DNA from: a virus
Taxonomy: Duplodnaviria; Caudoviricetes
Length of the DNA stretch: 28,308 nucleotides
Reading direction: 5' to 3' (one strand)
Virus record (IMG/VR): IMGVR_UViG_3300012952_000092
Location: 1 to 28,308 of that record
Below, one piece after another: positions 1 to 28,308 of the stretch; position 1 is the first letter of the stretch, and each line of letters opens with the position of its first letter. The translations under genes and the position numbers were made by a program. Under the pieces are notes generated by a model. That model saw only the letters and a list, made by a program, of their open reading frames with translations. It was not told where the DNA came from and searched no databases.

Positions 1-985
1 GTAATGAGTTAGCACAAACATTTAAGAAACATCCACCAGCAAAACAAACATCCTCTGTAAGATAATTTTCTTTTCTTAGTTGAGATATCCATTTAACAAT
101 AGCTTCTTCATAATGATATTGAATATAGTAAGCAATATCCTCCTTAGATAAACCTTTTAGATGATCAAATACTTCATTATATTTGTGGAAGTTAATCCAT
201 GAAGGACCATAATCATACTTGTCAATCTCCATTGTCTTTAATGGAAACTCCTCAGAGAATGTGTATGGTGGATTTCTATCACATGGTTTACCATATGCAG
301 ATAGTCCCATAACCTTACCCTCTGCACTAAAGGTTACTACATCCTCATAGTCTTGTTTATTTTTATAGTGATACCTATCACCTTCTTCTTTAACTGCTTT
401 AGCCATGTTATATGTCATGACTGCCATGTTCATATAATAATCACCAAAAGAATTTTCACCTGATCCAGACTTCATAGTTTGGTTTGTGAATATTCTTTTA
501 TCTTTATCAAAATATCCTATACTATTATTTTCATATCCCTTAGTCATTCCTGCTGCAAAATCCCATTGGGCAGCACCCATACCATCTAATGTCAAATAAC
601 TTCCAGAGTTAAATGGTGAGGTATAAACAGAAGATGCAGCATGGCACATATGATGACTAACATACCATAACTTTGCATTTGGAAATTGATTTTTAATAAA
701 TCTAGCAACTGTTGCATCAGCAGTATGTTTATTGCATAGATGAACTGCACTAGGAACATACACTACAATATCAATATCTTCTTTAGGAACATCTCCTAGT
801 ACATAATCAATTGATCTATATGGCCATGTACCATCATATTTTATTCTACTTAATCTTGCCTCATCAATACTACAAATGTGTTTACCGTTGTCAAAGAAAG
901 TTGCTCCAGAATCATGGATCCTAGAGAACTCATTTACATTGTTACCTTCCCAAGTAACAGAACTATGCAGACCCAGTATTTTCAT
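1..985 (-). CDS. Carbamoyltransferase, NodU/CmcH family (5' part; runs off the left edge)
   Basis: Not in the ORF track. Manual translation from ATG at 985 gives MKILGLHSS...IHDSGATFFDNGKHICSIDEARLSRIKYDG...; near the window edge it reads VCFAGGCFLNVCANSL. These match the HDxxA, ExRxxRxK and AGGxxLNxxAN motifs of NodU-family enzymes. Confidence 0.88.
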   Translation of the reverse strand, partial: MKILGLHSSVTWEGNNVNEFSRIHDSGATFFDNGKHICSIDEARLSRIKYDGTWPYRSIDYVLGDVPKEDIDIVVYVPSAVHLCNKHTADATVARFIKNQFPNAKLWYVSHHMCHAASSVYTSPFNSGSYLTLDGMGAAQWDFAAGMTKGYENNSIGYFDKDKRIFTNQTMKSGSGENSFGDYYMNMAVMTYNMAKAVKEEGDRYHYKNKQDYEDVVTFSAEGKVMGLSAYGKPCDRNPPYTFSEEFPLKTMEIDKYDYGPSWINFHKYNEVFDHLKGLSKEDIAYYIQYHYEEAIVKWISQLRKENYLTEDVCFAGGCFLNVCANSL

Positions 986-1805
986 AATTAAAAACTAAAA
1001 GTTCTTTGCGATCTTGTTGATCACTCATGTAGTCTCCAACGGATCTCATAGTATATGTATGATCAAATTCGGAGACATTCCAATCTTTAAATCTATCCTT
1101 AATAAGTTGACTACTATTATAAGAAATTAATTGACTAGCAGCATGTTGATCACATGTTTGTGCAAACTCTTGATGATCAAAATACTTGTGCATAGAACCC
1201 TTCTTACCATAAAGATTATCACTAATCTCGTAAGGAGGATCTAGGTACATGAATACATCTCTAGAATTACTATAGAGTTCTCTATAGTCAAGTTTTGTAA
1301 TCTTCCAGTTCTCTATCAACTTAGAATATTCTGCTAACTTTTCAATTCCACGGTAGGAGAAGTTTGAGTTGGAAGCTTGGGGAGAGAAGGATGAACCCTC
1401 TGTAAGACCACTAAAGGAACACTTATTAAGAACATAAAAAATAACGGCACGATAGAAATCGGATTTTGTTTCATCGTTAATTTCCTCCTTAGATTGCTTG
1501 AATAGTTCTCTAGCAGAGTCAGGGTCAGGATGTTTATCTTTCAAAGACTTAACTTCATCCTGTAGTTCTTGACCAGAATGTTGCAACTGTTGCCAGAAGT
1601 TTGTTAACGGTTTATATAAATCGTTTACCCAAATATCTAGGTCAGGATTTAACTTACTAACAAACAATGCTACGGAACCACCACCTAAGAATGGTTCACG
1701 ATACTCTTTGTATTGTCTAAAGTCAGGAAAACTAGTAGAAATTTTCGTACAAGCACGAGACTTTCCACCAGGATATCTAAGGGGTGTTTTAAGTGTCTTG
1801 CTCAT
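963..1805 (-). CDS. dam: DNA adenine methyltransferase (Dam/D12 class)
   Basis: LRYPGGKS, EPFLGGGSV, VNDL and YLDPPY motifs. Start moved to MSKTLKT (1805). Confidence 0.93.
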   Translation of the reverse strand: MSKTLKTPLRYPGGKSRACTKISTSFPDFRQYKEYREPFLGGGSVALFVSKLNPDLDIWVNDLYKPLTNFWQQLQHSGQELQDEVKSLKDKHPDPDSARELFKQSKEEINDETKSDFYRAVIFYVLNKCSFSGLTEGSSFSPQASNSNFSYRGIEKLAEYSKLIENWKITKLDYRELYSNSRDVFMYLDPPYEISDNLYGKKGSMHKYFDHQEFAQTCDQHAASQLISYNSSQLIKDRFKDWNVSEFDHTYTMRSVGDYMSDQQDRKELLVFNYENTGSA

Positions 1806-1995
1806 GTTCTTCAATAATAGATTCAAGTTTTTCTAAATGCTCAGAAACATCAATAAGATTATCGATGCTTGCTAAGTAATCAGCAATGTGCTTACTAATG
1901 TAAGGTTTCTCACTCCTTGCAGCAAATGCTAACGCATTACGCAAATTTGACTGTGCCTCTCTTAGAGAGTCTTCAACTTGTTTTGATAGGCTCAT
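1789..1995 (-). CDS. Small hypothetical helical protein (68 aa)
   Basis: ATGA overlap with the g44 stop; fills the gap to dam. Confidence 0.75.
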   Translation of the reverse strand: MSLSKQVEDSLREAQSNLRNALAFAARSEKPYISKHIADYLASIDNLIDVSEHLEKLESIIEEHEQDT

Positions 1996-2936
1996 TTGAA
2001 TTCACACTCCACCATGATTTCGGTTAATGCTGCTAGAAGATTTATCTCTTGATCAGCAACAAATGCTATTTGATATTGATACTTAGCAATTATAAGAACA
2101 GATGCAGCAATAGAAGGACCATCAAGACTTGAATATAAAGCATCGTAGAGACGACGAAGAAGGACAGCAGGATCATTGTCCATATTAGATACCACCCACT
2201 TTCTGACGGCAGGGAAATCTTTTTTCTTAAGCGTCTTAATAAGATCTTCAATTTTAACATCAGAAAACTCTGCTAGAATTGCACTGTCAATTTTACCGCC
2301 AACACTATATCTTTGCAACTCATTAAGAACCCTCCTCCAATCAGGAAAATGTTTGTTAATAAGTTCTGCTAAAACTTTCTTATCTACTTCTACATTTTCT
2401 CTATCTAAAATCTCTACAAGTCTATTAAAAAAACCTACTGCAACTTCTTGTTTATCTCTACCCTTAATACCAAACTCAACCACAGCACATCTCGAATGGA
2501 GGGGTTCAATGATTTTATTTTTGTAGTTGCATGTGAAAATGAATCTGCAGTTTTTTTGGAACTCCTCAATACTCGCTCTGAGAAGGAGTTGTACATCGGG
2601 AGTGGTATTGTCTGCCTCATCGATGATGATGACTTTATGTTTCGACTCACTCGTGAGAGATACCGTAGACGCAAAGTTCTTGGCATTATTCCTAACAGTG
2701 TCGAGAAACCTGCCTTCATCAGATCCGTTAATGACATAAGAATCTACTCCCAATTGCTTGCACAGTGCCTTAGCAACTGTAGTCTTTCCACATCCAGCAG
2801 GACCAGAGAGAAGCAAGTTTGGCACTTCTCCTTTATTTAGAAATTCTCTAAAGGTTTTCTTAATACTCTCAGGGAGAATACATTCATCAATTGTTTGGGG
2901 TCTGTATTTTTCAACCCATAAAAAATCATTGTTCAC
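1992..2936 (-). CDS. g44: Clamp loader large subunit gp44 (RFC-like AAA+)
   Basis: LWVEKYRP, Walker A GPAGCGKT, Walker B IIIDEAD, LHSRC; GTG start; downstream of g45. Confidence 0.96.
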   Translation of the reverse strand: MNNDFLWVEKYRPQTIDECILPESIKKTFREFLNKGEVPNLLLSGPAGCGKTTVAKALCKQLGVDSYVINGSDEGRFLDTVRNNAKNFASTVSLTSESKHKVIIIDEADNTTPDVQLLLRASIEEFQKNCRFIFTCNYKNKIIEPLHSRCAVVEFGIKGRDKQEVAVGFFNRLVEILDRENVEVDKKVLAELINKHFPDWRRVLNELQRYSVGGKIDSAILAEFSDVKIEDLIKTLKKKDFPAVRKWVVSNMDNDPAVLLRRLYDALYSSLDGPSIAASVLIIAKYQYQIAFVADQEINLLAALTEIMVECEFK

Positions 2937-3016
2937 TTTTTAATAAGTCCCAATTTGTAAATTAGATATAGAGACAATATTGTCCAAAATAGTATTTCTA
3001 AAGCAGGGTTAGTCAT
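2933..3016 (-). CDS. 27-aa single-TM microprotein MTNPALEILFWTILSLYLIYKLGLIKK
   Basis: Below the ORF-track cutoff. ATGA overlap with the upstream stop and GTGA overlap with the g44 start; hydrophobic core with a basic tail. Confidence 0.7.
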   Translation of the reverse strand: MTNPALEILFWTILSLYLIYKLGLIKK

Positions 3017-3549
3017 TTGATCCAAGAGGGTTTTCTGGATGGGTCACGAAGATAATTAGATGCAACCCAAGGTTTGCTGCTAATGTAATTCTTGTAAGCA
3101 GTAAAAGTGTCAATGCTTGTGTCATGTTTATAGACATCTGGCATGGCACGAGTAAAGTGTTCAACCATACTATAACATACTATTACATCATTTGTCATCT
3201 TATGAAATGTTTTCTTTGCTTCAAACAAAGCATTGGCACAACCATGAACTTTATTATAGCGATGAGTATATTCATCAACTAAAGCACATCCATGTTGAAT
3301 CAACCATGCTGTATTGTATTTGCTATCTGCTGCCCATTGAGTACAAGGATGATTACGGAAAGCACCCTTAGAGGTCTTGTATGCTGTGCCGTCTTTCTTC
3401 TTAACTAAATCATCACCCCAGTCATAATACCAGTGTGAGAAGACGATAGAGAGCATTTGACATGTCTCTAAAGGCATTTTTACTATATGTTTGTCAGGTA
3501 ATGATTTTGCTGATACCTGTGGATCAGGATTTGTCACAAAGATGTTCAT
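3013..3549 (-). CDS. Pyrimidine-dimer DNA glycosylase/DenV-like family protein
   Basis: MNIF..P...A..LPDKHIVKMPLETCQML and NHPCTQWA motifs typical of this phage family. Confidence 0.65.
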   Translation of the reverse strand: MNIFVTNPDPQVSAKSLPDKHIVKMPLETCQMLSIVFSHWYYDWGDDLVKKKDGTAYKTSKGAFRNHPCTQWAADSKYNTAWLIQHGCALVDEYTHRYNKVHGCANALFEAKKTFHKMTNDVIVCYSMVEHFTRAMPDVYKHDTSIDTFTAYKNYISSKPWVASNYLRDPSRKPSWIK

Positions 3550-3736
3550 AATCAATAGAAGAAGGGGTGTCGTTCCAATGACGAATCACCCCTGCTGTAA
3601 TAAAACAATTAGTAGTAAGATAAGTAAGGAAGATGAAAGATCGTACAATGAGTACAATATTATCATACCTTTTGGTTTGAGAGTCAGAGAATGAACCCAA
3701 CGCATACTTCCATACCTTCCATGCTTCACTCATCAT
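3524..3736 (-). CDS. Small hypothetical membrane protein (about 70 aa)
   Basis: WKVWKYALGSFSD followed by a hydrophobic segment; overlaps both neighbours. Confidence 0.65.
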   Translation of the reverse strand: MMSEAWKVWKYALGSFSDSQTKRYDNIVLIVRSFIFLTYLTTNCFITAGVIRHWNDTPSSIDYEHLCDKS

Positions 3737-4397
3737 ACACTGAATCTGGTTCTAGTGCAATAAAGTAATCAAGATTGTATTGACTGTTGGTAAACTTAGA
3801 TAATAGTTTCTTTGAAATCTGGACATCATATGAACCAGGAATCAATTTAATGTTTTCTATCTTGAAATTAAATTCAAATACGCTGTCAGTATCACCAACA
3901 ACAAGAGAAAATTCATTTGAGTTATCGTTCTTACGATCTGATACGACCATCTTAATTTCTTTACCATTACCAACTGCTGCTAGATCTGGCAATTGATATA
4001 CAGATGATGCCTTGAGTAGTTTACCTAACTGTGCACTATCAAGTGCAAATGTTACATCACTTGATGGTAATGTAATTGGTTTTTCTGGTGGAGTAATAAT
4101 AACATCAGGATCTGCAAAAGCAAACTTAACCTTAGTTGACTTACCCTCACGAATGATCATGTATGTTTCATTCTTAAGATCCAGATCAGGATCCTTCATA
4201 AGATTAACACCATTAAGAAACTGAGGAAGATCATAGATCCCAAAGTCCCTTTCAAAGTTTTCATCCACATCTGCTTCAGCAAGAATGTTCTTCATCACAC
4301 TGATAGTGCGAAGTTTAGAACCTCTTTTCACCAGAATGGATTGATTGATTGAGGAGAAGTTCTCCAGCAAATTAATTGTTTTTTCAGAAAGTTTCAT
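3726..4397 (-). CDS. g45: Sliding clamp gp45
   Basis: MKLSEKTINLLENFSSINQSI, FGIYDLPQFL and C-terminal YFIALEPDS; upstream of g44. Confidence 0.95.
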   Translation of the reverse strand: MKLSEKTINLLENFSSINQSILVKRGSKLRTISVMKNILAEADVDENFERDFGIYDLPQFLNGVNLMKDPDLDLKNETYMIIREGKSTKVKFAFADPDVIITPPEKPITLPSSDVTFALDSAQLGKLLKASSVYQLPDLAAVGNGKEIKMVVSDRKNDNSNEFSLVVGDTDSVFEFNFKIENIKLIPGSYDVQISKKLLSKFTNSQYNLDYFIALEPDSVYDE

Positions 4398-4851
4398 ATC
4401 CATTGGTAGTGTCCTTGGTGTCTAATCCTTCAAAGTGGTATAGAAGTACAGCATAGTGTATAATCTTCTCAATGTCAAGCCTTGCTGTGCCTTTTTTGTC
4501 ATATCTTGATGCATACTTAAGTATGTTACTACGACAAAAAGCAGCAGCATCGCCAACTGCATCAATAAGATCTAATGTCTGTACACTGTTGTTAGCATAA
4601 TGAGAACTATATGTTCTTCCAATATACTCTTTAATTGTTTCTAGAATTTTATCCTCATTGTACTTGTAATGTACATTGCGTTTGTTCAACTCTGCTGGAC
4701 AATTACTATCATCAATAGTAATTTCAACTTCACCGCTAAGTTGATCAATCCATCCACCTTTAGTGTGTGTTCCAACTCCTGTCATAATAGGGTAATCCTC
4801 ATCAAATGTTCCATCTAAAATAGATGCTGCTAGTGACCATGCATTTACCAT
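4384..4851 (-). CDS. DUF3310-like conserved phage protein
   Basis: SHY...QTLDLI...FCRSNILKYASRYDKKG...DIEKIIHY signature. Start uncertain (4851 or 4785). Confidence 0.7.
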   Translation of the reverse strand: MVNAWSLAASILDGTFDEDYPIMTGVGTHTKGGWIDQLSGEVEITIDDSNCPAELNKRNVHYKYNEDKILETIKEYIGRTYSSHYANNSVQTLDLIDAVGDAAAFCRSNILKYASRYDKKGTARLDIEKIIHYAVLLYHFEGLDTKDTTNGYETF

Positions 4852-4858
4852 TATATCA
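4850..4858 (-). promoter_or_regulatory. Possible extended -10 promoter (TGaTATAAT)
   Basis: TATAAT at 4855-4850 preceded by TGn; no good -35; overlaps the ATG at 4851. Confidence 0.35.
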
Positions 4859-5488
4859 TCCTTTTTGAATATTGTGTACATTGAAACTCATAGTGATCCT
4901 CTCTACATCGCTAGTAAACGGATAGACAGTATGTCTAAGAGTTGCTGGAAACAAATAAAGTTCACCTGTTTTTGGAACAACTTTAAATGATCCAGAGTAT
5001 TCAAAACCATCTTCACCATGAATAAATTCCAATTGACCAGAACAGGGCATATTAGTTTTAACAGTATTCTTTGCTTCTTCCCGAATGACTTCGGGTATAT
5101 CAATAAAGATTACTGAACTTAATTGTCCACTGTGATTGTGGATAGGATTAAACTCATTTCTACGCTGAAAATTAATCCAAGGACCACTACCTAGATCAAA
5201 TGCAATGTGATGGAATAGTGGTGGTGAAACAATATCAGTAAGGTTTGACATTTTTGTTTTATGTTCATGAGATTTTTCCATGTAATCATGAACATGTGGA
5301 TAGACAAATTTTACAAATGCCTGACCATCTATTTTTAACTGTAATTGTTCATCAATATTTCCTGCTAATGAGTCTCCTACATTAACAGGATTAATTCTAG
5401 AGTCATCTGCTGCATCCAGTAAAAATTGATGAAACTCCCCTGATATATTTTCTTTATATACCAGAGGAGAAAAAGGTTGTAGAATCAT
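4856..5488 (-). CDS. Putative 2OG-Fe(II) oxygenase
   Basis: WIN...NPIHNH...LSSVIFI...GQLEF...LFPATLRHTVYP...RITMSFN double-stranded beta-helix motifs. Confidence 0.8.
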   Translation of the reverse strand: MILQPFSPLVYKENISGEFHQFLLDAADDSRINPVNVGDSLAGNIDEQLQLKIDGQAFVKFVYPHVHDYMEKSHEHKTKMSNLTDIVSPPLFHHIAFDLGSGPWINFQRRNEFNPIHNHSGQLSSVIFIDIPEVIREEAKNTVKTNMPCSGQLEFIHGEDGFEYSGSFKVVPKTGELYLFPATLRHTVYPFTSDVERITMSFNVHNIQKG

Positions 5489-6585
5489 TCTTCTTCAGAT
5501 GCATTGATGTCAACATCAGCATCTACTTTATCATATAATTCCAAGAATGATTGTTTTGTTTCATCATCGAAACGATTCAAACATACTTTGATTGATTTTA
5601 GTTTGTCATTCCAGATACTATAAGCACGAATGATATGTACTAGACGACGAGTTGAGATAACCTCATCTATACCACCATCGTAGAATGTCTTACGAATGAT
5701 GTCTGCCCAGTCTGTAAGTTTCTTACAGAACTCACTATCTTTTACTCCTAAGTTATTAGCAATACCTAGAAGGATTTTATTCTCTGTAGCAGAGTGTGGA
5801 TACTCTTGCTCAAAGGTTACAGGGAATCTCTCAAGGAATGCTTCATTAAGAACATTAGTTCCTATGAATTTACCATCATCAGATCCTTTACCTTTAGTAT
5901 TTGCAGTTGCAATAACATTGAATCCTGTAGCAGGTTGAACAAACTTACCAGTCTTCTTAAGGAAGATACCTTTACCTTCAAGGACTGGTTGTAGACACAA
6001 TATTTTATTTGATGCTAGGTCAATCTCATCTAGAAGGAGGATAGCTCCCCTCTCCAAAGCTTCGATAACGGGACCATTGTGCCAAACAGTGTTACCATCA
6101 ACAAGACGGAACCCACCAATAAGATCATCTTCGTCTGTTTCAATTGTAATATTAACTCTAATTAACTCCCTATTTAGTTGTGCACATGCCTGTTCAACAG
6201 AGAATGTTTTACCGTTACCTGACAATCCAGTAACAAAAGATGGATAGAATTGCTTTGATTGAATTACTTTTTTTATGTCAGTAAAGTTACCAAACTTGAC
6301 AAATGTATTATCTTTTTCAGGTACAAGATTCTGTTTAACAGGAGCAGTTGAAGTGATCTGTTTCTCGAATGATTTTCTTGCTTCAGCAACAGTCAAATCC
6401 CATTTACCTAATCCAGTCTTGTAAGATTTGATGTGCTTAGTGAGTGTTCTGTAATTGCGATTGTTCTTAGCACAATATACTTTGACATTATCTGATGTAA
6501 TCTTGTTACCAAAAGATGATCTTAGACCGTCAACTAGTTCTGCAGTCACATAACGAGGTTGAGATTTTTTTTGAATTTTTGCCAT
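5485..6585 (-). CDS. cobS: CobS-like (MoxR/CbbQ-type) AAA+ ATPase
   Basis: Walker A GLSGNGKT, Walker B LLLDEID, ATANTKG, NEAFLERF, STRRL. Confidence 0.9.
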   Translation of the reverse strand: MAKIQKKSQPRYVTAELVDGLRSSFGNKITSDNVKVYCAKNNRNYRTLTKHIKSYKTGLGKWDLTVAEARKSFEKQITSTAPVKQNLVPEKDNTFVKFGNFTDIKKVIQSKQFYPSFVTGLSGNGKTFSVEQACAQLNRELIRVNITIETDEDDLIGGFRLVDGNTVWHNGPVIEALERGAILLLDEIDLASNKILCLQPVLEGKGIFLKKTGKFVQPATGFNVIATANTKGKGSDDGKFIGTNVLNEAFLERFPVTFEQEYPHSATENKILLGIANNLGVKDSEFCKKLTDWADIIRKTFYDGGIDEVISTRRLVHIIRAYSIWNDKLKSIKVCLNRFDDETKQSFLELYDKVDADVDINASEEE

Positions 6586-6596
6586 TTGTAATGTCT

Positions 6597-6667
6597 GTTG
6601 TGTATATAGACATTATAATAGAATACAATGCCTATATCCACTACTAGTGGACACTTATTTAAGTGTC
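6597..6667 (-). promoter_or_regulatory. Palindrome-bearing promoter of cobS
   Basis: GACACTT-N4-AAGTGTC (6650-6667), 32-nt gap, TATAAT (6617-6612), then GTCTATATACACAAC. Same layout as at 9447-9517. Confidence 0.75.
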
Positions 6668-7179
6668 ATAGTGATCGATTGAACTCCAGCATTTTTCAAC
6701 TGAGCGATCACATTTTCTAGTCCATCATTCTGTTGTGGGAATGATGTATCTAGAGATTCTGAGATAGGATCTACAGACTTAACAGCAGCAAAAGATAACT
6801 GCTGTTCAACAGCAGAGTTCTTTGCATGACGACCAGGAAGATAACTGGTTGCCTTCTGTTTGTTTATGATACTAGGAAATGTTTTTCCAAATATTCCATT
6901 TCTAAGTCTATCAGGTCGTTGTCCTGCAGCACGACTCATAAGAGTACGCATGTAGTCACGAGGAGATGTCTTAAAGTTATTATGTTTAAGAACATCTAAT
7001 AGGTGTAGGTTTTGTTCGCAAAATTTGTCGAGACCATACATCTGTCTCCATTGAGTAAGAGGTAACTGAGTTTCTCCAGCTTTTGCATTCTCACGGATTT
7101 CAGCAGTATTGGAACTCGCCCATCTTGCATATGTTTCAAGGGTGTCTATAACCCATGTCAGTCTTTGAAGGGTGTTCAT
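6655..7179 (-). CDS. Orphan hypothetical protein (about 174 aa) between cobT and cobS
   Basis: Long ORF with its own consensus promoter; no family recognised. Start is ATG 7179 or TTG 7185. Confidence 0.75.
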   Translation of the reverse strand: MNTLQRLTWVIDTLETYARWASSNTAEIRENAKAGETQLPLTQWRQMYGLDKFCEQNLHLLDVLKHNNFKTSPRDYMRTLMSRAAGQRPDRLRNGIFGKTFPSIINKQKATSYLPGRHAKNSAVEQQLSFAAVKSVDPISESLDTSFPQQNDGLENVIAQLKNAGVQSITMTLK

Positions 7180-7186
7180 CTCCAAT

Positions 7187-7232
7187 TGTGAAAGAGTACT
7201 ATTATTATATAGTACTCACTTTCACATGTCAA
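7187..7232 (-). promoter_or_regulatory. Perfect sigma70 promoter TTGACA-N17-TATAAT overlaid by a long inverted repeat
   Basis: -35 at 7232-7227 and -10 at 7209-7204. Arms are TGTGAAAGAGTACTAT (7187-7202) and ATAGTACTCACTTTCACA (7209-7226). Confidence 0.85.
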
Positions 7233-9439
7233 GCAACTAGATCAACAAACTCAGTCAAAACTTTTTTGTTAGTCTTCTTTGCTTTGAATGATTTTACAAA
7301 TGCTCTCTTGATTTCTGCTTTAGTCATCGCATCATTTGTCTCTTCATCAAAGTCATAGTCACTGTTTAGTGATGTGGATGATAGTGCAAAGTACTTTTGA
7401 TAACCAGTATTTTCTAGAGAGAATGATTTGTTTTTTCTCCACTCAGCAGTCTTCTTGTCAATCTGCCCCCAGTCATCAGTACCGTACATATATCTACGGA
7501 TGAAACTACTTGCATCACGACTTGCAAGAACTCTGAATCCTATAACATTAACACTGGGATGTACACTCCTAAAATCTTCTAATAGTAATTTAGTAAAATC
7601 ATGAAATGAATGATTAAATCTAGTTACATTACCAGTCTTACGATTCCTTAGGAAACAATTAGAGTTGATGGATGTAGTACCTAAGAAAGGTTCTGACTCC
7701 CAGTGACGATCAACATAAGAATTTCTGCGAAGACTCTGTGCTTCACCATCAGTTAATATTACAACATTAACTTTCTCTACACCAGTTTTGTTTTTGAACT
7801 GAGGAATTAAATCATTCAAACAGATGATTGATTCATTAAGAGGTGTACCAGATAAAGAAAGACCATTTGGTATTGTAAAAGCATGATTTCTCCACCCATC
7901 ATAGTAGGCACACATTAAGAATAGATTTTTTATATCTGTGTCTATGTCTTTAGAACTACTAGATACAAAATTTAGTAGTGAGAAATCAGAACCAATATCA
8001 ATTGTATTTGCAACACGATCATATACTGGTGGAAGATCTGTTCTACTTGAATAGGATGACTGTCTACCCTTCCACTCATTACTGAAAGCATATACATCAA
8101 ATGGGATTTGAACTTTCTTACAAAACCAGATCAATTGTAACAACTGTTTACCTGTATCAAGTAATATATTTGACATAGATCCAGACCAGTCAAGTATGAA
8201 AACTAGACCGTGATTTTTACCATTAGGAACAACAGTTATCTTTTTAAAAAGATCTTCATTAAACTTATATGTATGGAGTTTAGTGCAGTCTAGAACACCA
8301 GTTTTAGATGTTGTAGCACGAGCATATGCACTAGCAGATTTCTTACACTCAAACTCTTTAACTAGATAAGAAACTTCTTTAGCAGAATCTTTTTTGAATT
8401 GCTCAAACTTTTCAATCATACCTTGTCTTGTATTAGTTCTATACTCATCTGATTCGTAATAAGATTTTGGTAAAGATGCTTCATACTCTGTTCTTCTTGA
8501 ATCTTCCTCTTTCCAATGCTCATTCAATGAATTACGGATTTCATCGGTGGAAATGACAATGCGATCTAAATGTAGCTTTGGTAGCTCTAAGTATACACTC
8601 TCTGCTGCACCAGTGTCTACTAGATCCTGCAATTTAGACTCAAGTGCATCTACTGTTGTTGTATCAAACTCGTCAGATCCCTCTGGTGATGCGGATTCTG
8701 GTTGTGGTTGCATCTTACCACTGTCATCTTGCTGGTGTGGTAATCCTTCTGACAAATCTTCTAGGTCGTTACCTTCAGATTCCTCTGATGGTTCATCTAC
8801 ATCCTCAGTTTCCTGTTTACCTTCTAGATCATTGTTACCAGATCCATCTAAATTCATCTTTACCTTGACTTCTTCTTCAATTCTTTCTTCCTGTTGTTGT
8901 TTGCAGAATTCTTGCAACTCTTTAGCGAGTACACAAACTTCATAGAATGTTTCTGCCTTCTCAATTCTGTCTACTAGATCCTGCTCAGTGTCAGTAAACT
9001 CAACACATAGGAAAGGACCTATCTTAGAGTATAGATTGATACGATCAGGGAAACTAAACTCATCTATTGGTCTATCAATTTCAAAAAAGTCATCTTCATG
9101 CAACTGACCATAACCACGATAGAATGTTTTAGCAAGACCTTCGTATCTACGCTTCATTAACTTCTCAATTCTAACATCCTCAATAATATTAACAAAGGAA
9201 TGTGGGACTCCAACAAATTCTTCTTGCTCGAACCATGCATCACAAGGTGTGTATAGAGCATGTCCTACCTCATGAGCAATCAAAGCATCATAAACAGACT
9301 CTTGAGAAATCTTCCAAAGAGGTAGTGTCAAAACTCTAGTCTCAACATTGAATTGAGCAGTCTCTACATTCTTGTGTTCTACTACAAGGTTCTCTGTAGC
9401 AAGGAGTCTTGCAAGTGTTCCTTTAATATTGTGTTGCAT
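7229..9439 (-). CDS. CobT-like protein: N-terminal HExxH metallopeptidase-like domain, acidic linker, VWA domain
   Basis: AHEVGHALYT, NIIEDVRIE, E/D-rich linker, MIDAS DWSGSM...GTPL...LTDGE. Start set at MQHNIK (9439), downstream of the promoter. Confidence 0.85.
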   Translation of the reverse strand: MQHNIKGTLARLLATENLVVEHKNVETAQFNVETRVLTLPLWKISQESVYDALIAHEVGHALYTPCDAWFEQEEFVGVPHSFVNIIEDVRIEKLMKRRYEGLAKTFYRGYGQLHEDDFFEIDRPIDEFSFPDRINLYSKIGPFLCVEFTDTEQDLVDRIEKAETFYEVCVLAKELQEFCKQQQEERIEEEVKVKMNLDGSGNNDLEGKQETEDVDEPSEESEGNDLEDLSEGLPHQQDDSGKMQPQPESASPEGSDEFDTTTVDALESKLQDLVDTGAAESVYLELPKLHLDRIVISTDEIRNSLNEHWKEEDSRRTEYEASLPKSYYESDEYRTNTRQGMIEKFEQFKKDSAKEVSYLVKEFECKKSASAYARATTSKTGVLDCTKLHTYKFNEDLFKKITVVPNGKNHGLVFILDWSGSMSNILLDTGKQLLQLIWFCKKVQIPFDVYAFSNEWKGRQSSYSSRTDLPPVYDRVANTIDIGSDFSLLNFVSSSSKDIDTDIKNLFLMCAYYDGWRNHAFTIPNGLSLSGTPLNESIICLNDLIPQFKNKTGVEKVNVVILTDGEAQSLRRNSYVDRHWESEPFLGTTSINSNCFLRNRKTGNVTRFNHSFHDFTKLLLEDFRSVHPSVNVIGFRVLASRDASSFIRRYMYGTDDWGQIDKKTAEWRKNKSFSLENTGYQKYFALSSTSLNSDYDFDEETNDAMTKAEIKRAFVKSFKAKKTNKKVLTEFVDLVA

Positions 9440-9608
9440 GTGATTCGTTGTGTATATACACATTATAAGACCCCCGACGAGGATCGGAGGTCTTGAGTAG
9501 ACACTTTATCAACTGTCTACGCCTCTCTCTTGCAGAGCGTAGTGCTTGTGGTTTAAGGTGGCGTTTCTTTTCCTTTTTGGAATGATGCTGCCAGTTTGGA
9601 GTATTCAT
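9423..9608 (-). CDS. Small basic hypothetical protein (61 aa)
   Basis: PNWQHHSKKEKKRHLKPQALR; ATGA-coupled to the upstream oxygenase. Confidence 0.65.
   Translation of the reverse strand: MNTPNWQHHSKKEKKRHLKPQALRSARERRRQLIKCLLKTSDPRRGSYNVYIHNESHATQY
9447..9517 (-). promoter_or_regulatory. Palindrome-bearing promoter of the cobT-like gene
   Basis: GACAGTT-N4-AAGTGTC (9517-9500), 32-nt gap containing hairpin AAGACCTCCGA-N6-TCGGGGGTCTT, TATAAT (9467-9462), then GTGTATATACACAAC. Confidence 0.75.
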
Positions 9609-10135
9609 TTGAACATACAGGATACAGATACTCTCCAGAATGGAGTATCTACCTTGATAGGTAGAGCATCATGGAGTTTGTTCGACCTAAACACTATAAA
9701 GTCTCCAGGTCCATATGTAAAGGTCTTGTCTTCAATTTGCAATTCTCCACCCCATGAAGGATCCCATTGGGGTGTTAGAAATCCTACTGCACTCCACACA
9801 TGAGGACCATTACCATCAGCATCAGTATGAAACTCTGGTACATTACCCTTTCGTTGTGCATTAAATCCTATAGCAGCAACACTTTGTGTGGGTAAAATAA
9901 ACCCATGTTGATTCTGTAGTCTATCTCTAACTCTAGCCATGGTAGCAATAAAGTACCCTGCTAGAAATGGATCATGCATACCTTTCTCATCCATTGCTTG
10001 CATCCTAGGATACATTAACTCTGGATTGTCAAGACCACCATATGCACTATTTATTTTCCACAAACTATTTTCTATAACATGATTATAGATTTGCATGACA
10101 TCCTTATTGGACATCACATCATGAAGTACATACAT
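9605..10135 (-). CDS. 2OG-Fe(II) oxygenase (prolyl-4-hydroxylase-like)
   Basis: FHTDAD...W...WGGEL...VFRSNKLHDA...RVSV: HxD...H...RxS facial triad and 2OG-binding motif. Confidence 0.85.
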   Translation of the reverse strand: MYVLHDVMSNKDVMQIYNHVIENSLWKINSAYGGLDNPELMYPRMQAMDEKGMHDPFLAGYFIATMARVRDRLQNQHGFILPTQSVAAIGFNAQRKGNVPEFHTDADGNGPHVWSAVGFLTPQWDPSWGGELQIEDKTFTYGPGDFIVFRSNKLHDALPIKVDTPFWRVSVSCMFK

Positions 10136-10137
10136 AA

Positions 10138-11865
10138 TTACTGCTCCACAGCACTCTTAGTAGCATAAGAGAATCCACCTTTCTTAGTAAATTCTATCAT
10201 AGTTTGGAATCTATCTAACATATCTACCTTATGTGATATAACAAATACATTAGCATCTTTAACAACATACTTAATAATCTTAATGAATTCATCTGTTCCC
10301 AATCCATCTAACGATGAATCAAATACCTCATCCATAATAAGAAGGTTAGTATTCGTAGAATTTTTAAACCTAGCAACCTCTCTCCATGTGAACAGGAGTG
10401 CTAAGTCAATTCTCATCTTCTCACCCTCAGAGAATGAAGAGTATGTAAACTTGTCATGAATAGGATTTTCTATTGTTTCATTAAACTCTTCATCTAATCG
10501 AAAATTGATATAGAAATCCATCATCTGCAGATACCTATTGACCTGCTGATTGATAAGAGGAAGATACTTCTTAATTATTTTTCCTTTGACACCACCATCC
10601 CTCAATAGTTCATAGGCATGGTCATTATATGTTATCTCGTCATTCTGTTTTGCAAGATTGCCAAAGCAAGACTCCAGATCTTTTTTATATTTCTCTAGCT
10701 TCTCATGTTCAGTATTTTTATTTTTAAGGTTGTCGGTAAGAATTTGAATTTCCTGTTGTAAATCTCCTGTCTGTTGCTGTAGTCCATTAACCCTAACACT
10801 GTTTTGAGAAATGCCATTTGTGAGTTCTGTAATCTCCTTAGATAGTTTGGTGAAGTGACGCTCTCGGATACCTTCTTCTGTTATCGACTCCTCAAGCTTT
10901 TGATAGCCATCTCTGAGTTCCTTTGCTTTATTTTGAGCGTCATCAATTCTATTTAACCGAAACGATTCTTCTATATTCTGGCTGCATGTAGGACATACCG
11001 TATTGTCTGTGAAAAACTTATGCTCTTTAGTAATCCTTGATACTTTATTGGATATCTTTTGCTTCAAAGAACCTAGTTTTACCAAGCGTTTTGAAGCATC
11101 TGATACAGTTTCTAATTGTGTTTGAACGCTGTCCAAATCTTTACTTAAGGATTCATTTTTACTTAATAATTGATTAACATCTAGAGCAATTGTATCAAGT
11201 TTTAACTCCTTTTCTTTAATATCATCTTCACTTCTAGTATTCATCTTATCGATAAAATTTTCTTGCATTGAAACTTTATCTTTAAGAGTTTCTTTCTTAA
11301 GTTCTAATGTTCTTACAATCTCTCTATTTGATCTAAGTTTTTCTTTTAGGATTAGATTCATAGCGGAGAAAATTTTAATATCTAATAGATCTTCAATAAC
11401 TTCTCTACGGTTAGGAGCACTTAGTTGCATGAAGGGTACAAAGTTGCTACTACCTAGTATTACAATTTGAGTAAATGATTTATAGTTTAATTTTAAAATC
11501 TGTTCTTCTAGGATTTTTTGATTGATTCTATCGTCTGCTTCTTTGTTACGCATTCGACCATCAATTTTAATATCAAATAGATTAGGTTTAATACCTCTAG
11601 TCACATTATATTCTGTATTACCTATAGAAAAATCAATCTCAACAAGAGTTCCTTTCTCATTGGTAGTATTGATTAGTTGTGATTTTGTGATCTTACGATA
11701 TGGTTTATTAAATAATACAAAGCACAAAGCATCCAATATGGTAGATTTACCAGCACCATTTGTACCAACAACTATTGTTGTACCATCAGAATTTAAATCT
11801 ATCTCCGTCCATTTATCACCAGTAGATAGAAAATTTTTAAACTTTACCTTTTTAAACAGAATCAT
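10138..11865 (-). CDS. g46: Recombination endonuclease ATPase subunit gp46 (Rad50/SbcC-like)
   Basis: GTNGAGKS, coiled coils, CPTC zinc hook, FSEGEK signature, LLIMDEVFD. Confidence 0.96.
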   Translation of the reverse strand: MILFKKVKFKNFLSTGDKWTEIDLNSDGTTIVVGTNGAGKSTILDALCFVLFNKPYRKITKSQLINTTNEKGTLVEIDFSIGNTEYNVTRGIKPNLFDIKIDGRMRNKEADDRINQKILEEQILKLNYKSFTQIVILGSSNFVPFMQLSAPNRREVIEDLLDIKIFSAMNLILKEKLRSNREIVRTLELKKETLKDKVSMQENFIDKMNTRSEDDIKEKELKLDTIALDVNQLLSKNESLSKDLDSVQTQLETVSDASKRLVKLGSLKQKISNKVSRITKEHKFFTDNTVCPTCSQNIEESFRLNRIDDAQNKAKELRDGYQKLEESITEEGIRERHFTKLSKEITELTNGISQNSVRVNGLQQQTGDLQQEIQILTDNLKNKNTEHEKLEKYKKDLESCFGNLAKQNDEITYNDHAYELLRDGGVKGKIIKKYLPLINQQVNRYLQMMDFYINFRLDEEFNETIENPIHDKFTYSSFSEGEKMRIDLALLFTWREVARFKNSTNTNLLIMDEVFDSSLDGLGTDEFIKIIKYVVKDANVFVISHKVDMLDRFQTMIEFTKKGGFSYATKSAVEQ

Positions 11866-12118
11866 CTTGTAGGGGTGGCATCACAAAATCGTTAGGGGTT
11901 ACGATAGTATACTTATAATTATACATCTCACACGCTTTTATTGCAACATCTTCGTCTACTTCGACTACTTCCATTATAGCATCTTCTTCGGATTCTAGTT
12001 GCATTCTGTATCGTTCTGCATCATCTTCTTGTTCAAATAAGAACAAAACCTTATCATTATTGATGTCCTTAACAGCGTAAGCACCCTCACGCTTGCCATC
12101 TTCACATAATAACCACAT
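11852..12118 (-). CDS. Conserved acidic hypothetical protein (DUF3110-like)
   Basis: EGAYAV...VLFLFEQEDDAERY..QL; TAATG coupling to the g47 stop. Confidence 0.7.
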   Translation of the reverse strand: MWLLCEDGKREGAYAVKDINNDKVLFLFEQEDDAERYRMQLESEEDAIMEVVEVDEDVAIKACEMYNYKYTIVTPNDFVMPPLQDDSV

Positions 12119-13176
12119 TACTCCACCTCGCATGCTTGAGCGTACAAACCTCCCACAAGTTTTTTAATTCTAGTTTTGTCAAGATCAATCTCTGATTCTT
12201 CTATAAACCTATTTAACAAAGCAATTGTATTCTCATCTTCATCTGCATTGAAATCTGATGCATGAATATAACCATGATTCCAGTCAGCACTTTCGATGAC
12301 CTTTAGATCTTCTACACCAACAGAATGTAGTTTATCAATAAACTTTTCAAAATCTTTAGGGTTAGATCTTTGTCTAACTATAACTTTAACAATCTTACCT
12401 GCATATTCTGTAGCATCAAAGATTTGATATGGAGTATCATCATAGTATATCTTATAGAACATTCTATGAGGATTATTAATAGGTTCTAAATCATATGTTT
12501 CTGTATCAAAAATATGAAATCCACGAGTGTCTTCACAATCATTCCAGAACATTTCATATGGATTACCTAAGTAAAATATTTTACCATCATTGGATCTTGT
12601 ATGATAATGTCCAGTAAATACTCTATCAAATTTCTCAAACATATCTGCATCACCACTAGCACCATGATCTTGTGTATATCCTTTGTATACAGCATAACCA
12701 TTTAGTTCTAGGTGACCAAATGCGACCTTCGCCTTTGTTGATTTAACTTTTCTTTTTATCTTACCTTTATTCTCTTCGTTAATCCAACCTAAGAAAAGAC
12801 ATTTTGTGTCGCCAATCTGATACTCTGCGTGATCTCTGACAAGCACCATATTAGGATACTCTCGTAGTAGTAAATCAATTGTATTAACATCGTTTTTGTT
12901 TTTAAAATAGGCAGTGTGATTACCGACAACAGAGTACACAGTAATCCCCATATCACGAAGACGGTCAAAGTAATGCGTTTTGCACCATTCCAAAGACCAT
13001 AAATCAATCGACCTACGATTATCAAAAGTGTCCCCCATATCGATAAGCGTTGTAATCCCCTCTCGTTCCAGTGTTGGGAAAAAAATGTCTTCATAAAATC
13101 TTTGAAAGTATTCATGGAATAACCTACTACCTTTCCTCATACCAAAATGTTGGTCTGTAATTATTGCTACTCTCAT
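12118..13176 (-). CDS. g47: Recombination nuclease subunit gp47 (Mre11/SbcD-like)
   Basis: ITDQHFG, GDTFD, GNH, GH and GHYH metallophosphoesterase motifs. Confidence 0.96.
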   Translation of the reverse strand: MRVAIITDQHFGMRKGSRLFHEYFQRFYEDIFFPTLEREGITTLIDMGDTFDNRRSIDLWSLEWCKTHYFDRLRDMGITVYSVVGNHTAYFKNKNDVNTIDLLLREYPNMVLVRDHAEYQIGDTKCLFLGWINEENKGKIKRKVKSTKAKVAFGHLELNGYAVYKGYTQDHGASGDADMFEKFDRVFTGHYHTRSNDGKIFYLGNPYEMFWNDCEDTRGFHIFDTETYDLEPINNPHRMFYKIYYDDTPYQIFDATEYAGKIVKVIVRQRSNPKDFEKFIDKLHSVGVEDLKVIESADWNHGYIHASDFNADEDENTIALLNRFIEESEIDLDKTRIKKLVGGLYAQACEVE

Positions 13177-13352
13177 TTTTTAGATGTGCTACTACGAGTT
13201 CTATTAATTATACTAATAAATTTGTCACCTGCAAATGTTCCACCTAGACAAACATCTAACTCATCACCATCTTTCCAGTTGACATCACCATTCATTTTGG
13301 TGTGGGTCATTGCAATTTGAATCTTGTCAATGACTTCTTGTGTTAATCTCAT
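13173..13352 (-). CDS. 59-aa hypothetical protein MRLTQEVIDKIQIAMTHTKMNGDVNWKDGDELDVCLGGTFAGDKFISIINRTRSSTSKK
   Basis: Missing from the ORF track. ATGA overlaps at both ends (g55 stop and g47 start). Confidence 0.8.
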   Translation of the reverse strand: MRLTQEVIDKIQIAMTHTKMNGDVNWKDGDELDVCLGGTFAGDKFISIINRTRSSTSKK

Positions 13353-13825
13353 CTGTTTGAGTTCCTGTATTGTATGTTATCTTTAATAGTATTATAATCA
13401 GATGAAGTACCACCTGCACCTTCTTCAACTACCATAACTTGTTCAAAACCAGTACGCTCTATGATTTTAGTTTTAATCTCTAACTGTTTCTTTTCTTTTT
13501 GTATTCTTCTTAAAAATGCATAGTATATAATCTGAGTAAAATATGCAAAGGGATTAGAAGATTTCTCTGGATTAAAGTTGTGTATGTATTGTACACAGTT
13601 TTCAATGCCGTCCCCGATCATATCCTCACGGAACATATAGTTTACAAAGTTAGGTTTATAAGATAAATGTGTTGCAATCTTAAGAAAACATTCTCCAAGA
13701 TAGTTACTAATAGGTGGTGGATCAATCCCCTTTTCTTTTGAAATAGCAACTTTCTTGCGATAGACAACCATCGCCTCAAGGAGTTCTTTATTATTTACAT
13801 AATGATCAGACCTTTTTCTAGGCAT
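13349..13825 (-). CDS. g55: Late transcription sigma factor gp55
   Basis: HYVNNKEL, LSYKPNFVNY, EDMIGDGIENC, NPFAYFTQI, AFLRRIQKEKKQ. Start at MPRKRS (13825). Confidence 0.95.
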   Translation of the reverse strand: MPRKRSDHYVNNKELLEAMVVYRKKVAISKEKGIDPPPISNYLGECFLKIATHLSYKPNFVNYMFREDMIGDGIENCVQYIHNFNPEKSSNPFAYFTQIIYYAFLRRIQKEKKQLEIKTKIIERTGFEQVMVVEEGAGGTSSDYNTIKDNIQYRNSNR

Positions 13826-13847
13826 AAGTTTGTCCGAATCTGTAGGT

Positions 13848-13876
13848 ATTATAACACAGCTTGACACAAGTAGCAA
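13848..13876 (-). promoter_or_regulatory. sigma70-type promoter of g55 (TTGCTA-N17-TATAAT)
   Basis: -35 at 13876-13871, -10 at 13853-13848, with TGn extension. Confidence 0.75.
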
Positions 13877-13889
13877 TTACCTGTACAAT
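13861..13889 (+). promoter_or_regulatory. Divergent antisense sigma70 promoter (TTGACA-N17-TACAAT)
   Basis: -35 at 13861-13866, -10 at 13884-13889; no plus-strand gene downstream. Confidence 0.65.
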
Positions 13890-13922
13890 TAGCCTTGTGG
13901 CGGTTCAAAGGAACACTAGTAT

Positions 13923-14333
13923 CTATACAGTAGTAGATATTCCAGAAAATATTTTTTCTAAACTAGATCTAGTTTTTTCTACATTACCTTTATAACCCAT
14001 CTTTTCACTGATACTAACCTTTTGAGTATCTCTAGTTTCTCTACTTAAATTATAATGATTATATGCATGAGTCATCTCATGGTCTGCTTCTAATTCAGTC
14101 ATAGTAATAATTTTATCAAACCCAACACTATAAACTTCTTTATCATCATCTGGAATAGTAATCCAAGGAACCAATCTTACTAAAGTATTTGTTCCTTTAT
14201 GTGTTAGTTCTACCTTAAGGGGTTTTGTTAGGAAAAATGCTGGTTCCACACCAGTATCATCAATTCTAGTGGCAGCGACGACCTCCTCGCCAGAAACCAA
14301 TTTGAATACAAAGTAGGTTATGATTTCATCCAT
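13923..14333 (-). CDS. Conserved hypothetical protein (Sm/SH3-like beta fold)
   Basis: FKLVSGEEVVA...P...LVPW motif; usual position between uvsW and g55. Confidence 0.75.
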   Translation of the reverse strand: MDEIITYFVFKLVSGEEVVAATRIDDTGVEPAFFLTKPLKVELTHKGTNTLVRLVPWITIPDDDKEVYSVGFDKIITMTELEADHEMTHAYNHYNLSRETRDTQKVSISEKMGYKGNVEKTRSSLEKIFSGISTTV

Positions 14334-15792
14334 GTTTCTCCTTTAATAAAACTCTCACAAGGTCATAGTTAAAATTTTCTTCATTGTATATTTTGATTCG
14401 TTCGACTAAATGGTTTAGTGTATAATTTTTTTTACTATCAGTCGAACAGTCATCTGCTATGTCATACAAAGTTGCTTTGAATTTATTGGTTCCTTTTCTT
14501 AGAACCCTTCCAATACTTTGTAGATTCCTAATCTTCGACTTCGATGGTGAAGCAAAAATTACATTATGCAGGTTTTTGATATTGATACCAGTAGAGAAAG
14601 TTCCATATGATGCAACAATGATTGCATTTTTCTCTCCCTCTGTGATAGAACGAGTTAACTCTCTATCATGTACATCAACTCCACCGTGAATAAAGAATAC
14701 TTTACGATCATCATTATTATTTATGAGATTATATAAAACCTCTCCGTGGGTTTCTACTCTACTGTATAGGATTAAAGTATTACCTTTCAAGTCTAACGCT
14801 AGGTTTTTAATAAATTTATTTCTTTGTTCATGATTAATTAGATACTGTATTTCCTCTTCATAAGTATCAAATGGAGTTGCTTTATGTTTTAACAATATAA
14901 TCTTAGCATTTAGTCTTGCTAGATAACCTTTCTCCATCAACTCATGAGTTTTAATAGTTTTATATGATGGTCCGAACAGTCCTTCTAATACTAACTTGTG
15001 TGTTTGTGTGCCGTCTAGCGTACCAGTAAAACCATAACGATACTTTGCTTGATGCAACTTAGTCATAATTTTTACGAGCGACGCTGATTTGAATTGATGT
15101 GCTTCATCACCTACTACAACTTCAAATTTTTCAAAATATGTTTTTGGTAACTTATAGATAGATTGCCAGGTTGTAATAACCACAGGAGAATTTATTTCTT
15201 TTTCTTTACCAGCGTATATTTTTTGACAATATGAATCAGCGTCCCATCCATAAGAAGCAAAGTCCTTATGCATCTGCTCTACCAGAGATGTCGTTGGAAC
15301 AACTATCAGAGTCTTTTTATTTTGCTCTGCGAAGTAACGAACGATTGCGTAAATCATCAAAGATTTGCCAGAGGCAGTGGGGCTTATCACTAATCTTCTA
15401 TTGTGTCTTAGAGCATCGTATACTCCCTCTATTTGATAGTCTCGTGGAGTTGTCTTAGATATTGCATTCATGTAATCTTTAACACCCTCTAATGAAATCA
15501 TTTCATTGACTTCAAAGGGAGTACCATAAAACTTACTATCTTCAAATTTATATTCATACTTATGATGCTTGCAAAAAGATACTATCTTATCAAGCAATCC
15601 AACATATATTTCTCCTGTCTGTAGATTAAATAATCTTATCTTACCATCCCAGTACCTTTTTCTATACTGAGGCATATACTTAGCACCAGGTATATCAAAG
15701 GTAAACTGATCAGATAACTCATGAGCAACATGAGGTTCCGAGACGATCTTTAAAAAGACCTCATTCTTTTTTGTGATAGTAAGGTCGGACAT
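14326..15792 (-). CDS. uvsW: UvsW SF2 RNA-DNA/DNA helicase
   Basis: WDGKIRL, PRDYQ, SPTASGKS, DEAH, TGT, QSIGRVLR. Start at MSDL (15792), coupled to the uvsY stop. Confidence 0.95.
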   Translation of the reverse strand: MSDLTITKKNEVFLKIVSEPHVAHELSDQFTFDIPGAKYMPQYRKRYWDGKIRLFNLQTGEIYVGLLDKIVSFCKHHKYEYKFEDSKFYGTPFEVNEMISLEGVKDYMNAISKTTPRDYQIEGVYDALRHNRRLVISPTASGKSLMIYAIVRYFAEQNKKTLIVVPTTSLVEQMHKDFASYGWDADSYCQKIYAGKEKEINSPVVITTWQSIYKLPKTYFEKFEVVVGDEAHQFKSASLVKIMTKLHQAKYRYGFTGTLDGTQTHKLVLEGLFGPSYKTIKTHELMEKGYLARLNAKIILLKHKATPFDTYEEEIQYLINHEQRNKFIKNLALDLKGNTLILYSRVETHGEVLYNLINNNDDRKVFFIHGGVDVHDRELTRSITEGEKNAIIVASYGTFSTGINIKNLHNVIFASPSKSKIRNLQSIGRVLRKGTNKFKATLYDIADDCSTDSKKNYTLNHLVERIKIYNEENFNYDLVRVLLKEKHG

Positions 15793-16214
15793 TAGCCACT
15801 CAATTGTTGCCAATCAATAATGTTTTTTAGTTGATAACTTCTATTGTTTATTTGCCTAACAATATCTTCGAGATAAGTTAGCATCACATCATAGTATTTA
15901 ATTTTTAGTGTAATTTCTTGTAGTCTTTTATCAGCATCTAAATGTTGTTTAATTACATCTTTCTCTCTAACTCTATATGGAAAAGGTTCGGCCTCATACA
16001 CTTCAGGAGAAGATTTTCCAGTGTAATAATTATATCTTTCTAATCTAATACTTGACTCTTGTGTTTTTGCTTTCTCTCGCAAAAGTTTTAGAGTGTTATA
16101 TACATCCCAGTATTTTGCATGAAGGGAAGGTATCTTCGCTGCCTCATCATGTATTTTAATTTGATCAATCTGTGAGTCTTTCTCCCACATACTTTGTATA
16201 GTCTCAAGGTTCAT
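15792..16214 (-). CDS. uvsY: Recombination mediator UvsY
   Basis: IPSLHAKY...YYTGK...NRSYQLKNIIDW; adjacent to uvsW. Confidence 0.88.
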   Translation of the reverse strand: MNLETIQSMWEKDSQIDQIKIHDEAAKIPSLHAKYWDVYNTLKLLREKAKTQESSIRLERYNYYTGKSSPEVYEAEPFPYRVREKDVIKQHLDADKRLQEITLKIKYYDVMLTYLEDIVRQINNRSYQLKNIIDWQQLSG

Positions 16215-16786
16215 GCTGAATTAATAGATGACGATTTTACCTTGAATTGAGTATCAAGGATTTCATACAACAAATACTTAAAGGTAACTGTTGCTGTAAA
16301 GTATGTATAATCGTTTTCTTGGGCAGTAAATTCTAAAGTACTTAGTGATACAGGGAACATATCAGTAAACCTGACATATGCCATTGGATTAAAATTACTA
16401 TTTAATATGCTAAGTGTACCATCACTAAATTGTTTTAAGTTATCAATATCACCTGTATTTCTATCTAAAACAATTTGTTTAAATTGGTCTACAGATTTAG
16501 GATACCCTAATCCATATATCCAGTTGTGTATTTCTAAATAATTTTCTAAACTCTCATCGACAAGAAATGATAAGGTAAGATCTTCAAACTGAACTTGATC
16601 ACCAGGAACAGGGACAGACTTTAAATAATTTCCAACATTAATTTCTCCCAATGTAATACCAGGAATTCTTGCACTATTAGAAAAGAAATCAACCTTTGGT
16701 GCTCTTGCCAAATTAAATTGAAATCCAGTAGGAGACAAGAAATTTCTATTCTTAATCTGCCTATCATAGAATGTGCTAGATGACAT
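16211..16786 (-). CDS. g3: Tail completion/sheath stabiliser gp3
   Basis: NFLSPTGF, IPGITLG, FLVDESLENYLEIHNW, SDGTL, FPVSLS; gp19-like fold. Confidence 0.88.
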   Translation of the reverse strand: MSSSTFYDRQIKNRNFLSPTGFQFNLARAPKVDFFSNSARIPGITLGEINVGNYLKSVPVPGDQVQFEDLTLSFLVDESLENYLEIHNWIYGLGYPKSVDQFKQIVLDRNTGDIDNLKQFSDGTLSILNSNFNPMAYVRFTDMFPVSLSTLEFTAQENDYTYFTATVTFKYLLYEILDTQFKVKSSSINSA

Positions 16787-16811
16787 TAAACTAAACAGTT
16801 GTAATCTTAAT

Positions 16812-16818
16812 TATTTAG
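16812..16818 (-). promoter_or_regulatory. Late (gp55) promoter CTAAATA
   Basis: T4-like late box 25 nt upstream of g3. Confidence 0.6.
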
Positions 16819-17414
16819 CAGTCTTTACTGAACTCTTCTGCCATACCGCCACCAATCTCTGCACCTTGGTTACCACCAAACATTGCTACCCATCCTGCTG
16901 CTAACCATCCTACAAATGGTATACCACTCAAGGCAGGAGCTGCTGCTGCACCAACACTAGTTCCTACAAGTCTTCCCGATTGTTCGCCACCACCGACTGC
17001 CTTGATACAGGCTTCGGTTCTGGCAGTTGACTTTCCCCCTGCGTCACCTCCTGTAATTGCAAGTGCTGCTGGATCTATCCAAGCACTCTTCGTACTAACA
17101 GGACCGCCATGATGTATAGCACCATCCATTGTATACTCTTCAACAACTTTTTGTGTGTTGTTAGATAGTCCTAGGAATCCACCTTTAGTTTTAATATCTT
17201 TAGTAGTGTACATAGTTTTAGGGTCATTTGCTCTATAAGCAATTTTATACCCATCCTCTGTTACTTCTGCCTGATATGTTGTATAGTTACCTGTAGGTAT
17301 ATTTAAATCGGGCAACTTACCATTATTTCTAGTGGCAAGCATACCAATCATACCAATATGGGAGGCAGCAAACAAACTACCAACTACTCCGATTGATATC
17401 CATTTAGCGTTCAT
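16815..17414 (-). CDS. Membrane-associated glycine-zipper hypothetical protein
   Basis: N-terminal hydrophobic helix; C-terminal GxxxG repeats (GRLVGTSVGAAAA...IPFVGWLAAG...GAEIGG) flanked by two Cys. Confidence 0.8.
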   Translation of the reverse strand: MNAKWISIGVVGSLFAASHIGMIGMLATRNNGKLPDLNIPTGNYTTYQAEVTEDGYKIAYRANDPKTMYTTKDIKTKGGFLGLSNNTQKVVEEYTMDGAIHHGGPVSTKSAWIDPAALAITGGDAGGKSTARTEACIKAVGGGEQSGRLVGTSVGAAAAPALSGIPFVGWLAAGWVAMFGGNQGAEIGGGMAEEFSKDC

Positions 17415-17435
17415 TTCAACACACTCATTCTACTA

Positions 17436-17549
17436 CTATATATCTGCGTCTTTATTTAGCAATTCTATCCATTCTTCATCAGGAGTAAAAACGATAGGAC
17501 CTTCTAGGATTCTTTCTTTTAATTCATCCTGAAGTTCTTCGTCGTTCAT
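17436..17549 (-). CDS. 37-aa acidic microprotein MNDEELQDELKERILEGPIVFTPDEEWIELLNKDADI
   Basis: Manual translation; fills the gap after the structured RNA; TATAAT at 17572-17567 upstream. Confidence 0.55.
   Translation of the reverse strand: MNDEELQDELKERILEGPIVFTPDEEWIELLNKDADI
17453..17459 (-). promoter_or_regulatory. Late promoter CTAAATA
   Basis: Late box about 40 nt upstream of the glycine-zipper gene. Confidence 0.45.
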
Positions 17550-17570
17550 AAATCTTTATATTCTTTATTA

Positions 17571-17654
17571 TATAGGTTGGTAGGTTCCTATAGCCGCTTA
17601 TCCTGAACCTACCAAAGGGGATAACCGCAGTCGTAGGTAGCGAAACAAACGACT
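17571..17654 (-). ncRNA. Candidate structured RNA (three hairpins with a 10-11 bp loop-loop/pseudoknot pairing)
   Basis: AGUCGU/ACGACU, UUAUCC/GGAUAA and UAUAGG/CCUAUA stems; UUGGUAGGUUC is complementary to GAACCUACCAA; extended -10 TGtTATAAT at 17668-17660. Confidence 0.6.
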
Positions 17655-17673
17655 CATACATTATAACACAAAA

Positions 17674-17746
17674 TAGGAGTGGTGGGAGTCGAACCCACAC
17701 TGTAGAGATTTTAAGTCTCCTGTCTCTGCCGTTGGACTACACTCCC
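17674..17746 (-). tRNA. tRNA-Leu(UAA), 73 nt, short variable loop, CCA not encoded
   Basis: GGGAGTG/CACTCCT acceptor stem, GGAGA-CTTAAAA-TCTCT anticodon arm, GTGGG-TTCGACT-CCCAC T arm, A73. Confidence 0.9.
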
Positions 17747-17750
17747 TAAG

Positions 17751-17823
17751 CGATTCAGGTAGGACTCGAACCTACAACCAATTGCTTAGAAGGCAATTGC
17801 TCTATCCTTTGAGCTACTGAATC
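17751..17823 (-). tRNA. tRNA-Arg(UCU), CCA not encoded
   Basis: GATTCAG/CTGAATC acceptor stem, ATTGC-CTTCTAA-GCAAT anticodon arm, GTAGG-TTCGAGT-CCTAC T arm. Confidence 0.93.
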
Positions 17824-17826
17824 AAA

Positions 17827-17898
17827 TAGGACTACCGAGAATTGAACTCGGTTCACACCGTTATAAGCAGTGGGCATTAACCAATATGCGATAGTCCC
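17827..17898 (-). tRNA. tRNA-Ile(UAU), CCA not encoded
   Basis: GGGACTA/TAGTCCT acceptor stem, CACTG-CTTATAA-CGGTG anticodon arm, CCGAG-TTCAATT-CTCGG T arm, A73. Confidence 0.9.
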
Positions 17899-17914
17899 TT
17901 GTCTTGACTGATGA

Positions 17915-17923
17915 ATTATAGCA
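17915..17923 (-). promoter_or_regulatory. Extended -10 promoter (TGcTATAAT) for the tRNA cluster
   Basis: Directly after the g23 terminator U-tract, 16 nt before tRNA-Ile. Confidence 0.7.
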
Positions 17924-17924
17924 C

Positions 17925-17952
17925 AAAAAAAAGACCCCCCGAAGGGAGTCTC
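17925..17952 (-). terminator. Rho-independent terminator of g23
   Basis: AGACTCCC-TTCG-GGGGGTCT stem-loop followed by a run of T. Confidence 0.92.
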
Positions 17953-17976
17953 TTAAAGAAATATGTAATTTCTGAA

Positions 17977-19422
17977 TTACATGAGGTTCTGAACAACAGT
18001 ACGCTGATAGTAGCGGTTGCTGTTAGATGTGATGCGTCCAAGTCCTTGAGCAGTACCTTCAGCGAATGGGTTTGAAACAAGACCGTATCTTGTCTTAAAT
18101 CCAATTTTTGGCTGGAAGGTGTTCTCTCCAACTGCTCTTACCATCTGTAGTGGTACATATGGGCAGTAGAATAGACCAGCATCATAAGGAGAAGATCCTT
18201 TGTATCCAACAACATAGTACTGATTAGCAGCACTGTTAGCAGAGAATGGATCGATGTACACTTTGTACTTACCTTGGATAGTACCAGCAAATGTATTACC
18301 AGTATCATCAACTTGTAGGTTAGCATTAAGTGCAGGTGTGTAATCAAGTACACCAGCCATTGTTAGAGCAGATGCTACATCGGCACTAGTTAGGATGATG
18401 TTACCCTTTCCACGACGAGTTCTCTGTGCGATTCTGTTGGCATCTCTTTCGATGTTAAACAGAAGACCTTTGAACTTCTCAACTGACCATCTACCATTGG
18501 AGTCAACATCTAGGTTAAAGAAACCTGCGTTTGCAACATTGACCTGTGAACCTGCTTCAGCAGTTTTGTAGATAGTACGAATAACTTCTCTGTTAATCTC
18601 TGCAAGAATCTCAGAAGAAAGAATGTTTGCTAACTCAGCCTCAGCGTTCAATCCGTGGATTGCCTTAAGGTCTTGAGCGAGTTCTAAACTGTACTCTGCT
18701 TTTAGTGCTCTAGACTTAGCGGTTACAGTCACCTTCTCGATGGAGAATGCCATCTCGTTGAAGTGACCATTAGTGCCGTCGCCTAATGCTTCAGAGTCAC
18801 CAGTTGCCATACCTTGACCCAATGAATACTGAGCTTGAACAGCATCAGAAGCATTGTTCTCTAGGATAGCAGGGTTTGTTCCACGCTGAGTTGCGGTTGA
18901 ACCGAAACCAACTGTACCATCATCATCAGTAGCAGCAGTGTAATCACCCTGTGTTGTTTGACCAACATTGGTTCCTGCCTTATTAGCAGAGAATGCTGAA
19001 TCTGGTTCGTTGAAGAATGCTTCTGTACCAGACTGATTGGTGTAGCGTGAACGCATTGCGAAGATTAGTCCAGTAGGACCATTCATTGGCTGAACACCTG
19101 CTAGTTCATAAGCAACTAGGTTAGGCATTGAGCGTCTAATCAATGAGATTAGAACTGGGTCGAAACCAGCAACAGGACCAGCTTCTGCTGAGCCTCCACC
19201 AAATGCACCAGAAGCACCAACAGCGTTACCACTGTTTGTTGGAGCTGCCTCAGTTAGCATTGAGGTTCCGTTCTCAAAAGCAGCTTGCTCTTTGAGGAAT
19301 TTTTCTTGGTTCTCTAGAAGAACTGCGGTTACTGAACGACGGTGAGCATCCTTAATCGGATCTACCCCTTCAGCGTCGAGAAGTGGACTCCACTTCTCCA
19401 TAATTTGTTCGGCATTGTACAT
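17977..19422 (-). CDS. g23: Major capsid protein gp23
   Basis: KWSPLL, AVLLENQE, FDPVLISLIRR, GVQPMNGPTGLIFAMR, KSRALKAEYS, YCPYVPL, FQPKIGFKTRYG. Confidence 0.98.
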   Translation of the reverse strand: MYNAEQIMEKWSPLLDAEGVDPIKDAHRRSVTAVLLENQEKFLKEQAAFENGTSMLTEAAPTNSGNAVGASGAFGGGSAEAGPVAGFDPVLISLIRRSMPNLVAYELAGVQPMNGPTGLIFAMRSRYTNQSGTEAFFNEPDSAFSANKAGTNVGQTTQGDYTAATDDDGTVGFGSTATQRGTNPAILENNASDAVQAQYSLGQGMATGDSEALGDGTNGHFNEMAFSIEKVTVTAKSRALKAEYSLELAQDLKAIHGLNAEAELANILSSEILAEINREVIRTIYKTAEAGSQVNVANAGFFNLDVDSNGRWSVEKFKGLLFNIERDANRIAQRTRRGKGNIILTSADVASALTMAGVLDYTPALNANLQVDDTGNTFAGTIQGKYKVYIDPFSANSAANQYYVVGYKGSSPYDAGLFYCPYVPLQMVRAVGENTFQPKIGFKTRYGLVSNPFAEGTAQGLGRITSNSNRYYQRTVVQNLM

Positions 19423-19449
19423 AGTACTTTACTTGTTAAGTTTGTAGGT

Positions 19450-20541
19450 TTATTTTTTGCCCATTGAAAGAGCTTGTAGGTAATTGCTCATAGAAGATGT
19501 TACTTCCATTGCGTCCCCACTACTGATACCTTCCGAAATGGTTTCGGATTTTCTTGAAACCTGAGGTTTGCTACCATCCTTAGGGAAATAAGATTCCTTA
19601 AGTGTAACTAACTTCTCACGGTACTGTTCTTCACCTTCAAACTCAACACCTTCAGCTAGAGATTGTAATTTCTCCTTTTGTGTCTCAGCAAGTCCTTCGG
19701 CAATGTCACGGAAAATTCCATCAGCTGTAGATTCGCCAAGACGCTTATTGAGAGAGACATTTTTCTCTATCTGTTCGTTCAGTCTGCCTTCCATATCATC
19801 TAGTTTATTGACCATGCTTTCCAGCACATCATATTTATCGTCAGGGATTGATACATAATGATCTTCAAAAAGACTCTTCATTCCACTTAGGAATGATTCG
19901 GTCATTTCGGTCTTGAGACCGTGCTCGACCTCTAGAGCATTTTCTTTGAGCCACTCATCGGAGACATACTCCAGATAAGCATCGCAACGCTCAACGAGTT
20001 CTGACTTAACACCTTCAAGATGCTCAGTCAAAGTCTTTTCATATTCGGTTGACAATTCTTCTTTAACAACAGCAACCTTAGAGTTGACTGCAGCCTCGAA
20101 AATTGTCTTTGCCTTTTCTTGGAACTCTTCAGAAAGTTCTTCACCACCAAATAGTGCAGCAAGATCTTCTTCTACATTAACTGTAGGTGTTTCTTCTGTC
20201 ACGGTGGTTTCCTCTGTAGTAGGTTCTTCAGCAACAACCTCAGCAGACTCTTCTGCTTCTGGATTGTCACCTTGCTTTAACACCTCAGTGCCAATAGACT
20301 GCATTTTGTCTGCTGCAGCAGCACCTTTATTGACGATATCTTTTACTGTTTTTACAGTAGCAGACTTCAGCGATGCTGAGTTATCGTCTGGTTTATAGTT
20401 TTGAGGTGTTGGGCCTCCGAGATCCTCGTAAGATGCTGATGCTCCAGGTGATGTGGAATCGTCAACCTTCTTCATAGGATCGCCAGATTTCGCACCCCTT
20501 GTTACAGGATTGTCCATTTCGTTAAGTTCCTTAGCGGCCAT
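19450..20541 (-). CDS. g22: Prohead core scaffolding protein gp22
   Basis: EDLGGPTP, LSEEFQEKAKTIFEAAV, YLEYVSDEW, LKESYF; between g21 and g23. Confidence 0.94.
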   Translation of the reverse strand: MAAKELNEMDNPVTRGAKSGDPMKKVDDSTSPGASASYEDLGGPTPQNYKPDDNSASLKSATVKTVKDIVNKGAAAADKMQSIGTEVLKQGDNPEAEESAEVVAEEPTTEETTVTEETPTVNVEEDLAALFGGEELSEEFQEKAKTIFEAAVNSKVAVVKEELSTEYEKTLTEHLEGVKSELVERCDAYLEYVSDEWLKENALEVEHGLKTEMTESFLSGMKSLFEDHYVSIPDDKYDVLESMVNKLDDMEGRLNEQIEKNVSLNKRLGESTADGIFRDIAEGLAETQKEKLQSLAEGVEFEGEEQYREKLVTLKESYFPKDGSKPQVSRKSETISEGISSGDAMEVTSSMSNYLQALSMGKK

Positions 20542-20582
20542 TTCTGATCTACTCCGAATAGTAGTAAGTATAATCTATGTTT

Positions 20583-20589
20583 ATTTATT
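20583..20589 (-). promoter_or_regulatory. Late promoter ATAAATA
   Basis: In the g21-g22 intergenic region. Confidence 0.7.
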
Positions 20590-20593
20590 GAGT

Positions 20594-21244
20594 TTAGAGA
20601 TTTGATAGGAAGTTTTGGAATAATCCAAGCTTGTTCTCCTCAAGCTGTTTGCTGCCAACTAATGTGTTGACTTGCTTGTAAGTCTTGTGTGCTAGTTGTT
20701 CTCTAGCGACTCCACCGTCCCACACCCAGTCTTTACCTTCCATAATTCCTGACACAAATGCGTCTGGAGCAGAAGGATCAGCAACGATATCAGCAGCAGT
20801 TGCAAGCATAAAGTCATCAGAGACAACCTTAACACCTTCATTATTGACTGCTAGAGTACCGAGTCCACGGGATGATACACCAAGTTTTACACCTTCATCT
20901 ATAAGATTCTGTGCAATCCTACCCATTGGTGTAGAGAGGATTTTTGCTTTACCAATAAAATTAGATCCACTTTCTTTAAGTGAAACAATTTTATGTGATA
21001 CACGATCTAGATTTACTGTTGGTCCTTCGGGGTGACCGAGTTCTCCAACTGCACGACCAGATGTCACAAAACTTTCGTTATACCTTTGAACTTCTCTACG
21101 AAGAGTGTTCAATGGATACATACGACCATTGCGGTTTTGAATATCCCCTTGGAGGAAGATACCCTCGATAAACATAGATTTTTTACCGTTGCGATTTTCA
21201 ACGATAATCTCTACATCATCTATTTGTTCTGTGATTAACTTCAT
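20594..21244 (-). CDS. g21: Prohead protease gp21
   Basis: IEGIFLQ, NRNGRMYP, GELGHP, GVSSRGLG, DIVADPSAPDAFV. Confidence 0.96.
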   Translation of the reverse strand: MKLITEQIDDVEIIVENRNGKKSMFIEGIFLQGDIQNRNGRMYPLNTLRREVQRYNESFVTSGRAVGELGHPEGPTVNLDRVSHKIVSLKESGSNFIGKAKILSTPMGRIAQNLIDEGVKLGVSSRGLGTLAVNNEGVKVVSDDFMLATAADIVADPSAPDAFVSGIMEGKDWVWDGGVAREQLAHKTYKQVNTLVGSKQLEENKLGLFQNFLSNL

Positions 21245-21248
21245 TGGT

Positions 21249-21512
21249 TTAATTAGTAAATCCTACTTTAGATACTTCAACAGCATTACCTGTTACATAT
21301 ATCTTGTCTGATGCGTTCTTCTCAACTAGATCTGCTGCACCACTTACGCTAGTATATGATCCGATAATATTATCATCAGAATCTGTTCTAACGACAAGAG
21401 CAGCACCAGCATTAGATAATACTCTTACTACAGTAGCATTACCAACAGTAGTAGCATTACCACTACCAACTGCCAACGCTGCTTTTTGTCCTAGAGGTAA
21501 TATTCTAGACAT
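21249..21512 (-). CDS. Small beta-rich hypothetical (probably virion) protein, 87 aa
   Basis: Start at MSRILPLG (21512), overlapping the upstream stop; lies within the head operon. Confidence 0.7.
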   Translation of the reverse strand: MSRILPLGQKAALAVGSGNATTVGNATVVRVLSNAGAALVVRTDSDDNIIGSYTSVSGAADLVEKNASDKIYVTGNAVEVSKVGFTN

Positions 21513-21717
21513 CTGCTGTTTCCTCTTCTGGTTGAGACTCAACTTCAGTTTCTACTTCAACTTCAGATTCCCCTTCGATGCCAAATAAATTTCCAGCAGC
21601 GTGAGGTCTCAGTTCATCGATTCTACCTGCTGATTTGGCAAATAAAGTATCTTTGATCTGATCACTAATATCCGCAGCAGACGCATCTGTCGCTATCATG
21701 TTGACGAGTTCTTCCAT
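21505..21717 (-). CDS. Small acidic prohead core protein (gp67-like position)
   Basis: MEELVNMI...ISDQIKDTLFAKS with an E-rich tail; directly after g20. Confidence 0.7.
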   Translation of the reverse strand: MEELVNMIATDASAADISDQIKDTLFAKSAGRIDELRPHAAGNLFGIEGESEVEVETEVESQPEEETADV

Positions 21718-21740
21718 AATCATGTATATACTGATAAAGT

Positions 21741-21747
21741 TATTTAT
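21741..21747 (-). promoter_or_regulatory. Late promoter ATAAATA
   Basis: Overlaps the g20 stop codon. Confidence 0.65.
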
Positions 21748-23426
21748 ATCTCTCCCTCATTAGCACCTGGTTTTGGTAACTTAGCTGCAGTCTCAGGTTT
21801 GGTCGGTGGAAGTTCTCCCATCGCTGCATTTGGATCTTCCATTTCCATACCCATCGCAGCACCCTGTTCCAACTCTAACATCTGTTGATTAGGATCAGGT
21901 ATGATACCCTTAGCAATTTCATCCTCTATCTGCTCATCAATTTCTACAATCTCTTGATCTCTTTGACGCAATACTTGTCTCCTTACATATTCTGTAGAAT
22001 AGTATCTACCAACATAAGGTTCAACCATACCAAGAAGACCTAAACGACCTTCCATCAATTCCTTATCTTTTAGTTCTGCAAAGTGATTATCATAGATAAA
22101 ATCAAATTGAATATGCTCAGACATTACCTCCCAATCGTCTGGGGTAACAATGTTCTTAAGTAACAACTGTGTTCTTAGCATATCTAAAAAGATTTTACCA
22201 AAACGCTTACGCAGTCTACCTACAAACTTACTAAACTTAAGTTCGTCTCTTAAAATTTCTGAACTACGACCGAGATTAAATCCATCACCAGATCCAGCGA
22301 TTCTAGATTCAGGTACTCCCAAAGATCTGTACAACTTAGATTGGAAGTACTCAATGTCAGCCAACTCTCCAAGGTTCTGTCCACCTGGTAATGTTGTAAT
22401 TTCTGTTCCTCTTCCACCCTCTCTTCTTGGTAACCAAAAGTCTTCAAGCATGGACATGTATTTTTTATCATCTCTTGTTTCACCTGTTTTTGAATCATAT
22501 ACTAACTTGTTTCTATAACGAGACATTACATCTCTTAGATATTGCTCTGCTTTAATCTTAGGTAGATTACCAACATCAATATAAAATATCCTTCTTTCTG
22601 GTGCTCTCGATAGTCTGTATATAACAAGACTATCTTCAATCATCCTTAACTGATTGAGTGCTTTAATTGCTTTGTGGAGATAAGATAAACATGTACCCTT
22701 ATTCCTATCGACCAAACCAGAGGTACAATATGTAATAGAATCTTTTGCAAGTTTAACTCCTGTCATATGGGGTGCACTACCTTGTATCATATTAGTAGGA
22801 TACCTAGGTGTGGGAGTATACATGAAATACTCTTCAATCTTAGGAAATACTACCTTATCATTATCATGTACATTAGGACTAGCATTAAACAAATCTGATC
22901 TTTCTTTATTTTGTTTTTGTTCCTTACGAACATACCTCATCTTCATAGGATCGATATACCTTAACTCCTGTATACCATCTTGAGGTTTTTTGATATCAAT
23001 TACTTTGTTGTAATATATCCTTCCATCAACATACCAGTTTCTAAAAATTTCATGAGATTTAGAATCAAAATCTAATAGATCTTTGATGTGTTTAAACTCA
23101 ACTCTTATCTTATCTTTAATACCATCTGATGCATTTAAATTCTCCAAGTCTATCTCTACAGGAGAATCATTTGTATCCGATACAATTGCTTCATTTACAA
23201 TATCTTCTACAGCATTGTCCACTTCTGGATGAAGTGCCATCTCACGATATTTTTTAATTGATTGATGTTCGTCTTTATAAATCCCTTCAAGATCTATTAC
23301 CTGACTAGAAAATCCACTCTGAATATAATAATCAACCCCATCCTCACCTGTCTGTGGAATGGGGGAGACTACACCCTTAGGTAGATCGTCGTTGTCGTCA
23401 ATTGAGAATCCAAAAAGTTTGGCCAT
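21744..23426 (-). CDS. g20: Portal vertex protein gp20
   Basis: MAKLFGFSI, FRNWYVDGR, RAPERRIFYIDVGNLP, EDFWLPRREGGRGTEI. Confidence 0.98.
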   Translation of the reverse strand: MAKLFGFSIDDNDDLPKGVVSPIPQTGEDGVDYYIQSGFSSQVIDLEGIYKDEHQSIKKYREMALHPEVDNAVEDIVNEAIVSDTNDSPVEIDLENLNASDGIKDKIRVEFKHIKDLLDFDSKSHEIFRNWYVDGRIYYNKVIDIKKPQDGIQELRYIDPMKMRYVRKEQKQNKERSDLFNASPNVHDNDKVVFPKIEEYFMYTPTPRYPTNMIQGSAPHMTGVKLAKDSITYCTSGLVDRNKGTCLSYLHKAIKALNQLRMIEDSLVIYRLSRAPERRIFYIDVGNLPKIKAEQYLRDVMSRYRNKLVYDSKTGETRDDKKYMSMLEDFWLPRREGGRGTEITTLPGGQNLGELADIEYFQSKLYRSLGVPESRIAGSGDGFNLGRSSEILRDELKFSKFVGRLRKRFGKIFLDMLRTQLLLKNIVTPDDWEVMSEHIQFDFIYDNHFAELKDKELMEGRLGLLGMVEPYVGRYYSTEYVRRQVLRQRDQEIVEIDEQIEDEIAKGIIPDPNQQMLELEQGAAMGMEMEDPNAAMGELPPTKPETAAKLPKPGANEGEI

Positions 23427-23451
23427 TATTTAATAAGTACCTGATCTTATC

Positions 23452-23458
23452 TATTTAT
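23452..23458 (-). promoter_or_regulatory. Late promoter ATAAATA
   Basis: Immediately after the g19 stop, 25 nt before g20. Confidence 0.7.
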
Positions 23459-24078
23459 CAGCTTACTGAACCACCATTTCCAGCAGCTTCCCACCACTGA
23501 ACCTGTAAGGTTACGGTAAATTCTTCGATTGCGTCAGCAGAATCGTAAGAAAGATCTATCTGAGAAACATTAGTTGGGAACACACTATAGAATTTATATG
23601 TTCTAAGAACAGGCATGTTCTGATCAGATTGTTGATTACCACCAGCAACAGCAGATCTACCAAGTTGGTAGACATATGCGTCTCTAGTATAATCTTCTGG
23701 GTTAATGTTACCAGCGTTGTCAGATACTTTAGACATGGAGTTCATCCATCTCTCAAAGGAACTTCTGATTGCGAAATCTGTATCGTTGATGACAGTAATC
23801 TGCCACTCATCGAATGTTCTGTCTCCTGCAATTTTTAGTTGTCTTCCTCTAAAGGGGACACTAATAGGAGCGATGTTAGACGCAGGTAATGCTGCTGTCT
23901 TGACAAGGAACCTACTCTTAGGATCTATGTCAGCAACAGATGCATCTACTACACCATCTGGGAATGCAAGAACTACCTCAAACAGATTAGGTCTTGCAAT
24001 ACCACCAGTTAACCTGGACTTGAACTTATCAATAGTCCTTTCCGAGGTCTTTGGTGGGTTTGCGGAATTGATTGCCAT
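23458..24078 (-). CDS. g19: Tail tube protein gp19
   Basis: ARPNLFEV, LPAS, FRGRQLKIAGDRTF, INDTDF, IEEFTVT. Confidence 0.96.
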   Translation of the reverse strand: MAINSANPPKTSERTIDKFKSRLTGGIARPNLFEVVLAFPDGVVDASVADIDPKSRFLVKTAALPASNIAPISVPFRGRQLKIAGDRTFDEWQITVINDTDFAIRSSFERWMNSMSKVSDNAGNINPEDYTRDAYVYQLGRSAVAGGNQQSDQNMPVLRTYKFYSVFPTNVSQIDLSYDSADAIEEFTVTLQVQWWEAAGNGGSVS

Positions 24079-24104
24079 TAGTCTTACCTAAAGTGAATTA
24101 ATAA

Positions 24105-26345
24105 TTAAACTTTTCCAATAACTTCGTCAAAGGAAACACCTGTGCGTGTAGCAACAAATGTTAGACCTATGAAGTTAATAGATCTTGCTGGTTTAATATA
24201 GATGTCAGCAACAAACTCATTGCTGTCAATGATCGAAGGTGTGTTATTGGTCTCATCGCAGATAACGACGAAATCTTGAATACCACGCTTAGACTGTACA
24301 TCACGAAGGAATGGTTCAACAATGTTGATGAAATTAATTCTTGTAATTTCGTCGTTGAACTCAAAGAGTACATCTTTTGCTGCTGCAGCAATTGCTTTCT
24401 CAAGGAAGATAAACAATCTGCGAACATTGATTCTATCAAAGGCAGAAGACCTACCCAATCCAGTCTTATCACCAAACAGGATAATACCTGCACCAGGTGA
24501 GAAGATAATTGGATTGATTCTGTTAGAATACAATTTATCTCTATGTACTTTATTAGGTGCGTATGCTAGTTTAACAGCATTAAGAATAGCACCCCTTGCA
24601 GTTCCGCCTGGTGAGAACCAAGGGAAGTTATTAATATCGTTTCTTGCACATGCACCAGCGATGTCACCGTTCATAGGGACATATCTGAACTGTTGATTGA
24701 ACCTATCATACATGTACTTGTAACCACTATCTAAGATCGCATAGGAACTAGATGTGATTGGTGAGTAGTAACTAACAATGTTGTCAGTAACTGTATCTAC
24801 ATTTAACTGTAGTGATTCACCATTACCAGATGGACTCAAGAATGATCCTCTGAAAGGTGAGAGGAATGCGATTGCATCCTTTCTAAACTCGGCAATCTCA
24901 ATCAGTTTATTTGATAATGCTTGAGTTTCATACTTACCATGATTAGCACATCCTAATAGTAGGAAATCTACATCATAGAGATCTGGATCTCTTAGATAAT
25001 CATATGCTTCTGATAGAGCACCGATATCTAGATTTAATGCATTTGATGCATTGATATCTACAACACCATTATAGTTCTTACCACCTGCTAGTGTTCCAGC
25101 AAAGTTACCGATACAACTAAATGTAATGTTCTCAGTATTCTGATCCCATCCACCATCACCAAATACATCCCATTGATCAGTGTCAAATCCTGTAGTAACA
25201 ATACCAGCAGGAGCACTACCACCAAATAGGTTATCAGAACCAACTTCTAGTACCTTTCTCCAATATGATGCTGAACCAGCAGAGTATTGAGAGTCTTTTG
25301 CTTTAGATAAGTTAACATGTTTCTCTAGGATAGAACCTGAGTTACCAGTTAAAGTACCGCTATCGTCGTATGCAACAACATGTATTTCATCAAATCTAGA
25401 GTTTCTAGCAGCAGCATAAGATGATGTGCCAGGTTTCTCAGCAATTTGATTCCACTTAACAACAGTACCATTGTTTAGTGTGATTGTTTGTTGATCAAAC
25501 CAATCTTTAGAACCAGTGTATGTTGTTACACCACTGTATGTTGCAGGTGATAAACCTCTCCATGAACCGTATCTCCTTACTTCACCAGTGTGGATACCAA
25601 GATTACCAGTCTCAGAGAACTGATATGTACCTGCTTGTTGATAGTCAACAGCAGTTTCTGTGCCAGCACCAGATACATGAGAAACTAATTTAACTGTAAT
25701 TGCAGCGTTTCCAACTTCTGTAATTAATCCTTTTAAATATCCATCCAATACACTAGTTGAACCAGATCCAGCAATAACTGTGTTTGCAGGAACAGTTTGT
25801 GTTACAGCGTAACCAACTTGTAGATTAATAGGATCGATTGGAATGGTTGTAGAACCATAACCCAATACATCAGTGGTAACAATACCACTTAAAACTTGAT
25901 CGCCTTTGCCATCGATCATGGCAACTTTAATACCGTTTGACCATGAACCTGGATTTTTTGCAGCGAATGTAACACCAGCAAGGGTGTTCTCATTGTAACC
26001 AGCATCAGTGTAGTCATCTACACTTTTAATTTTAACGCTAGATGCTGTACCTACAAAACCATTTTTAAGTTCTTCGTCATCTGCTCTAACAACTCTCATA
26101 ACCCCACCATAGGCAAGGTAAGATGAAGCAGTTAACCAATACTCGTAATGGTTATCTTTAGGATATGGTTGTCCAAAGGTATCCAAGAGATCGGCTTCTG
26201 TCTCTATAAGTTGCGGTCTCTCTACTGGTCCTTTAGCAAAAGGAGCAGCTAGTCCAGCAGTTTTAGTTGATGTTGCATCAACTCTACCGTTGGTCAGGTC
26301 TACTTCCCTTACAACAATTCCAGGAGATGCTAAATTTAGTGGCAT
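24105..26345 (-). CDS. g18: Tail sheath protein gp18
   Basis: SPGIVVREVDLT, FAKGPV, KNPGSW, PWFSPGG, FGDKT, FDRINVRRLF, KPARSINFI. Confidence 0.97.
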   Translation of the reverse strand: MPLNLASPGIVVREVDLTNGRVDATSTKTAGLAAPFAKGPVERPQLIETEADLLDTFGQPYPKDNHYEYWLTASSYLAYGGVMRVVRADDEELKNGFVGTASSVKIKSVDDYTDAGYNENTLAGVTFAAKNPGSWSNGIKVAMIDGKGDQVLSGIVTTDVLGYGSTTIPIDPINLQVGYAVTQTVPANTVIAGSGSTSVLDGYLKGLITEVGNAAITVKLVSHVSGAGTETAVDYQQAGTYQFSETGNLGIHTGEVRRYGSWRGLSPATYSGVTTYTGSKDWFDQQTITLNNGTVVKWNQIAEKPGTSSYAAARNSRFDEIHVVAYDDSGTLTGNSGSILEKHVNLSKAKDSQYSAGSASYWRKVLEVGSDNLFGGSAPAGIVTTGFDTDQWDVFGDGGWDQNTENITFSCIGNFAGTLAGGKNYNGVVDINASNALNLDIGALSEAYDYLRDPDLYDVDFLLLGCANHGKYETQALSNKLIEIAEFRKDAIAFLSPFRGSFLSPSGNGESLQLNVDTVTDNIVSYYSPITSSSYAILDSGYKYMYDRFNQQFRYVPMNGDIAGACARNDINNFPWFSPGGTARGAILNAVKLAYAPNKVHRDKLYSNRINPIIFSPGAGIILFGDKTGLGRSSAFDRINVRRLFIFLEKAIAAAAKDVLFEFNDEITRINFINIVEPFLRDVQSKRGIQDFVVICDETNNTPSIIDSNEFVADIYIKPARSINFIGLTFVATRTGVSFDEVIGKV

Positions 26346-26382
26346 CTTTTTATCCCCTAATAGATTCCAATTTGTCTATCAT

Positions 26383-26396
26383 TATTTATTATTTAC
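26383..26396 (-). promoter_or_regulatory. Tandem late promoter boxes GTAAATA-ATAAATA
   Basis: In the intergenic region upstream of g18. Confidence 0.7.
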
Positions 26397-26426
26397 TAGT
26401 CTTTAAACGGGGAAACAGTGCATGAA

Positions 26427-26657
26427 CTACCAGTCTGGGTACACCCAGTTCATTGAGTCTTTCTTTCTACTAGCAGTTACTCTTGCAACTGTACATGACT
26501 TACACTCGTATGAATATGATGATGGAAGATGTGTACTATTCTTATGTGTTATATAAAATCCTTCTATTAAATTCTTGATACTACCACAGACTCTACATCG
26601 TCTTTCGCTCAGTAGTAATTCTCCATGATCGAATTGTTGGTCTAAGTCGAATTCCAT
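26427..26657 (-). CDS. Small Cys-rich zinc-finger-like protein
   Basis: CRVC...FY...SYECKSC, C-terminal YPDW. Start probably MEFDL (26657). Confidence 0.75.
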   Translation of the reverse strand: MEFDLDQQFDHGELLLSERRCRVCGSIKNLIEGFYITHKNSTHLPSSYSYECKSCTVARVTASRKKDSMNWVYPDW

Positions 26658-27070
26658 TGTTTTAAGATCCAACTGCTAGAGTTTTGTTTATGTGTTCCAC
26701 CAACTCCAAATGCAAATTGCACTCTAGGGTCTTTATCAAACTCGTCAATCTCAGGTATATTATCCTGTGTTCTATCTCCACCATTAGCAAATAAGACATC
26801 ATCAAATAGTACCAGAGTCTTTTTAATAAGATCTATAGAACTATTATTATCATCATTAAATGCTACAGCACTATCAACCATTCTCAATTCTCGAATGACT
26901 GCCATCCTTTCTTCTATGGGCATGAATGGTTTACCCTTCTTTCTAGTTAGCCATTCATCAGAGTTCAATCCTACTATGAGAATATCACCTAACTTCTTTG
27001 CTTCTTTAAAGTGTTCAATGTGTCCACTGTGGATAGGGTCAAATCCACCACTAACAATAACAACTCTCAT
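26642..27070 (-). CDS. Cytidylyltransferase-like nucleotidyltransferase (HIGH superfamily; TagD/RfaE-II-like)
   Basis: SGGFDPIHSGH, LIVGLNSD, RKKG, FANGGDR, NSSS. Confidence 0.88.
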   Translation of the reverse strand: MRVVIVSGGFDPIHSGHIEHFKEAKKLGDILIVGLNSDEWLTRKKGKPFMPIEERMAVIRELRMVDSAVAFNDDNNSSIDLIKKTLVLFDDVLFANGGDRTQDNIPEIDEFDKDPRVQFAFGVGGTHKQNSSSWILKQWNST

Positions 27071-27327
27071 TATTGCTCCTGTAGTTTTTCCATTACAGTT
27101 GTCTTTCCTATTGCTGGTATATCATTAAGACCATTAACATCAAACCAAGGTGCATCTTCCCAATCAAATCCTTCACCAAATGTATTATCAGGTGACATAA
27201 TATACCAATGACATTTTGCATCGGGTATATCAACGGCACATACTGCCCAGTCATCAGACCATTGTGGAACTTGTACCCACATGACTGCTGCTATTAGTAT
27301 AGAAGATAATAATCCCCAGTCTCTCAT
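27070..27327 (-). CDS. Small membrane-anchored/secreted hypothetical protein (85 aa)
   Basis: N-terminal hydrophobic helix and Trp/Asp-rich body with two Cys; TAATG overlaps at both ends. Confidence 0.7.
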   Translation of the reverse strand: MRDWGLLSSILIAAVMWVQVPQWSDDWAVCAVDIPDAKCHWYIMSPDNTFGEGFDWEDAPWFDVNGLNDIPAIGKTTVMEKLQEQ

Positions 27328-28308
27328 TACTTGTACTCCCACATAAAAGATCTATCACCATACTCATCAACCCTTGCCCATCTATCACCTTCCCCATCTA
27401 CAAACTCATCTTCATCATCTAAACCATCAGACATAAATCCAAAAGGAGCCATGTCCTGTTCAATCTGATTCTTTTGTTCTTCATAGATGCGTTTACGAAC
27501 ATCTGTGTCTGTCATCTCCTTGAAGTAATCTTGTGCTACTAACCAAGCAAAGATAACTAAACACATTGCTAAGTCATCATGGCAACCATCTTCTGCCTCC
27601 CATGATTGTTTCTTTTGAACAAAGGTTGTTAGTTCTGCGATAATATCATAATCGTTCGTTACTATTTTATCATCTTCCATTAAAGTTTTCAAGTTAGAAC
27701 AACCTAACTTTTTAACTGCTGCAGTCATCCTAACACCCATTTGTGTTTTACTACCTGAGAATCCTGATCCTACTTGTTGACCATTCCTTCCTCTCATAGC
27801 ACACATCAGTAGATTTTCATACTCCAAATCATAATTCATAATGCTCGCTACCTGCTCTCCTATGTCATTGATCTCAATCAAAACATATGCTTGGTTGTAA
27901 GCATTGGCAATATCCATTATAATATTTGGAAATAGCATAGGTTTAATTTCATTATTCCTATACTTTGCTACAGTCCTATGTGGGAATGTAGTGATGTCAA
28001 ACACAATAAAACAAGAGTAATCATGATCTATTCCTCTAGCAGTATCAACCGTAATAATATAATCGTTACCTTTTATAGGTTGCTCATATATTACCAATCC
28101 CTTTCCATTATTTTGTATTGGATCTTCAAAGACAAGGTTTCTTAACTTACTAACACTAATAAGAGTGTCAACAGATCCTAAGAACTCACATTCAAACTCA
28201 ACCTTAAACTGTTGTTCAGATGTGTTCTTAATAGTCTGTTCCTTCCACTTAGCATCCCTACCAGGTACTTCTGACCAGTGGACTTCAGTAGCAGTGTATT
28301 CATTCTTA
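27327..28308 (-). CDS. g17: Terminase large subunit gp17 (3' part; starts beyond the right edge)
   Basis: The frame is open from the window edge: EVHWSEVPGRD...FECEFLGS...VDTARG..DYS...EIND.G...HDDLAM (RNase H-like nuclease domain). Confidence 0.96.
   Translation of the reverse strand, partial: KNEYTATEVHWSEVPGRDAKWKEQTIKNTSEQQFKVEFECEFLGSVDTLISVSKLRNLVFEDPIQNNGKGLVIYEQPIKGNDYIITVDTARGIDHDYSCFIVFDITTFPHRTVAKYRNNEIKPMLFPNIIMDIANAYNQAYVLIEINDIGEQVASIMNYDLEYENLLMCAMRGRNGQQVGSGFSGSKTQMGVRMTAAVKKLGCSNLKTLMEDDKIVTNDYDIIAELTTFVQKKQSWEAEDGCHDDLAMCLVIFAWLVAQDYFKEMTDTDVRKRIYEEQKNQIEQDMAPFGFMSDGLDDEDEFVDGEGDRWARVDEYGDRSFMWEYK

Follow-up and report, generated by a model that had tools for sequence, protein, structure and literature searches.

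The window analysed here is the whole of a 28,308-base virus record, a fragment of a T4-like cyanophage in which T4-like head genes are present. A terminator follows g23 in the window, and the best matches of this g23 are found in Synechococcus and Prochlorococcus phages, at 73% at best. On the minus strand a cluster of three tRNA genes is followed, 20 nt after tRNA-Leu, by a compact RNA element and, 27 nt further on, by an open reading frame (ORF) of 37 residues. The features of this region are as follows.

17674..17898, minus strand: tRNA cluster upstream of the element, three tRNAs
17827-17898, minus strand: tRNA-Ile(UAU)
17751-17823, minus strand: tRNA-Arg(UCU)
17674-17746, minus strand: tRNA-Leu(UAA)
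17660..17668, minus strand: extended -10 box, sequence TGTTATAAT; predicted +1 is G17653
17577..17653, minus strand: the element in full, 77 nt, comprising P1 hairpin, UG linker, P2 stem and H-type pseudoknot P3
17630..17653, minus strand: P1 hairpin; GUCGU (17653-17649) with ACGAC (17634-17630), 14-nt loop
17635..17648, minus strand: P1 loop, exchangeable slot; UCGCUACCU at 17643-17635
17595..17627, minus strand: P2 stem; CGGUUAUCC (17627-17619) with GGAUAAGCG (17603-17595)
17605..17618, minus strand: loop 1 (CCU) and P3 5' strand; strand UUGGUAGGUUC at 17615-17605
17588..17594, minus strand: loop 3, GCUAUAG; family consensus GC-N-A-Y-AG, in the divergent class GCGAA
17577..17587, minus strand: P3 3' strand GAACCUACCAA
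17550..17576, minus strand: AU-rich spacer, 15% GC, likely single-stranded
17436..17549, minus strand: 37-aa ORF, start at 17549; a neighbour, not a fixed partner

The letters and coordinates given in a preliminary description of this DNA were confirmed, both for the extended -10 box (17668-17660) and for the pairings AGUCGU/ACGACU and UUAUCC/GGAUAA, as was the complementarity of UUGGUAGGUU (17615-17606) to AACCUACCAA (17586-17577). The element is also richer in GC than its surroundings, as had been remarked, at 0.49 compared with 0.15 in the 3' spacer and 0.37 in the whole window. Our model R1 scores it at 68.7 bits and has no other strong match within the window. The AU-rich spacer is a candidate RNase E region, with presumed cleavage, and a candidate ribosome entry site. 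Neither Pfam nor PHROG has a match for the 37-aa ORF, which is a singleton among the 18 clusters of proteins encoded downstream of the family. At the other end of the tRNA cluster (17920-17901, minus strand), the cluster's own extended -10 box, TGCTATAAT, is followed 6 nt on by GTCAAGAC and then by tRNA-Ile; this stretch looks like a GUCAA...GAC P1 hairpin reduced to its two ends and is possibly a remnant of the element.

The strands of the element follow one another in the order P1-P1'-P2-P3-P2'-P3', and its core is an H-type pseudoknot supported by covariation. In P1, pairs 2-5 show compensated variation across 184 promoter-anchored contexts, as scored by a script that required the first G-C pair. 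P2 is paired in all 800 cells of alignment A1, where six of its eight pairs vary on both sides, and in 99.9% of cells in A2, a more diverse, model-fitted alignment. Its register is C-G, G-C, a G.G mismatch and then 6 bp, the mismatch position being A.G or C-G instead in 25 of 205 cases. The outermost pairs, C17627-G17595 and G17626-C17596, are formed in 100 of 100 rows with 12 changes from G-C to U-A, while the extension of P2 by CUGC/GCGG suggested earlier is in the wrong register and is broken in 12 of the 100 rows.

P3 in the window is a helix of 11 bp (UUGGUAGGUUC/GAACCUACCAA), a length attained in only 2 of 1000 dinucleotide shuffles. The decisive evidence for P3 comes from 105 distinct metagenome cores found with a search pattern that left the distal strands free, because part of the P3 covariation in A1 is a one-base-pair indel, the 8-bp and 9-bp classes differing by a whole base pair gained or lost on both strands. 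The 105 cores contain 22 different 5' strands, and 524 of their 525 distal cells are paired, compared with 343.6 on average and at most 384 in shuffles (n = 1000); all 105 have AA at the start of the tail. A covariation check on homologues had been proposed for the long helix, and this result supports the view of the element as a functional structured RNA. The architecture first described does need revision. The long complement is real and has a length of 11 bp rather than being a match between 10-nt loops, and the hairpin UAUAGG/CCUAUA on which a kissing loop depended is not conserved, as just 2 of 259 distinct contexts have CCUAUA after the element. Since, in addition, G17587 is used by the pseudoknot helix, the fold is an H-type pseudoknot and not a kissing loop, whose partner strands would both lie in conserved hairpin loops, as these do not. 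The second ACCUAC, which had been thought to allow a switch between folds, occurs in one subtype of the P1 loop only and is not altered along with the pseudoknot strand where that strand varies. We also considered, and dropped, a pairing between the P1 loop and either the pseudoknot strand or loop 3, as no compensation was seen in either case.

The UUC/GAA pairs beside the junction and the C-U-U of loop 1 are nearly invariant, and from this invariance we predict that C-U-U forms major-groove triples on the UUC/GAA pairs. Loop 3 has GC-N-A in 71 of 72 loci found by promoter, P1 and UCGCUACC, that is, without fixing GC-N-A in the search. Folding of the single sequence gave a z-score of -1.25, not significant, by a method that cannot model pseudoknots. 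A likeness to the ends of 5S rRNA and to tRNA D- and T-loops was discarded, as the positions concerned covary as pairs of the pseudoknot.

The element belongs to a conserved RNA family of viruses of ocean and lake cyanobacteria and is not a one-off. A structural descriptor found 368 distinct contexts in cyanophages and metagenomes, or 363 once five chance rows with loop 3 GCGA, no P1 and GC-rich, coding-like sequence were removed. Homologues were found by blastn in P-SSM2, P-SSM5, S-SKS1, S-SCSM2R, SynMITS9220M01, S-B43, S-B05, RB11-B, S-H68, S-SM2, Bellamy and ACG-2014f. The pattern scans covered IMG/VR and metagenomes, and we estimate that about 1400 stored stretches of the metagenome collection hold the family; loose patterns gave mostly chance matches, which were filtered by structure, and 15 of 249 rows were removed from one set for want of the loop strand. 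Model R1 matches strongly just once in each of the 14 positive records and of two further records, and not at all in T4 or in 11 of 11 other T4-like records (including S-SSM7, syn9, S-RIM2 and P-RSM6). These absences are provisional and apply to the main class only, because R1 misses the divergent class described below, on which it scores 16.4 bits or nothing. Within GTDB, 120 pattern matches from 39 of the 64 parts included no member of the family, the best scoring 24.2 bits as against at least 41.4, with host cyanobacterial genomes lying outside the model search. The distribution of the family among T4-like phages is patchy. At four loci (L454, L502, L585 and L595) the element runs into only part of a tRNA, whose 5' half is present and then gives way to unrelated letters, which suggests insertion or recombination at a tRNA gene. 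At the S-SM2 locus (L614, GU071095.1), the annotated tRNA coordinates are 55 nt away from the positions given by Rfam.

The -10 hexamer lies exactly 6 nt 5' of the first G of P1 in 178 of 198 contexts, and this spacing is absent in the other 20. In the usual layout of sigma-70 promoters this G falls at +1, so the RNA is predicted to begin on a paired G, here G17653. The promoter of its own claimed for the element at the outset is supported by the fixed spacing. A -35 box accompanies 92 of 131 promoter-anchored P1 variants. The window copy has none at the standard spacing, and a standard promoter scan missed its extended -10 box because the scan requires a -35; the RNA of the window could also arise by read-through from the tRNA promoter. 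The exceptions to the +1 position include two loci at which the core comes after a manA RNA, which lies directly 5' of it (L724, 105-293; L658, 1-167). The manA RNA is also found between tRNAs in S-B43 and ACG-2014f (L436, 2130-2340; L437, 2132-2342), and both placements mean that manA can occur outside the 5' UTR of a protein gene.

What follows the element varies. Among 205 contexts, a tRNA comes next in 99 (93 of them at 3-4 nt) and an ORF in 88, drawn from 18 protein clusters and lying at 18-20 nt in 67; neither is found in 15, and the contig ends in 3. This 18-20 nt spacing is tightly held, and the spacer in the 88 ORF contexts has a mean GC of 14.5%. In the larger set a tRNA comes directly after the element in 146 of 368 contexts, 105 being Arg(UCU) and 34 Pro(UGG), consistent with the association with tRNAs noted initially; upstream, a tRNA lies within 90 nt in only 1 of 179 contexts. 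An intrinsic terminator directly follows the element in 3 of 357 contexts, all of one lineage, and a fresh promoter in 8. As the remaining 346 have neither behind them, nearly all copies are the 5' leader of another transcript, a mode of synthesis that fits a role in cis and a stand-alone role equally well. The data show the element to be independent of the gene downstream. The mixture of tRNAs, unrelated ORFs, promoters and terminators that follow it favours a stand-alone RNA over a riboswitch, and its retention whatever follows speaks against a riboswitch tied to one gene and, with less force, against a role in cis only. The riboswitch-like leader put forward in the preliminary description is accordingly disfavoured, there being no recurring class of downstream gene and a tRNA coming next in many phages. 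In P-SSM2, PSSM2_175 (L011, 2573-3241) is annotated as purM, has no AIRS domain and matches phrog_3704, the true purM being the next gene.

The family core was found in contigs of four of five RNA libraries (X1, X3, X7 and X11), with flanks of other phages, and was absent from the fifth, X8; these contigs were picked for holding words of the family, may include DNA and are silent on strand, ends and level, their depth giving no ranking of the element against its flanks and gaps in their cover carrying no weight. At L058 a further conserved stretch (931-992) lies about 400 nt before the element and has contig cover in three of three RNA libraries.

The length of P1 ranges between 14 and about 190 nt over a core that is kept throughout. 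Its loop is an exchangeable slot, being a tetraloop in some members and holding other hairpins in others. In the window the slot holds UCGCUACCU, a loop motif kept in 20 distinct P1 hairpins with U as the free base after the motif in all 20. A search by promoter, P1 and UCGCUACC only gave 72 loci, 71 of them with the core. Searching with the motif loop exposed the divergent class of core, which has GCGAA in loop 3; in each of its 19 real members loop 3 reads GCGAA or GCGACAA and P1 has a UCGCU loop. The window loop UUUCGCUACCU (17645-17635) is the exact complement of a conserved 11-mer of 23S rRNA in four of four unrelated non-cyanobacterial bacteria. When 88 loops were tested against 23S rRNA, the 11 of the window subfamily ranked first, with matches of 9-11 nt (p <= 0.01 each, 300 shuffles); the 11 loops are not independent and the match had been noticed before it was tested. 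The bases flanking the complement vary, and its CCU is often paired inside the hairpin. Elsewhere in 28 phage records there is no enrichment of the 9-mer UCGCUACCU, with 15 matches compared with 21 in the control. The loop of the window may be a protein-binding or an rRNA-pairing motif. The RNA might be a natural expression scaffold, in which a paired 5' end and a 3' pseudoknot would shield an exchangeable loop that acts as a guide or decoy against the 23S stretch CCUAAGGUAGCGAAA or the protein that handles it; we regard this as quite unlikely.

At L764 (~440-530, minus strand) the promoter is followed by a loop UCGCUACCUUGG with 12 possible pairs to the 23S site, and then by a different structured RNA that is not the pseudoknot core and has no Rfam match. 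Further recurring structured modules, again with no Rfam match, lie within the P1 loop or immediately behind the core, in three sets (L584, L616, L675 and L725; L582, L596, L675 and L694; L590, L593, L627, L669 and L689).

The core of the window P1 loop, UCGCUACC, is also found in a hairpin loop of RNA D of T4. RNA C and RNA D (species 1 and 2) are small stable RNAs of T4 whose function is given as unknown in the accessible parts of papers of 2022 and 2025 (PMC9697503, PMC12685909). Like the element, they are small RNAs adjoining tRNA-Arg in the tRNA cluster of a T4-like phage; unlike it, they lie 3' of tRNA-Arg and are classed as late RNAs. The RNA D hairpin, ACCGG-GUCGCUA-CCGGU (L560, 2165-2149, minus strand), has its loop GUCGCUA closed by G-C pairs and is unchanged in five of five aligned relatives, while the middle of RNA D varies. 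The 10-mer GGUCGCUACC of RNA D also occurs in the P1 of eight member contexts. Neither RNA C nor RNA D matches the core model: R1, which is weak on divergent forms, has no match in T4 or four relatives, and a blastn search with RNA D had no cyanophage among the matches listed. By these searches the element is not a homologue of RNA D over the whole RNA, and the UCGCUACC loop alone is common to the two.

Rfam 15, whose families include CyVA-1, ToxI and ribozymes, has no match on the window element, either at the gathering score or at E <= 10, and none on the element in 58 homologous or related loci, where manA and wcaG were found nearby and served as positive controls. The element is therefore neither manA nor wcaG, both of which Rfam places close by at separate positions. 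The candidate memberships named at that stage (type III antitoxin, abiF, manA, wcaG, PhotoRC-II and glnA) all fail on the Rfam result. ToxI folds as an H-type pseudoknot with triples, and the element resembles ToxI, AbiQ, CptI and abiF (RF03085) in having such a pseudoknot with predicted triples and a plausible decoy role; as a type III antitoxin RNA or abiF it was rejected, since it is present in single copy with no tandem repeats, no adjoining toxin gene and no Rfam match. The put RNA of HK022 and EAR (epsC) are structured RNAs found just downstream of a promoter and ahead of an operon, as the element often is; it has no sequence or Rfam match to them, and some copies have nothing behind them to antiterminate. 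The HDV ribozyme has the order P1-P2-P3-L3-P3'-P1'-P1.1'-P4-J4/2-P2', and both strand order and a location 5' of the tRNA speak against the element as an HDV-like or theta ribozyme, with the conserved-C feature present. Theta ribozymes, as described in the portions available of PMC10879173, are also compact pseudoknotted RNAs beside phage tRNAs and likewise conserve the C of a C-N-A strand that precedes the last helix, a likeness of pattern only; they are nested double pseudoknots 3' of a tRNA, whereas the element is a single H-type pseudoknot 5' of one. The closest in kind are manA (RF01745) and wcaG (RF01761), which, from the accessible part of PMC2864571, are orphan structured RNAs of the same T4-like cyanophages, often at the same loci, and occur like the element within tRNA clusters and in regions 5' of accessory genes; the element differs in sequence and fold, in being anchored at +1 and in its exchangeable P1 loop.

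The sections of PMC2864571, PMC9602691 and PMC9964418 available to us list manA, wcaG, PhotoRC-II, glnA, abiF and CFrI as RNAs of cyanophages, with the element absent, and those of PMC5737381 and the Minerva preprint (10.64898/2026.09.22.753630) make no mention of it. The supplements of PMC2864571 and PMC10085705 contain no long sequence match, gapped alignments being able to hide such matches. We found no description of the motif in the literature; it may be listed unnamed in the alignments of PMC10690425 (~10,000 viral candidate RNAs) or in the supplement of PMC5737381. We conclude that the element represents a real, uncatalogued RNA family of cyanophages with strong covariation, in kind an orphan structured RNA of phages.

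As to its function, we tentatively prefer, with a confidence that stops somewhat short of even, a putative stand-alone stable RNA acting in trans as a decoy for a host protein. Transcription from a host-type promoter would start at +1 on the paired G and so shield the 5' triphosphate end. An RNA of 65-80 nt, its 3' end held in the pseudoknot, would then be freed by RNase P where a tRNA follows or by RNase E within the AU-rich spacer. Such a course would be in keeping with the preference of RNases J and E for non-triphosphate ends and with the cutting of AU-rich single strands by RNase E, both as reported in the parts accessible of PMC10989914 and PMC8682795. The binding surface would be formed by the invariant loops, with C-U-U on UUC/GAA and with UGC and GC-N-A at the P1/P2 junction, and the slot in the P1 loop, here with UCGCUA, would add a second activity. 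Against the decoy reading count the synthesis of nearly all copies as a 5' leader, the tightly held spacing to the ORF, the exceptions to the +1 position, the absence of the core from library X8 and the patchy distribution; nor did a partner gene emerge. A somewhat unlikely alternative is that the element is a leader acting in cis on the transcript it heads or during its synthesis, either as a 5' stabiliser against RNases J and E or as a read-through element that binds host RNA polymerase for operons of tRNAs or accessory genes. HK022 put RNA is a promoter-proximal RNA that binds polymerase in this way, and the position of the core, nearly always at +1 (178/198), the continuation of ~97% of contexts into a tRNA or ORF with no terminator and the narrow spacing to the ATG all agree with such a leader. 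However, the copies before a terminator (three) or a new promoter (eight) would have nothing to act on, a 5' stabiliser needs P1 only, yet the invariant bases sit in the pseudoknot loops, and the element has moved among unrelated loci.

The decoy reading must also be set against two others that make more of the invariant loops. A riboswitch-like aptamer would sense a metabolite or ion and control how the following gene is translated or the following tRNA processed, or it would sequester a small signalling molecule. The SAM-II, preQ1 and guanidine-III aptamers are H-type pseudoknots with triples and invariant loop bases, as the element, its triples predicted, may be, and its neighbours include purM and other accessory genes; the same phages have in manA and wcaG two RNAs proposed as riboswitch candidates in the available part of PMC2864571. 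We nevertheless consider an aptamer improbable, given the lack of a recurring downstream gene class, with a tRNA next in 146/368 contexts, the lack of an overlapping terminator or ribosome-binding site, and an alternative ACCUAC pairing that shows no compensation. Still less can be said for a putative catalytic RNA, possibly a rearranged HDV-like relative, in which the invariant C of GC-N-A near the first nucleotide would have as its target either a separate RNA or the 5' end of the element itself. The likeness to HDV is limited to short motifs: loop 3 of the divergent class and its UCGCU loop (19/19) resemble the J4/2 and L3 sequences of HDV. The P1 loop is short and of GAGA type in most members, the strand order is not that of a nested double pseudoknot, no P1.1 pair is conserved, and the G preceded by the cleavage site in HDV is here already the predicted start. 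Size, pseudoknot and invariant loop bases do agree with what is quoted for candidate ribozymes in the accessible text of PMC10085705, and tRNA-linked theta ribozymes exist in phages according to that of PMC10879173, but these lie 3' of tRNAs rather than 5', and no Rfam ribozyme matches at E <= 10. A catalytic element thus appears very improbable.

The family adds an abundant, well-covarying member to the short list of cyanophage RNAs, and its presence in the cultured model phages P-SSM2, S-SM2, S-SKS1 and ACG-2014f makes it directly testable. A promoter-anchored pseudoknot that takes a cargo of 4 to ~185 nt would provide stable RNA with a natural scaffold. The loop common to the element and T4 RNA D gives a concrete handle on the old question of what the stable RNAs of T4 do. 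If the loop were indeed directed at the 23S stretch or at the protein that handles it, the UCGCUA loop of RNA D would mark a ribosome-directed small-RNA strategy, one common to the T4-like phages of cyanobacteria and enterobacteria.
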